A stretch of DNA of 64,000 bases. It comes from Abditibacterium sp. Its GTDB lineage: Bacteria > Armatimonadota > Abditibacteriia > Abditibacteriales > Abditibacteriaceae. Positions 1 through 64,000 of the stretch are shown here, in pieces. Within the stretch, counting starts at the first letter, position 1. Every line of letters starts with the position of its first letter. The notes under the pieces were generated by a model, which did not search any database, had not been told where the DNA came from, and saw nothing but the letters and a program-made list of their open reading frames with translations. The stretch is taken from contig CBDASK010000003.1 of the NCBI GenBank assembly GCA_965199495.1, forward strand, positions 2,016,001 to 2,080,000, in the 5' to 3' direction. The translations under genes were made by a program, and so were the position numbers.

Positions 1-1
1 C

Positions 2-2230
2 GGTCAAACGCAATTTCGACGCGGCGAAACGATTCATCTCGTCGCCAGCTTTACCAGCGACCGGCCCGGCTACAAAATCACCCGTTTCGTGCGCGATGAT
101 CGTGGCATGGCCACGCTGGGCGCGGTCAAAGTGACGCCCGCCGATGGCGTCACCGACCCGATTGGCGAATTGCCGCCGCCCACTTTTTTGGCAATCGCGG
201 GCTATGTTCCGCCGCCCGTCGCGCTGGGCGAAAAACCGGTCGAGTTTCCGTTTGTGCTTAACGATTGGGCGCGCTTCGATAAAACCGGCGTTTATCAAGT
301 CACGCTGACGACATCGCGCGTTTTCGTCGCCAAACCCGACGACCGCAAAAATCAGGCGGGCCTGTTATTCAATTCCAGTTTCAGCGCGTCAATTACGTCG
401 CAGCCGTTGCAAATCGAAATCACGCCCGCCGACGAAGCGTGGGCCAACGAGCAAATCGAAATCACGCGCGAATTTTGGCGCCAACAGGCGAGTTCATCGC
501 GTTACGCCGAAATAAAGCCGCCACAAAACGACATCAGTTTTCTGGGCACGCGCGCGGCGATGACGGCGATCATCGAGCATCTGAGCCATAACCCGCAACC
601 GCGCGAGTCGGATTACGAAACCCACCTGTTTCGCACCGGTTTCATCGGATTTCCCGACCGCGACTGGCTGATTGGCGCAATGAAACGCGCCCTCGCCCAG
701 CCGAATTACGCGGTCACGACGGGATTTTTCGATTTATTGACCGATCTGCAAAGCCTGAAAAACGCGCCGCGCCCGGCGGGCGCCGATGCGAATTTTGTCG
801 GTTCCAAAAAGGATGCGCAGGGCAACTACGAAAAAGACGCACAGGGCCACTACATTCCAGCCACGCCGACGCCCGCGCAACAGTTGCAGATCGATTGGGA
901 AAAGCGCCGCGCCGCCGCGCGTAATGCCGCGCAAAAAAGCGATTGGCTACAAATCACGGCGGCGACTCCAGCCAAAACCGCCGCGCCGCGCGCGATGACG
1001 CTGCACACTTTGCTCGGATTGGCGTGGCAGGGCAACTTGGAAAAAGAGCCGCAAATCAAAGCCCAATTGCCGCAGTTAGTCGCGCAACTCGCGCCGATTT
1101 TCGACCAGTTGCCCTCGCCCGCGCGCGCTAATTTGCTGGGCTATCAATGGGACAAAATCAAAAGTCCGGCGTTTGTGCCCGCACTGCAACGCTCGCGCCA
1201 GTTGCCGATTGACAAAAACGATTACGACGCCAAAGACGCCAACGATTTGGCGCTCAAGCGGTTGGCCGAAATCGCGCCTCAAGTCGGGCGCGCGCAGCTC
1301 ATCGCGCAAATCAAAAGTCCCAAACCAAGCGTCAATTTTGAGACGCTGAGCAGTTTGCCCGACGCGACTTTGCCCGCCTTGGACGATGCGCTGGCGGCCA
1401 ATTACGAGAATTCGGACAGCGAAATTTCGGCGCGTCTGATCGAGCGTTATGCCAGCGCCGCGATTTTGCCGCGCGTCAGAGCGCATTACGAAAGTTCGAG
1501 CGACCGTTTGGGTTACGGGAGTTTGCCAGCGATTCTCGCGTATTTCGTGCGCGTCAATCCCGGTTATGGTATTCCCAAAGTCGCGGTGCAGGCGCGCATT
1601 TTCGGAAAACGCGATGCTTACAGCTCGCTGCTGTTGGACGTGGCTACTCTGCAAAGCGACCCGCGACTCGAAAGCGTGGCGATTGCCAACTTGACCAATG
1701 CGGGCGAGGGCAGCGCCACCGACGCCGCGCAAACACTGGGGCGCATCGGTTCGCCCGCCGCAGAAGGCGCGTTGCTCGCGCGCCTGAAGAACACCAGCGA
1801 CGCCAAATATCCCAGAGTGCGCGGCCACATCGAATGGCGCGTCGTTGAGGCGCTGGCGGGAGGCCAGGGCTGGCTATGCCCGCCCGCCGAACTGCGCCAA
1901 ATTCGCGCGCTGTGCCTGACCGAGCAGGGCCGCAACACTGCCGATGATTATCTGCAACGGCGCGACAACCAAAAAGAAGGCGAGCCGCTGCACCTCGACT
2001 ATTCGCCGGACGGTTACTGGGGCGCCGACGGTTACAACGGGCGCGGCATGAACAGTTTCCGCGCCAAACTGGCGCAATTCCCGCGCGGCACGACGTTTAG
2101 ATGGCAAAAACTCGGCTCCGGCCCCGCCGCCGACCAAGCGTTTGAAACGACCAGACAATGGGCGGCGGCGCGTGGCTTGAAAATCGAGGCAGACAAATCG
2201 GCTCCACTGTCGCAATTTTTCGGCAACTAA
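2..2230 (+). CDS. Hypothetical protein with HEAT-like repeats, 5'-truncated by the window edge
   Basis: The frame of ORF 89..2230 is open back to base 2 (GQTQFRRGETIHLVASF...). Contains a HEAT-like segment (AAQTLGRIGSPAAEGALLARL). Confidence 0.75.
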   Translation, partial: GQTQFRRGETIHLVASFTSDRPGYKITRFVRDDRGMATLGAVKVTPADGVTDPIGELPPPTFLAIAGYVPPPVALGEKPVEFPFVLNDWARFDKTGVYQVTLTTSRVFVAKPDDRKNQAGLLFNSSFSASITSQPLQIEITPADEAWANEQIEITREFWRQQASSSRYAEIKPPQNDISFLGTRAAMTAIIEHLSHNPQPRESDYETHLFRTGFIGFPDRDWLIGAMKRALAQPNYAVTTGFFDLLTDLQSLKNAPRPAGADANFVGSKKDAQGNYEKDAQGHYIPATPTPAQQLQIDWEKRRAAARNAAQKSDWLQITAATPAKTAAPRAMTLHTLLGLAWQGNLEKEPQIKAQLPQLVAQLAPIFDQLPSPARANLLGYQWDKIKSPAFVPALQRSRQLPIDKNDYDAKDANDLALKRLAEIAPQVGRAQLIAQIKSPKPSVNFETLSSLPDATLPALDDALAANYENSDSEISARLIERYASAAILPRVRAHYESSSDRLGYGSLPAILAYFVRVNPGYGIPKVAVQARIFGKRDAYSSLLLDVATLQSDPRLESVAIANLTNAGEGSATDAAQTLGRIGSPAAEGALLARLKNTSDAKYPRVRGHIEWRVVEALAGGQGWLCPPAELRQIRALCLTEQGRNTADDYLQRRDNQKEGEPLHLDYSPDGYWGADGYNGRGMNSFRAKLAQFPRGTTFRWQKLGSGPAADQAFETTRQWAAARGLKIEADKSAPLSQFFGN

Positions 2231-2244
2231 AATGGCCTGAGCGC

Positions 2245-2277
2245 AAAAAGGGACGCCGACAAAAGTCAGCGTCCCGT
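2245..2277. terminator. Intrinsic terminator between convergent genes
   Basis: AAAAAGGGACGCCGAC-AAAA-GTCAGCGTCCCGT hairpin between two stop codons. Confidence 0.7.
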
Positions 2278-2294
2278 TCCGCTTTTCCAACCGC

Positions 2295-4322
2295 TTAATT
2301 CACCCCAACTTCCACTTGCTTCGCCACTTTCCCGCCGCCGTGGCTGCCGTTGGCGCCCGCGTTGGGCGCGACTTTTTCCAACCGCGCGCGCAACGTTTTC
2401 TCGATGCCGTTTTCGTCCAATCCCAATTCGGCGCGCTGAATAGCGGGCGACGCGTGATGAATAAAATGATCGGGAATGCCAATGATTTCGACGGGCACCA
2501 AAATTTCGTTTTGCGCCAGACATTCCAAAACCGCCGAACCAAATCCGCCCTGTTTCGCGTTCTCTTCGATGGTAATCAAACGTTGGCTACGGCGCGCCAA
2601 ATCGCAGATCGTTGCCTCGTCGAGAGGCTTAACAAATCGTGCATTGAGCAAAGCGACGCGGCGCCCTTCGGCGCGCAATTTCTCGACGGCGGGCCGCGCC
2701 ATCAAAACGCTGTAACCGATGGCCAAAACCGCGACTTCGGGATTTTCGTCGTCCAACAAAATTTCGGATTTGCCAATTTCCAGTGGCTCAATCGGGCCGC
2801 TCAAATCCACGCCGATGCCGACGCCGCGAGGATAACGCACGGCGGTCGGGCCATCAACCGTGAAGCACGCTTTGAGCATCGAGCGCAGTTCGTTCTCGTC
2901 TTTGGGCGCCATCACGACCATATTGGGAATGCCGCGCAAATAGGTAAAATCGAACACGCCTTGATGCGTCGCGCCGTCTTCGCCGACCAAGCCACCGCGA
3001 TCCAAGGCAAACGTCACGGGCAAACCTTGCGGGCGATGCTGACAGACATCATGCACGATTTGATCATAGGCGCGCTGCATAAACGTCGAATAAATCGTGA
3101 CGACCGGATGCAAACCGCGCAGCGCCAATCCCGACGCGAACGTCACGGCGTGTTCTTCGGTCATGCCAACATCGAAGCCGCGCTTGGGGAAACGCTCGAT
3201 AAATTGGTCAATGCCAGTTCCGCCCGCCATCGCGGCGGTGATGGCGACGATTTTTTCGTTTTCTTCGGCCAATTCGCACAAGGTATCGGCGAAAACCTGC
3301 GTGTAAGACGGCGCCTTTTTGGGCGCAACCAATTTCGCGCTGTCTTCTTGCAACGAATCTTTGGGCGCTCCGTTCGCTTCGACTTTGACGGGGCCAAAAC
3401 CAGCTTTTTCCAGTTCGGCGGGCGTGGCCGCGTGCCATTTGACCTGACCGTCGGGCTTTTCGGCTTTCTCGAAACCTTTGCCTTTCACCGTCACCGTATG
3501 AATCAGAACCGGCCCATTAAAATCGCGTGCGGTTTTGAATGCCTGAATCAATTCCGAATAATTATGGCCGTTAATCGGGCCGAGATAATGATAGCCCAAT
3601 TCTTCAAACCACATTCCCGGCACAACCATCGATTTGACGCCCGCGCGCAGTTTCTGGCCGACTTCGAGAACCAATTCGCCGCCGGGCAATTTCTCGAAGA
3701 CTTTTTCTAAATTCTGGCGCGTGTTGCGATAAACCGGATCAGTGCGCACGCGGCGCAGATAATTATTCATTGACGAGTTGTTGTGGCTGATGCCCATCTC
3801 GTTATCATTGAGAACAATGATAATTTTGCGGCCCGAATGTCCGGCCTGATGCAAACCTTCCTGCGCCAACCCGCCGACAACCGAACCGTCGCCGATACAG
3901 GCGATGACTTCCTCTTTCTCGCCCAACAAATCGCGCGCGACGGCATAACCCAACGCCTGCGAAATCGAGGTCGAGCCGTGACCGGGATTGGTCGTATCGT
4001 ATTCCGATTCTTCGATGCGCGGAAACGGCGCGATACCATCTTTCTGGCGCAGCGTATGGAAACGGTCACGGCGTCCGGTGAGGATTTTGTGCGCGTAAGC
4101 CTGATAACCGACATCCCAGACGATTTTATCTTTGGGCGTGTTGAACACATAATGCAGCGCCACGCAGATGTCAACCGAACCCAACGGGCCGCCAAAATGA
4201 CCGCCGGTTTGCGCGATGGTGTCGATGATTTTCTTGCGGACTTCATCGGCGACTTCGGGCAGTTGGCTGGGTTTGAGCTTTTTAAGATCGGCGGGCGAAT
4301 TGATTTTATCCAAATACTTCAT
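2295..4322 (-). CDS. dxs: 1-deoxy-D-xylulose-5-phosphate synthase
   Basis: Starts MKYLDKINSPADLKKL. Motifs WDVGYQAYAHKILTGRR, GDG...NDNEM, YSTFMQRAYDQ and DRGGLVGEDGATHQG. Start trimmed to ATG 4322. Confidence 0.97.
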   Translation of the reverse strand: MKYLDKINSPADLKKLKPSQLPEVADEVRKKIIDTIAQTGGHFGGPLGSVDICVALHYVFNTPKDKIVWDVGYQAYAHKILTGRRDRFHTLRQKDGIAPFPRIEESEYDTTNPGHGSTSISQALGYAVARDLLGEKEEVIACIGDGSVVGGLAQEGLHQAGHSGRKIIIVLNDNEMGISHNNSSMNNYLRRVRTDPVYRNTRQNLEKVFEKLPGGELVLEVGQKLRAGVKSMVVPGMWFEELGYHYLGPINGHNYSELIQAFKTARDFNGPVLIHTVTVKGKGFEKAEKPDGQVKWHAATPAELEKAGFGPVKVEANGAPKDSLQEDSAKLVAPKKAPSYTQVFADTLCELAEENEKIVAITAAMAGGTGIDQFIERFPKRGFDVGMTEEHAVTFASGLALRGLHPVVTIYSTFMQRAYDQIVHDVCQHRPQGLPVTFALDRGGLVGEDGATHQGVFDFTYLRGIPNMVVMAPKDENELRSMLKACFTVDGPTAVRYPRGVGIGVDLSGPIEPLEIGKSEILLDDENPEVAVLAIGYSVLMARPAVEKLRAEGRRVALLNARFVKPLDEATICDLARRSQRLITIEENAKQGGFGSAVLECLAQNEILVPVEIIGIPDHFIHHASPAIQRAELGLDENGIEKTLRARLEKVAPNAGANGSHGGGKVAKQVEVGVN

Positions 4323-4427
4323 GAGAAAAGGTTTACGACGCTTTAATAAGTTTAAAAGTTCGGCGCGTGGTGCGGTGCGAATTTGTGTTGAAGGGTTGAG
4401 ACCTCGTTGGAGTTTGCGGCAGGTTTG

Positions 4428-4625
4428 ACGTTTGGCCCCCTCCCCAGCCCTCCCCCGTGCCGGGAGAGGGAGCACTGTTGAAGTCGCCGTTAGTTTTCGC
4501 AACTTGCATTGCAGTTCAAAGTCGGCACCGTCTTACGACTTTCCAAGAAAGCTCAATACCAATTGGCGTCCCGAAAAGTGCTCCCTCTCCCGGCACGGGG
4601 GAGGGCTGGGGAGGGGGCCAAACGT
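4428..4625. repeat. Palindromic element, family A (CCCCTCCCC/GGGAGAGGG type); perfect 49-bp inverted arms
   Basis: 4428-4476 is the exact reverse complement of 4577-4625, with a 100-bp spacer. Confidence 0.9.
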
Positions 4626-4642
4626 TCGCTCTCCACGAAACG

Positions 4643-5548
4643 CTACTTATTGCGCGCCACCACAAACCGCGCCAACGCCCGCAATCCATCGGCTTCCGCG
4701 CCAAAACCGTTCAGTGCCAAAACCGCGCGATCACGCGCTTCGAGCGCCATCGTTTTAGCTGGCTCCAATCCGTAAAGCGCCGGAAAAGTCATCTTGTCAT
4801 TGGCGGCGTCGGTCGAGGCTTTGCCCATAATTTCCGGGTCGCCCTCGACATCCAACACATCGTCCCAAATCTGAAAAGAGCGCCCCAAATGCGCGCCATA
4901 ATCGCGCAGCGCCGCGACGTGGCTGCTCTCGCCGCCACCCAATATCGCGCCCGCTTCGGCGCTCGCCTGAAGCAAAGCGCCGGTTTTCAACGCGTGCAAA
5001 CGCCCCAACTGCGCGCCCGAAATGCGATTATCGCCCTCGAATCGCGTCCAATCGATGTCCATCGCCTGCCCGCCCGCCATACCAAGTGCGCCCGCCGCGC
5101 GCGCGACCAAAGTCACAACACCCAAATTGCCAGCGCGCGCCAACGCTTCCATCGCCAAGGTTTGCAGTGCGTCGCCCGCTAAAATTGCCATCGCGTCACC
5201 AAACTCGATGTGACAGGTCGCGCGCCCACGCCGCGTCGGCGCATCGTCCATCGCGGGCAAATCGTCGTGAATCAGCGAATACGCGTGAATCATTTCGATG
5301 GCGCACGCGGCGTCTAAAGCGGGCTGCACGTTCAAATCGCCGCCATTACCCGACGCGCGATGCACGGCGAACGCGCTTTCGAGCAATAAAAGCGGACGCG
5401 TGCGTTTGCCACCGCTCAGAGCGGCGTAGCGCATGGCGTTGGATAAAAGCGCCAATCCGCGTTCAGCATCGGGCGCGGGAGCGGGCAACCAATCGGCGAG
5501 CGCGTCTTCGATAATGGCGGGCGAATAATGCCAGGGGATTTCGTTCAT
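4643..5548 (-). CDS. ispA: Geranyl/farnesyl diphosphate synthase (polyprenyl synthetase)
   Basis: Motifs GGKRTRP, EMIHAYSLIHDDLPAMDD, KTGAL and FQIWDDVLD. xseB-ispA-dxs synteny. Confidence 0.95.
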   Translation of the reverse strand: MNEIPWHYSPAIIEDALADWLPAPAPDAERGLALLSNAMRYAALSGGKRTRPLLLLESAFAVHRASGNGGDLNVQPALDAACAIEMIHAYSLIHDDLPAMDDAPTRRGRATCHIEFGDAMAILAGDALQTLAMEALARAGNLGVVTLVARAAGALGMAGGQAMDIDWTRFEGDNRISGAQLGRLHALKTGALLQASAEAGAILGGGESSHVAALRDYGAHLGRSFQIWDDVLDVEGDPEIMGKASTDAANDKMTFPALYGLEPAKTMALEARDRAVLALNGFGAEADGLRALARFVVARNK

Positions 5549-5573
5549 AAATCGGCTATCTTGGATGGGCGGC

Positions 5574-5767
5574 GCTGCTTTCCGTAGGTTTCACCTACGG
5601 CAGAGGGCGACTTTGTCACCGGACGCGCTGCGCGCTTTCTCGTGGGCAAAATGCAACTGGTATTAATTCATCTCGCGGCAAGCATTAATTCTTCGCTTGC
5701 CGCAAGTGCGAAGCACGTCCGGCGACAAAGTCGCCCTCTGCCGTAGGTGAAACCTACGGAAAGCAGC
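5574..5767. repeat. Palindromic REP-doublet-like element, family B (CGTAGG-N5-CCTACGGCAGA)
   Basis: 52-bp arms 5574-5625 and 5716-5767 with 1 mismatch. Each arm holds a small internal hairpin. Confidence 0.9.
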
Positions 5768-5770
5768 ACA

Positions 5771-6022
5771 TCAATCTTCCTCTTCGCTCTCCATTTTCTC
5801 CGTGACCAACTCACCATCTTCGGTCATCACCAACTTTTCCAGCGCCAACTCCGCCTGCGCCAGAGTCGTCTCGCAACGCTTGGCCAATTCCAAACCGTGC
5901 TGCAACAATTGTAGGGATTTTTCCAACGGCACGCCGCCGCTTTCCAGCGCCGAAACCACGTTTTCCAATTCGTGCAACGCCGTCTCAAACGATTCGGGCG
6001 CGCTCACAGTTTTATCGGACAT
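5771..6022 (-). CDS. xseB: Exodeoxyribonuclease VII small subunit
   Basis: SFETALHELENVVSALESGGVPLEKSL. ATG 6022 overlaps the xseA 3' end. Confidence 0.95.
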   Translation of the reverse strand: MSDKTVSAPESFETALHELENVVSALESGGVPLEKSLQLLQHGLELAKRCETTLAQAELALEKLVMTEDGELVTEKMESEEED

Positions 6023-7232
6023 CAACTTTAAATTCTCCATCGGCCAAACTCACGACGAGGGTTTGACCGGCGCGGGCGTCGGCCAGCGAACTGACGATGG
6101 CGCCGGTTTTTTCGTCGGTCAAAAAGGCGTAGCCGCGTTCCAAAACGCGGCGCGGATCGAGCGCGCGCAATTGTGAACGCGCGGCATCCAAACGCGCCCT
6201 TTCTATTTTAACATGACAACTCGCCGCCTCCGCCGCCCGCGCCCGCAATGCAGCCACGCCGTCCCGCAACTGCGCGATCTGCCCGGCGGGATTCGACAAC
6301 GAACGCGACTTTTTCAAGTAATCCAACTTCTGCCGCGCCAACCGAATATCGCCGCTTGCGACTTGCGCGGCGCGCAGTTTCAATCCCGCGACGTAGTCCA
6401 TGAGTTCTCGAATATCGGGCGCGACCAACTCCGCCGCCGCCGATGGCGTGGCTGCTCGGCGGTCGGCCACGAAATCTAAAATCGTGAAATCGGTTTCGTG
6501 GCCGACCGCAGAAATCAGCGGCAGGGCGCAATCGGCGGCGGCGCGCGCCAACTCTTCGTCGTTGAAGCACCACAAATCTTCGGCGCTGCCGCCGCCGCGC
6601 GCCACGATCAAAACATCCAAATCGCCCAACGCCTCGGCGAAACTCAAAGCCCGCGTCAAATCGAGGGGCGCCGAAAACCCCTGCACCGCCGCCGGAATCA
6701 AAACCACCGTCGCCAGAGGATAACGCCGACTCAAAACCGTGAGAATATCGCGGATGACCGCGCCCGTCGGCGAAGTAATCACGCCGATGCGACGCGGCAA
6801 ATGCGGAAGTTGCAGTTTGCGTTCTGGGTCGAACAAGCCTTCCTCGGCGAGCGAGAGTTTGAGGCGCTCGAACGCCTCGAACATTTCGCCCTGTCCGGCG
6901 AAGTGCAACTGCCGCACGATGAGCGAAGTTTCGCCGCGCGCGCCGTAATAATCGACTTCGCCAAACGCCAAAACTTTGTCGCCGTTGGCGGGCCGAAACC
7001 CCAGCCGCGCGACCGACGACCGCCACATTTTGGCGCTAATTTGGTTATGGTCGTCTTTGAGCGAAAAGTAGCAATGCCCCGATGAATGATGCTTAAAATT
7101 GGAGATTTCGCCCGCGACGGCGATGTCGCAGAGAATCGGATCGGCCTGCAACACGCGTTTGATGTGCGCGTTGAGGTCGCCGACCGTAAAAGCCGCTTCG
7201 GGAGCGAAAACTGGGGCGAGAAGGTCTTGCAC
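6012..7232 (-). CDS. xseA: Exodeoxyribonuclease VII large subunit
   Basis: GEISNFKHHSSGHCYFSLKD, ARGGGSAEDLWCFNDE and SAVGHETDFTILDFVADRRAATPSAAAE. Confidence 0.97.
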   Translation of the reverse strand: MQDLLAPVFAPEAAFTVGDLNAHIKRVLQADPILCDIAVAGEISNFKHHSSGHCYFSLKDDHNQISAKMWRSSVARLGFRPANGDKVLAFGEVDYYGARGETSLIVRQLHFAGQGEMFEAFERLKLSLAEEGLFDPERKLQLPHLPRRIGVITSPTGAVIRDILTVLSRRYPLATVVLIPAAVQGFSAPLDLTRALSFAEALGDLDVLIVARGGGSAEDLWCFNDEELARAAADCALPLISAVGHETDFTILDFVADRRAATPSAAAELVAPDIRELMDYVAGLKLRAAQVASGDIRLARQKLDYLKKSRSLSNPAGQIAQLRDGVAALRARAAEAASCHVKIERARLDAARSQLRALDPRRVLERGYAFLTDEKTGAIVSSLADARAGQTLVVSLADGEFKVDVR

Positions 7233-7295
7233 GAGAAGGGAAGTTTAGATGATGAATCGAATATGCATATGGTTTTGAGAACAAATTCTCTTTTG

Positions 7296-7805
7296 CTACT
7301 TTATAGCCGAAGAAGATTTTTTCATCCGATTCTCATACTTCATAATGACTTTCGCAACATCGTCTGAACCACTGAATTTCGCAAGCTGCCAAGCTGTATA
7401 TCCCTCTTTGCTAAGAATTCGCGGATCTGCTCCCCTGTCAAGTAGGAGTTTCGCTACTTCCGGTGTTGGAGCATGCATAAGAGGCGTGTATCCGTCAGCG
7501 TGACTATTGACATCAGCGCCTTCATCAATCAACAAATTTATCATCTCAACATCAGGTTTTTCCATCGCGAAGTCCAATGGAGTGCCACCCACTAATCCTC
7601 CCATCCCGTATTGGTTAGGATTCGCTCCCCTACGCATTAAATCCCTTACTTGAACAGCATCACCATTTTTGATGGCATCATGCACATCTGGAGAAAGATA
7701 GATATTCCTTGTCCATATGAAAGCAGGCTTGGCGGCAAACGCCACAAGGAAAAATATCGAAGCAATTAAAACTGTTTTCTTTTTCTTCTGAGTTTTCTCT
7801 GACAT
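7296..7805 (-). CDS. Ankyrin-repeat protein with N-terminal membrane anchor (AT-rich, probably acquired)
   Basis: GTPLDFA...GADVN and GYTPLMHA...GADP repeats. Visibly lower GC than its neighbours. Confidence 0.85.
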   Translation of the reverse strand: MSEKTQKKKKTVLIASIFFLVAFAAKPAFIWTRNIYLSPDVHDAIKNGDAVQVRDLMRRGANPNQYGMGGLVGGTPLDFAMEKPDVEMINLLIDEGADVNSHADGYTPLMHAPTPEVAKLLLDRGADPRILSKEGYTAWQLAKFSGSDDVAKVIMKYENRMKKSSSAIK

Positions 7806-7890
7806 ATGTCCATTTTAACAAAGAACACAGAAACGCCAATTCACGTTATGCAAAGCGTTTAATTTCCGATCAATTTAGCGAATTGCCGCT

Positions 7891-7986
7891 CGTAGAGACA
7901 CCGACTTGTCGTGTCTAAAACGTCGGAGTTGCTTCAGATTGGCGGCAAGCGCAACGTTTTAGACACGACAAGTCGGTGTCTCTACG
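7891..7986. repeat. GTAG-type REP doublet (REPIN-like), family C copy 1
   Basis: CGTAGAGACACCGACTTGTCGTGTCTAAAACGT at 7891-7923 and its reverse complement at 7954-7986. Confidence 0.9.
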
Positions 7987-8043
7987 GGGCGTTGAAGAAG
8001 TTTGAAATTTCCTCGAATTCCGTGCAGAGTACGGTTGGCTTTA

Positions 8044-8184
8044 GAGGGTGTTAGGGACTCGTTGAGCGTGAATTGAGCAGTATCGTTTCAAGCACAAATT
8101 TTGCTTCACGCTCAAAAGCGATTTTCTGCGCTCTTGCCAAGAACCCGTATTTGCACGTTCACGTTCAACGAGTCCCTAACCCTC
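8044..8184. mobile_element. 141-bp MITE with terminal inverted repeats and TA target duplication
   Basis: Ends GAGGGTGTTAGGGACTCGTTGAGCGTGAA and TTCACGTTCAACGAGTCCCTAACCCTC. TA at 8042-8043 and 8185-8186. The empty site GGTTGGCTT-TA-GCCTGAAATCAGGAGATT is present at about 10060-10088. Confidence 0.85.
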
Positions 8185-8296
8185 TAGCCTGAAATCAGGA
8201 GATTGATCTCCTGACCCGACGAACAAGCAGCGTCGTCCTAAACCGAGATCTCCCGTAGGACGTGGCTGGTGTCGAGAACCACCAAACCGAAACGAC

Positions 8297-8402
8297 AAAA
8301 AAGCACGCGAACCAAATTCGCGTGCTTTTTTGTCTCGGCCAAATTGACCGTTTAGACTTGCGTCAATTTGATGCGGCCTTTGGCTCGGCGGCGCGAGATG
8401 AT
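8297..8402 (-). pseudogene. rpmH: Duplicated 3' fragment of rpmH ([16 protein letters not shown]) plus its terminator
   Basis: Direct repeat of 10577-10682, with 4 mismatches in 106 bp. Confidence 0.9.
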
Positions 8403-8522
8403 CTTGCACGAACAGAAAAGTTCAGCAACGCCGCGCACGTTCAGTTTCGGGCGTAGCTTCGGCGTGGCTGCATTGCTTGCGTGCGGCGTCTCCGTGTGTC
8501 AAAGTAATTTGGTGGTAATAAT

Positions 8523-9017
8523 ATGAGCGTTCCCAAGCACATTGTCGCAGTCGCCGGACTGGTTGCGGATGATTTAGGTCGCGTTTTGATGCTTCGCAAT
8601 CTTCGGGATGAATGGGAATTCCCAGGCGGTCAAGTCGAAGAGGGCGAGGATTTGATTGAGGCGTTGCAGCGTGAGGTATGGGAAGAAACAGGCGTAGTCA
8701 TCTCTGTCGGTGAATTAGTTGGTGTTTACTCCAATGTGCAGTCGTGCATCGTGATGTTGGACTTTCTATGTAAACCGATAGGTGGAGACTTGAAGATGGG
8801 TGAAGAGAGTTTGGAAGTGGAGTGGGTCAATCGAACCGAAGTTTTATCTCGAATCAAACTGCCTGTTATTTGTGATCGCATGAGAGATATGCTGGAGTTT
8901 GATGGGCAGGTCGTTTACCGCGCTTATTCGTTTGGCATGAATACGACGGGGATTGTTGATTACGCGATTAAGGAAGAACGGAATATCTCTGGTGCGCGCG
9001 GCATTGCGGGAAAATAA
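8523..9017 (+). CDS. NUDIX hydrolase
   Basis: Nudix box GGQVEEGEDLIEALQREVWEETG. Confidence 0.92.
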   Translation: MSVPKHIVAVAGLVADDLGRVLMLRNLRDEWEFPGGQVEEGEDLIEALQREVWEETGVVISVGELVGVYSNVQSCIVMLDFLCKPIGGDLKMGEESLEVEWVNRTEVLSRIKLPVICDRMRDMLEFDGQVVYRAYSFGMNTTGIVDYAIKEERNISGARGIAGK

Positions 9018-9041
9018 GGGGAAGGAGACACTGAAATTCTC

Positions 9042-9755
9042 ATGTCAACAGAAGATATAAAAGATTGGAATAAGATTGCTGATTCTTATATGAAATCTGC
9101 TAATTCTGGCGATTTTATCAATCGTCAATTCGCCTCTATTTTGTGGGAATCACTTGGCGACATCCGGAATTTGCAGGTTCTTGATTTGGGGTGTGGTGCC
9201 GGTTGGCTTAGCCAAGAGTTGAATCAGGCTGGCGCCAAAGTGCTTGGAATTGACGGTTCAGCCGAGTTGCTCAAAACAGCACAAACCTCTTTCCCAAACA
9301 TCGAGTTCATGGAATATGACCTGTCGCAAGGTCTTCCACCTCTGACTTGCACATTTGAACGCATTGTCGCCAACATGGTTTTGATGGATATTCCTGACCT
9401 CACCAAACTCATGCAAGCGGTGCGTCAAGTGCTCGCGCCAGGCGGCAAGTTCATTTTTACCATGCAACATCCCTGCTTCTTCAACCTCAAGTCTCATCGT
9501 GATGATGATGGTCAATTATTCAAGAAGCTCACTCGCTATCTCCAGCCCGAAGTTTGGCGCATGGAAGGTTTTGGCGGTCATAATCACTATCACCGTAGCC
9601 TGACTTTTTACTTTGACCACTTGCGCGAAAATCAAATGGCAGTGACACGTTTATACGAGCCTAAGCACATTTCGCACGCGGAGAGGCCAGAAGCCGACCA
9701 GAAGTTCTTCGAGAATATTCCCATCTTCATTTTGGTAGAAGCAACGGCAATATAA
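9042..9755 (+). CDS. Class I SAM-dependent methyltransferase
   Basis: VLDLGCGAG, VLGIDGSAELL and VLAPGGKFIF. Confidence 0.92.
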   Translation: MSTEDIKDWNKIADSYMKSANSGDFINRQFASILWESLGDIRNLQVLDLGCGAGWLSQELNQAGAKVLGIDGSAELLKTAQTSFPNIEFMEYDLSQGLPPLTCTFERIVANMVLMDIPDLTKLMQAVRQVLAPGGKFIFTMQHPCFFNLKSHRDDDGQLFKKLTRYLQPEVWRMEGFGGHNHYHRSLTFYFDHLRENQMAVTRLYEPKHISHAERPEADQKFFENIPIFILVEATAI

Positions 9756-9844
9756 GTCATCGACACCGATCGAACGAGGCGCTGCCTGAGACCGATTATA
9801 GCTCCTGTCACTCCTCGAAGAGTGCGGCCACGCCGCCCAGACGC

Positions 9845-9880
9845 AAAAAAGCACGCGATATTGATTCGCGTGCTTTTTTG
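9845..9880. terminator. Bidirectional terminator; diverged third copy of the rpmH terminator
   Basis: AAAAAAGCACGCGA-loop-TCGCGTGCTTTTTTG, the same stem as at 8297 and 10577. Confidence 0.85.
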
Positions 9881-9927
9881 TTTGGGCTAATGGATTTTAA
9901 CGCTCGGTGCGAAATGGGATTGCCTTT

Positions 9928-10025
9928 CGTAGAGACACCGACTTGTCGTGTCTAAAACGTGAATGCACGGGCGTTCGTTTGCGGAGCCCCGAACATTTTA
10001 GACACGACAAGTCGGTGTCTCTACG
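9928..10025. repeat. GTAG-type REP doublet, family C copy 2
   Basis: Same arms as 7891-7986 with a different spacer. Confidence 0.9.
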
Positions 10026-10121
10026 GGGCACGAAGAATTTTGAATTTCGTGCGGAGCACGGTTGGCTTTAGCCTGAAATCAGGAGATTCATCAAATGTAG
10101 TTCTCTTGCTGAGTTTCTTGG

Positions 10122-10523
10122 TTACAATTGTAACTTTTTGAGCAGCTCGTCTTTGTCCTGTTGCGTTTTGGGAAATATGGGCCAAGCATCTAAACCATCC
10201 TCACCAAAACGGGGAATAAGATGAAAGTGGAGATGCGGCACCGATTGCCCCGCCGATACACCGCTGGCATGAAGTAAATTTATTCCTGTCGCGCCAAGTG
10301 CCGTTTGATAATGCAAAGCTACCTTCTGAATGACAGCAAAAAGACCGTTCAAACATTCTATTGGCACGGAAAACAAATCGGCATAATGTGGCTTAGGAGC
10401 GATAATCGTGTGACCGAAAGCCTCAACTTCGAGCGGCAGAAAGCAAATGACCTTTTCGTCTTCATAAACTATCCATGAAGGCAAATCGTTGCTCACAAGT
10501 TTGCAGATGATACAATCGTTCAT
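10122..10523 (-). CDS. HIT family nucleotide hydrolase
   Basis: N-terminal CIIC and histidine triad GQSVPHLHFHLIPR. Alternative start at 10535. Confidence 0.92.
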   Translation of the reverse strand: MNDCIICKLVSNDLPSWIVYEDEKVICFLPLEVEAFGHTIIAPKPHYADLFSVPIECLNGLFAVIQKVALHYQTALGATGINLLHASGVSAGQSVPHLHFHLIPRFGEDGLDAWPIFPKTQQDKDELLKKLQL

Positions 10524-10576
10524 AAACGTTCTCATTATACCGCCCGAAATCCCTTTGTATCGCTACGCGGAATAAT

Positions 10577-10612
10577 AAAAAAGCACGCGAACCAATATCG
10601 CGTGCTTTTTTG
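10577..10612 (-). terminator. rpmH intrinsic terminator
   Basis: AAAAAAGCACGCGA-ACCAATA-TCGCGTGCTTTTTTG, about 20 bp past the rpmH stop. Confidence 0.85.
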
Positions 10613-10631
10613 TCTCGGCCAAATTGACCGT

Positions 10632-10769
10632 TTAGACCTGCGTCAATTTGATGCGGCCTTTGGCGCGGCGGCGCGAGATGATGGCGCGGCCACCGCGTGT
10701 GCTCATGCGGGCGCGGAAACCGAGTTTGCGGGCGCGCGGACGTTTTTTGGGTTGCCAGGTGCGTTTCAT
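10632..10769 (-). CDS. rpmH: 50S ribosomal protein L34
   Basis: Translated by hand as [45 protein letters not shown]. Divergent from dnaA. Confidence 0.97.
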
Positions 10770-11135
10770 GATTGTTTATTCTCCAATACGGCTTTTCCCA
10801 ATGAGTTCAACGGGCGCCGACGTTTTTTGATTTTGTTCCGACTTCGCTTCTCGGAAGCGGGCACGCAGTATAACACGCCAAAAATCTTTTGCAAACCCGT
10901 TGAATTCCCTTGCACTTCGGTTTAAAATCAAAAGGCCTGTTTGCACGCCGAGCGTCCCCATTCAATCGCCAAAAGTCTGGCGAGAGGCCCGACCGCAGTT
11001 CGTTACATTTCTTCGTTACAACTTTGAAATGTGCAGGTGTCATACCCAAAAAGAAAGTCACACTTCGCTCTTATTCTCCCGCATCGTAGCCGAGCGAATC
11101 GCTTCTCCGTTTGCGCGGAACTGGTTTCACTCGAC

Positions 11136-11177
11136 TTATACACAGCTATGGAAAACCCTGTGGATAACTCTGGATAA
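11136..11177. promoter_or_regulatory. DnaA-box cluster upstream of dnaA
   Basis: TTATACACA 11136-11144, TGTGGATAA 11159-11167, TCTGGATAA 11169-11177. Confidence 0.85.
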
Positions 11178-11254
11178 CTCCACGGTTTTGGGGTGAAATC
11201 TTCGTCAAACACCGATTTTGGCCGTAATCTCGCCCGCAAAACCCTTTCATCACG

Positions 11255-12952
11255 ATGCCCGACGCCGCTGCCCAACGCAAACCCGCCCTCGAACTCGACT
11301 TCGATTCGCCCGCCGAACTCGCCGCGCAAGCCACGCTCTATGACTCCGACGCCCCGGCGTCCGAAAGCGGCCCTTCGTTACAAAGCGTTGGCATTGACCA
11401 GCCCAGCGAGATCATGGAGGCCGCCTGGGCCGACGTGATGCAGACGCTGCAGACCGAGTTATCCGGCCCAACTTACGACAATTATTTGAAACATGTGCGT
11501 CCGCTCCGACTGACCTCGGACAGATTAACCTTGTCGGCGCCCTCGGATTTCGTCAAAGATTGGTTGGTGCGCCGTTTCGCGCGCCGCATCGAAGAAACGC
11601 TCGAACAGTTTCTGGGCCGTCCGGTGATTCTGGCGTTTCAAATCGTGCCCGAAGGCGGCGAAACCAAAGTCGAAGCGTCCGCCCCGTCCGCCCGCCACTC
11701 GCGCAAATCGGGCAAGATTCTGCCCGATTTCGCCGAATCACCCGACGACGATGCGGACGCCGATTCTACTGGCGATGAAGCGCCCGCCGTCGGCGCCGAC
11801 GGCCATCCCGCCACCGTCGTGGCTGCCGATGCGCCCGAACCGACCAAAGCAGCCACGGCGGCGGCCAAAAAAGCCGCGCGCGCCGATGCCAAACTGTTAG
11901 AAGACTTTGAAGATTTTAGTTCGCCGTTAAATAAAAAATATACTTTCGACAATTTTATCGTTGGTCGCAGCAACTATGTTTCGCACGCGGCGGCGTGGGC
12001 CGTGGCCAATGCGCCCGCCAAAGGCCAATACAATCCGCTCTTCATTTACGGCGGCGTCGGCCTGGGCAAAACGCACCTGATGCAAGCGATTGGACACCAC
12101 ATCAACAAAGTGCGCGGAAACCCCGTCGAGATCGCTTATGTATCGGGCGAGAACTTTTTATATCAAGTCGTTCGCTGCATCCGCGAAGATAAAATGACGG
12201 CGTTTAGAAGAAAGTATCGCAACGTTGATATTTGGTTGGTTGACGACATCCAATATATATGTAACGCCGAGCGCACCGAAGTCGAGTTCTTTCATATCTT
12301 CAATACCTTATACGATCAGGGCAAACAGATCGTGATCTGTTCGGACAAACCGCCCAAAGAGTTACAACTCACCGAATCACGCTTGATTTCACGCTTCGAG
12401 TGGGGTTTGATCTCGTATGTCGAGCCGCCCGACTTGGAACATCGCATCGCGATTTTGCAGCGCCGCGCTCAAGCCGAAAACGTCACTGTTTCGACCGAGG
12501 TTTTGTCGTATCTGGCCGAAAAAATTCGCTCCAATATCCGCAGCCTTGAAGGTTCGCTAACGCGCCTGCTGGCGATGGCGAGTATCGAGCATCGCAAAAT
12601 CAATTTAGATTTGGCCGCCGAAACCGTCAGGTATTACTCAACTGCCGAAGCCGAAACCGTTAAAATCGAGGCCGAAACTATTATCGAAGTTGTCGCCGAA
12701 CATTTCGAGATCGCGGTCGCCGATCTATTGGGTAAAAAGCGCAACAAGGAAATCGTGATGCCGCGCCAAATCGCCATGTATGTCGCCCGCGAAATGGCGA
12801 ACATGAGCTATCCCGACATCGGTCGCGCCTTTGACCGCGATTACACGACGGTGATTCACTCATATGAGAAAGTGAAGGCGGAATTGAAGAAAGACACGGG
12901 ACTTCGCGGCGCGATCTCGGAGATTCGCTCGCGGGCGCACGCGCGGTCGTAA
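11255..12952 (+). CDS. dnaA: Chromosomal replication initiator DnaA
   Basis: YTFDNFIVG, YNPLFIYGGVGLGKTHLM, LVDDIQ, SRFEWG and RQIAMY...DYTTVIHS. Start uncertain. Confidence 0.98.
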   Translation: MPDAAAQRKPALELDFDSPAELAAQATLYDSDAPASESGPSLQSVGIDQPSEIMEAAWADVMQTLQTELSGPTYDNYLKHVRPLRLTSDRLTLSAPSDFVKDWLVRRFARRIEETLEQFLGRPVILAFQIVPEGGETKVEASAPSARHSRKSGKILPDFAESPDDDADADSTGDEAPAVGADGHPATVVAADAPEPTKAATAAAKKAARADAKLLEDFEDFSSPLNKKYTFDNFIVGRSNYVSHAAAWAVANAPAKGQYNPLFIYGGVGLGKTHLMQAIGHHINKVRGNPVEIAYVSGENFLYQVVRCIREDKMTAFRRKYRNVDIWLVDDIQYICNAERTEVEFFHIFNTLYDQGKQIVICSDKPPKELQLTESRLISRFEWGLISYVEPPDLEHRIAILQRRAQAENVTVSTEVLSYLAEKIRSNIRSLEGSLTRLLAMASIEHRKINLDLAAETVRYYSTAEAETVKIEAETIIEVVAEHFEIAVADLLGKKRNKEIVMPRQIAMYVAREMANMSYPDIGRAFDRDYTTVIHSYEKVKAELKKDTGLRGAISEIRSRAHARS

Positions 12953-12979
12953 GAAATCTTTTAATTATGAAATTTAATT

Positions 12980-13483
12980 ATGAAATTGGCAAAGTTTGCT
13001 TTATGGTCGGTGTTTGTGGTCGCGCTACTCGTGGCGCCGTTCGTGGTAGTAACCAAAGGGAACGATTATAAGTTGGCGCGCTTTCAAAGCAATCTCGTCT
13101 CTCTGCCGCATCCAGCAACTTCACGTCTGGTGGCACAGCACGGCAAAATCGGTAACTTCGGCAACGGCAATCATATCGACTATTGGGCAGTTGAAGTGCG
13201 CTCTTGTCCCAATCCGCGTGCGATGCCCCGCTTTTATCAGGCTATGCGCGTCCCAGTTCCCAACTATCAAAGAAACGATTATGACGGCGTAAAGAACGGG
13301 ACGCAACCGGTTGAAATCACGGTTTTGCCGTCGCCGCTACCCGCCAATTATCATTTGAGCGCTGGATATTCCAAATGGAATTTAGGCAACTTAGCGGGCC
13401 AAAATGGACTTTATACCGTGGAAATTGTGAATTCGGGCGAGAACGATTCATGGGGATCACTTTTTGATTGGCGTGGACAATAA
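12980..13483 (+). CDS. Hypothetical protein with N-terminal signal or membrane anchor
   Basis: 167-aa ORF with a hydrophobic N-terminus. Confidence 0.7.
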   Translation: MKLAKFALWSVFVVALLVAPFVVVTKGNDYKLARFQSNLVSLPHPATSRLVAQHGKIGNFGNGNHIDYWAVEVRSCPNPRAMPRFYQAMRVPVPNYQRNDYDGVKNGTQPVEITVLPSPLPANYHLSAGYSKWNLGNLAGQNGLYTVEIVNSGENDSWGSLFDWRGQ

Positions 13484-13630
13484 TCGCGAAGGATGCTTGA
13501 GTTCGCCGCGCGACATCTGAAAATTGTTCATCATATGAACAGACAACACAAAGCCATCAGTTCTTAATTACAGCAACTTCAGCTAATTTTATTAGTATTT
13601 ATCAGGCGCTTTTTTGCGCTAACTTCAAAT

Positions 13631-14200
13631 ATGAATAAAATCCCGCTCATCGGCAACAAGCTGTTTCTCATCCCCAACTTTCTCTGTGCGCAGGAATGCG
13701 CGCAGTTCATCGCGCAAAGCGAGGACGATGGTTATGAAGAAGCCACCATCACCGGCACGGGCGGCGTGGCTATTATTAGCAACGATGTGCGCAACAATAC
13801 GCGTTTGATATTGGACGACGAAACGCTGGCTCAGCGTCTGTTCGAGCGCACCGCCGAGCTATTGCCGCAAAATTGGCTGGGCTGGGAATTACTCTCATTT
13901 AACGAGCGATTTCGTTTCTATCGTTACGATGTCGGGCAAACCTTTAATATGCACTTCGATGGCGCCTTTGCACGCAACGATGACGAGCAGAGCCAGTTCA
14001 CGTTTTTGATCTATCTCAACGACGATTTCGCGGGCGGTCACACCAATTTCTTCGACGATAATGGCGCGCTTACCCACAGCATAGAGCCACGTCGCGGCAC
14101 GGCTTTGGTCTTCTGGCACCCGATGATGCACGAAGGCGCGACGGTGACACAAGGCCGCAAATACGTCTTACGCACCGACATCATGTATCGCTGGCAATAA
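13631..14200 (+). CDS. 2OG-Fe(II) oxygenase (prolyl-4-hydroxylase-like)
   Basis: RFYRYDVGQTFNMHFDG, IYLNDDFAGGHT and HEGATVTQGRKYVLRTD. Confidence 0.92.
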   Translation: MNKIPLIGNKLFLIPNFLCAQECAQFIAQSEDDGYEEATITGTGGVAIISNDVRNNTRLILDDETLAQRLFERTAELLPQNWLGWELLSFNERFRFYRYDVGQTFNMHFDGAFARNDDEQSQFTFLIYLNDDFAGGHTNFFDDNGALTHSIEPRRGTALVFWHPMMHEGATVTQGRKYVLRTDIMYRWQ

Positions 14201-14202
14201 CG

Positions 14203-14337
14203 AAATCCTCATATTTCCCACCGTAGAGACGCCGATTTATCGCGTCTAAAATGTCCGATTTGCCATAGCAATTGAGGGTTCATTCACGTTTTAGACGCGA
14301 TAAATCGGCGTCTCTACGGTGGGAAATATGAGGATTT
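14203..14337. repeat. GTAG-type REP doublet, family C variant; 49-bp perfect arms
   Basis: Arms 14203-14251 and 14289-14337. Core GTAGAGACGCCGATTTATCGCGTCT. Confidence 0.9.
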
Positions 14338-14499
14338 AACTCCTATATGCTCCAAACCTCACTAAGATTTTAACTTTATTATATCTAAATTAATCAAAGA
14401 AAAAATTTTATATTTGATTTCACTCAAATCACCAAAGCAGAAATCCCCGTTTTTTCGATTTTTATTTGTAATATCAAATTTCCAATAGTTTTCCCTGTG

Positions 14500-14760
14500 A
14501 GGTAGGGATAACCATAGGGATAGTATGTTAACAACTTTGCAAAACTTTGTGTCAATGTGGATAACAGGGATAACTCGCCAAGTTATCCCCAGGCAATGTG
14601 GATAACTTCGGAGGTGCTGTTTGGCTTTATAAAGCCAACAAATGGGGGTTTTGAAAAAGTTATCCACTTTTCCCTACCCCTAATAATAATAACAAGTATT
14701 TAAATATAAATATTTAAGTACTAAGCCAACGCAAAAAAATTGAAAAACTGGGGATAACTT
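14500..14760. other. oriC: Replication origin (oriC): DnaA boxes, trio-like repeats and AT-rich unwinding element
   Basis: TGTGGATAA at 14556-14564 and 14597-14605, TTATCCCCA 14583-14591, TTATCCACT 14660-14668. Followed by CCC-CTA-ATA-ATA-ATA and an AT tract to about 14722, then TGGGGATAA 14749-14757. Confidence 0.88.
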
Positions 14761-14775
14761 TTTCGGAGAAGAAAA

Positions 14776-14988
14776 ATGATGATCAACACTCTCGCAAATA
14801 AAAACGAAAACATTACAAAACAGACGGACTGCCCTACCCCATCGGAATATCATCGGGAGACTGCTGAAAATGCGAAACGGGTTGGTTTGGTCTGTCCGAA
14901 CTGCGGAGCCGATCTCGAAGGGCGCAAGTGCAAATTGGTTTGTGTTCGCGTCGGTTGTGGCTATGTCGTCACCTGCTCGGAATGGTGA
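14776..14988 (+). CDS. Small Cys-rich zinc-ribbon-like protein
   Basis: [31 protein letters not shown]. Start uncertain. Confidence 0.65.
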
Positions 14989-15074
14989 CGAGCGATTGCT
15001 TGACGGTTTTGGAGGCGGCCTTTAGATTTGGTTGGTTAAACTGGGCGTTGCGCTTTGCAAGCGAATTCAAAATC

Positions 15075-15545
15075 ATGAAAATCAAATTCTGGCTGCCGGT
15101 TTTACTGGGCAGCGTCATCGCGGTTGGCGCCGTGGCTCCATCCGCCGAGGCCAAGCCGAAAACCAAGAAAGTGAAAAAGCCCAAAACTGACCAAACCAAT
15201 TCCAAAATGACAACCACAAAATCTGGACTTCAAATCGAGGACATCAAAGTCGGCGACGGCGCCGAGGCCAAGGCGGGCCAAACCGTCACGGTGAACTACA
15301 AGGGCATGCTCACCGACGGCACCGTGTTCGACCAGTCGTATGGCCGTGGGCCGTTCCAGTTCCAACTGGGTGCGGGCATGGTCATCAAGGGCTGGGACGA
15401 GGGCGTGGCCGGAATGCGCGAAGGCGGCAAACGCAAACTCACCATTCCGCCCGCTCTGGCCTACGGCGCAGACGGCGCGGGCGGCGTGATTCCGCCCGAC
15501 GCAACTTTGATCTTTGAAGTCGAATTGATCAAAGCCGGGGCGTAA
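15075..15545 (+). CDS. FKBP-type peptidyl-prolyl isomerase with signal peptide
   Basis: [26 protein letters not shown] and [13 protein letters not shown]. Start MKIKFWLP. Confidence 0.95.
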
Positions 15546-15717
15546 ACCAAGTTGCGTAATGGTGTTTAAAACGCCGCTAAGGTGTCTTAAGCGCGTTGTT
15601 TGCCTCGAAGTGGGAACATCGGTCACAAAGTAAAATTGCGGTGCTCTACGGCGCTGTAAGCCGCTTGAAACAATTTGAAGCGTTGCGGCTGGAGAATTAA
15701 CTTCGTGTTTAAAACCG

Positions 15718-15759
15718 AAAATGGGCGCTGAAACTTCTGAGTTTTCAGCGCCTATTTTT
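15718..15759. terminator. Intrinsic terminator
   Basis: AAAATGGGCGCTGAAA...TTTCAGCGCCTATTTTT. Confidence 0.7.
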
Positions 15760-15893
15760 CGATTGAAAATGTTGCAGTTAAGTTTTCACGTTCACTGCAA
15801 ACAGCCATCGAAAATTTGAGCCGCTCCGCGCTCCGATAGTTCAAATCGGGTAAAATTACTCCACCTTGCGGCGCTCTGACGCCGAAATTTCTC

Positions 15894-16988
15894 ATGAAAG
15901 TTACCTGCGAACGTTCCTATCTGGCCCAGGCTTTGGGCGTGGCTGGTCGCGCTGTTTCGGCGCGCAATACGCTGCCGATTCTGTCGCACGTCCTGCTCGA
16001 AACCGAGGACGACCGGCTCAAAATCACCGCGACCGATCTCGACACCGCGATTCGCTGCGCGATTCCCGCTTCGATTGCCGAAAACGGCTCCGTCGCGTTG
16101 CCCGCTTCGTCGCTGTCGGATTATATTTCCAAGCTGCCCGATGCGCCCGTCACGCTCGAAATGCAGGACGGCAAAGTCGTCGTGCGTTGCGGCCATTCGC
16201 GCTACACGCTGATGAGTTCGCCCGCCGAAGATTTTCCCGTTGTGCCCGAAGTCGAGCATGGCACCGAAATCACCGTTTCGAGTGCGACGCTCAAAGAGAT
16301 GATTCGCCTAACCGCTTTCGCCGCATCGAAAGAAGAATCGCGCTCGCTTTTGATGGGCGTTTTGTTCGAGGCGCGCGGCAACACTTTGACTCTCGTCGCG
16401 ACCGATACGCATCGTTTGGCGTGGAAACAAACGACGCTATCCGCAGAAGTAGAAACGCCGGTTTCGGCGATAGTTCCGGCCAAACCTTTGGTAGAACTTG
16501 AACGCGTTTTAAAAAATACCGCCGACGAAATGGTAACCATTCGTTTCGGCGCGTCTCAAGTGCAGTTTCAGGCGTCCGATGCGACTTTAGTTTCGCGGGT
16601 TTTGGATGGCCAATTCCCCAACTACGAAAAAGTTATTCCCAAGCAAACCGAAAGAAAGGTTTCGTTCGAGCGTAACGAATTGTTAAACGCCGTTCGTCGC
16701 GTGGATATCGTCTCGCGTGTGGCCTCGCAAAAAATGGTGGTCAACTTCAGCGGCGGCAGCATGACGATGAGCGCCGAATCGCCCGACGCTGGGCAGGCTT
16801 ACGAAGAGATTCCAATCGCGATGGACGGCGACGATTTGCAGATCGCTTTCAACGCCAAATACTTGATGGAAGTTTTGGGCATCGTTTCGGACGATCAATT
16901 GGCGCTCGAACTCAACGGTTCGCTGCAACCGGGCATCCTGCGCGCTGGCCCCGATTTCGTTTATATCGTGATGCCGATGCAAGCGTAA
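15894..16988 (+). CDS. dnaN: DNA polymerase III beta sliding clamp
   Basis: LPILSHVLLE, ATDLD, VATDTHRLA, GQFPNYEKVIP, AFNAKYL and VMPM. Confidence 0.98.
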   Translation: MKVTCERSYLAQALGVAGRAVSARNTLPILSHVLLETEDDRLKITATDLDTAIRCAIPASIAENGSVALPASSLSDYISKLPDAPVTLEMQDGKVVVRCGHSRYTLMSSPAEDFPVVPEVEHGTEITVSSATLKEMIRLTAFAASKEESRSLLMGVLFEARGNTLTLVATDTHRLAWKQTTLSAEVETPVSAIVPAKPLVELERVLKNTADEMVTIRFGASQVQFQASDATLVSRVLDGQFPNYEKVIPKQTERKVSFERNELLNAVRRVDIVSRVASQKMVVNFSGGSMTMSAESPDAGQAYEEIPIAMDGDDLQIAFNAKYLMEVLGIVSDDQLALELNGSLQPGILRAGPDFVYIVMPMQA

Positions 16989-17016
16989 ACGATGAGTAGA
17001 ACTACGGAGGTTTGTA

Positions 17017-17445
17017 ATGAAATTTGATTGGAATTTTGGGCGTAAAAAGCCGAAAGAAGAACCGAAATCAGAGCCGTTAAGCCCCGAAGATCGCAAACGA
17101 ATCGCGACGATGGGAATCGTCGCGATTCCTCGTCCCAAAACTGGCGAAATGGAAGCTCCCGATGGTGCGGGAAATCCCGAAAAACCAGATGGTCAATTGG
17201 AAACGAGAGCGGGCAATTTTATCTCTTTGGAAGCCATCGAAATCGTCGCGCCTTGTTCGGCCAACTGGGACGAAATGTGCGGTCTGAGTAAGCGCGCGCG
17301 GTTTTGCGCCAATTGTCAGAAAGAGGTGCATGATTTATCGGCTTTAACGCGCGAGCAAACAGAACAGTTAATACGCGACAATCAAGGTCATTTTTGTGCC
17401 TTGATTTATCGGCATAATGACCGTAGCATCATTTCGGCTGATTGA
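17017..17445 (+). CDS. Hypothetical protein with Cys-rich domain (PCxxNWDxM...RFCxxCQKEVHD)
   Basis: 142-aa ORF with a GGAGG ribosome-binding site and a recognisable Cys motif. Confidence 0.7.
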   Translation: MKFDWNFGRKKPKEEPKSEPLSPEDRKRIATMGIVAIPRPKTGEMEAPDGAGNPEKPDGQLETRAGNFISLEAIEIVAPCSANWDEMCGLSKRARFCANCQKEVHDLSALTREQTEQLIRDNQGHFCALIYRHNDRSIISAD

Positions 17446-17494
17446 AAAGTAGGAGTATTTTAATGTTGCCTGAAATTAAATTTATTCGGAATCC

Positions 17495-18715
17495 ATGATA
17501 GTTAAGTCGCTTCGTCTCAACCATTTTCGTAATTATGCGGCGCAGGAAGTAAAATTCCCGCCCGGACTCATCGCTTTAACTGGGGATAATGGACAGGGTA
17601 AAACGAATTTATTAGAAGCGGTTTGTGTATTGGCAACAACGAAATCGCCTTTGGTCGAGCGAGACCGCGAATTGATTCGGTGGCACGAACGCGGCGCCAA
17701 ACTCAGCGCCGAAGTCGAAATCGGGCGCCCGCGCCCCGATGGTTCGCCCGATATTCGCAAACTGGAATATTCGTGGCGCATCGAAGGCAATTCCCTCGCG
17801 CGCGAGATGAAAGCGGGCGGCGTGCCTCAATCGGCTGTCGCGGCGTGGCTGGGACAACTGCAAGTCGTCGCGTTCTTTCCGCATGATCTGGCCCTGCTCA
17901 CTGGCGAACCCGAAGGCAGACGCCGATTCCTCAACCTCGAACTGGGCAAAACGCGCCCGGCTTACTTCGCCGATGTCGCGCGCTATCGGCGCACTTTGCA
18001 GCAACGCAACGCCCTGCTCAAACATCACCTCGACGTGAAGTGGCGCGGCGCTATGCCCGAAGACGACATGGGCACGTTGGCTTCGTGGAACAAGCAAATC
18101 GTCAGTTACGGCAGCCGGATTTTGGCCGAACGCGCGCGCTTTTTTGAAGAAATGGCGCCGATTTTAAGCGAGGTTCACGGCAAATTGTCGGGCTTGGATA
18201 CGCCGTTTTCCATTGAGTATTTGCCGGGTTTATCGGCGCTGAAAAAGGGCGGCGAAAGTTTCGACGGCGATCATTTTTCCGGTTTGATGGAGAGTTCGCT
18301 CAAACTCGACGACCGCGACGACCGGCGGCGAGGAACCACGGCGTCGGGGCCGCACCGCGACGAAATGGTTTTTCGTTTGGGCGAGATGGATTTGCGTAGA
18401 TATGGTTCGCAGGGTCAACAAAGATTGGGCGTGCTATCACTTAAAATCGCGCTGGCACGATGGGTTAAAGAGACGACCGATGAAGCGCCGATATTGTTGT
18501 TAGACGATGCTTTATCCGAATTGGACGCGACGCGGCGCGAACTATTGTTGGAAGAGGCCAGAGCTTTTCCACAAAGTATCGTGACAGCCACCGACGCGAC
18601 ATTTATTCAAAATGCGGCGGCGGTATTTCGGGTGGAAAACGGGCGTATTGTGGAAAATTCGGCGCAGATAAACCAGAATGAACCCGCGTTAAACCAAGTG
18701 AATGAAAGTTCGTAA
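17495..18715 (+). CDS. recF: DNA replication/repair protein RecF
   Basis: FRNY, GDNGQGKTNLLEA, GPHRDE, GSQGQQR and PILLLDDALSELD. Confidence 0.97.
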   Translation: MIVKSLRLNHFRNYAAQEVKFPPGLIALTGDNGQGKTNLLEAVCVLATTKSPLVERDRELIRWHERGAKLSAEVEIGRPRPDGSPDIRKLEYSWRIEGNSLAREMKAGGVPQSAVAAWLGQLQVVAFFPHDLALLTGEPEGRRRFLNLELGKTRPAYFADVARYRRTLQQRNALLKHHLDVKWRGAMPEDDMGTLASWNKQIVSYGSRILAERARFFEEMAPILSEVHGKLSGLDTPFSIEYLPGLSALKKGGESFDGDHFSGLMESSLKLDDRDDRRRGTTASGPHRDEMVFRLGEMDLRRYGSQGQQRLGVLSLKIALARWVKETTDEAPILLLDDALSELDATRRELLLEEARAFPQSIVTATDATFIQNAAAVFRVENGRIVENSAQINQNEPALNQVNESS

Positions 18716-18721
18716 CGAAAG

Positions 18722-18753
18722 TTATCCATAGTTTTATCCATAGGTGTGGATAA
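18722..18753. promoter_or_regulatory. Three DnaA boxes upstream of dciA
   Basis: TTATCCATA at 18722-18730 and 18734-18742, TGTGGATAA at 18745-18753. Confidence 0.75.
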
Positions 18754-18857
18754 GTCGGGTTGTTTGGGATATTTAAAAAGTGAAACGGTTGTTTTTGCCG
18801 TATTTCGCCGAAAAACTCACAGTTGGCATTCACTGAAAGCGGGCACACTTGAAAGCA

Positions 18858-19409
18858 ATGGAAAACGTCGGCAGCATCGTCAATGGGGTTTTGGACGCGC
18901 GCGGGTGGCGCGGCAAAGTCCTCGAAAAGATGGCGGTCGAGTTGTGGAGCGAAGTCGTGGGCGACCCGATTAACCATCACACTCTGGCTGAGCGGTTCGT
19001 CGGCGGCACGCTTTATGTGCGCGCGCGTTCGCCGCAGTGGACGCACGAACTGCATTTTCTCGAAGCGCGCATTATCGCGCGCCTCAATGGGCGCTTGAAA
19101 CAGCCGATTGTCCAGAAAATCCGCGCGAGCGTGACGGCACCGCCGGGCACGCCGAAATCGAAATTGAAACCCGACTGGGAAGACCCGACTTTCCCTGCCG
19201 CGCCGCACAAAGACAAGAGCGCGCCCGTCCCGACCGACGACGTGGCTGCGAATCGGGGACGCGAACTGGCCGCCGAAATCGAAGACGAAGAAATGCGCGA
19301 GGTTATGGCGCGTTTCATTGCGTCGGTGATGCGCGCCAACGACGAACGCCCGCCCGTGCCCGAAGGCAAAGCCACGCCGGTCGCGCCTATCGGCGATTCG
19401 CGGCGTTAG
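18858..19409 (+). CDS. dciA: DciA / DUF721 family protein (replicative helicase operator)
   Basis: WSEVVGDPI...GTLYVRARSPQWTHELHFLEARIIARLN. Located after recF. Confidence 0.85.
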   Translation: MENVGSIVNGVLDARGWRGKVLEKMAVELWSEVVGDPINHHTLAERFVGGTLYVRARSPQWTHELHFLEARIIARLNGRLKQPIVQKIRASVTAPPGTPKSKLKPDWEDPTFPAAPHKDKSAPVPTDDVAANRGRELAAEIEDEEMREVMARFIASVMRANDERPPVPEGKATPVAPIGDSRR

Positions 19410-19417
19410 GTGAGTGT

Positions 19418-20266
19418 TTAATTTTTGATTTTGACGATTTTCGCGCTGACGACTTTTTCCATTTCCTTTTCGCTCGGAATATAAGCCGATGCTTGACCCG
19501 TTTCGCCGATGGCCGTGTAGAAGACTTTCGTCATCGAAATGCCGTTGCCGTAGTCGTTTTGCGGGCCGACGAGAATGCCGTCTTTGTCGCGGAATTGAAT
19601 GTAGAACGCTGGTCGCGCGCCTGTTTCGACTTTCGCTTTGAGATAGAAAAACATCTCGTTGGCGGGCGGCTTCGGGTATTCGTAGCGCACGACTTCAAAA
19701 TAATCTTCCATCTCGCTGAAATCAATTTTTGGTTGTCCGTTCTCGTCGCGTGTGTCTTGTTTGTTTTCGTCGGTCGCGCCCGTTTTCGGCGCTTGTGCGC
19801 CAACTTTCGGTTGCTTGTTTGTTGTCGGAGCTTTCGCCGTTCCGCCTTGCTGATGCTCGTCTTTTTCCTGCGTGATTCGCTCGTTTTCTTTTCCCATTTC
19901 CCATTCGTCGAACGAATTGCGATAGAAGTAATAAACGCCGCGCGTCATGTGTTGCAAATGATAAGTCCCCCCGTTTTTGTGCGTCGTGAAATCCACTTTG
20001 ACCGGATAAGTTAAATAAGTCGCGGGCGGAATTTGAAACGTATGCCTTACAGCGGGCGCGATTCGCACGGGACTGTCGAAAGTCACGCTGCAATCGTCGC
20101 TTTTGTCGCAGTTGTGCGTCCACCAATCGGTGAAATAGGCTTTGACCTCCTTTTCGGTAATTGGGCCTTTCTTCTGCGCGAAGCTGGGCCGAAGCGCGCC
20201 GAGCAGAAAGACAGCGGTGATTGCCAGCAGTAACGATTGTCGTCGCGGATTGAGTTGGATTTTCAT
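19418..20266 (-). CDS. Hypothetical secreted protein
   Basis: Start MKIQLNPRRQSLLLA with a CAGGAG RBS. Signal peptide ends SFA|Q. Confidence 0.75.
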   Translation of the reverse strand: MKIQLNPRRQSLLLAITAVFLLGALRPSFAQKKGPITEKEVKAYFTDWWTHNCDKSDDCSVTFDSPVRIAPAVRHTFQIPPATYLTYPVKVDFTTHKNGGTYHLQHMTRGVYYFYRNSFDEWEMGKENERITQEKDEHQQGGTAKAPTTNKQPKVGAQAPKTGATDENKQDTRDENGQPKIDFSEMEDYFEVVRYEYPKPPANEMFFYLKAKVETGARPAFYIQFRDKDGILVGPQNDYGNGISMTKVFYTAIGETGQASAYIPSEKEMEKVVSAKIVKIKN

Positions 20267-20399
20267 TTGGATTTCTCCTGTTGTTTTTATCGGCCACCGC
20301 ACCGAAAGCGTTTTAACTGGCGGCGCGTTAATCCATTCGCCTTCGATTGTCGTTCGACAATTGGCACGCTTTTCTAAAATAACGGGCGTTCGCAAACGA

Positions 20400-21770
20400 C
20401 TATTTGACCAAGTAGAGCATGGGCGAGTCCGGGTTGCTGCCCGCGTAAGTCGGCTTCTTCCATTCGACGGTTGCTGTCGGCAGCCACGTCGCCGTCCAAT
20501 CTCCTCCGCCATAAGGATTTGCCGACGACAAGCGCAAATCGTGCAGGGCGCCGTTCGCTTCGCGCAGTCGGGCCGTCGCTTGGTAAAGCCCGATGGGGAT
20601 GCCATAAACATTCACGCTGACCGCAATGGGAAACTCGCGCACGATGGGCGCGGTGCCGACCGAATTATCTATGCGCGGGTCTGCCGTTGGAGTGAGAGTC
20701 AGAATGATCTGCGAGCCGGGGAAAGCGCCCAGAAGTCCCGTGTCAAAGGCGCCAGCTCCGTTGGCGCAACCCACGCTAATGTTGCCGCCATAGCGATAAG
20801 AATGCGCGTCGTCGCCGAGGGAATATTCAACGGTGTTTTGCGCGGAATAGCCCGGTTGCGGGCCATCTATCTTCAATACGAAATCGCGCACGATGCCTTT
20901 GTCTGCGGTGCCGTTATAATCCCAGGGTTCGCTCGCAAAAGGAATGGGCTGAGTCGGCTGCAAATCCAGCAGCCAAGGATTGTTGCGGTAGGAGACATGG
21001 CCGCGTGCCACGATGTGCGTGATGAGCAAGCCTTTTTGCATCGGCAATTCGTAGTAGCCGTGCTTGCCCTCGGCGTTGCCTTGCCCATAGAGCTGGCCCG
21101 ACGCCATGACGCTGAAGTCTTCGATGGGCCGTCCGTCTTCGTAAAGCGCCCGCCCGATGATGAAACCGGCTTTGGGCGCAAGCGGCGGCAACTTGATCGC
21201 TTTGGTGGGTGACTTAACAGGCGCGGCGGGCGTTGGTTTGATCGCTTTAGCGGGCGCATCCGCTCCGCAGTTGGTGGGCGTGCCACCTTTGGCCGCTTCC
21301 CCCAAGGCCTGCTTTTGCGCTGCGGTGAGTGGCGGCGCGGCACCAGCTCGCGCATCAGGAGCCACGTCGGCCATTTTCTGCGCGGCGTCGGCCTGCGCGG
21401 TTTTGCCTTCGGCGCGCAGTGCGTCGGCCAAAGCCTGCCACGCTTCTTTGTAGCGCGGATCGGTCTGGATGGATTTACGAAACTCGGCTTCGGCCTCGGC
21501 ATACTTCTTTTGGCCCATGAAACCCATGCCGTTGTCGTAAAATTCCGTTTCGTCTCCGGCATCGCAATTGAGATGTTGTTTCGCTCGCGCGGCGATTATC
21601 GCGCCGGTTCGTGACTGTTTTTTATCTTCGCAAACTCGCGGAGCGCGCGCTCTACAAGGTGCGCCGCTGCCGTTTTGTGCGAATGCCGAAGTCAGCGCGC
21701 CAAACGTAGAAAGCGTTGCCACTGTTGCCAGCAAGATCGCTTTCGGGCGTTGATTGTTTTGGTTCTTCAT
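20400..21770 (-). CDS. Secreted TPR-containing hypothetical protein
   Basis: Signal peptide ending AFA|Q. TPR segment YDNGMGFMGQKKYAEAEAEFRKSIQTDPRYKEAW. Confidence 0.75.
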   Translation of the reverse strand: MKNQNNQRPKAILLATVATLSTFGALTSAFAQNGSGAPCRARAPRVCEDKKQSRTGAIIAARAKQHLNCDAGDETEFYDNGMGFMGQKKYAEAEAEFRKSIQTDPRYKEAWQALADALRAEGKTAQADAAQKMADVAPDARAGAAPPLTAAQKQALGEAAKGGTPTNCGADAPAKAIKPTPAAPVKSPTKAIKLPPLAPKAGFIIGRALYEDGRPIEDFSVMASGQLYGQGNAEGKHGYYELPMQKGLLITHIVARGHVSYRNNPWLLDLQPTQPIPFASEPWDYNGTADKGIVRDFVLKIDGPQPGYSAQNTVEYSLGDDAHSYRYGGNISVGCANGAGAFDTGLLGAFPGSQIILTLTPTADPRIDNSVGTAPIVREFPIAVSVNVYGIPIGLYQATARLREANGALHDLRLSSANPYGGGDWTATWLPTATVEWKKPTYAGSNPDSPMLYLVK

Positions 21771-21917
21771 GTTTATCGTTTCCTTTGAGATTTGTCTTTC
21801 GACGAATTGACGCCCCATCAATGATTCGTGTCCAATGGGCGAATTCGCAAGTCGAGTTGATAATGGCAACATCCCGACTTGAGAAAGTCGGGACGTTGTT
21901 TTGTGGAAAGCGATATT

Positions 21918-23639
21918 TTATGTAGGCTCCGAATAGGGTTGCGAATAAGTGACGTGAACCGCCGACGAATTGGTTTCGATCAGATCGGTGACGCCGTCGT
22001 TGCTGCGTGCTTTTTGGAAGCGAAAACGCACATACAATTGTTGCTGCCCCGCGCTGACCGCTTTCTTCACCAAAGACGTGATGTCAACGGTGGTTTTGGC
22101 TTGTGGACTGGTGGTCGCCAGCACCGCGCTACTGTCCAAAGCTCCATCGTTGAGCGAGAAAGAATCGTTGGCGAATTCGACATAAAGCGGGCCGAGTTTG
22201 TTAAAGGGATCGCCTTTTTGCGAAGTCAAAACCTGGCCGATGTCCACTTTGGCGGATACGACCGACGTGTTGGGCGGAAGCGTGCCAATGTTATAGGAGT
22301 GGATGATTTGAATCGCGCCATTGCCGCTGCCTTCCTGGTCGCCGACGAGCGCGCGAACTGTCGAAGTGCCCTCGCTGCCATTGGCCAGACGAACCTTCGT
22401 TTTGTCGTCTAACGGATAAAGATCGCCGGTGAAAGTAGTGGGTGGCCCGCTTGGAGTCGGCGCGGTTGTCGGCACTGCTGTCGGCATTGTCGTCGGATGT
22501 GCTGTCGGCGCGGTTGTTGGTTTGGGCGTTGGGGTCGGCGTGGTTGCCGTTGTGGTGATGGTGCCAAACGAAGGCTGCACGCCATCCGTGATGACAAAAA
22601 TGCTGCCGGTCGTGCCGCCGACCGGCACAGAAACGATTTTTCCGTCGCGGCTGTAGACGATGCTCTGCTGACTTCTCCAAAAGCTGGGCGCGCTGTTGGT
22701 GCCATCCGTGGGTGAAACCGGCTTCCAATCGGTCGGCACAATCGCTTTGCCATCGGAGGGAATCAGGAAAATGCGCGGATTGGTCGCTATGTCGGCGCTT
22801 TCAAAGAAGATTTGCGGCCCCACCGACGAGAAAATCGGATTACCGGTCGAGCCGTTAAATGTGGGCGTCGGCGAGTTCGCGCCGCCGTTCAAATGATGCG
22901 TCAGACGCGTCAGATTTGTCGGCGTTGTCGAGCCTGCGGCAAAGGTCAGCTTGTAAAGCTCGGAAATGTCTTTTTTGGTGGCCTGGCCCAGATTCATACG
23001 ATAATTGCGGTCGGTGGCGAACACCATCTGCGTGCCGTCGCTCGACCATTCGGCGTCGTATTCGTCGGAAAGCGTGTCGGTATATTCGCGCTCACCCGTC
23101 GTTGTTGGCGTGCCGGGCGGGTTGATCGAAGTGTCGGGATTGTTCGCCAGACCGGTGAGTTTGGTGACCTTATTCGTCTTGAGGTTGATCAGATAAATGT
23201 GGGCCAGACCCGCACGGGTTTCCTGACCGGTGAAACTGATTTCATCGGCGTTTCTCCAGGCCGGATCGGTGGCGACGCGAAAGGTGAGGTCGCCGTCAGT
23301 CGGCACGACTTTTTGATTGGAACCGTCGGCGTCCATCGTCCAGATTTGAGTGCCGCGCACGAACACGATCTTGTTGTTGGCAAGCGCCGGTTGGCTGTCG
23401 GTGCTGCTGGTCGTGAGTGGGTGCGCGTTTTTGCCGCCGCTATCCACGATCCATATCGGCCCTGAACCGCGCGGATCGGACGGATTGGTGCCCGTGGGCC
23501 GCACGAAAACGATCTTTTCGCTGGAACTTGTGGAGGGCGGATTTAGCAGAGAGGAATCGGAGCCGCCGCAACCGTTGAGGATCAAAGCCCCGCCCAGAAC
23601 GGCGGTGGCATACGCGAGATGTTTGAGTGAAGAAGACAT
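21918..23639 (-). CDS. Lipoprotein with TolB-like (PD40) beta-propeller and Pro/Thr linker
   Basis: Lipobox LILNGC. Repeats WSSDGTQMVF and IWTMDADGS. PT-rich linker. Confidence 0.8.
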   Translation of the reverse strand: MSSSLKHLAYATAVLGGALILNGCGGSDSSLLNPPSTSSSEKIVFVRPTGTNPSDPRGSGPIWIVDSGGKNAHPLTTSSTDSQPALANNKIVFVRGTQIWTMDADGSNQKVVPTDGDLTFRVATDPAWRNADEISFTGQETRAGLAHIYLINLKTNKVTKLTGLANNPDTSINPPGTPTTTGEREYTDTLSDEYDAEWSSDGTQMVFATDRNYRMNLGQATKKDISELYKLTFAAGSTTPTNLTRLTHHLNGGANSPTPTFNGSTGNPIFSSVGPQIFFESADIATNPRIFLIPSDGKAIVPTDWKPVSPTDGTNSAPSFWRSQQSIVYSRDGKIVSVPVGGTTGSIFVITDGVQPSFGTITTTATTPTPTPKPTTAPTAHPTTMPTAVPTTAPTPSGPPTTFTGDLYPLDDKTKVRLANGSEGTSTVRALVGDQEGSGNGAIQIIHSYNIGTLPPNTSVVSAKVDIGQVLTSQKGDPFNKLGPLYVEFANDSFSLNDGALDSSAVLATTSPQAKTTVDITSLVKKAVSAGQQQLYVRFRFQKARSNDGVTDLIETNSSAVHVTYSQPYSEPT

Positions 23640-23883
23640 GATGATGAAATCGGAGAAATTTCTCAATGTTGCGTCAATCAACGGAACATAATGAGTTCGC
23701 CCACTTTCGTGTCTCGGAAATTGAGCTTTGTTGACCGCTTCTCTCCTGTCAAGCGGCCAATAAAGCTCAATTTTAAAAAATCATCATGTCAACACAATGT
23801 CAAAACTTGAAAAAGTGATGGTTTTGGAAGCAAAACTGCTCGTTTGTTCGGATTTTTATGTGTCGTTGCGCCCTCAAAAATAG

Positions 23884-24627
23884 ATGACGAACCTCCCAAC
23901 TGACTTTTCGACTGTCCGCCGCGCGCGCGGATTTTCCCTTCTCGAATTGTTGGTTGTCGTGGCGATCATCGCGATTTTGGCGGCGCTGTTGTTGCCGACT
24001 TTGCAAAGCGCGCGCGAACGTGGCAGGCGCACCGTCTGCTTGTCGAATCTCAAACAAATCGGTCTGGCGCTCGAACTTTACGGGCGCGATAGCGATGATT
24101 ATTTCCCCAATACTTTTTTTGGTGCGTCGGCGCCCGGCACTTATAATGGTCAATATCGCTGGATGGACGCGCTCGAACCTTATCTGAAAAGCGAGCAGAT
24201 TTTCGTGTGCCCCGACGCGCCCGATTTGATTTATCGTCCGCGTAGCCTCAATTATGGCGGTTACGCCTACAACAGCACCTATTATAGTCGCCCCGACCCG
24301 GATGCAGCCACGCCGCCTTGCTCCAAGTGGGATAAGGGTTACGGCGTCGAAGAGAGCGAAGTCGCCGCGCCCGCGACGACGGTGTGGGTGACGGATGCGG
24401 CGGGCAACTTCGAGATTTCGTGGAGCGAAACCGCGCTTCCGCAAATCAACGCGACGATTCCGCGCACGTTTGGGCCGTTTGGATTGACCAACATGATTAT
24501 CGAGCGCCATCAAAATTTCATCAACGTTTTGTGGTGCGACGGCCACGCCAAAGCGCAGGGACTGGACGAAATCACGCGCAAAAATAGCGCGGGCCTCACC
24601 CGCGCTTTTACGATTCAGGACGATTGA
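23884..24627 (+). CDS. Prepilin-type N-terminal cleavage/methylation protein (DUF1559, H-X9-DG motif)
   Basis: [23 protein letters not shown]...CLSNLKQIG and C-terminal [13 protein letters not shown]. Confidence 0.9.
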
Positions 24628-27376
24628 GCATTTGTAGTTCCCGCAATCCCTGCTGGCACGCTTGCGCGCGTTGCGTATCGCCGATGTCGCGCCATAAAAC
24701 GAGCGCTTCTTGCCATGCGTTGCGCGCATCTTCCGTTGCGCCCAACGCGTGCGCGGCGGCGCCCAATCCCGCCAAGGCCGAGGCGATTTCGGCGCGCAAT
24801 CCCAACTCGCGCGCTGTCGTCAGGGCGCTTTGATAGTTCGCGCGCGCCATTTCAAAACGTCCGGTGCGTTGCTCCAATTCGCCCAGCGCATCGAGCGTGC
24901 CGATGGCGGCGGTGTGAGCGTTCGCGCCGTGTCGCAACTGCAAACTGGCTTCGAGGTGGGCACGCGCGGCGACCAAATCGTTCGCCGACAACGCAGCGCG
25001 GCCTTCGATTTCTTCGACCCAACCCTGGCCGGGCGCATCGCTCAAATCGCGCCACAAAACGCGCGCGTCGCGGCAATAATTGCGCGCCTTTTCGGTTTGG
25101 CCGTCGGCCACAAGAGCGCCCGCCAGCGCCGTGAGTCCAACTGCGCGTTGGTGCGGCTGTGCGCCCCGATACAACTCCAAACTCTGCGCGAAATAAGCGC
25201 AGGCCGCACTCGAACGCCCCTGGCGTTGCGCGCTTGTCCCGCTCAAATTGAGCGCCCACGCCCGAATATCGGGTTGCTCGCTCGCGGTTTCGACCGCTTG
25301 AATTAGATGATTTTCCGCAATCTCATAGTCGCCCATTTGCAGCGCCAGAAAACCCGCGACCGTCGCGCCGCGCGCGCGCAAACGGTCGTCGTCGCTAATC
25401 AACTCCGGCAACGCCAACAATTTTTCCAGATGCGTTCTTCCTTCGCGCAAGCGTCCGCCCAGACGCCAGAACAGCCATAAAGCGCTCGCCAAACGTAAGC
25501 CGATGGCGGTTTCGCCTGCCCGCGTGGCCCAATCGAGCGCCGCGCTCAAATCGAGCCAGACTTTTTCCAAAGGCCAATGCCAATCTTGACTGGCGCCAAT
25601 ATTGGTTTCGATGCGCTGCGCCAAATCCACGAAATAAAGCGCGTGGCGCCGCGCCAAGTCGGCGCGCTCGTCAACGCTCAAAAGTCGTCGTGCGCCCGCG
25701 CGCACGGTTTCCGGCAAAACAAAACGTTGTTCCTGTTCGCCGTCCGGCACCGCGCGCAAAAGCGATGCGTCGCGCAAACGCGCGATGTTACGCAAAACTT
25801 CGCTTTCGTCTTTGCCAGAGGCAGAGGCAGCCACGGCGCCCGCCGCTTCGAGATCGAAGGGCGCACAAAAGACGCTTAAATTCGCTAAAAACGCGCGTTG
25901 CGGTGCGTCCAACAGTTCCAGACTCCAACTCAAAGTCGCGCTCAAACTGTGATGGCGCGCGGCGCGGCCCCGCGAAAGCGGCGGCAAATCGGCGTCGTGT
26001 TGCAAGCGCCGTAGCATTTGAGCCGGACTCAAAATTCCGGCGCGCGCCGCCGCCAGTTCGAGCGCGAGCGGCAAACCATCCAACTGTTGCAATAGGCGCG
26101 CGAACTCGACTTCGTTGGTTTTAAAAAGCGAAAATTTGGGATTGACCGCGCGCGCCCGATCCAGAAATAGCGCCGCCGCCGCGCTGGCGGCAATGTCGGC
26201 GGTCGCCGCAGAATCCGGCAACTCCAACGCGCCAATTTCCAGCAACGCTTCGCCCTCCAATTCGAGCCGCGCCCGCGAAGTCGCCAGCACGCGCAAACCC
26301 GCCACGCGCCCTTTGAGGCGGGCCAGCCAGTCGGCGCCATCGGGCAAAAGATGCTCGAAATTATCGAAACATAAGAGCGGCGCTTGGTTTTGCAACGCCT
26401 CAACCGCGCAATCGAGCGGCAACCGCGCGGGCGGCGTGGCTACATCGAGCGCCGCCACCAATGCCTCGTCCAGACGCGCGACTTCGGTCAAGCCTTCGAG
26501 CGGTATCCAAACCGCCGAAGTTGACGTGCGCGCCAACGCTTCGCGCGCCAACGCTTCGCGCGCCAACGCTTCGCGTGCTAACGCTTCGCGTGCTAACGCT
26601 TCGCGTGCTAACGCTTCGCACGCCAACCGCGTTTTGCCCGCGCCGCCCGGCCCGATAATTGTCAACAGCCACGGCGAATTCTGGCGCGCGGATAAATGAG
26701 AATCCAACTGCTCCAATTCGCTTTCGCGTCCGAAAAAACGCGAGAGAAAAATCGGCGCCGCGCCCACTGATTTCGCGGCGACAGTGCGCGCGGATGGGTT
26801 GGGAGGAAACTCGATAATTAAACCGAGTTCGGCGCCGCGATGCGCCCATTGCTGCGCGCGCGCAGTTTCGCCCTGCGTCTGCAAATCACCGATCAACGTT
26901 TCCAATGCCGCGCTGGCGAGCGTTTCCAAACGCGTGGCGGCGGCGGGAATCCAATCTTCGTAATAGCCTTTTAACAGCGGGCCGCGATAAAGTTCGAGCG
27001 CGCGCTCCAAAAGCGGAGTGCGTTCGGGCGACGTGGCGGCTTCGCGCAGCAACGCTTCCAATTCGCCGACATCGGTTTCGACGCCTTCCAGCGCCACCAA
27101 CGAGCGGTCGGCGCGCACGCAACGGCCCGCTTCGCCGTCGCTTTCCAGATCGCGCCGCAACGCCGCCAGCGAAAGGCGCAAATTATTGCGTCCGGTTTCG
27201 AGCGAAGCATCGGGCCAGATTTCTTCGATCAATGTTTCGCGCGCCTGACTGCGATTGACGTAAGCCAACAGCGCCAGCAACGCGCCCGTTTTGCGCGTGC
27301 GAAACCCCTCGATAACGACCGCGCCGCGCCGCGCGCGTAAACCGCCCAAAAGTTCGATGCGCCAGAGATTTGCCAC
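24608..27376 (-). CDS. AfsR/SARP-type regulator (HTH-BTAD, NB-ARC-like ATPase, TPR)
   Basis: IELLGGL...[16 protein letters not shown], Walker [29 protein letters not shown] and C-terminal TPRs. Confidence 0.9.
26528..26617 (-). repeat. In-frame 15-bp tandem repeat x6 encoding (EALAR)6
   Basis: On the + strand, 3x GCGCGCCAACGCTTC followed by 3x GCGTGCTAACGCTTC. Confidence 0.92.
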
Positions 27377-27387
27377 GAAAACTCAGT

Positions 27388-27942
27388 CTATTCGCGCGTG
27401 CGCATTTGAGCCAATAATAAACCCAGCACGCTCAATCCGTCGGTAATTTCGCCACGCAAAGCCATTTGCACAGCTTCTTCGAGCGGCACGCGGCGCAGTC
27501 GCAATTCTTCGGTGCCTTCGGGCATCGCTTCGCCCTGCGTTAAATCGGTCGCCAAAAACAAAGTGCCGCGTTCGTCGCAAACCGAGTTCGACAGATGGAT
27601 TTCGCCGCCCAATGTCTGCATCGAAGCGGCGATGAGACCGGTTTCTTCGCGCAGTTCGCGGCGCGCGGCTTCGATGGGCAATTCAGTTTTGGGACAGCCG
27701 CCTTCGGGAATTTCCCAGCTATATTCGTTCATCGTATAGCGAAATTGGCCGACGAGCGTGACGGTTCCATTGTCGTGGAGCGGCACCACGCCAATCGCGC
27801 GATTTTTCATCGAAACCACGCCATAAATACCGGGATTTCCATCGGGCCGCGTCACGTCGTCTTCGCGCACAGTAACCCACGCATTTTCGTAAATTTCGCG
27901 CGTCGCGTTGGTTTGCCACGGATTATTTTCGGAAGAATTCAC
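27388..27942 (-). CDS. NUDIX hydrolase (ADP-ribose pyrophosphatase-like)
   Basis: QFRY...WEIPEGG...AARRELREETG. Start uncertain; GTG 27942 chosen because 28005 lies inside a repeat. Confidence 0.9.
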   Translation of the reverse strand: MNSSENNPWQTNATREIYENAWVTVREDDVTRPDGNPGIYGVVSMKNRAIGVVPLHDNGTVTLVGQFRYTMNEYSWEIPEGGCPKTELPIEAARRELREETGLIAASMQTLGGEIHLSNSVCDERGTLFLATDLTQGEAMPEGTEELRLRRVPLEEAVQMALRGEITDGLSVLGLLLAQMRTRE

Positions 27943-27983
27943 GAGTTGAGTTTGCTTCTTTTGTAAAATTCGAGAGGTTGGTA

Positions 27984-28115
27984 AAAAATTAGCCACAGAG
28001 TTCACAGAGGGGCACAGAGAAGATTTAGAGTTTCACAACAATCGAAAATTGCTTTTAACTTTTAATTTTCTAGGTTTCTCTCTGTGCTTCTCTGTGAACT
28101 CTGTGGCTAATTTTT
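27984..28115. repeat. Palindromic element, family D (CACAGAG repeats)
   Basis: 37-bp arms 27984-28020 and 28079-28115 with 2 mismatches. Ends 8 bp before the serS ATG. Confidence 0.88.
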
Positions 28116-28123
28116 GATTCATT

Positions 28124-29419
28124 ATGTTAGACATTAAAACTTTGCGCGCCGAGCCGGACGCGCTTAAAATTCAACTGCAAAACAAAGGCATCGCTGGCGC
28201 CGCCGAACTCATCGATCAAACGCTCAAACTGGACGAAGAACGGCGCAATTTGTTGGTGCAAGCCGAAGAGTTCAAGCGCCAGCGCAACGACGTTTCGGCG
28301 CAAGTCGGCAAGGCCAAGAAAAATGGCGAAAATGCCGACGAACTTTTGGTGCGCGGAACGAATTTAGCCGCGCAAATCACCGAATTAGACGCGCAAATGC
28401 GCCACATTGATGAACGATTAAACGCCTTGATGTTGGAAATTCCCAACGGCCACCATGAAAGCGCGCCGATTGGGGCGGGCGAAGAGCAAAACGTCGAAGT
28501 CAGAAAGTGGGGCGAGCCGCGCGCGTTCGATTTTGAGGTGAAGCCGCACTGGGAAATCGGCGAAAATCTGGGCATTTTGGATTTTGAGAGCGCCGCCAAA
28601 ATTTCGGGTTCGCGCTTTTACGTTTTGAAACGCGCGGGCGCCAAACTCGAACGCGCTTTGATTTCGTGGATGCTCGATTTGCACACTGAAACCAACGGTT
28701 ACGAAGAGATTTTGCCGCCGGTTTTGGTGCGTTCGAGCGCGATGCAGGGCGTCGGCATTTTGCCGAAATTCGCCGAAGACGCTTATAAAGTCGAGAACCA
28801 AGATTTGTGGCTGATTCCGACTGCCGAAGTGCCCGTCACCGGTTTGCATACCGATGAAATTTTGGACGCTGGACAATTGCCGATTCGATACGCGGCCTAT
28901 TCGCCCTGTTTTCGCAGCGAGGCGGGCAGCGCCGGGCGCGACACGCGCGGCATGATTCGCGTTCACCAGTTCGATAAAGTCGAATTGGTCTGGTTCGTCG
29001 CGCCCGACAAATCTTACGAGGCGCTGGAACAATTGCGCGCGCACGCCGAAATGGTGTTGGAACAGTTGGAGTTGCCGTATAGAACGATGGAACACGCGAC
29101 GGGCGATTTGGGTTTCAAAGCGACCAAAGCCTACGATCCCGAAGTGTGGTTTCCGGCGCAAAATGCCTATCGCGAGATTTCGTCGTGCTCCAACTTTGAG
29201 GCATTTCAGGCGCGCCGCAGCAACATTCGTTATCGGCCCATCGGCGAAAATGGCAAGCCGGGCAAACCCGATTTCGTGCATACGCTCAACGGTTCGGCGC
29301 TGGCGGTCGGGCGCACGATGGCGGCGATTTTGGAGAATTTCCAAAACGCCGATGGCTCGGTGACGATTCCCAAAGTGTTGCGCAGTTATATGGGCGGCTT
29401 GGAGAAAATCGGCGGCTAA
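28124..29419 (+). CDS. serS: Serine--tRNA ligase
   Basis: LIPTAEV, CFRSEAGSAGRDTRGMIRVHQFDKVE, YREISSCSN and HTLNGSALAVGR. Confidence 0.98.
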   Translation: MLDIKTLRAEPDALKIQLQNKGIAGAAELIDQTLKLDEERRNLLVQAEEFKRQRNDVSAQVGKAKKNGENADELLVRGTNLAAQITELDAQMRHIDERLNALMLEIPNGHHESAPIGAGEEQNVEVRKWGEPRAFDFEVKPHWEIGENLGILDFESAAKISGSRFYVLKRAGAKLERALISWMLDLHTETNGYEEILPPVLVRSSAMQGVGILPKFAEDAYKVENQDLWLIPTAEVPVTGLHTDEILDAGQLPIRYAAYSPCFRSEAGSAGRDTRGMIRVHQFDKVELVWFVAPDKSYEALEQLRAHAEMVLEQLELPYRTMEHATGDLGFKATKAYDPEVWFPAQNAYREISSCSNFEAFQARRSNIRYRPIGENGKPGKPDFVHTLNGSALAVGRTMAAILENFQNADGSVTIPKVLRSYMGGLEKIGG

Positions 29420-29460
29420 AAATTACAAGCGTTGATGGAGTCGAAAAGGGCAATAAATTT

Positions 29461-30666
29461 ATGAAATCACAATTCCTACTCGGCGCGTTGCTGGCCGTCG
29501 CCGTGGCTGCTTCGGCGCAACCCGCCAAAAATGCGCCCATGCTCGTCAACAACTTACCTTTTCCGCTTGTCTCGCCGCAAAAGGCGCAGCAGATGAGCCA
29601 GAAGAAAATCTCGTTGCACCTGCGCAATGCCACGCTTTTAGAAGCGTTGCAGTCTCTGCAAAAACAGAGTGGCGTGCGTTTCGATTCGGGAGAATTGGTG
29701 GCGCGCAACGTCTTTGCCCGCAAGCTCTCGCTCGATCTGGAAACCTCTTCGTTTTCTCGCGCGTTCGATGCCATCTTGAAGGCAGCCAAAACCGAAGGCA
29801 ATTTGAAGCGAACTGAAACTGGTGGCAACCTCGCGTGGAACCTCCAGTTCGGACATTTTGCAGCGCCCACAGATATGATTCAGTCGGGCGTCGGGGCGTT
29901 TCAGATTCAGCTTTTGGGAATCACCCAGATGGCCACGAAAACCGTGCTTGCGGGCAAAAACAGAGCGTTCACGCGCGCGCAAGATCAAAGCACGACGTTG
30001 ATGCTCGATGTCGCGCCCGATGCGGGGCTGCGAACCGTCGGATCGCCGCATATTCGGTTGACGCGCGTCGTTGACGATACGGGCCGTTCTCTACTCACTG
30101 GCCAAAAAGACGCGCCGTTCCGCTTTGGTTTAGGGCGAGACCGGAGTCAATCGGTGCGCCTAAAGTCGCCCGCGAATGGCGCCAAGAAGTTGGCGCGCGT
30201 CGAAGGCGTCGCGGTTTTTGTGGTGGCCTCGAAAACGGAACGCTGGGAGTTGCCCAATATCCTTGCGGCCAAGGAAGCGTCTCACACTTTTGGAAGCGGC
30301 GCCGGAAAAACTGTGGTGACTCTGCACGGCGCCCAGAGAGTCGAGCGCAACGTCAAACTCGATATTTCTCTCGTTACTTCCGCCCAAGAAAATATATTTT
30401 CCGTGCGCGCGCCACTCGCATCGAGCGAAGTTTTTCTGAGCGCGCTCGCGGTTAAACGCGACGATGGGCAAACTGTCAATTCTTTGGGATATTCTGCCAG
30501 TGGTGTCAATCACGGCCTGAATGTGAGTGCCTCCTTTTATCTGGGTTCTGAAGCTCCGCCGTTCACTGCGGCCTCGGATGCCGCGTTGACCTTGGTTCTC
30601 GACGCGCCCACCGAAATGGTGCAAACCGAAGTGCCCTTCGCGTTCAAAGATGTGCCTCTCCCATGA
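29461..30666 (+). CDS. Secreted hypothetical protein with STN-like N-domain (paralog 1)
   Basis: Signal peptide, ISLHLRNATLLEALQSLQKQSGVRF, and C-terminus VPFAFKDVPLP. Confidence 0.75.
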   Translation: MKSQFLLGALLAVAVAASAQPAKNAPMLVNNLPFPLVSPQKAQQMSQKKISLHLRNATLLEALQSLQKQSGVRFDSGELVARNVFARKLSLDLETSSFSRAFDAILKAAKTEGNLKRTETGGNLAWNLQFGHFAAPTDMIQSGVGAFQIQLLGITQMATKTVLAGKNRAFTRAQDQSTTLMLDVAPDAGLRTVGSPHIRLTRVVDDTGRSLLTGQKDAPFRFGLGRDRSQSVRLKSPANGAKKLARVEGVAVFVVASKTERWELPNILAAKEASHTFGSGAGKTVVTLHGAQRVERNVKLDISLVTSAQENIFSVRAPLASSEVFLSALAVKRDDGQTVNSLGYSASGVNHGLNVSASFYLGSEAPPFTAASDAALTLVLDAPTEMVQTEVPFAFKDVPLP

Positions 30667-31247
30667 AAACTCAATTTTTAGTCGGCGTTCTGCTTGTCCT
30701 CGTCGTGGCTGTCAGCGCATTGCCTACAACAGCAGCCACGGCGTCTGCCGACGAAGTTGGCGCGCCCGTTATTAATAAACAAATCGTCTGGGGCGAAACT
30801 TCAAACGGCTTGCAATTGGGTCTGCGTTTCGATATTCCCAATCACGTTTATCGGCGCGGCGAAACCGCGCAGTTCGATTTAATCGCGCGCAACGTCGGCA
30901 AAAAAGCGGTGAATTTTAAATATTATTCGCCGCTTTTTCCGGTTGCTTTTGTCACCGATAAAAATGGGAAACCGGTAACGAACTTTTTGAAATCGCCGCC
31001 ACCGCTTGGTTTTCCCGTTGGTTTAAAAACGCTCGCGCTGGCGCCGGGCGCGCAAACAATAATCGCGCAAACCGAGCTGCGCATTGGCTCACCGATAGTT
31101 CCGACGCTTTTCTGGGCGCTCGATGCGCCGCCCGGCCAATATCGCGTGAGTTTTGTTGTTCAATTGGACGCGCCGTTCGAGAAGAAAAATAAACGCGCGC
31201 CCATCCTGTTGCAATCGGGTTTTACGTTTATTGGAATCGCGGAATAA
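30663..31247 (+). CDS. Secreted hypothetical protein
   Basis: ATGA overlap with the previous gene, signal peptide, WGETSNGLQLGL motif. Confidence 0.75.
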   Translation: MKTQFLVGVLLVLVVAVSALPTTAATASADEVGAPVINKQIVWGETSNGLQLGLRFDIPNHVYRRGETAQFDLIARNVGKKAVNFKYYSPLFPVAFVTDKNGKPVTNFLKSPPPLGFPVGLKTLALAPGAQTIIAQTELRIGSPIVPTLFWALDAPPGQYRVSFVVQLDAPFEKKNKRAPILLQSGFTFIGIAE

Positions 31248-31321
31248 CGAAATTTAGCAAAAAATTAAATCTGCCCAGGCGCGACGCCAAATTATTTATC
31301 TTGTCATAAATCGCACTTTTT

Positions 31322-32596
31322 ATGAAAAATCTCAAAAACTTCGTTGCTCTGGGGCTTTTGTGCGGTCTCAAACCACTCGCCGTGGCTCCGGTTTTTGCGT
31401 AACCGCTTCCGCTGGAACGCACGATGCCGCAAGGCAACGGCTTACTGCTCAAAGAAGTTTCGCCCGATGAGGCCGAGAAATTGGTGATGCCCGCCAAAGG
31501 CATTGCGCTCCATCTGAAAGATGCGACGTTGAGTGAGGCTTTGGACGAGCTGCAAAAACAGAGCGGCGTCAAGCTCAATTACGGTTGGGCCGATAAAAAT
31601 ACGCTCGATAAAAAGGTTTCGGTTGACATGGAAACGCGTTATTTCCAGCCCGCTTTCGACGCGATTACAGACGAAGCGGGCGTCAAAGCGAGTTTGCAAG
31701 TATTCGGGAACAGAGCCGACTATAACGTGCAGTTTGGGCAGACGAATGGCGACAAAACCGCGCCGCTTTTATCGGGCGTCGGGCCTTTTCAATTGCGCTT
31801 GCAGAGCGTGCAATCGAATTTCAATCAAACGGTTAATGTGAGCGCGGATAAAAAGGACGTGCGCTCACAGAATCGCCAATTTTCAATTGATTTTAGTAAC
31901 AAAACTGACCCGATTGTGAATATCGTTGGCTCGCCGATGATCCTTCTCAAACGCGTCGAAGATGACAAAGGCCGCTCGCTACTCGACGCCAACGACAATC
32001 GGAGGATGCGTTATGGTTTCGAAGCGGGTTGGGGCGCCAATAACGCACAAAACGTTCAGGTGCCCGCCGCCGATGCCAAAATGTTGGCGCGCGTCGAGGG
32101 CACGGCGACTTATGTGGTGCCCTCGGCGTGGCAACAATGGGAAATCGCCGATGTTTTGGGCAAAAAAGATTTGACGCACGAGTTTCAAAGTGGCGGACGC
32201 ACAATCACGGTCATCGTCAAAGGCGCGGAGGGCGAGGGCAATAGCATCAACCTCAAGCTCGAAATCAACGCGCCGCCGCAGGGCAACAACGAAGGTGGCA
32301 CTGATCCGCTTCTCTCTTTCAGCCAAATAGCCAAAGCGTTCACTTTGCAAGACGCCAACGGCAATGTCCTGCGAACGGGCGGTTACAGCGGCAGTGGCAG
32401 AGGCGGTGCTGAGGGCCAGAAGATGCAATTGAGCGGAGTGTTTGTTTCGGCCACTAATGGCGGCCCGCGCGGTGACAACGGCAAAATGCCCGCGCCGCCC
32501 GAAATCGCCGAACCGGTGAAATTGGTGTTCGACGCGCCGACCGAGTTTGTGCAAACGACTGTGCCGTTCGCATTCAAAGACGTGCCGTTGCCATAA
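31322..32596 (+). pseudogene. Paralog 2 of the STN-like secreted protein, interrupted by in-frame TAA at 31400-31402
   Basis: MKNLKNFVALGLLCGLKPLAVAPVFA*PLPLERTMPQ... is in frame with ORF 31424..32596. C-terminus VPFAFKDVPLP. Confidence 0.7.
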
Positions 32597-32737
32597 ATCA
32601 TGCGTTTTGTGCGTTGGCGCCCAAGAGCAGCCACGGCGGCTTTGGCGGTGGGTTTAGCTTTACAATTCGCGTGAGCCGCGCCGCTTTTTCGCGCGTCGGT
32701 TAAAGCCGAAACTGCGGACGCGGTTTCGATTTTTCCG

Positions 32738-34045
32738 ATGTCATTTTCTCGTGCCGGGCAACTCGCCCGCTCCGTTATTGCCGCGCGCGCTTCCGATCCG
32801 ATTGGCCTCGTCGCCGAAAATTTGCGGATGTCGTCGGGCGGCGTGTTGCCAGTTTTAGACCGCCCAACGCTGGGCGAATCCGATGGCAGCGAACGCAATG
32901 CGCGCGTGCTGGGCCTGATTTCGCAGGATGATTTATCGCGCGCCACGCGCAATTTGATGGCGCCGCTCGCGCCCGTGGCTGCTCAATCGGTCGCGGTTTA
33001 TTCCAACGGCGAAAGCGCCGACGGCAATGGTCTCGCGAATGTCTATTCTAACGGCTTTGCCAACGGCCACGACGGTGGCGAGTGGACGACGCGCAACCCC
33101 AATTTAACGGCGGGCGACATCATGCAAACCGATGTGCCCTACATTCCCGCGAATTTTTCGTTGCACAACGCCTTACTCACGCTCGACCGCTATGAACTTT
33201 CGGCGATGCCGGTTTTCGATGATGCGCGCCAATATTTGGGCATGGTTTCGCGCGCCGATTTGCTGGCGGGCGTTTACAAAAGCGTGCGCCCGCCCCTCGT
33301 TGGCGGCATGGCGACGCCCCTTGGCGTGTGGCTCACCGATGGCCGCGTTTCGGGCGGCGCGCCCAACCTCGGTCTGTTTCTGACCGGCCTGATCTTGTCC
33401 ATCGGCTTGATGCTTTCGACGGTATTAATTGTGGCGGGCGCGTGGGCGATTAACCCGGCGTGGGGCGCGATGGCCTATTCGGGCCGACTGGGCGCCGCGC
33501 TCGAACCGACCAGCGTTTTTAATACGATAACGGCGCTGATTCAGAGCTTTTTGTTCCTGATGTTCTTTCGGATGCTGCCGATTTCGGGCGTTCACGCCGC
33601 CGAACACCAAACTGTGTGGGCGCTCGAACGCGGTTTGCCTTTAACCGTGGAAAACGTGCGCCGGATGCCGCGCGCGCATCCGCGTTGCGGCACCAATTTG
33701 GTTGCGCTGGCCGGCTTGCTTTCGATTGGCATTCAGCATTTGCCCGAACTCACGCCCAACTGGATTTTTCTGATTTTCATCATCGCGTTTTTCGCGTGGC
33801 GCAGTCTGGGTACCGCGCTACAAAACCTGTTCATGACGCGACCGGCGACTGACGCGCAAATCGAAAGCGGCATTCGCGCCGCCAACGAAGTGATGGCGAA
33901 ATATCAGGCGCAACCGTTCGCGACGGCGCCGCTCCCATTGCGTCTGCTCAACAACGGCATGATCTGGTCGGCGGCGGGCATGATTGTCGGTTTGTTCACG
34001 CTCGATTATTTGCTATCTTTGGTGATGCTGAACATCATGCGATAG
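32738..34045 (+). CDS. CBS-domain plus DUF1385-like membrane protein
   Basis: CBS motifs LGLISQDDL and LGMVSRADLL. HAAEHQ...AHPRCGTN motif of DUF1385. Confidence 0.8.
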   Translation: MSFSRAGQLARSVIAARASDPIGLVAENLRMSSGGVLPVLDRPTLGESDGSERNARVLGLISQDDLSRATRNLMAPLAPVAAQSVAVYSNGESADGNGLANVYSNGFANGHDGGEWTTRNPNLTAGDIMQTDVPYIPANFSLHNALLTLDRYELSAMPVFDDARQYLGMVSRADLLAGVYKSVRPPLVGGMATPLGVWLTDGRVSGGAPNLGLFLTGLILSIGLMLSTVLIVAGAWAINPAWGAMAYSGRLGAALEPTSVFNTITALIQSFLFLMFFRMLPISGVHAAEHQTVWALERGLPLTVENVRRMPRAHPRCGTNLVALAGLLSIGIQHLPELTPNWIFLIFIIAFFAWRSLGTALQNLFMTRPATDAQIESGIRAANEVMAKYQAQPFATAPLPLRLLNNGMIWSAAGMIVGLFTLDYLLSLVMLNIMR

Positions 34046-34060
34046 AAATTGGCGCAATAG

Positions 34061-34099
34061 AAAAAGCCCCGCGACTTGATTTAAGTCGCGGGGCTTTTT
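34061..34099. terminator. Bidirectional intrinsic terminator
   Basis: AAAAAGCCCCGCGACTT-GATTT-AAGTCGCGGGGCTTTTT. Confidence 0.88.
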
Positions 34100-34136
34100 G
34101 CTGACCAACTTTTATTGCGCCCTGGCCCTCCGCAAT

Positions 34137-34302
34137 TGCGTTCGCCTGTCATTTCGAGTGAGGCACGAACCGAGAAATCTTGCGACTCCGCGTCAGCGGA
34201 AGTTATGCTTTTTCTCGAACGCCGAAATTTCTTTAACATGCGCTGCCGCGCAGGCGCAAGATTTCTCGGTTCGTGCCTCACTCGAAATGACAGGCGAACG
34301 CA
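34137..34302. repeat. Palindromic element, family E (TGTCATTTCGAG...GAGAAATCT); perfect 48-bp arms
   Basis: Arms 34137-34184 and 34255-34302. Confidence 0.9.
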
Positions 34303-34343
34303 GTTACAGTTCTCTTAGTCAAGGCGCAGTAACAAAATCTCGT

Positions 34344-35426
34344 TTATTTCACCTCGAACTCGAAGCGGAAGCGTTGCGAAGACGCGACGGGTTCGCCGTC
34401 TTTGAGCGCGGGTTTCCAGCGCCATTTGTTGAGCGCGGCGATGGCCAAATCGTCAACCTGCGAGTTGCCCGAACCGCTGAGAATGCTCGCCGAAGCCGAG
34501 CCGTCCGCTCCGATATCAACGCGCACGCGCACCGAACTTTTGAAGTTTTCGTTCAGCAGGTCATCGGGAATGCGCGGCTGCACCTGACGAGTCGGCACGG
34601 CGTCTTTGGTCGGGCCTTTGGGGCGCGGCGTTGGCGTTGGTTCCGGTCGGGGAGTCGGCGTCGGTCTTGGACGCGGAGTTGGCGTGGGTTCGGGTTTGGG
34701 CGTCGGCGTTGGCTCTGGTTTAGGAGTTGGCGTCGGCTCTGGTTTAGGCGTCGGCGGAATCGGCGTGGGTTCGGGCGGTGGGGGAACTGGTGTCGGCGGC
34801 GGCGCGGGCGCTTCGGTTGGTTGCGGTTGCGGCGCGGGCGTGGCGTATTCTTTGGGCGTCTCTTTTTTCTCGCCAAAAGATTGGTCGCCCGCCGGTTTGC
34901 CCAGGTCGCGATTGCCGCCCGCTTTCACGCTGCCCGCGTTCGGATCGGGTTTGCCGGTGGCAATCAGAGTTTTGTGGTGCGCGCCTTCGGGTTTTGGTTT
35001 GGGTGGTTTATTGAGTGGCTTGTTGGTTTGTGGCGCCTCTTGTGGTTTGGGTTTCGGCTTGGCCGTCGTCGGCGTGAGCGGACGCACGGGCGCTATTTTG
35101 GGCTTGGGCGCGTTGGGTTTAACGACGCGCGGTTTTGGTGGAATCGGTTTGGGTTTGGGTTGCGGCTTAACCACACGCGGCTTAGGTTTTGGTTTCGGCT
35201 TTGGTTTGGGCGGCGCGACTTTGGGCTTTGGCTTTGGTTTAGGCGCGACTTTGGGTTTGGGCTGGGCGGGCCGCGCGACCAGACTGATTTCGACGGTTCT
35301 GGGCGGCGGCGCTTTTTGCGCGACGATGGCGGCGCCAAATCCCGTCCACAGCAGACCGTTGGCGACGAGCGAAATCAGACCCGCCGTCAACAGGCGGTTT
35401 TGACTGCCTCCGAATGCGTCTTTCAT
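34344..35426 (-). CDS. tonB: Energy transducer TonB
   Basis: N-terminal TM segment, (PK)n and (PT)n spacer, C-domain [11 protein letters not shown]...SSG-like...WRWKPA. Confidence 0.9.
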
Positions 35427-35869
35427 TGTGGCGCTCCCACCGGCGTTGCGTCGCCGCCGGGCGAAGTCGCGATGGCGAACTTGGAAATGCCGACTTCGCG
35501 CGCGCCGTCAATGCTGCGCACGACTTCGCCGTGCGGCACCGTGGTGTCAGCGTTGATAATCACCGTCATGTCAGACAAATTCGCTTTGGCACCGCCCGCC
35601 TTTTCGAGCAGAACCGGCTCTAACGTCTCGAAAGTGACCGGCGTTTTGTTGACGTAGAGCTTGCGATTGGCGTCAATTGTAATTGTCAATGGCGCCGGTG
35701 GCTGCTTGTCGGCGCTGGCGGCTTTGGGCAGGTTGACCTGCAAACCGTTGAGCTTGGTCAGCGCCAAACTCGACAGCATGAAAAACACCAGTAAAAAGAA
35801 CATGGTGTCGATCATCGGGATGATTTCGATGCGCGTGCGCTTAAGCTCGCGGTGCCTTTTGAACTGCAT
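35423..35869 (-). CDS. exbD: Biopolymer transporter ExbD
   Basis: [24 protein letters not shown] and INAD...HGEVV. Confidence 0.93.
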
Positions 35870-36587
35870 ATTCGGCCTCCGTGGATTGCCCGTTAGTGTT
35901 GGCGTGTTGAGCAGCCACGCCGGGCATGGCGATGCCCGACTGCGCGTCTTGATCGGGGAAAAAACCGGCGCGCATATCCACCAAAGCATTGATGAGTTTG
36001 GTCGCGCCCTGCTCGGTTTCGCTCGTCACGGTGCGCAACCGCGCCGCGAAATAGTTGTAGGCCACGAAACACACGACCGCGATGGTGATGCCGGTCGCTG
36101 TGGCGTAGAGCGCCTCGCCGACGCCCGCCAGAACCGCGTCCGAGTTGCCGTGCGATTGTTGCTGAATCGCAATCGCGTTGAACGTTCCGATCATGCCGAC
36201 GATGGTGCCCAAAAGTCCGAGTAAAGGCGAAATCGTCGTCGTCGTATCGAGAAACGGCAGCAGACGTTCGAGCCGGATGAAGTAATCCTGCCCGATGTCT
36301 TCGACCTGACGCTCGGCGACGGCAATCGGGCGGTCGCGGTGTTTGAGAATCGCGCTCAACGCGGCGGCGAGCGGGCCGGGCGCGTTGTCGCAGAGTTGAA
36401 TGGCCTGCGCGAATTTGTTCTGGCGGGACAGGTCAATGACCTGTTTGAGCAAGCCGGGCGCGACGTGGCCGAGCGAGCGAAACGCGAGGATGCGCTCGAC
36501 GATAACCGCGATGGCGCACAGCGACAGGAACAGCAACGGATACATAATGATGCCGCCGTCGCGCACGAAGTTGATGAGATTGGACAT
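35841..36587 (-). CDS. exbB: MotA/TolQ/ExbB proton channel
   Basis: SPLLGLLGTIVGMI...GVGEALYATATG. Confidence 0.93.
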   Translation of the reverse strand: MSNLINFVRDGGIIMYPLLFLSLCAIAVIVERILAFRSLGHVAPGLLKQVIDLSRQNKFAQAIQLCDNAPGPLAAALSAILKHRDRPIAVAERQVEDIGQDYFIRLERLLPFLDTTTTISPLLGLLGTIVGMIGTFNAIAIQQQSHGNSDAVLAGVGEALYATATGITIAVVCFVAYNYFAARLRTVTSETEQGATKLINALVDMRAGFFPDQDAQSGIAMPGVAAQHANTNGQSTEAEYAVQKAPRA

Positions 36588-36721
36588 GGTGAAACTGACT
36601 TGTCTTGATAGGCTACACGAATAATTCGTGTTACGCTACGAAAGATTTGTGTGAAAAAAAAAGAAGAATGGGAACAGGAGCGATAATGCGGCGGCAAAGC
36701 CGCATTATCCCCTGTTTTGAT

Positions 36722-39318
36722 TTAAAATCCCAGATTCGCCGATAGAATCACGCGGCGTCCTTGCTGGAAGCGCGTGCCCGAAAAGTCGGAGTTGAAGTTG
36801 ATTAGCGCGCGGTCGTTGAAGACGTTTTCGACATCGAGCGTCAGGCCGCCGCGTCCTTTGAACAGGCGCGGGCCGCTCGTCAAGCGGGCGTCAACGCGCG
36901 TGCGGTCTTGGCGTTTGCCGGAAAAGCCGAAAACGCCGCCATCGCCGATGCCGCTTGAAGCCAGACCTGAACCGTAGAACACGTTGACGCCCGCCGAAGC
37001 GCCCGATTTGACCGTATAATTCAGGCCGCCCGACGCCGTATATCGCTGATCGTGGTCGTTGAAGTCGCGGCCTTCGTCGGGGTCGTTGAAGCGAGCAACG
37101 GCGCGCGCGAGCGAGAAATAGCTGCCCAAACCAACGCCGCCGCGCGGGTTGAGATTGTAAGACAATTCGATGCCGTGAACGCCATCGTGAGCCAGATTGA
37201 CCGCCGAATACACGCCGATTTGCGAGCCGGGCACCAGCAAAGCGATGTCCAACTGATTCTGAATCTGCTTGTAATAATACGCCAACTTGACCGATTGATT
37301 GCTGTGAAATTGCTTTTCAATGGAAGTCTCATATTGGTTCAAGGTTTCGGGCTGAATCTGCGCGCCGACGGTGCCGCCTTCGGCCAGCGGTGGCTGAATG
37401 AACAGGCGATTATACGAACCGCGCAAGACCACCGTGGGCTGCAACGCATAGCTGAGGTTGAGGCGCGGGCCTAAGAAGTTCTTCTTCAATTCCGTTGAAC
37501 TGTCGCCGTTCGCCGTGCCGGTCACGTCTTCGGTGCGCTTGAACATATCGTAGCGCACACCGTAATTCGCGGTCAATTTCGAGTTGACGCGCCAGGTGTC
37601 CTGCACGTAAGCCGCGCGATAATAACCTTTGCGATTGATGCCCACCGTCGGCGAAGTCGCGCCCGGCGTCAAGTTATAAATCTGGTTGCCGTTGACGTCC
37701 ATGACTGGGTCGCCGTTGCCGTCAACTTGAGGTGTTCCGGCGGGCGCCAGGTCGGGCGCGGCGCCATAAAGCGCGTTGAGCGCGGCCTGCGATCCGGGAA
37801 TCAAGTTATAGCTTTCGTTGCCGCGCTGTTGGTCGGTCGAAAGTCCAAATTTGACCGTATGTTTATCCAATGCGTAAGTCAAGCTGCCCTCGGCTTGTCC
37901 GTGCTTGCCGTTGCGATTGATCGTTGGGCTAAATTCAACTGGATCGTCCTGGCGCGAGGCGAAACCATCGGCGGGCAAACTCTGATAAATGCTCGGATTG
38001 TTGTTGGTCAAATCGAGCTTCGAGCGCGCGCCGCCAAACGATAAAAGCCCGGTCAAACGGTCGTCGAATGTGTGGCGATACTGCAAAATGCCGAAGTCGT
38101 TGCGGTCGCGCTGGTTCACGTCCTGATTGGCCTGATCTTGCGTCAATCCGACGTTGGAGTTGGTGTAGCCCGCCGTGCCCGCCAACGATTGCGCATCGGC
38201 CCGCGAGAGCGCGCCGCCAAAGCCAAAGCCCTGGCCGACTCCGGCGTATTTATCGGACAAACCGGTGCGGTTGGCGATGCCGTTGGTTGAAGGCGCCGCG
38301 TTGAGCGTGAGCGTGAAAGCGTCTTTTTGCGTGGGCGTAAAGTCGAAGCGGCCCAGAAAACTCTCGGCGCGCCCGTTGTTGTGCGCGGTCTGATCGTCGG
38401 GTTGCGGCGCCTCCAACGCGTTGTTGGTGCGGCGCGCGGTCGCGTTGAGGAAGTAGGAAAATTTGCGCTCGGCCTTGGCGCCCGGCGCCAACGTCACGCC
38501 CGAAACCGGCGCGCCGGTTTGTCCGCTCAAAGAGAACGTGCCCTGCGCCGTGCCAAACTCGCCGCCGCCCGCGCTCAACGCAAACTTCTGGTCAATCGTG
38601 CCGCGCTTCACCGTCGTATTAACGATGGCGGCGGTTTCGCTGCCGTATTCGGGCGCGTAAGAACCGGTTTGCACGTCGGCGCTTTCCAAAGCGTCGGGCG
38701 CGACAAGCGGCCCAAATCGCCCGACGAGCGCGCCGCCCAACTGGAAGCCGCCCAGATAAACCGAAGTTTGCGTGTGTTCGCCGCGAACGTGGGCTTGGCC
38801 CGCCGAATCGAGAGCCACGCCGGGCACCGTCGCGATGATGCCCTGCAATTGCTGCGGGTTGGACGCGGTCGCAGGGAATTTCTGGATGAAATTCTGGTTG
38901 CGCACCGTCGAGTTCGCCGTCTGGCGCGGACGCAAAATGCTGCGGTCGCCGTCACGCGAATCGTTTTTTCTTCGGGTTCGAGATCGAAACCGACATCGGT
39001 TGTCGTGTCGGAAATAACCGCTACCGAACGCGTTTCGGGGTTGAAACCGGGCGCGGCGACGGTAATATCGAACGAGTGATTTTCGAGTGGATCGGTCGTC
39101 ACTTCGCCGGTGGCTGCATCGGGCGTCAGAACGGTATCGGCGCGCGAGCCGGTCGGGTCTTTGAGCGTGATCGTGGTGTCGGGGACGGCTTTAGCGGTGT
39201 CCACGTTCTTGACAACGATGTGCAAACGCCCGACGACATCGGCCTGAGCGGGCAGCGCAAAAACGAGCGCAGTCGAAGCACCCGCGAGGAGCGGAAGCAT
39301 TCCATATTTGGGTTTCAT
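36722..39318 (-). pseudogene. TonB-dependent receptor with an apparent 1-bp frameshift near 38943-38945 (real lesion or assembly error)
   Basis: The signal peptide and N-domain (MKPKYG...EKTIRVTAT) are in one frame. The plug and barrel (RPRQTANS...HVRG...YAPEYG...ENVFN...NLGF) are in the next. Confidence 0.85.
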
Positions 39319-39457
39319 AAAAGTATAAAAATGCGGCTTTTGGCGCGAACGGGCGCGCAAAGCGAGATGAAACGCGCCGGGCGGCGCGCGAAAAAATGGC
39401 GCACAGAGGCGCGGGAAAGCCTACGAAGGCGGCGAAAAACGCGACGCCAGCAGAAAT

Positions 39458-39835
39458 TTAGATAAGCGAAACGGGCGGGCCGCGCGCGCCATAAATCAGC
39501 GCGCGGGCGACGGCGTGGCTGCTTGTCGGGCGCGTGAAAATTAAAACGGCGACAAACGCGACAGACAAGACCAGCGCCAACGCCAAAACGCCCTGCGCGC
39601 TGAGTTGCAGCAACGAACTCGAACAATCCACCTCGAATTGAAACGCGTGCGACGCCGGAAAATGCCCGACGGTCGAGATGTGGCTACTGGCGCGCAAAGC
39701 CAATTGGTCGGGACAATTGGCGGTATGAAACAGATCGCTGCCCGCAAAACCGAAGATAAAACTCGCCAGCCACGCCCAGAAGAGGAACGTCCGCCAAAAA
39801 ACGCGACGATCTTTCCAATGGCGAGCGGGCATCAT
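39458..39835 (-). CDS. DUF2946/CruR-like leader protein with C-terminal RGPP motif
   Basis: N-terminal TM segment, His/Cys-containing middle, ends YGARGPPVSLI*. Lies directly upstream of the TonB-dependent receptor. Confidence 0.7.
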   Translation of the reverse strand: MMPARHWKDRRVFWRTFLFWAWLASFIFGFAGSDLFHTANCPDQLALRASSHISTVGHFPASHAFQFEVDCSSSLLQLSAQGVLALALVLSVAFVAVLIFTRPTSSHAVARALIYGARGPPVSLI

Positions 39836-39865
39836 ATTCGATATTGATTTTACATTATCAAATAT
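39834..39865. promoter_or_regulatory. AT-rich 13-6-13 inverted repeat, putative metalloregulator operator
   Basis: ATATTCGATATTG-ATTTTA-CATTATCAAATAT, with a GATAATG Fur-like half-site on the - strand. Confidence 0.5.
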
Positions 39866-39935
39866 TGGGAGCGCAAGTGTTTTCTTTAAATTTAAGCACA
39901 ACTTTGCCGAATCGTTGGTGAATTTCGGGCAAAAC

Positions 39936-39972
39936 AAAAGGCGGATTGCTCAATTGAGCAATCCGCCTTTTT
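39936..39972. terminator. Intrinsic terminator
   Basis: AAAAGGCGGATTGCTCAATTGAGCAATCCGCCTTTT. Confidence 0.85.
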
Positions 39973-39986
39973 CTAAAATTCGTGGT

Positions 39987-40355
39987 TTAACGCCTAATTT
40001 TTTCCAGCGCGCGCACCTGTTCCACCAACTGACCGGGGCCAAAAGGTTTGAGCAAAAACTCGTCACAGCCCACACCTTTGGCCATGCGCCGAGCGAGCGC
40101 GGTGCCCAAATTGGACATGATCAAAACTGGCACTTTCTGGCCAGATTTAGAGGCGCGCAACTGCGAAACCAGCGAAAGTCCATCGGCCTCGCCCAAGAGC
40201 GAGTCAATTAAATAGGCATCGAATTTTTGCGCTTCGGCCAACGCCAGCGCGCGCGGCCCATCGCCCACGGCGACCGCTTCAATGGAAGACTCGCTCAGGC
40301 ACTGCACCAAAAACTCGCGTAACTCCTCGTTATCATCTACCAGAAGAACTTTCAT
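39987..40355 (-). CDS. Single-domain response regulator (CheY-like)
   Basis: VLLVDDN...YLID...DGL...FLLKPF. Confidence 0.9.
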   Translation of the reverse strand: MKVLLVDDNEELREFLVQCLSESSIEAVAVGDGPRALALAEAQKFDAYLIDSLLGEADGLSLVSQLRASKSGQKVPVLIMSNLGTALARRMAKGVGCDEFLLKPFGPGQLVEQVRALEKIRR

Positions 40356-40449
40356 ATTTGTTTATAAAAGAATACAGGAGGACGCAAAATAGGGGAACAA
40401 AACCAACGCCGCAAATGCAAAGTAAAACCGGATGTCGAATAAACAAATA

Positions 40450-41013
40450 CTATTTCACGCGTTCGAGATAGTTGCCGGTGCGGGTGTCCACGCGAATGGA
40501 TTCGCCTTCGTTGACGAAAAGCGGGACGGTGATGACGGCGCCGCTTTCGATGGTCGCTGGCTTGGTGCCGCCCTGCGCGGTATCGCCTTTCAAACCCGGA
40601 TCGGTTTGCGTGATGACATATTCCATTGTCTGCGGCGGCTCGACGCCCAGAATATGCTCTTTCCACTTGGTCAATTGGACGGGCGTGTTATCTTTGAGAA
40701 ACTTGGCGACATCGCCGACCTGCGCGGCGCTCAGTTGCATCGGTTCGTAGCTTTCCATGTCCATGAAATGAAAATCTTCGCCGTCGCGGTAGAGAAACTC
40801 GACGTTTGTGCGTTCGACGAGCGCGGAATCCATGCTGTCGCCCGCGCGCCACGTTTTCTCGAAAGTCGCGCCGGTTTGCAGATTTTTCAGTTTGGAGCGC
40901 ACGAAAGCGCCGCCCTTGCCGGGCTTGACGTGCTGAAAATCCATGATTTGAAACACTTTGCCTTCGTATTCAATGGTGAGACCGTTTTTAAAATCGGATG
41001 TTGAAATTGCCAT
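40450..41013 (-). CDS. efp: Elongation factor P
   Basis: QHVKPGKGGAFVR, PGLKGDT, KPATIESG and VDTRTGNYLER. Confidence 0.98.
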   Translation of the reverse strand: MAISTSDFKNGLTIEYEGKVFQIMDFQHVKPGKGGAFVRSKLKNLQTGATFEKTWRAGDSMDSALVERTNVEFLYRDGEDFHFMDMESYEPMQLSAAQVGDVAKFLKDNTPVQLTKWKEHILGVEPPQTMEYVITQTDPGLKGDTAQGGTKPATIESGAVITVPLFVNEGESIRVDTRTGNYLERVK

Positions 41014-41020
41014 GAGTAAA

Positions 41021-41055
41021 AAGGATAAAGCATAAAGGAGGAAGGCTCAAGGCCA
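41021..41055 (-). repeat. Heptamer tandem array (AAGSNNN x5) ending 7 nt before the efp ATG
   Basis: AAGGATA AAGCATA AAGGAGG AAGGCTC AAGGCCA on the + strand. Confidence 0.65.
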
Positions 41056-41193
41056 ACGGCGACTTTCGCTGGCGACTTCGGTTGCTGGCTCGCTTGAATA
41101 TGGGCATTTCATTTGCGTCGAATCGGGATAAATTAACTCGCGCCCCCACCCAAACCTTTGTGGGGGCGGCGCTCGAAATTCTCCAAAAAGATC

Positions 41194-42612
41194 ATGTTCC
41201 CCTTCAAAAAACCTCCCTCGCGCGCCGAAGTCGCCCGAAAAACCGTCATTGATGTCGCCGATTCGTTTTCTCATCACGCGCTCGATTTGCTGGAAAACGC
41301 GACCGATTTTATTGAGGGCGCATTAGACAGCGCGCACGACAAACTGGAAATCATCGGCGAAAAAGTCGAGCATGCCGTCGAGAAATCGCCGCTCGAAAAA
41401 GCCAAGTTAGCGGCGGGCGCCGCCGCCGTGGCTGCCAATGTAACGGCTACGGCGAACCAAGCCGCCGAAAAAGCGGGCGCGCTCAAAATGGGCGCCGCCA
41501 GCGCAGCAGCCACGGCGGGCCAGAGCGTCGCCGGTAAAGTCGGGCAAACCCTTTCCAAAGTGCGCACCCCCGACGATGACGTGCCCGACGTGAAACGCGC
41601 GCGCAAACAGGCGCAAAACCAGATTGACACCATGAACAAAGAAGCCGCCAATTACAAACGCGAACTCGAAAAAGAGTTGGCGCGCGACCAAAAACTCTTC
41701 GACGCCGAACAAGAACGTCTGCAACGCGAATATAACGAGTTGCAAAGCGACCTTTATCGGGCGCGTCGCGAGGCCGAGGAAGAGCGCAAAACGTGGGACA
41801 AAAAGCGCGAGCAAGACGATGAGAAACGCGACATCGTGCGCGTGCCAATCGCGCCGACCGACCGCGTTGTGGGATTTGACGACGATGACGATGAGGACGA
41901 TTATAACGACGGCGATTTTCGTTACGACGATGACGAAAAGCGTAGTGGTGGCAACGCGTGGCTCATTTTGGGCGGATTGTTATTGGCGAGCGCGGGCGCG
42001 GTTTATTATCTGTTTTCCTCGACCGATGGCAAGCGCAAACGCGCGCAGATTCAGGATCGTGTCGGGCAGGTCGCCGATGGCGTGCGCGAAAAAGTAACGC
42101 AACATTCGGACGAAACCGGTGAACCCAGCGTCGAAGAAGTGACCGAAGCCGCGAGCGAACTTTCCGATTTTTCCAACGAGAAAATCGCCGATGCCGATGA
42201 TTTGATCGGCGCAACAATCGAAGCCAAGTTGCCGCCAACGAGTTCTTCTGTCAGCCAACCCAGTTTGCCCAACAAGGCCGTGGATAAAATCGAGGAAGTC
42301 AGCGACAAAGTCGCCGACGGCATCGCGGGAGCGGGCGCATTTCTGGCCGACAAACTCGAAGCCGCCGGAGCGGGCGCCAAAAGCGCGGCCCACTCCGCCG
42401 CCGGAAAACTCGACGATGTCAAAGACAAAGCCGCCGCCAAATTGGACGACGTGAGAAAGCCAGCGCCCGGCGCGGCCAAAACGCCCAACGCCGTCGTCGT
42501 TGAGGTGATCAGCAACGAACCCGTCACTAAAGAAACGACCGAAGAAGTTTTGGCCGAAGTCGAGGCGACCGTGCGCAACATCGAAAATTCGGCGCGCGAA
42601 GAAAGGAAGTAG
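41194..42612 (+). CDS. Hypothetical coiled-coil, single-TM protein (YtxH/LEA-like character)
   Basis: Ala/Asp/Lys-rich helices. TM segment followed by SSTDGKRKRAQIQD. Confidence 0.7.
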   Translation: MFPFKKPPSRAEVARKTVIDVADSFSHHALDLLENATDFIEGALDSAHDKLEIIGEKVEHAVEKSPLEKAKLAAGAAAVAANVTATANQAAEKAGALKMGAASAAATAGQSVAGKVGQTLSKVRTPDDDVPDVKRARKQAQNQIDTMNKEAANYKRELEKELARDQKLFDAEQERLQREYNELQSDLYRARREAEEERKTWDKKREQDDEKRDIVRVPIAPTDRVVGFDDDDDEDDYNDGDFRYDDDEKRSGGNAWLILGGLLLASAGAVYYLFSSTDGKRKRAQIQDRVGQVADGVREKVTQHSDETGEPSVEEVTEAASELSDFSNEKIADADDLIGATIEAKLPPTSSSVSQPSLPNKAVDKIEEVSDKVADGIAGAGAFLADKLEAAGAGAKSAAHSAAGKLDDVKDKAAAKLDDVRKPAPGAAKTPNAVVVEVISNEPVTKETTEEVLAEVEATVRNIENSAREERK

Positions 42613-42626
42613 GGAAAGAGAAACGC

Positions 42627-42660
42627 AAAAGCCGCGAGAATTTCGATTCTCGCGGCTTTT
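42627..42660. terminator. Intrinsic terminator
   Basis: AAAAGCCGCGAGAAT-TTCG-ATTCTCGCGGCTTTT. Confidence 0.88.
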
Positions 42661-42687
42661 GTTTTGCCGGTGAATTTTACCAGCCTG

Positions 42688-43176
42688 ATGCAACCTTTTA
42701 TTCTCACGCTGTGGCTCGACGCTGAATCGGCGCGCCGATTTAACGAACTGCGCCAGCGATATTTTCCGCGCGAACGTAATTATCTCGATGCGCATTTGAC
42801 TTTATTTCACGCTTTGCCCGCCGAAGCCGAAACGTGCATTCGCGCCGATTTGGACGAGATTTGCGCGCGCACTCCCAAACTCGATTTGAGTTATCCCGGC
42901 TTGCGATTTTTAGGCAAAGGCAGCGCCGTCGAAGTCGAATCGGGCGAATTAGTGCAACTGCGTCGCGAACTTTCAGCGAAGTGGCGCGATTTGCTCGGCG
43001 CGCAGGATTCGCGCGTGATTAAGCCGCATATAACGATTCAAAATAAAGTCGCGCCCGACCCGGCGCGCGCATTGTTCGATCAATTATCGCGCGACTGGCA
43101 ACCGTTTGACGGGTCGGGCGAAGGGCTTTTGTTGTGGCGCTATCAGGGCGGCCCGTGGGACGCGGCGGGGCAGTAG
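42688..43176 (+). CDS. 2H phosphoesterase (2'-5' RNA ligase family)
   Basis: Two HxT motifs: AHLTLF and PHITIQ. Confidence 0.88.
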   Translation: MQPFILTLWLDAESARRFNELRQRYFPRERNYLDAHLTLFHALPAEAETCIRADLDEICARTPKLDLSYPGLRFLGKGSAVEVESGELVQLRRELSAKWRDLLGAQDSRVIKPHITIQNKVAPDPARALFDQLSRDWQPFDGSGEGLLLWRYQGGPWDAAGQ

Positions 43177-43202
43177 AAATTCGCGGGTCAGCCGATAATT
43201 TA

Positions 43203-43325
43203 GCGAATGAATTCGCGGCAACGTAGGGCTAAGCCCGCCTACGCGGACTGGAATTAAGACCCGAAAGAGTTCGCCCGCAGTCCGCGTAGGCGGACTTGGC
43301 TCTACGTTGCCGCGAATTCATTCGC
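43203..43325. repeat. Palindromic element, family F (GCGAATGAATTCGC...CCGCCTACGCGG)
   Basis: 48-bp arms 43203-43250 and 43278-43325 with 3 transition mismatches. Confidence 0.88.
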
Positions 43326-43392
43326 GGGAATAAGAGCAGCGAAACTCTTTGTGACCACTTGAGACCGGAACAATTTATTTACTACCCAATGC

Positions 43393-45414
43393 TTAAACCC
43401 ACGGAAAACCGGGCACGCTCCAGCCACGCGCGATGTTTCCAATACTCCAGAAGACTGCCGATGTGAATTCGCCCAAAATCAGGCCCAGCATGAAGGGCGC
43501 CAGCTTGCGATACGTGTCTATGCCGCCGAACTTCAGGACGGCGCTTTTGACGATCCACGCCACCAAAAAAGGAAACCAAAAAACCCACATCGTCCATGTC
43601 GGCGCCAGAGCGTAGCCCAACGGGTGAAGGGGAAACCACGAGAACTGCGCGCGCGCCCACACCATCGCGATTGTCAAAACGATGCCCACAGCCAAACCGC
43701 CGTAGGATGTCGAGTCGGGCACGAAACCGCTACCGCTACCAATCGCCGCGCCCTGATTGAACATATTGCGCGCGTTGAACTGCGGATAATCGTAGAGCGC
43801 CAAACCGCCCGTCTTGTAATTGGTATAAAGCATGAACGCGCAACTCACAACAAAGGCGACGACGATGCTGCCCAACAACGGCCAGCGCATCGCGCGCGGC
43901 TTGAGGCCAACTTCGACGGCCATTTTTTGCGTGTCCATGAACGGCGAGAGCAACACGCCGCGCAAATCGCGCGCAAATGTCGCGTTGGTGAGTCCCAGCA
44001 TCGCCGCGTTGTGCGGCCCCATGCCCGCGAGCGGATAGACCAGCGAAATCAGATGTTGCGGCAAAAACGAGGTTTCGGTCATCAAAAGTCCGGCCTCGGC
44101 CACCGCGCGCGACATCACGACGGCGACGAAAAAGATGTAAATGGCCATCTGCGCCAAGGCCAGCCACGGGTTTAGGCCCGCCAGTCCCAGCCACAAAACG
44201 ATACCGCCAAAGCTCAAAATTAGCCCTACAACGGCGGCGCGATAGGAAAAGAGTTCGCCCGAATCGTCGCCCGCTTCGCCCAAATGCGCGCGGTTGCCGC
44301 GCCCCAGCCACGCCGACTGCAACACGACTTTAAAGCTCGGCCAGCCCACGCGCGCCCAAGTGAAAACCAAAACTAAATACGCGCCCGCCGCCTGAAATCC
44401 CGTCCAAATGCGCGCGTTGTGAGTCACGATACTCATCGGCAAACCGCCCATCTGCACCGCCGCCGCATCCTGTAAACGCGTGAGGACGAAGAAAAACCAC
44501 AGCGAAAATAGCAAATCCGTCGGCAAAAAATAGGCGAATCCCAAAGCGGCCAGCGAGAAATAAATGTTGAAACCGTCCATCGAATTCCACGGGCGCTCAG
44601 AAAAATAGGGCTTCAAATCCAAATCCATCACGAATTTGGGCACATCGGGAAAATTGGCCGCCAATCCGTTGACGCCAAAGATAAAAAACGCGAAAAGGGC
44701 GCCCGCCCACATCATCGGGTTGGAGAAAAACGGCTGGCCTTCGATTTCGTCTTTAGCCAGCGCCAAAGGCAACGCTGTGAGCGGAAATCTGAGCTGTTCG
44801 TTGTCCATCCATTGTTTGCGCAGGAGGGTTGCCAGACACAAAAAGCACCACACGACGCACGCCCACAACGCGCCCCACGCCACCAATGGCCCCAGCCACG
44901 TCGCCCACGGAATCGCGCCGCCGTTGCCTTCCCAAAAACCCGAAATCGCGGGCGGCGCGGCGCCAACCGCGTTGGCCGGAGAAAACGGCATCGCCCACGC
45001 GGGCATATATTGGCTGACGGTTTCGGCCAACTTATTCTCGCGCGTCGCAAAATAAGGCAAATAAGCGAGCGGCGGAATTAATTTTTCGATGATGCCGCGC
45101 GTCGAAACCATCACGCCAACCAACGCCATCGCGTAAATCACGATGAGTTCGGCGGGATTGAGAATTTGTAACTTCGCCCATTTCACTAGACCGCGATTAA
45201 ATAGCGCCAATCCCAGCAGCGCCACAACGGCGGGCGGCGCGATCTGCAATACGCCGAATTGCACGACTTTCGAGACCATATCGGCGTAAATGCTGAGGCA
45301 GCACAGCGCCATAACCAAAGGCAAACCGAGGAGAAAAGTGCGCGCCCGCACGCGCGGTGGCTCTAATGTTGGAACCGATTTGAGCGGCGCATCGGTTGGG
45401 AGAACTTCGGGCAT
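43393..45414 (-). CDS. Polytopic membrane protein (DUF6785/DUF6784-like)
   Basis: LRKQWMDNEQLRFPL, RAVAEAG, WFPLHPLGY, and W..K..VLKFGG...PFMLGLILGE. Confidence 0.8.
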   Translation of the reverse strand: MPEVLPTDAPLKSVPTLEPPRVRARTFLLGLPLVMALCCLSIYADMVSKVVQFGVLQIAPPAVVALLGLALFNRGLVKWAKLQILNPAELIVIYAMALVGVMVSTRGIIEKLIPPLAYLPYFATRENKLAETVSQYMPAWAMPFSPANAVGAAPPAISGFWEGNGGAIPWATWLGPLVAWGALWACVVWCFLCLATLLRKQWMDNEQLRFPLTALPLALAKDEIEGQPFFSNPMMWAGALFAFFIFGVNGLAANFPDVPKFVMDLDLKPYFSERPWNSMDGFNIYFSLAALGFAYFLPTDLLFSLWFFFVLTRLQDAAAVQMGGLPMSIVTHNARIWTGFQAAGAYLVLVFTWARVGWPSFKVVLQSAWLGRGNRAHLGEAGDDSGELFSYRAAVVGLILSFGGIVLWLGLAGLNPWLALAQMAIYIFFVAVVMSRAVAEAGLLMTETSFLPQHLISLVYPLAGMGPHNAAMLGLTNATFARDLRGVLLSPFMDTQKMAVEVGLKPRAMRWPLLGSIVVAFVVSCAFMLYTNYKTGGLALYDYPQFNARNMFNQGAAIGSGSGFVPDSTSYGGLAVGIVLTIAMVWARAQFSWFPLHPLGYALAPTWTMWVFWFPFLVAWIVKSAVLKFGGIDTYRKLAPFMLGLILGEFTSAVFWSIGNIARGWSVPGFPWV

Positions 45415-45490
45415 AAAGTCCTTCCAGTGTGCGCTTTATACTCGCCCGCTGCAAACGGAGCAGCGAAGTTTGAAAAGCGAAATTTGAGTT

Positions 45491-45952
45491 TCAAATAATC
45501 GGGGTTTTGACAGGATTTTTTGCGGGAGCTACAATAATTGTTTTCCACAAACCGCCCAGCGCAAACAGTGTGATCAATGTGCCGATGCCCAGCGAACTCG
45601 CTGCGTTATTCCAAATGTTTAAAGCGAAAATTACGACGTGAGCGATGGCGTAAATCAACAATATCTTCGGGAGTTTCGGCGACAGATCAGCGCCCCCGGC
45701 GCGCGCACAAACCACGCCCGCTGCGCCAAAGGCCGCGATAATCGGCAACCAGTTGGGAATTTGCATGCCCCACAATGTCAAATTGCTTTTCCACGCGTTC
45801 GCCAAAATCACGATACCATCAGCAGGAATTTCAGTAGAAAAACCGCCGAAATTGTTGGGAAACGAAGTTGTAAATCTTCCCCACGTTAAAAACGAGGCGA
45901 CGCTCAAAACAATGAGCCACGCCCACGCTGCCGCCGGAAGGGAATTTTTCAT
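45491..45952 (-). CDS. Hypothetical membrane protein
   Basis: Four hydrophobic segments, co-oriented in the operon. Confidence 0.7.
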   Translation of the reverse strand: MKNSLPAAAWAWLIVLSVASFLTWGRFTTSFPNNFGGFSTEIPADGIVILANAWKSNLTLWGMQIPNWLPIIAAFGAAGVVCARAGGADLSPKLPKILLIYAIAHVVIFALNIWNNAASSLGIGTLITLFALGGLWKTIIVAPAKNPVKTPII

Positions 45953-45977
45953 GGTCTCACAATTTTACCAATTTCGC

Positions 45978-46520
45978 TCACCAAGTCCACAAATGCGGTT
46001 CGATAGTTGAGCCTTCGATAGTCAGCAAGCCGCAACCGTAATTTTGTCCCATGCGCTTATCGGTTGGCGAGCCGGGGTTAAACAACAAAACTTCGCGGCC
46101 CTCGATGCGATGCCACATCAACATCGGATTGTGCGAATGGCCGAAAATCAGGCAATTCACGTCGTCCTCGAACTCGAATAACGAGAGCGCGTTGGCGGCG
46201 GTTGAATTGTTGCCGGGAAATTGACCGAGCGGTTTTTCGTAGCGCGTGCTGCCCCGATCGCCGTGGCACAAACCGATGACGACATCTTCGACTTCAAAGC
46301 GGCGCGAGCGCGGCAGTTCGAGATGCGCGGGGTCGTTATTGCCGCGCACGCCGATGACGGGCGCGATGACCGACAAATCGTTGATGGCGCGGCGCGCGGT
46401 GAAATCGCCCGCGTGCAAGATGTAATCAACGCCGCGAAAATACTCGAACACGCGGCCCGGAATGCAGCGCCGTCCGGTTTCCGAGAGGTGAGTGTCGCTA
46501 ATAACGCCGATTTTGTGCAT
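45978..46520 (-). CDS. Metallophosphoesterase (YfcE/MJ0936 family)
   Basis: ISDTH, HAGD, VRGNND, HG, FGHSH and NPGS. Confidence 0.93.
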   Translation of the reverse strand: MHKIGVISDTHLSETGRRCIPGRVFEYFRGVDYILHAGDFTARRAINDLSVIAPVIGVRGNNDPAHLELPRSRRFEVEDVVIGLCHGDRGSTRYEKPLGQFPGNNSTAANALSLFEFEDDVNCLIFGHSHNPMLMWHRIEGREVLLFNPGSPTDKRMGQNYGCGLLTIEGSTIEPHLWTW

Positions 46521-46527
46521 AGTTTTT

Positions 46528-46632
46528 AAGGTGACAAGTAGCAGGTCTCAGGTGGCAAGTGAAGGAAGCGCGCACTTTCGCTCAACTTTTAATTTCTTCC
46601 CTTGCCACTTGTTACTTGAAACCTGACACCTT
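46528..46632. repeat. Inverted heptamer arrays (gene-less element) filling the argC-phosphoesterase gap
   Basis: AAGGTGACAAGTAGCAGGTCTCAGGTGGCAAG at 46528-46559 and CTTGCCACTTGTTACTTGAAACCTGACACCTT at 46601-46632, both with 7-bp period. Confidence 0.8.
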
Positions 46633-47706
46633 TTAAGGAAAAACCGGCGCGCTGTTTAATCCCATCGTTTCGGGCAAACCGAACATAATGTTTAAGTTTT
46701 GCAGCGCCTGGCCGGACGCGCCTTTAAGGAGGTTATCTTCCGCAGATATGACGATGAGGCGACCGGTGCGAGCGTCAACTTTCGTGCCAATGTCACAGAA
46801 ATTCGAGCCGTTGACGTGCTTAATCTGCGGGTATTGGCCCAACGGCAAAACGCGCACGAAGGGTTCGTGCTGATAACATTCGGTCAAAATTTGATGCGCG
46901 TCTTCGCTCGTCATTTCGTTCATCGGCGCGGCGTAGCAGGTGCTTAAAATGCCGCGCGCGACCGGCAATAAGTGCGCGGTAAACGTAATAATCGCGCGCG
47001 CTTCTGGGTCTTGCGGATTGGGCGAAACATCGTTGAGCATCTGCTCGATTTCGGGCGTGTGACGATGTCCGGCGACGTTATAGGCTTTGAAATCGCCGAC
47101 GTATTCGGGAAAATGCGTGCCGACACCAAAGCTGGCGCGCCCGGCGCCCGAAACGCCCGACGCGCTGTTGACGATAATCGAATGCGCCTTAATCGCAGAT
47201 TTGGCGATGAACGGCGCCAAAGCCAAAATCGCCGAGGTCGGGTAACAACCGGGATTGGCGACGAGTTGAGCCGTTTTAATTTTCTCGCGATTCCATTCGG
47301 GCAAACCGTAGACGACTTCGCGAAGTAATTCGGGCGCGCTGTGTTCGAGATGATACCATTCGCGATAAGAATCGGCGTCGCGCAAACGGAAATCGGCACC
47401 CAGATCAATCACGCGCACGCCACGTTTTAAGAGTTGCGGCGCGATTTCGAGGGCTTTGCCGTGTCCCAGCGCGATAACAGCCACGTCGCACGTATCGGCG
47501 ATTTCGTCGAGGTTAATTTCGCTCAAAACCAAATCGCACACGCCGCGAAGGGACGGAAACAGATCGGATAATTTACACCCGACGCGTTCGCCCGACGCCG
47601 TGGCTACTGTTAATTGTGCGCCATCGTGGCCCGCCAAAAGGCGCGCTAATTCGGAGCCGGTATAACCCGACGCGCCGATGAGGGCGACGGAAAATTTTTC
47701 GCTCAT
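46633..47706 (-). CDS. argC: N-acetyl-gamma-glutamyl-phosphate reductase
   Basis: GASGYTG, DLGADFR, ANPGCYPT, SGVSGAGR, HRHTPEI and DNLLKGASGQA. Confidence 0.97.
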   Translation of the reverse strand: MSEKFSVALIGASGYTGSELARLLAGHDGAQLTVATASGERVGCKLSDLFPSLRGVCDLVLSEINLDEIADTCDVAVIALGHGKALEIAPQLLKRGVRVIDLGADFRLRDADSYREWYHLEHSAPELLREVVYGLPEWNREKIKTAQLVANPGCYPTSAILALAPFIAKSAIKAHSIIVNSASGVSGAGRASFGVGTHFPEYVGDFKAYNVAGHRHTPEIEQMLNDVSPNPQDPEARAIITFTAHLLPVARGILSTCYAAPMNEMTSEDAHQILTECYQHEPFVRVLPLGQYPQIKHVNGSNFCDIGTKVDARTGRLIVISAEDNLLKGASGQALQNLNIMFGLPETMGLNSAPVFP

Positions 47707-47785
47707 AGCAAGGCAGTTTAGGCTAAAACTAAACTTTCTCAGAAGTCGGCGCGAAACGGGTAAATTCGGCTTCTCCAAAATCACT

Positions 47786-48436
47786 ATGAAAAAAGCATTA
47801 ATGGTCTGGGGCGGTTGGGCGGGTCACGAGCCGGAGCAAACCGTGAAACGGTTCGAGCCGTTTCTGCGCGACAATGGTTTCGAGGTGCGCATCGAAGACA
47901 ACATGGACGTTTACACCGACACCGAATATATGAAATCGCTGTCGCTCGTGGTGCCGATTTGGACGATGGGCAGCATTGAAAACGAACAGGAAAAAGGTTT
48001 GCTCGAAGCCGTCAAGTCGGGCGTCGGCCTGGTCGGTTGGCACGGCGGAAGCGGCGATTCGTTTCGCCAGAACACCGGCTATCAGTGGATGATCGGCGGC
48101 CAGTGGGTCGCGCATCCGGGCAATATCATGGATTACACGGTGCAAATCACCGACAAAGACCACGAAATCACGCGCGGCTTGAACGATTTTTCGATGCACT
48201 CGGAGCAGTATTATATGCACACCGATCCGGGCAACCACATTTTGGCGACCACGACATTTTCGGGGCAGCACGAAGGCGCCGATTGGATTGCGGGCACGGT
48301 CATGCCGGTTTTATGGACGCGTATGTGGGGCAAAGGCCGCGTGTTCTATTCGTCTCTGGGCCATGTCAACTCAGATTTTGAAGTGCCCGAAGCCGCCGAA
48401 ACCGTGCGTCGCGGAATGTTGTGGGCGGCGCGTTAG
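47786..48436 (+). CDS. ThuA-like (class I glutamine amidotransferase-like) protein
   Basis: WGGWAGHEP, GWHGG, GGQWVAHPG, SEQYY and GRVFYSSLGH. Confidence 0.9.
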   Translation: MKKALMVWGGWAGHEPEQTVKRFEPFLRDNGFEVRIEDNMDVYTDTEYMKSLSLVVPIWTMGSIENEQEKGLLEAVKSGVGLVGWHGGSGDSFRQNTGYQWMIGGQWVAHPGNIMDYTVQITDKDHEITRGLNDFSMHSEQYYMHTDPGNHILATTTFSGQHEGADWIAGTVMPVLWTRMWGKGRVFYSSLGHVNSDFEVPEAAETVRRGMLWAAR

Positions 48437-48439
48437 GTA

Positions 48440-48628
48440 AGGAACAAGGGGCAGGGAGCAAGGGACAGGGATAGCGGAATTTACTTGTTGGGACTGGTAT
48501 CAGACTGACAGGTGGCAGTGTTTTAAGCAGACAACTTCCGCAATAGCTAAAAATTTCCGCTAAGATAACAACAAATAGCGGACTGAAATTCCCCCAATCT
48601 TGTCCTTTGTTCCCTATCCCTTGTCCCA
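48440..48628. repeat. Purine-rich heptamer array (48440-48474) and complementary pyrimidine-rich array (48601-48628)
   Basis: AGGAACA AGGGGCA GGGAGCA AGGGACA GGGATAG, then TGTCCTT TGTTCCC TATCCCT TGTCCCA. Confidence 0.85.
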
Positions 48629-48637
48629 TTTTTTATC

Positions 48638-49039
48638 ATGGCTATCAAGCGTTTTGAAGACATCAAATCTTGTCAAGAGGCGCGCGTGTTGGCCGGAGAA
48701 ATTTACGAAATTACAAATGGTGGTGATTTTGCTCGCGACTATGGTTTGAGAGACCAAATTCGGCGGGCCACAGTTTCGATATTGAGCAATATCGCCGAAG
48801 GCTTCGAGAAAGATACGCCGCGCGAGTTCTGTCGATATTTACGCATCGCAAAAGGCTCGGCGGGTGAGGTGCGCGCCCAACTTTACGTGGCGCTTGATGT
48901 CGGTTTTCTAACCGAAACGCAATTCAATTTGCTCTATAATCGCGTCAGCACTATCAGTCGATTACTTCACGGACTGGTTCGCCAACAAGAAGCCGTCATA
49001 GATTCTCAACAACCTCCGCGCCCATCCAAAACATTGTAA
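48638..49039 (+). CDS. Four-helix-bundle protein (23S rRNA IVS-protein / bAvd-like fold)
   Basis: FEDI...DYGLRDQIRRATVSILSNIAEGF...F.RYLRIAKGSAGEVRAQLY.A.D.G. Confidence 0.93.
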   Translation: MAIKRFEDIKSCQEARVLAGEIYEITNGGDFARDYGLRDQIRRATVSILSNIAEGFEKDTPREFCRYLRIAKGSAGEVRAQLYVALDVGFLTETQFNLLYNRVSTISRLLHGLVRQQEAVIDSQQPPRPSKTL

Positions 49040-49049
49040 TCTCTTTACT

Positions 49050-49077
49050 TGTCCCCTGTCCCTTGCTCCTTGTCCCT
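49050..49077. repeat. Pyrimidine-rich heptamer array downstream of the four-helix-bundle gene
   Basis: TGTCCCC TGTCCCT TGCTCCT TGTCCCT, ending 6 nt before ATG 49084. Confidence 0.85.
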
Positions 49078-49083
49078 TAGAAT

Positions 49084-50190
<1,107 letters not shown>

Positions 50191-50246
50191 ATTTGGAAAC
50201 GGCGAGCGCTCGAAGTGTTCGCTGTTTTTGTTAAATTCGTAGCTTC

Positions 50247-50382
50247 TATAGCTTTTCCTAATTAGCAAACTACACCAGCGGGGCTGACGCCCTCTTCCAA
50301 TCGGCGGAGTTCCTCGAAAGCGCGCTGATTGGAAGAGGGCGTCAGCCCCGCTGGTGTAGTTTGCTAATTAGGAAAAGCTATA
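50247..50382. repeat. Palindromic element, family G; perfect 56-bp arms overlapping the kinase stop codon
   Basis: Arms 50247-50302 and 50327-50382. Confidence 0.9.
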
Positions 50383-53300
50383 CAACAGTTCGCCGCACGC
50401 CTTCAGCAATGCGTCCATTTCGATGGGTTTGGCCAGATGACGCTGAAAGCCCGCCGCCTGAGCGCGCTCGATGTCGGCGGGCGAGGCATACGCCGTGAGG
50501 GCAATCGCGGGCAGCGCGGGCAGACGCGCGCGCATCTGTTTCAATAATTCGTAGCCGTCCATTGCGGGCATTCCGATGTCGGAAATCGCGAGTTGTGGCG
50601 CGAACTCATCGAGCAGTTGCAGCGCCTGCGCCGCCGATGCCGCCACGCGCACGCGGGCGTCGTGGCTCTCCAAGAGGCGCGCCAGGGTTTCGCGTGTGTC
50701 GGCTTCGTCGTCAATCAGCAAAATGCGGGCGTTTTTCATATTTCTCGAATTCGACGAGAGCGTTGGATTCTCCCCGTTTTCCACTTCGCCCGCGACCCTC
50801 AAAAGCGGAACTTCGACGCGGAAAGTCGCGCCCCGACCTTCGCCCTCGGAATGGGCGCTGACTTGCCCGTCGTGCATGGCGACGATGTGGCGCACAATCG
50901 CCAAACCCAAACCCAAACCGCCCGCTTTGCGCGTCGAACTCGAATCGGCTTGGCGAAACGCCTCGAAGACATCGGGCAAAAATTCGGGCGCAATGCCCTG
51001 TCCGCTATCAGCGATTTCGAGCGTTGCAGTCGGCGTTTCGCCCGCGTTTTTGGTGCGCAGAGAAATCGCGATATGGCCGCCCGATGGCGTGAATTTGATC
51101 GCGTTCGACATCAAATTCCACACGACTTGCTGAAAGCGATTGACGTCAATTGACGCCAGACCGACTTCGTTTAAATCGAGACGCAGTTCGATGTTTTTGT
51201 TGTCGGCGATTAATCGCAAACTTTCGACTGCATTGCGCACCAGCAAAGTCAAATCGAGCGGTTTGCGCTCCAGCCGCAGCTTGCCCGACGTGATGCGCGA
51301 AACATCCAAAATATCGTTGACGATTTGCGATTGCGCGCGCGCATTGCGCTCGATCACGTCGTAGCCCTGCGCGCGCAGTTCATCGGTCATGGCGGGCGCG
51401 CGCAACAAATCGAGCCAGCCTAAAATTGGCGTCAACGGCGTGCGCAGTTCGTGTGAGACGACCGCCAAAAACTCGTCTTTGGCCAGATTGGCCGCTTCGG
51501 CTTCGTCGCGCGCTTGCTGCGCCTCACGAAACAAGCGCGCGTTATCCGCCGTCAACGCTGCGCGCACGGCCAGTTCGCTCGCCAACTCCAAATCCTGTTC
51601 GTCATAGATGCGGCCCGAATCGGAAGTTATCCAAATCATCAGGCCCACGGTGCGGCCACGCGCAACAAGGGGCGCCACAATCGCACTCCGAGCGCCGATT
51701 TGCTGGGCCAGTTTCACGAATTCCGCGCTTGTGCCGCGCTGAACCAAACTGTGCGTGTCGTGATTGGGATAAAATTGAGGTTTCCCCGTCGAAAGCGCGC
51801 CCGCGATGTCCCACGGTGGCGCTGGATCGCGCGCCAATTGAGCGGCAAAACGACTTGCGATTTCGGCATTGTCTTTGACATCGGCGCCCGAAATGTGGGC
51901 GATTTCGGCGTTGTGCAACAGACCGTCGGCGCCGGGGATGGCGACGATGCACCAATCGGCGACTGTGGGCACACACAGATTCGCCAGTCGCCCGTGGCTG
52001 GTGCTATCGTCGAGCGTGGCGATGAGCGCGCTTCCGGCGTTGGCCAGAAACCGTTGCGCGGCCTGCTCGCGCGCGCGCCGCGTGATGTCGTCGAAAATGG
52101 CGATGCCCGCCGTGATTTTGCCGTCGCGGTCGCGAATCGGCGAGGCCGTGACGCGTAGCACGCGACTGCCGCCATCGCCGGGCAACAAAACTTCTTCGTC
52201 TTTGACGATTTCTCCAGTTTCGATGGCGCGCGCGAGCGGCCATTCCTGTGCCTGAAGCTGGTGACCGTTGGGCCAAAACGCGCGATAATTGCGGTAATCG
52301 GTGATTTTGTCGAGCGCGACGCGTTGCCCGATGACGCGGTCAACCTGCGCGTTGCCCAGTAATAAACGGCCCGATGGCGCCTCGGCGATAATCACCGCCG
52401 AGGGCATCTGTTGCAGCACGGCTTCCAAACGCGAGCGCTCGTTTTCGAGTTCGATGACCAATCGCGTCTTCTCTTCTTCGTCGCGAATGCGCTCGGAAAT
52501 GTCCAGCACAATCGCGCCCACGCCCAGCAATTCGCTCGACGTTAGTCCGGCGTTTTCGATGCGCACCGGATAAAGCGAAACCAGACAGAAGCGTGTGCCT
52601 CCGTCGGATTGATCGCTCAAAACGAACTCGCCGCTGGCCTCTCCGGTGCGCCAGACTTCTTGCAAACGCCGCTCGAATTCACTGTCAGTTTCGTGCAAAA
52701 CCTCGCGCATAGTGCGCCCGATGTGTTCGCTAATCGGCTTGCCGTTGATGGCGGCGAGGGCGTTATTGAGCAGAACGTAACGCTCGTTGCGGTCGAACAG
52801 CGCGAATCCGACCGGCGCCGAATCGAGCAACGTGTTCAAAAGCGCCAACGATTCCTGCTGGCGCCGCGCCAAATCGCGCGTTTGATCATCCAAACGTGCG
52901 CGATCCAGTGCTTGCGCGCAACTATTGGCTAACGTCTGCAAAAACAGGCGCGATTCGTCGTCGAAAACGCGCGGCTCGCTCCACGAAAGCGCCATCACGC
53001 TGACGACTTCGCCCTCGGCTTCGAGCGGCAACAGCGCGATGGACTTGGTGCCGGTGGCTGGTAATGTCTTTTCGAGCGACGGAAACCGTTCCGCCCAATC
53101 CCATGCTGTGTCCATCCACAACGGCGCGCGCGAACGATAAACATGGGCAATCGGGTGATCGCTGTTCACTTCAATCGAGGAAAATTTATCCACGGTTCCG
53201 TCTGGGTAACCGCGCGCGCCAATGGTTTCGAGCGTGTGCGGATTGGCGACATCATTGGGTGCCACCAGCACGCCGCCGCGCGCACCGACGGTTTCGGTGA

Positions 53301-55086
53301 CGCGCTCAATGGCGATATTGGCTACGTCTTCTGGCGCGCGTGGCCGCAGCAAATCGAACGAAATTCCCAATAAATTTTGCGCGCGTTCGGTCGCGTCGCG
53401 CCCCTGATCCAATAATTGCGCGATGGCGGCATCGGCCTGTTTTTGCGCCGTCAAATCGAACAAAAACATCAGCGTTGCGCCACCTTCGGGCAACTGGATT
53501 TGCGCCATTTCGACGCGCGCCGGAAAAATCGCGCCGTCGGATTTCTGGATGCGACTTTCGTAAATCAAAGGCTCCTGCCCGCCCGCCGCGCGACTGAAAG
53601 CGCGCTCCCTCACGAGGGCGCGCTCCGTGGGCGCCACGAAATCGGTGATGGGCTGACCAATTAAATTCTGGGGATTTTCGTAGCCCAACAGATCGCAGAG
53701 CGCGTGGTTCACGTAAAGCACATGCTGGCCGCGCCCGATGCCAAGCGGAACTGGCGCGGCATCGAACAGCGAGCGAAAACGATTCTCCGATTCTTTAAGT
53801 TCGCGCTCGGCCTCGCGCTCGGTGGTCACATCACGCTGGGTGCCCCACACGCGAACCAGAAAACCGTTTTCTACGATGCCGGTCAGGCTACTCAATAAAA
53901 CGTGTTGCTGTCCGTCGCGATCAACCTCGACCGATTCGGCGTCGCTAACGCGAAAATCTTCGTTGATGAGGCCCATCAAAAAATCGCGCACGCGTTCGTC
54001 GTCGCGATTCATGATCTGCCACAAACGCATGCCGACCATCTGCTGTGCGCGCTCGAAACCATACATTTTGGCGAGCGCGTCGTTGCACTCGGCCAAAATG
54101 CCGTTTTGCCACGCCAACTCCAAAATCTGCGCGCGATTAAGCGACATATCAATCGGCTCGTCCATCTCGAAGCGCCAAATCGCTTCGGACGATTGCTCGA
54201 CGAACGAGCGATAGCGCGTTTCGCCCTGCACCACGCGCGCGCGCGCCTCGCGCCCGGCGATAGCCACGCCCAACACGCCCACGACCGCGCGAATCCATTC
54301 CATCTGCTCGCTCGACCAAACTCGCACGCCATAGTCTTCCGCATCGCCGATTTCCAAAACGCCCCAATAGCGTTCGACCGGCCCAATCGGCGCGCTCAAA
54401 TTGCCGGTAATCTGGCCGCTCGCATCGCCAATGGGAAAGCCGGTTTTAATCGCGCGTTCGGCGGGAGAATTGGTCAAAAAGGGCCGCTTTTCGCCAATTG
54501 CACTGGGCGCATTGGGCGGCGCAACCGCAGCGCGCACGCAAAAGAAATCGCCGGTCGTTTCATCGGTTGAAAAAATGGCTTCGGGCCGTTCCAATTCGAG
54601 AATCGAGGCGTATGGCGCATCGAGCGTTTGCGCGCACAGTTGCGCGGTGCGCTCAAAAAGTGCATCCAAATCGTCAATGCGCGCGAGCGCCAACTGCGAA
54701 AGTTCCGCAAGCGCGCGCTGGCGTTGCGCCTGCGCCGCGAACGCGTCGTTGGCCAGACGCGCGCGCGCCGTCAGCAAAGCCATGAAAAAGCATTCGACTA
54801 AAAAAACGCCGATTTGCACCCAGCCCGCCGAGTTCAAGTGAAAAGAGTGCAACGGCGGCAAAAAATAGTATTCGACTAAAACCGCCGAAATCAGCGCCGA
54901 AACCACGCCGATGCCAAGCCCGCCATTCCAGGTCGCGATCATGATGGCGCCGAAAAACAGCAGAAACGGCGTCAGTTCGCCGATCTGCGTTTCGAGCGCG
55001 ATTTTGGCGCCCCACGCCACCGCGCACAGGGCGAGCGCAAGCAAAAACGACCAAGGGGTTTTGCGAAGGAATGCGAAAGCCGACAT
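50368..55086 (-). CDS. Hybrid sensor histidine kinase (DUF4118-like TM, GAF/PAS repeats, HisKA, HATPase, REC)
   Basis: SHELRTPL, NLMSNAIKFT, DSGQGI, GLGLGL, SDIGMP and KP. Confidence 0.95.
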   Translation of the reverse strand: MSAFAFLRKTPWSFLLALALCAVAWGAKIALETQIGELTPFLLFFGAIMIATWNGGLGIGVVSALISAVLVEYYFLPPLHSFHLNSAGWVQIGVFLVECFFMALLTARARLANDAFAAQAQRQRALAELSQLALARIDDLDALFERTAQLCAQTLDAPYASILELERPEAIFSTDETTGDFFCVRAAVAPPNAPSAIGEKRPFLTNSPAERAIKTGFPIGDASGQITGNLSAPIGPVERYWGVLEIGDAEDYGVRVWSSEQMEWIRAVVGVLGVAIAGREARARVVQGETRYRSFVEQSSEAIWRFEMDEPIDMSLNRAQILELAWQNGILAECNDALAKMYGFERAQQMVGMRLWQIMNRDDERVRDFLMGLINEDFRVSDAESVEVDRDGQQHVLLSSLTGIVENGFLVRVWGTQRDVTTEREAERELKESENRFRSLFDAAPVPLGIGRGQHVLYVNHALCDLLGYENPQNLIGQPITDFVAPTERALVRERAFSRAAGGQEPLIYESRIQKSDGAIFPARVEMAQIQLPEGGATLMFLFDLTAQKQADAAIAQLLDQGRDATERAQNLLGISFDLLRPRAPEDVANIAIERVTETVGARGGVLVAPNDVANPHTLETIGARGYPDGTVDKFSSIEVNSDHPIAHVYRSRAPLWMDTAWDWAERFPSLEKTLPATGTKSIALLPLEAEGEVVSVMALSWSEPRVFDDESRLFLQTLANSCAQALDRARLDDQTRDLARRQQESLALLNTLLDSAPVGFALFDRNERYVLLNNALAAINGKPISEHIGRTMREVLHETDSEFERRLQEVWRTGEASGEFVLSDQSDGGTRFCLVSLYPVRIENAGLTSSELLGVGAIVLDISERIRDEEEKTRLVIELENERSRLEAVLQQMPSAVIIAEAPSGRLLLGNAQVDRVIGQRVALDKITDYRNYRAFWPNGHQLQAQEWPLARAIETGEIVKDEEVLLPGDGGSRVLRVTASPIRDRDGKITAGIAIFDDITRRAREQAAQRFLANAGSALIATLDDSTSHGRLANLCVPTVADWCIVAIPGADGLLHNAEIAHISGADVKDNAEIASRFAAQLARDPAPPWDIAGALSTGKPQFYPNHDTHSLVQRGTSAEFVKLAQQIGARSAIVAPLVARGRTVGLMIWITSDSGRIYDEQDLELASELAVRAALTADNARLFREAQQARDEAEAANLAKDEFLAVVSHELRTPLTPILGWLDLLRAPAMTDELRAQGYDVIERNARAQSQIVNDILDVSRITSGKLRLERKPLDLTLLVRNAVESLRLIADNKNIELRLDLNEVGLASIDVNRFQQVVWNLMSNAIKFTPSGGHIAISLRTKNAGETPTATLEIADSGQGIAPEFLPDVFEAFRQADSSSTRKAGGLGLGLAIVRHIVAMHDGQVSAHSEGEGRGATFRVEVPLLRVAGEVENGENPTLSSNSRNMKNARILLIDDEADTRETLARLLESHDARVRVAASAAQALQLLDEFAPQLAISDIGMPAMDGYELLKQMRARLPALPAIALTAYASPADIERAQAAGFQRHLAKPIEMDALLKACGELLYSFS

Positions 55087-55129
55087 GGCAAAAGGGCGCG
55101 GGGAGTTAGGGGACTTGGATTTACGTGGT

Positions 55130-55236
55130 TCGTAGGCTAAAGCCTACGGCAGATGGCTGCGCCGAACGTGCTTCGCACTTATTTTTAGTGCGAAGCACGT
55201 TCGGCGCAACCATCTGCCGTAGCTTTTAAGCTACGA
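55130..55236. repeat. Palindromic element, family B relative; 50-bp arms
   Basis: Arms 55130-55179 and 55187-55236. Shares CTACGGCAGA and AGTGCGAAGCACGT with 5574-5767. Confidence 0.88.
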
Positions 55237-55319
55237 TGAAGGCGTAAGTCCTATAAAGCTTTGGCAAATCGCGTTTCTTCTATTTGGCGACTTGCGTTGT
55301 TTGCTCAAGCGCGCGCTCA

Positions 55320-56936
55320 TTAAAATCTATCGCGCGCTTCGATGCCCAGCATTTTTAGCGCCGCCGCCGCGACAAAGCCTGCCGCTCGCAACAGTTCTAA
55401 TCGCACCGCGCCCGGCACCGACGAAGGCGCCGTGGCTGCTAACAGGTTGCGGGTCGCGCTCGCCATTTCAAGCGCGAAATTCGCCACCAACGCTGGCGCG
55501 CGCCGCGTCGCCGCTTCGTGCGCGGTGTCGGGCCACAGCGCCACCAAACGCGCCAATTCGCGCTCGCCCGCCGACCACTCGACTTCGCTCGCGTCGGTTT
55601 TGGCGCCAGCGTTTTCTCCGGCGCGTCCCTGCGCCTCGCGCGTCAATCTGGCCAAACGCGATGGCAACAATTGCACGGCATACGCCGGATTGGTTTCGTC
55701 ATCGCGCGCGGCGGTTTCGATGTCCACTTCGGCGGTTTTGCCCGGTTCGGCACGCGCGAAAAACCATTTCAAACGGTCGCCGTCCATTTCCTGCAATTCC
55801 TCGTTCATCAAGATTTCCGAACCGCTCAGCCCCATGCGCAATGGCACGCCGTCGCGCTTGAGTGCCGCGCCGTTCACGATGACGAACTCAAATTTTTCAT
55901 CGGCCACGCCCGCCGCTTTGAGCGCCGCCTGCGTGCGTTTCACATACAATTCGTGCGTCGAATTCCACACGTTGATAATGGCGTCAAAATCGCGTTCGGC
56001 TTTCCACAAATGGTAAGCGATGTCGCCCGCGAAATAGGTCGGCGAGCCGTCGCCACGCTGCAAAACGCGGTCGGCGCTATCGCCGAAATCCGACGTTTTG
56101 AGCCACAACGCGCCCGCGTTTTCGTAGGTTTGGCCGCGACTTTGGAGCAGTTCAATCGCCGCCGCGACGCGCCCATCGTTCATCATCGCGGTTTCCGAAA
56201 CCCAGTCGTCGAAGCGCGTGCCCAAATTTTCCATCGTGGCGCGCTGGCTTTCGATGGCCGACTGCAAAGCCGCCGCGCTGCACGCCGCCAAGCGCTCGGA
56301 CGCGGAAACGTTCAACCACTTCGCGCCATCGCGCCGCGTCAGTTCGGCAGCCACGCCGCGTACGAACGCATTATCGAACGCGCCATCGGGCGCGGGCGCA
56401 TCTTGCCCAAACGCCTTCAGATAATAGTTGGCGACGCCTTCGCCCAGCAAACGATTTTTGCTCGAAGTCGTGGCGTCGTTGAGATAAAACTCGCGCGTGA
56501 CGCGCGCGCCCTGCTCTTCCAAAAGTCGGCAAATCGCTTCGCCGATAACGGCGCGGCGCCCGGCGGCAAACGGCAACGGCCCTGTCGGATCGGACGAAAC
56601 ATATTCGACCAAAATCCGCTTCCCGTTGAGGGCGTCGCCGCTCCCATAATGCGCGCCTTCGCGCGTAGCGCGCTCCAATGACTCGACAATGCTGTGATCG
56701 CTCATAAAAAAATTTAATCGGCCCACAACCAATTCGATGCGCCCATCAAAAGCGGGCTGCAATTGCGTCAATAGAGTTTGGCCGATTTGCCCGGCGCTCT
56801 GCCGCAAAGCGCGCGCCGCTTGCAAAGGCGCGTTGCTGGAAAACTCGCCAAATTTCGCGTCGAGCGGGCGCGATATGGCGAATTCTATCTCGGAAATTTG
56901 CGCTTGAATCAAGCGGCGAATATGAAAGCGAAGCAT
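55320..56936 (-). CDS. argS: Arginine--tRNA ligase-like protein with degenerate catalytic motifs
   Basis: ArgRS fold markers FGEFSSN, EYVSSDPTGPL, REFYLND, GD..DRVL...DG.PTYFAGDIAYH and C-terminal DALR-like domain. HIGH and MS(K/T)R motifs are not conserved. Confidence 0.85.
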   Translation of the reverse strand: MLRFHIRRLIQAQISEIEFAISRPLDAKFGEFSSNAPLQAARALRQSAGQIGQTLLTQLQPAFDGRIELVVGRLNFFMSDHSIVESLERATREGAHYGSGDALNGKRILVEYVSSDPTGPLPFAAGRRAVIGEAICRLLEEQGARVTREFYLNDATTSSKNRLLGEGVANYYLKAFGQDAPAPDGAFDNAFVRGVAAELTRRDGAKWLNVSASERLAACSAAALQSAIESQRATMENLGTRFDDWVSETAMMNDGRVAAAIELLQSRGQTYENAGALWLKTSDFGDSADRVLQRGDGSPTYFAGDIAYHLWKAERDFDAIINVWNSTHELYVKRTQAALKAAGVADEKFEFVIVNGAALKRDGVPLRMGLSGSEILMNEELQEMDGDRLKWFFARAEPGKTAEVDIETAARDDETNPAYAVQLLPSRLARLTREAQGRAGENAGAKTDASEVEWSAGERELARLVALWPDTAHEAATRRAPALVANFALEMASATRNLLAATAPSSVPGAVRLELLRAAGFVAAAALKMLGIEARDRF

Positions 56937-56993
56937 GGTAAGCAAGCGAAATATCTCTCTTCAAATTTTACCTCGCCTAAATGATATGAAACG

Positions 56994-57028
56994 AAAAAAG
57001 GGCCGCGTCAGATGACGCGGCCCTTTTT
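56994..57028. terminator. Intrinsic terminator after dps
   Basis: AAAAAAGGGCCGCGTCA-GA-TGACGCGGCCCTTTTT. Confidence 0.88.
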
Positions 57029-57042
57029 GGATAGACAAACTT

Positions 57043-57864
57043 TTACTGTTTCTGCACGCGCAACTGCCACAAATCATGCTCGAAACCCTGAATCATGCCT
57101 TGCAACATATTCTCGGTGACCGGATCCAAATCCTGCACGCGATTCATGCGCGCCCGCGTGCGTAGCGCGATAGTATCCAAGCGATCCGAAATCAAATCGA
57201 GCGCTTCGGAATCGCGCACGAAACCGTCGGGAAACGGCGCTAAGCCGGTCGTGCCCGCGACAGTTTCGGGGCGCCCATCCACCGAATATCCCAGCGACAA
57301 AGAACGCTCGGCGATTTGGTCGGCGTATTCGGCGTAGCGGTCGGCGAACATTCCCAATTGCTGGTGAACTGGCAAATAAAGCGGCCCGACCAAATTCCAG
57401 TGCGCCTCTTTGGTTTGCAAACGCAAATCAATCACGTCGGTCAAGGCGCCTTCGAGTTCGGCGGCGACTTTACGGCGCGCATCGGCGTCGAGCGGCACGC
57501 GCTCGGAAATCGGCAAATTGGCGCGTTCGGGATTGTAGGGCAAACCCGGAATCGGGTTGAGTTTGAGCGCATCGAACTTCGTCGGCGCGGTGACGGCGGT
57601 GTTAGTGCCATCGTTTTTGACCGGCTCCTGCGGTGGCGATCCGGGCGTCGTGGCTCCCGAAACCGGGCCGGGTTCGGTGGTGCCGCGCGCGTCTTTGCCC
57701 TTGGGAATTTCGACTTTGGGCGCGGGTTGGAGATTTTTTTCGGTTGGCAAAGGCCGCGAAGTCGGACGGTTCGGGCTGGGCGCGGGCTGAGCCAGCGCGG
57801 GCAAAGCCAACAGTGCGGAAAGAGACAGCGCCGACAAAGCGGCGGCAATGGATTTGTGTGTCAT
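57043..57864 (-). CDS. dps: Dps/ferritin-like protein with signal peptide and Pro-rich N-terminal extension
   Basis: TKEAHWNLVGP...VH...ADQIAER and LWQL. N-terminus MTHKSIAAALSALSLSALLALPALA|Q. Confidence 0.9.
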   Translation of the reverse strand: MTHKSIAAALSALSLSALLALPALAQPAPSPNRPTSRPLPTEKNLQPAPKVEIPKGKDARGTTEPGPVSGATTPGSPPQEPVKNDGTNTAVTAPTKFDALKLNPIPGLPYNPERANLPISERVPLDADARRKVAAELEGALTDVIDLRLQTKEAHWNLVGPLYLPVHQQLGMFADRYAEYADQIAERSLSLGYSVDGRPETVAGTTGLAPFPDGFVRDSEALDLISDRLDTIALRTRARMNRVQDLDPVTENMLQGMIQGFEHDLWQLRVQKQ

Positions 57865-57899
57865 TTTGTTTAGAAAGTTTGGGGTTGTGTCTCTACGAT

Positions 57900-60071
57900 T
57901 TACGCCGCGATCATCCCCAACATTTCGCGGTCGCGGAAACGATGTTTGGCCACGCCTTCGATGAACGATGCAGCCACGTCGAGCGCGTTGCCATCGGGAG
58001 CGAGGAAAACGCCGGGCGCTTCGGCACCATTTTTGGCGAAATCGGTCGCATTAACCAACTGCACGCCCGCGCCCGACGCCGCGATGGCTTTGCCGTGCTT
58101 GAACGCTTCGTCCACGAATTTGCGCGCGTCGCCCATTTTGACTAAAGCCTCGATATTGGTGCTGCCGGGAACGTAAACCGCGTCGAACAAGACCGAACCG
58201 GCGTTGCCGTAGGTTTTCTTCGCCATGAACGTTCCTTCGTCGCCCGCGATTTCGCCCAAGTGCGGGCCGACGACAACGCCCATCGCGCCTTCTTTGGCGA
58301 GCTGTTCCATCATCGCCTCGACGCATTTGGTGAACGAACCTTTGCCGGTCAAAATCGCCACTTTGCGCGCTTTTGCCATCGTCGGCTGACCGTCGGCTTG
58401 TGTCAAACCACTGGTTTTGTGCAAACCGCCCGAAGCCGTCGTTTGCGATTCGGCGTTCGCTAAAACTTCGATTTCTGGGGCGCTATCGGCGGTGCCGCTT
58501 GGCTCGCCTTTGGATTCGGGCATCTCTTCGCCAATCGCCAGACCGATTTGCGCGGCCAATTGATCGTTGATTTTCGCCAGATTCTCCAGCATCCGCGTGC
58601 GCACGGCGGGCGTTTCGACCAGGCTCAGCTCGAACGATAACGCTTTGACGATATGTTCTTTTTCAAACGGCATCATGCTGTTCCAGAACAAGCGCGCTTG
58701 CCCATAATGGTCGCCGAAACTTTCGCTGCGCGCGCGCACTTTTGGGGCGTTGACTTGTTCGGGATAGCTTTTGAAACCGGCGTCGTTGGTCACTTCGTCG
58801 GGCGAATGGCCGTCCAAAGAGGCGGGCGCGTAAGCCACGCGGCCTTTGTTGATGGTCTGGCGCATATGCGCGTCGCGCTGGTTGTTCGAGAATGGACAAA
58901 CCGGACGGTTGATCGGCAGTTCGTGGAAGTTCGGGCTGCCCAGACGCGACAACTGCGTGTCGAGATACGAAAAATTGCGGCCCTGCAACAACGGATCGTC
59001 GGAAAAATCAATGCCCGGCACGACGTTCGTCGTCTGAAACGCGACTTGCTCAGTTTCGGCGAAGTAGTTGTCGGGATTGCGATTGAGCGTCATTTTGCCG
59101 ATGCGACGCAAGGGAATCAAATCTTCGGGCCACAGTTTGGTGGCGTCGAGGATGTCGAAATCGTATTTCATTTCGTCTTCTTCGGGCATCAACTGCACGG
59201 CCAAATCCCATTCGGGATAATTGCCGCATTCGATGGAATCCCACAGATCGCGGCGATGAAAATCGCCGTCTTGTCCGGCGATTTTGACGGCTTCGTCCCA
59301 CACCAGCGAGTGCGCGCCCAACGCGGGCTTCCAGTGAAACTTGACGAAAGTGCTTACGCCCTCTTTGTTGACCAAACGGAAAGTATGAACGCCGAAACCG
59401 TCCATCATGGCGAAACTGCGCGGGATGGCGCGGTCGCTCATCACCCACATGATCATGTGCATCGCTTCGGGCGTGAGCGAAATGAAATCGTAAAACGTGT
59501 CGTGCGCCGAAGCCGCTTGAGGAATTTCGCGGTCGGGTTCGGGCTTGACGGCGTGAATCAAATCGGGAAATTTAATCGCGTCCTGAATGAAGAAAACCGG
59601 AATGTTGTTGCCGACCAAATCCCAGTTGCCCTCGTCCGTATACATTTTGACGGCGAAGCCGCGCACGTCGCGCGCCGTATCCGCCGAGCCGCGAAATCCC
59701 GCGACTGTCGAAAAGCGCGTGAAGAGCGGCGTCTGGCGAGAAGTGTCGGTTAAAACCGGCGCCATCGTGAATTCTTCGAGCGAATCATACAGCTCGAAGA
59801 CGCCGTGCGCCGCCGCGCCGCGCGCGTGAACCACGCGTTCGGGAATGCGCTCGTGATCGAAGTGCTGCAACTTCTCGCGCAAGATGAAATCTTCGAGCAA
59901 GCCCGGCCCGCGCGCACCGGCGCGCAACGAGTTTTGGTCGTCGCTGACGACGATGCCTTCATTGGTCGTCAAAGGCGCCGGATCGGTTGTGGTGAATTGG
60001 TTCAGTTGCGCGTCTTTGGCATTGGCGGGCGCGGCGTGGCCGTTGGATTGGCCGTTGTTTTGGTTCGTCAT
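57900..60071 (-). CDS. katE: Large-subunit catalase (HPII type) with C-terminal DJ-1-like domain
   Basis: HFDHERIPERVVHARG, RFSTVAG and RNFSYLDTQ. AAGGAG RBS before ATG 60071. Confidence 0.97.
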   Translation of the reverse strand: MTNQNNGQSNGHAAPANAKDAQLNQFTTTDPAPLTTNEGIVVSDDQNSLRAGARGPGLLEDFILREKLQHFDHERIPERVVHARGAAAHGVFELYDSLEEFTMAPVLTDTSRQTPLFTRFSTVAGFRGSADTARDVRGFAVKMYTDEGNWDLVGNNIPVFFIQDAIKFPDLIHAVKPEPDREIPQAASAHDTFYDFISLTPEAMHMIMWVMSDRAIPRSFAMMDGFGVHTFRLVNKEGVSTFVKFHWKPALGAHSLVWDEAVKIAGQDGDFHRRDLWDSIECGNYPEWDLAVQLMPEEDEMKYDFDILDATKLWPEDLIPLRRIGKMTLNRNPDNYFAETEQVAFQTTNVVPGIDFSDDPLLQGRNFSYLDTQLSRLGSPNFHELPINRPVCPFSNNQRDAHMRQTINKGRVAYAPASLDGHSPDEVTNDAGFKSYPEQVNAPKVRARSESFGDHYGQARLFWNSMMPFEKEHIVKALSFELSLVETPAVRTRMLENLAKINDQLAAQIGLAIGEEMPESKGEPSGTADSAPEIEVLANAESQTTASGGLHKTSGLTQADGQPTMAKARKVAILTGKGSFTKCVEAMMEQLAKEGAMGVVVGPHLGEIAGDEGTFMAKKTYGNAGSVLFDAVYVPGSTNIEALVKMGDARKFVDEAFKHGKAIAASGAGVQLVNATDFAKNGAEAPGVFLAPDGNALDVAASFIEGVAKHRFRDREMLGMIAA

Positions 60072-60157
60072 GGTGAAACTCCTTAAGGGGCACAGACGCA
60101 ATGCCAAAACTGAGCCAACAACGCGTCTGCGGGCGTTTTCAAATTTACTAATTTCGC

Positions 60158-60194
60158 ATGAGAAGTAAATGAGCGGGAAATGAGATTTTCTCAT
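60158..60194. promoter_or_regulatory. ATGAG direct repeats with 11-bp period upstream of katE
   Basis: ATGAG at 60158, 60169 and 60180, plus inverted TCTCAT at 60189. Confidence 0.65.
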
Positions 60195-60224
60195 TTTCAG
60201 GGATGGCATCGTCCTTCACCAAAC

Positions 60225-60453
60225 GCATTCGTTTATGAGGCTTTATAACTCACACCCCTCTGCCTTCGCACTGCCCAAAGGGCGCCCACCCCCTCCGAGA
60301 GGGGAAGAATGCCTCATCAGGATGAAGAGCTAACTTGGTAAATGCGAAGGTGCGAAAGTTATGAGGTATTCTTCCCCTCTCGGAGGGGGTGGGCGCCCTT
60401 TGGGCAGTGCGAAGGCAGAGGGGTGTGAGTTATAAAGCCTCATAAACGAATGC
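60225..60453. repeat. Palindromic element, family A relative; 93-bp arms
   Basis: Arms 60225-60317 and 60361-60453 with 1 mismatch. Core CCCCTCTCGGAGGGGG. Confidence 0.92.
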
Positions 60454-61895
60454 TATCGTTGATATTCAACCGGCAACCGCACCATAAAAACCGCGCCGCC
60501 CTGCGTGCCATTGCGCGCGCTCACCGCGCCGCCGTGACTACACACAATCGCTTTGACAATCGCCAAACCCAAACCCATGCCGCCCGATTTGCGGTCGCGC
60601 GAACTGTCGGCGCGATAAAAGCGGTCGAAGACGCGCTCCAATGCGTCCGCGCCCAGACCGACGCCGCTATCTTCGACGATTAAACAACAATTTTCGCCGT
60701 CGCTCTCTACCGTCACGGCGACGTGGCTGCCGCGCGGCGCGTAGCGCAACGCGTTGTCGAGCAAATTATCAATCACTTCGCGCAGACGGTCGGCATCGCC
60801 CATCACGCGCGTGACTTCGGGCGCGTCGAAATCCAAAATCACCATGTTTGCCGCCGCGCGCGCCGCGTGCGATTTGACCGATTGCGCAACGATTGCGCTC
60901 AAATCGCACACTTCAAACGGGCGCGCCATGCTTCCTGCGTCGGCGCGCGAAAGCGTCAACAGTGCCGTTACTAAACGCGATAATCGTTCGATCTCGCCCA
61001 GCGAAACTTGCAGCGTTTCGCGATAATCTTCGTTCGTGCGCGGACGGCGTAGCGCGACTTCGACGGTGCCGCGCAGGTTGGAAAGCGGCGAGCGCAGTTC
61101 GTGCGAAGCGTCGGCGACGAAGCGACGCTGACTGGCAATCAAAGTCTGTTGCGCGGCGAAAGCGGCTTCGAGGCGCGCCAACATTTCGTTCAAAACCTGC
61201 GTCACATCGGCGATTTCGGCGTCGGGCGCCGCGACCGCGATGCGCGAATTTAAACTTTCTTCGCCGATTTCGCGCGCGGCCAAAGCCATTTGTTCGAGCG
61301 GTTGCGTCAGGCGTTTTGCGAGTGCGCCCGCGCCCAGCGATGCAGCCACGCCGCCCAGCAACAACGAAAGCGAAAGCGCCATCAACAGCGATTGCAACGC
61401 TTTTTGCATCGGGCGTTGCGGAATGCTGACGATTGCCAGCAAATGCTCGCCGCCCGGCGCGCGAAACGGATAGTAAATGCAGCGCAACGGTTCGGCGCCC
61501 AAATGAATATCGGCGAAGGTAATCTCGCCCGCGCGCGCGCGTTTTTCTTCGGCGGGAGCGCGGCTGAGTTGGGGGCCGCGCTGCAAATTTGGCGTGCGCG
61601 CGATGACGCGGTCGCGGCTATTTTCGATTTGCGCGAATTTCTCGTAGCCCGGCTGTGATTGGAGCGAAAGCGCGCTCGCATCATTGGAATGAACGTGAAT
61701 CTTGCCGTTTGGCCCATCGTCCGCCGAGGCGATTTCGGCGGCGGCGATGCTGCGCAACGCGTCGTCCAAACTGGCGCGCAACGCCTGACGCACACCCAGA
61801 TAAACGCCCGCGCCCGCCACCAACAAAATGCCCAGACACAGCGAAGTCGTCGCTAACATAATGCGACGGCGCAGTGTGGTTTGGTGGCGTTTCAT
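60453..61895 (-). CDS. Sensor histidine kinase (HAMP, CusS/CzcS-like)
   Basis: Two TM segments, HAMP, FVADASHELRSPL, NLLDNALRY, FDRFYRAD and GLGLAI. Confidence 0.93.
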   Translation of the reverse strand: MKRHQTTLRRRIMLATTSLCLGILLVAGAGVYLGVRQALRASLDDALRSIAAAEIASADDGPNGKIHVHSNDASALSLQSQPGYEKFAQIENSRDRVIARTPNLQRGPQLSRAPAEEKRARAGEITFADIHLGAEPLRCIYYPFRAPGGEHLLAIVSIPQRPMQKALQSLLMALSLSLLLGGVAASLGAGALAKRLTQPLEQMALAAREIGEESLNSRIAVAAPDAEIADVTQVLNEMLARLEAAFAAQQTLIASQRRFVADASHELRSPLSNLRGTVEVALRRPRTNEDYRETLQVSLGEIERLSRLVTALLTLSRADAGSMARPFEVCDLSAIVAQSVKSHAARAAANMVILDFDAPEVTRVMGDADRLREVIDNLLDNALRYAPRGSHVAVTVESDGENCCLIVEDSGVGLGADALERVFDRFYRADSSRDRKSGGMGLGLAIVKAIVCSHGGAVSARNGTQGGAVFMVRLPVEYQR

Positions 61896-61981
61896 AGTGG
61901 AAAAGTTGTGGCCGTTTCAGCAGTACAGGCGTGCAAGCGGGGCTGACGCTCGACGAAATGTATTGTCGCCACGGCTAAAAA

Positions 61982-62072
61982 GGTTCGGAGTAGGCGCGTG
62001 AGCGCCTTGAGAAAATTAATTCAGTTGCTGAAGTCCTCGCGTTTTGAGGCGCTTACGCGCCTACTCCGAACC
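61982..62072. repeat. GTAG-type REP doublet, family H; overlaps the regulator stop codon
   Basis: GGTTCGGAGTAGGCGCGTRAGCGCCT at 61982-62007 and inverted at 62047-62072. Confidence 0.82.
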
Positions 62073-62735
62073 CCGATTTATCGGCAAAACATAACCCATG
62101 CCGCGCACGGTCTCAATGCGCTCGCGCCCGATTTTGTTGCGCAAATAACGCACGTAAACATCCACGACGTTGGAATCCGGCTCCATATCGCTGTCCCAGA
62201 CGTGTTCCCACAGCGCCGTGCGCGTGACGACGCGGCCCGCGTGGTAGGCGAAATATTCGAGCAATTGATATTCGCGCGCCGTCAACGGCACGGTTTGCCC
62301 GGCGCGCATGACGCGGCGCCGCGCGGTATCAACGGTCAAATCGCCGAACTCGAAAATCGCCGTGCCCGACGCATTTGTATGGCGGCGCAAGAGTGCCCGC
62401 ACGCGCGCCAACAATTCCTCGAAAGCAAACGGTTTGATCAAATAATCGTCGCCGCCCAAATTCAAACCCTGCACGCGGTCGCTGATGTCGTCGCGCGCGG
62501 TCAAAAACAAAATAGGCGTCGTCAATCCTTCGTCGCGCCACTGTTTGCACAGCGAAAACCCATCGCCGCCCGGCAGCATTACGTCGAGCAGAATCGCGTC
62601 GTACCCGTAAACGCCGACCGACTTTTGCGCCTCGCGCACATCAACAGCCACGTCCACGACAAAGCCTTCTTCGGACAGGCCGCGCCGCAGATAAGCCGCC
62701 GTTGGCGCTTCGTCTTCGACAATTAAAAGTTTCAT
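62061..62735 (-). CDS. OmpR/PhoB-family response regulator (CusR/CzcR-like)
   Basis: LIVEDE, LDVMLP, GGDDYLIKPF, SNVVDVYVRYLR and ETVRGMGY. Confidence 0.95.
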   Translation of the reverse strand: MKLLIVEDEAPTAAYLRRGLSEEGFVVDVAVDVREAQKSVGVYGYDAILLDVMLPGGDGFSLCKQWRDEGLTTPILFLTARDDISDRVQGLNLGGDDYLIKPFAFEELLARVRALLRRHTNASGTAIFEFGDLTVDTARRRVMRAGQTVPLTAREYQLLEYFAYHAGRVVTRTALWEHVWDSDMEPDSNVVDVYVRYLRNKIGRERIETVRGMGYVLPINRGSE

Positions 62736-62772
62736 TTTTCGGCCTCGTTATCTTCAGCGTAACACGCCGACA

Positions 62773-62821
62773 ATGAGAAAACGATGAGAAACTTTTCACG
62801 GCTTTCTCATCGGTTTCTCAT
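62773..62821. promoter_or_regulatory. ATGAGAAA repeats with 11-bp period on both strands in the divergent promoter
   Basis: ATGAGA at 62773 and 62784. TCTCAT at 62805 and 62816, with degenerate TTTCAC at 62794. Confidence 0.7.
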
Positions 62822-62857
62822 GTGGGCGCTTCAAACTGGCAAAATTGAATTGATATT

Positions 62858-63553
62858 ATGCCCCAGACTCCGCACGTCGAGCATCATTTTACCGCGTCCG
62901 AAACCATCCGCGACATCGTCATCGGCATGGCCGATGGCTTGACGGTTCCGTTCGCCCTCGCCGCCGGATTGTCGGGCGCCGTTGATACCACGCGCATTAT
63001 CGTGACGGCGGGTTTGGCCGAAATCGCCGCCGGTTCGATTGCGATGGGTTTGGGCGGTTATCTGGCCGCGCGCAGCGACGCCGAACATTACAGCAGCGAA
63101 CGCATTCGCGAAGAGCGTGAAGTCGTGGAAAAGCCCGCAGCCGAAATGCGCGAAGTCGCCGAAGTTTTCGAGTCTTACGGCTTGACGCCCGCGCAAAGCG
63201 CGCCGATTGTCGAGGCGCTGAGTAAAAATCCGAAAGCGTGGGTGGATTTTATGATGCGCTTCGAGTTGGGTTTGGAAGAACCCGATCCCAAACGCGCCCT
63301 GACCAGCGCATTAACCATCGCGGCTTCTTATATCGGCGGCGGATTTATTCCGCTCGCGCCCTACATTACGCTGTCGAGCGCGTCGCGCGCCCTGCCGATT
63401 TCGGTCGTTTTGACGCTGTTGGCGCTGGCGATTTTCGGTTACGTCAAAGGCCGTTTCACCGGCACGGCGCCGCTCAAAAGCGCAATTCAAACCGCGCTCA
63501 TCGGCGGCATCGCGGCGGCGGCAGCGTTTGGCATCGCGCGGATGATTGCTTGA
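62858..63553 (+). CDS. VIT1/CCC1 family Fe/Mn transporter
   Basis: RDIVIGMADGL, AGSIAMGLGGYL, MMRFELG and GGFIPLAPY. Confidence 0.93.
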   Translation: MPQTPHVEHHFTASETIRDIVIGMADGLTVPFALAAGLSGAVDTTRIIVTAGLAEIAAGSIAMGLGGYLAARSDAEHYSSERIREEREVVEKPAAEMREVAEVFESYGLTPAQSAPIVEALSKNPKAWVDFMMRFELGLEEPDPKRALTSALTIAASYIGGGFIPLAPYITLSSASRALPISVVLTLLALAIFGYVKGRFTGTAPLKSAIQTALIGGIAAAAAFGIARMIA

Positions 63554-63571
63554 TTTCAAACAAAACACACC

Positions 63572-63973
63572 ATGAACAAATCTAAAATTATTGTCTCCCC
63601 AGTTATCGTTATGTTGGCGATGTTCGCGATTCTCGTCACGGGCGCGATTCACTTCAAACTCGCGCCCGACGCGTGGGGCGACGCGCATTATAAAGGCGTT
63701 CTCTTCGCGCTCAACGGTCTGGGCGCGCTCCTTTCGGCTGTTGGCATTTATCTCGGCGCGCGCAGTTGGGGCTGGGGATTGGGCCTACTCATTGCGGCAG
63801 GTTCGATTGCGGCTTATGTCGCCTCGCGCACCATCGGCTTGCCGGGTTTGCCCGCCGAACCCGACGCGTGGCTCGAACCTTTGGGCGTGGCTTCACTTGT
63901 CGCCGAAGGTGTATTCGTCGCATTGGCGACGTGGGTTTTGAGCCGAGGCAATCCAAGCCAAACCGCGAGATAA
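63572..63973 (+). CDS. Hypothetical membrane protein
   Basis: Four TM segments with SRTIGLPG and W.EPLG motifs. Follows VIT1. Confidence 0.75.
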   Translation: MNKSKIIVSPVIVMLAMFAILVTGAIHFKLAPDAWGDAHYKGVLFALNGLGALLSAVGIYLGARSWGWGLGLLIAAGSIAAYVASRTIGLPGLPAEPDAWLEPLGVASLVAEGVFVALATWVLSRGNPSQTAR

Positions 63974-64000
63974 AACGTCGCCCGAAAAATAAAACACACA

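Follow-up and report, generated by a model that had tools for sequence, protein, structure and literature searches.

Inverted heptamer arms around a four-helix-bundle gene inserted between thuA- and gfo-like genes of Abditibacterium, and their gene-less relatives in the same genome

Introduction

The closest described counterpart of the locus reported here is Coxiella burnetii's S23p intervening sequence (IVS), which possesses a terminal stem of ~28 bp with tandem heptamers (GACAGAT) and is cut by RNase III (PMC4990558, Warrier et al. 2016). The accessible text of that paper also notes the tandem heptamers upstream of the IVS gene and treats them as a local feature. A second counterpart are the REPIN/RAYT systems, in which, according to the accessible text of Bertels and Rainey (2011, PMC3116915), a few genes framed by their cognate repeat occur together with many gene-less inverted doublets, which form hairpins in extragenic space, in several cognate groups per genome. 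On the protein side, the accessible preprint text on Avd of diversity-generating retroelements (DGR) describes a barrel of five protomers to which an RNA stem-loop is bound, its bases seated in the inter-protomer crevices, whereby the protomers hold flipped-out bases with the same residues (bioRxiv 10.1101/2023.10.23.563531). Over-represented intergenic 7-mers of Xanthomonas and Nostoc are characterized, in the accessible part of Rehm et al. (2015, PMC4692102), as arrays of mostly four units, often in inverted pairs, 70 of them in Xcc. Genes of the four-helix family have furthermore been found inside cas operons, as the accessible text of PMC3936711 states. Our literature search, which covered main texts outside subscription journals, found no report joining this family with inverted heptamer arrays outside rRNA, and as far as this literature shows the design has been published only for the Coxiella 23S rRNA IVS.

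Results

Architecture of the locus

The DNA analyzed is a stretch of 64 kb from Abditibacterium sp., referred to as the window; its source genome (labelled G000) is a 95% complete assembly. The features of the locus, all on the + strand, are as follows:

47786..48436, +, upstream host gene, ThuA-like, 216 aa (PF06283, E 6.5e-52)
48434-48436, +, thuA stop codon TAG
48437..49083, +, whole insert, 647 nt, 47% GC
48440..48474, +, 5' purine-rich arm, four RGKRRCA units and one degenerate unit
48475..48598, +, loop of the first hairpin, unique sequence
48599..48628, +, first pyrimidine-rich arm, ending 9 nt before the ATG of the four-helix gene (48638)
48638..49039, +, four-helix-bundle gene, 133 aa (TIGR02436 / PF05635), with Cys12 where the family has Trp
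49048..49077, +, second pyrimidine-rich arm, ending 6 nt before the gfo ATG (49084)
49084..50190, +, downstream host gene, Gfo/Idh/MocA oxidoreductase, 368 aa (PF01408, PF22725)

The initial annotation had placed a four-helix gene between thuA-like and Gfo/Idh/MocA genes, with a purine array directly behind the thuA stop and one complementary array in front of each of the two following start codons. Profile matches for all three genes and the coordinates of the arms corroborate this arrangement: the purine arm (AGGAACA, AGGGGCA, GGGAGCA, AGGGACA and the degenerate unit) begins 3 nt past the stop, and both pyrimidine arms lie at the claimed distances of 9 and 6 nt. The cassette thus sits between two protein genes, not inside an rRNA gene, and with its 47% GC it differs from both neighbor genes and from the genome (56%). 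The purine arm is complementary to the first pyrimidine arm over 42 nt (76%) and to the second over 25 nt (92%), the second being 76% identical to the first over 29 nt, and the inverted repeats at the ends form a long stem around the open reading frame. The predicted fold of 48430-49090 has an energy of -215.7 kcal/mol (z -4.67; 0 of 20 shuffles were as good), so that complementarity and fold computation both agree with the proposal that the single 5' array can pair with either 3' array.

The loop at 48475..48598 has no second copy in the source genome or in the fetched loci. It contains no promoter-like or terminator-like site; the scan for such sites gave matches at chance level and none within the insert on the + strand. 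Rfam returned no match for the insert up to E 5. The framed gene matches only PF05635/TIGR02436, in line with the claim that the cassette has no recognizable transposase, and no target-site duplication is visible in comparison with the junctions of the relatives G011 and G004, both of which have diverged and are filled by Uma2. Contigs of two DNA runs, one of which is probably the source sample, cover the insert without any difference and agree on the TGT codon of Cys12; neither the insert nor Cys12 is therefore an assembly error. Downstream of gfo the window contains a multi-copy palindrome (50277-50352) at which contig coverage reaches 10-30x the local depth.

The junction in relatives

Forty relatives with ThuA were searched and the best 29 loci were examined. 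No gfo gene followed within the locus in 12 of these, and 17 keep the thuA-gfo pair. The four-helix gene is absent from the junction in all 17 relatives with the gene pair, which identifies it as an insert. Seven of the 17 junctions are empty, with 11-51 nt up to the gfo match and, in one of them, a stop that overlaps the start. Five hold a Uma2 gene (L005, L006, L011, L020 and L024; Pfam-confirmed in four, the fifth being frameshifted and named by likeness), and the remaining five hold inserts of different kinds, one of which, in L025, is a gene-less heptamer hairpin. Small inserts are gained and lost at the thuA-gfo junction. In L024 a 5' heptamer array stands in front of the Uma2 gene.

With respect to the alignment of empty sites that had been suggested for this junction, the seven relatives supply empty junctions, and no close strain yielded an exact empty site. 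One contig joint skips 48465-49049 and carries 37 other letters instead, at a depth of 4 and with a shorter side of 23 letters. It may stem from a sister organism in which the site is empty or carries a different hairpin; the loop it contains occurs neither in G000 nor in any fetched locus, and the joint does not enter the comparison above.

The framed protein

The window protein scores 108 bits with TIGR02436 (cut-off 24) and 113.6 with PF05635 (cut-off 33.8). Its structure model (pLDDT 94) resembles 2GSC (Xcc0516) with a TM score of 0.87 (range 0.85-0.89), 2RLD (BT_0352) with 0.74-0.84 and Avd with 0.76-0.79 at 12% identity. The likeness to Avd was picked up by structure comparison only and not by the sequence profile; on the basis of the model, the protein shares its fold with bAvd, as had been assumed. 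2GSC and 2RLD contain five chains each, and by analogy to both the window protein is predicted to form a homopentameric ring. We know of no catalytic site or motif in this four-helix family.

The unusual cysteine, which had been taken as a sign of decay, is real: the alignment column of Cys12 holds W in 130 of 140 family rows and C in 2. The decay of this copy was not borne out, because the cysteine is a single substitution in an otherwise intact gene. Compared with its 75%-identical paralogue the gene exhibits pN 0.11 and pS 0.75, so it was under purifying selection.

Inverted arms around related genes

The association of the arrays with the family was analyzed for 133 genes, i.e. 138 family matches in 135 loci minus 4 with short flanks and 1 duplicate. 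The loci stem from the window's family and phylum and from 80 close relatives of one paralogue in many phyla, the latter restricted in this way because the family alignment was too diverse for a pattern search. In this sample, which is biased to one subfamily and one phylum, contains non-independent kin and does not stand for the whole family, 112 of the 133 genes possess an inverted repeat between upstream and downstream flank. For comparison, such a repeat was found around 2 of 90 further genes in these loci and in 12 of 400 mismatched flank pairs, and a direct-orientation repeat in the flanks of 19 of the 133 family genes. The framing is not due to chance, and the suspected association of arrays and family holds.

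The arm period of the 112 framed genes is 7 in 83, 8 in 13, 9 in 9 and none or other in 7 cases. As in the window, the arms extend from stop to start: the median distance from the upstream stop to the beginning of the 5' arm is 4 nt (between -15 and 20 in 73 of 100), and that from the end of the 3' arm to the next start is 10 nt (between -15 and 25 in 63 of 95). The arms pair over a median of 4.3 units, and in 91 of the 112 cassettes the 5' arm is rich in G. A third array is not the rule, since it is present in 17 of 129 loci only; in the source genome all three family genes show it, with a purine arm, a loop and a pyrimidine arm ahead of the gene and another pyrimidine arm behind it, and each gene has a unit of its own. 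Beyond these three genes, a search of G000 for remnant family genes gave only weak matches. Unit similarity climbs with protein identity, from 2.9 to 6.3 of 7 letters, and the units share a weak phase motif T-N-N-N-R-R-G (3.15 bits versus at most 2.61 in 30 shuffles, kinship uncorrected). In a Lyngbya record (L125) a four-helix gene lies between the arms of an inverted repeat that exceeds 125 nt.

Heptamer hairpins without a gene

Period-7 arrays outnumber other non-triplet periods in the source genome, which contains 85 intergenic gene-less heptamer hairpins, 74 of them between co-directional genes. Their arms measure ~26 nt and the hairpins lie a median of 4 nt after a stop and 11 nt before a start. 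The loops are unique; a search for a common loop sequence, as expected for a MITE, gave one 25-nt match among the 85 hairpins. The initial annotation was right that arrays go with the family, and missed that most of them are gene-less hairpins.

By their units, 62 sites belong to the type around two of the four-helix genes and 22 to the type of the third gene, and for two further families (19 and 18 sites) the 95% complete assembly contains no cognate gene. The fourth of these types frames a gene in G004. Hairpins that match arms of genes of their own genome amount to 54 of 81 in G000 (random sets 2.5), 5 of 6 in G004 (random 0.6) and 3 of 6 in G012 (random 0.2), the random sets being uncorrected for kinship; in G023, 2 of 20 hairpins match the one fetched of its four genes (P 0.16). 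Hairpin density likewise differs between sampled genomes with and without the gene. Three sampled genomes without a TIGR02436 match contain 1, 0 and 0 hairpins in 1.14 Mb total, the single one being the site for which the stretch was chosen, and three with 3-4 matches contain 6, 20 and 6 (32 in 1.2 Mb); the samples measure 340-400 kb each, and the six genomes are kin with counts uncorrected for kinship. The density in the source genome is 5-12 per 400 kb. The RGKRRCA family is expanded in one clade only (147, 24 and 14 matches, and at most 2 in the other 24 genomes). The 14 matches to the unit pattern belong to G011, an 87% complete genome that has no TIGR02436 match.

The position behind a stop codon is not special to heptamers or to this family, because 458 further of the 1856 co-directional gaps (40-450 nt) hold a long inverted repeat of other classes and Uma2 genes occupy the thuA-gfo junction itself. 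Altogether about 530 of the 1856 co-directional gaps in the source genome hold a long inverted repeat. Hairpins adjoin genes of core operons that we take, by sequence likeness, to be rplV, acpP/fabF, rbfA and rpsP; the names rseP and ispG are assigned on the same presumption.

Several further repeats were observed in this genome. The window contains a gene-less AGGATAA-type heptamer array at 41013-41194, past the efp start region and between divergent genes, of a family for which the assembly contains no cognate four-helix gene. Heptamer hairpins lie on either side of a gene upstream of RNase III (G000:C3:1278965 and 1280335), one of them directly in front of the RNase III gene. Two GxxExxY genes are accompanied by inverted 9-mer arrays (L188:1501-1854 and L189:1501-1839, at G000:C3:3511092 and 730046), and at least 36 gene-less hairpins have a period of 8-10. 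Genes that we presume, from sequence likeness, to encode Y1 transposases occur with REP-like palindromes, together with a gene that we likewise take to be GIY-YIG-like (G000:C3:21687, 1577938, 1749731, 3721449 and 3607828), the latter framed by a 94-score palindrome.

Turnover of the hairpins

Nineteen hairpin sites of G004 and G011 were compared with G000. Five have the same heptamer family with other units and loops, and three have another heptamer family, in one case with the switch around a conserved terminator-like loop. A decayed remnant was found at two sites of one junction, another palindrome class at three, and none or another insert at three; the remaining three were not resolvable. 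A heptamer hairpin or remnant is thus kept at 10 of the 19 compared junctions. At one site, four relatives carry related four-helix genes with different units, and G000 carries a gene-less heptamer hairpin. The window itself contains a further instance:

46521..46632, no strand assigned, hairpin of the same heptamer family without a gene, flanked by an argC-like and a metallophosphoesterase gene

In one contig, with flanks that diverge by only 9 in 250 letters, a different stretch of ~100 letters takes the place of this hairpin, and further contigs contain other forms. Hairpins at orthologous junctions are replaced fast.

Folding and the mRNA level

The initial annotation had proposed an mRNA-level intervening element. 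In such an element the outer stem would loop the gene out and RNase III would cut it as in 23S rRNA, or two folds would switch between translation of the passenger and coupling of thuA and gfo. A Coxiella IVS of the same design is cut by RNase III according to the accessible text of PMC4990558. An RNase III gene is present in the source genome, the arms span from stop to start, and the G-rich 5' arms tie orientation to transcription. Furthermore, Shine-Dalgarno sites are nearly unused (300 versus 244 in the control, of 2300 genes), so that the closeness of stop and start could matter; the end of the 16S rRNA retains the anti-Shine-Dalgarno sequence despite the near-absent signal.

The computed energetics, however, provide no basis for a switch. 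Duplexes of equal stability are computed for the purine arm with either pyrimidine arm (-52.9 and -54.8 kcal/mol), and the optimal structure combines both in nested form, half of the purine arm pairing with each; forbidding either duplex costs only 5-8 kcal/mol, whereas forbidding the purine arm costs 52. During transcription the short hairpin would form first, its sequence being finished 450 nt ahead of the distal arm, and a third array occurs in the 17 of 129 loci only. Stems selected as mRNA should show more G-U than A-C among their arm mismatches on the sense strand, a test of modest power. Neither 74 hairpins (G-U 57 versus A-C 77, P 0.10) nor 111 cassettes (118 versus 103, P 0.35) show a G-U excess, in contrast to 248 terminator-like control stems (50 versus 29, P 0.024).

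Intragenic cassettes also speak against removal from the message. Five cassettes lie inside DNA methyltransferase genes (Eco57I-type, DUF1156; L038, L145, L157, L159 and L163), and in all five the host frame is open throughout, in the same shifted frame, one that is free of stops in only 7 of 135 genes overall. This is expected for read-through translation, whereas splicing would not require it. No split host gene with a closed frame was found among the hosts having a homologue in G000, and RNase III, which cuts without re-joining, could not restore the junction. Although both predicted pairings can form, the two-state switch is not supported, and we regard an intervening element at the mRNA level as unlikely. 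L159 also contains several gene-less heptamer hairpins that are read in frame.

Discussion

We propose that the four-helix gene and the heptamer arms constitute a gene-plus-repeat system, in which the protein of the insert would bind its own heptamers and help to seed or keep the gene-less hairpins. We give this explanation about an even chance. The cassette would land in the gap from a stop codon to the following start codon, where the operon would tolerate it because the insert cuts no reading frame and brings no terminator; it would not be excised from the mRNA. The three-array form (arm, loop, arm, gene, arm) may link the gene-bearing and the gene-less state, because recombination or slippage between the 76%-identical pyrimidine arms could drop the gene and leave an ordinary hairpin, and the reverse could put a gene into a hairpin. 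The predicted five-part ring would bind its own heptamer units, by analogy to bAvd possibly with one unit read per subunit; the arms comprise a median of 4.3 units and the ring five subunits. The cassette does not encode the catalytic step, for which repair or recombination enzymes of the host would be responsible. The two hairpin families without a cognate gene (19 and 18 sites) and the pattern matches of G011 without a gene count against this explanation, as do the low match in G023 and the fact that other hairpin classes and other passengers occupy the same kind of position. In addition, the match between hairpins and arms and the correlation between unit and protein would also follow from shared descent or co-inheritance, or from genome-wide gene conversion.

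Alternatively, the protein could be a passenger: the hairpins would be generated by slippage combined with template switching, or by some other enzyme, and four-helix genes would gather, as Uma2 genes do, at tolerant junctions and inherit the arms present there. Unit families differ by single letters, so that slippage and arm-to-arm correction could interconvert them, and the heptamer family indeed differs between genomes at the 3 of 19 junctions, once around a conserved terminator-like loop. The families without a cognate gene and the lack, to our knowledge, of a catalytic site in the protein point in the same direction. A mere gathering at tolerant sites, however, does not account for the fact that only 2 of 90 neighboring genes are framed, and that small genes framed by other palindromes in the source genome are of other kinds with a repeat class of their own (GxxExxY with 9-mers). 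Moreover, heptamer hairpins are nearly missing from the sampled genomes without the gene. We therefore consider the passenger explanation improbable, to the same degree as the mRNA-level one.

A host-selected regulatory device, with hairpins that tune segmental mRNA stability or translation and the protein as a domesticated regulator, would suit the position of hairpins in what we take to be core operons, the 10 of 19 junctions that keep a hairpin or remnant while its letters change and the purifying selection on the four-helix gene, but is very unlikely with respect to the empty thuA-gfo junction that works in seven relatives, the swap of hairpins in strains with 9 differences in 250 flanking letters, the patchy gene content at a site and the missing RNA-pairing signature.

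Returning to the gene-plus-repeat system, a wider version can be put forward only tentatively, and we deem it rather doubtful. Thereby the pentamer would be the recognition part of a transposase-free replicator, which reads one heptamer with each subunit, recruits host enzymes to write or rewrite inverted heptamer arms at operon junctions and is the long-sought source of the intergenic heptamer repeats of bacteria; rRNA intervening sequences and the nesting in methyltransferase genes would be special landing sites, and the GxxExxY genes with their 9-mers a sister system. The gene-plus-repeat explanation links two unexplained things: a protein family that is very large and has no known function, and the intergenic heptamer repeats that are over-represented in bacteria. 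If the protein indeed drives the repeats, it would be a REPIN-like replicator without a transposase. The genome studied here is a good test bed, with three genes and two hairpin families with and two without a cognate gene; because both sorts coexist in it, specificity is testable with natural controls.

Comparison with described systems

Insertion sequences and MITEs were considered and rejected, given that no transposase is present, the loops are unique and no target-site duplication is visible. The same fold relates the protein to DGR Avd (4DWL, 8UB7), but at the low identity given above and with no DGR reverse transcriptase in the neighborhood of the window gene. The source genome encodes two reverse transcriptases of ~510-520 aa (L186 and L187, at G000:C3:69267 and 1618350), which score best as retron-type, below the NCBIfam cut-offs, and lie far from the cassette. 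The Xanthomonas and Nostoc heptamers differ in that they were studied as G-quadruplex formers, with no protein partner named in the accessible text of PMC4692102.

With the Coxiella IVS, as the accessible text of its description presents it, the cassette shares a PF05635 protein, a gene in a stem loop, heptamers in the 5' arm, a patchy distribution and the lack of a transposase; it differs by its place between protein genes, by its three arrays and by the large population of gene-less copies. The features of REPIN/RAYT systems named at the outset recur here as well. RAYT, however, is an HUH tyrosine transposase in the accessible text of PMC3116915, and REPs are conserved short palindromes, whereas the present arms are degenerate tandem 7-mers around unique loops. 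Gain, loss and replacement of such hairpins were seen between genomes. New in the present analysis are the gene-less hairpin population, its match to the arms of own genes and the difference in hairpin density between sampled genomes with and without the gene. By its defining features the cassette is not an IVS, a REPIN/RAYT or a DGR; it would work most like the first two, and the system most likely has the build of an rRNA intervening sequence and the distribution of REPIN/RAYT.
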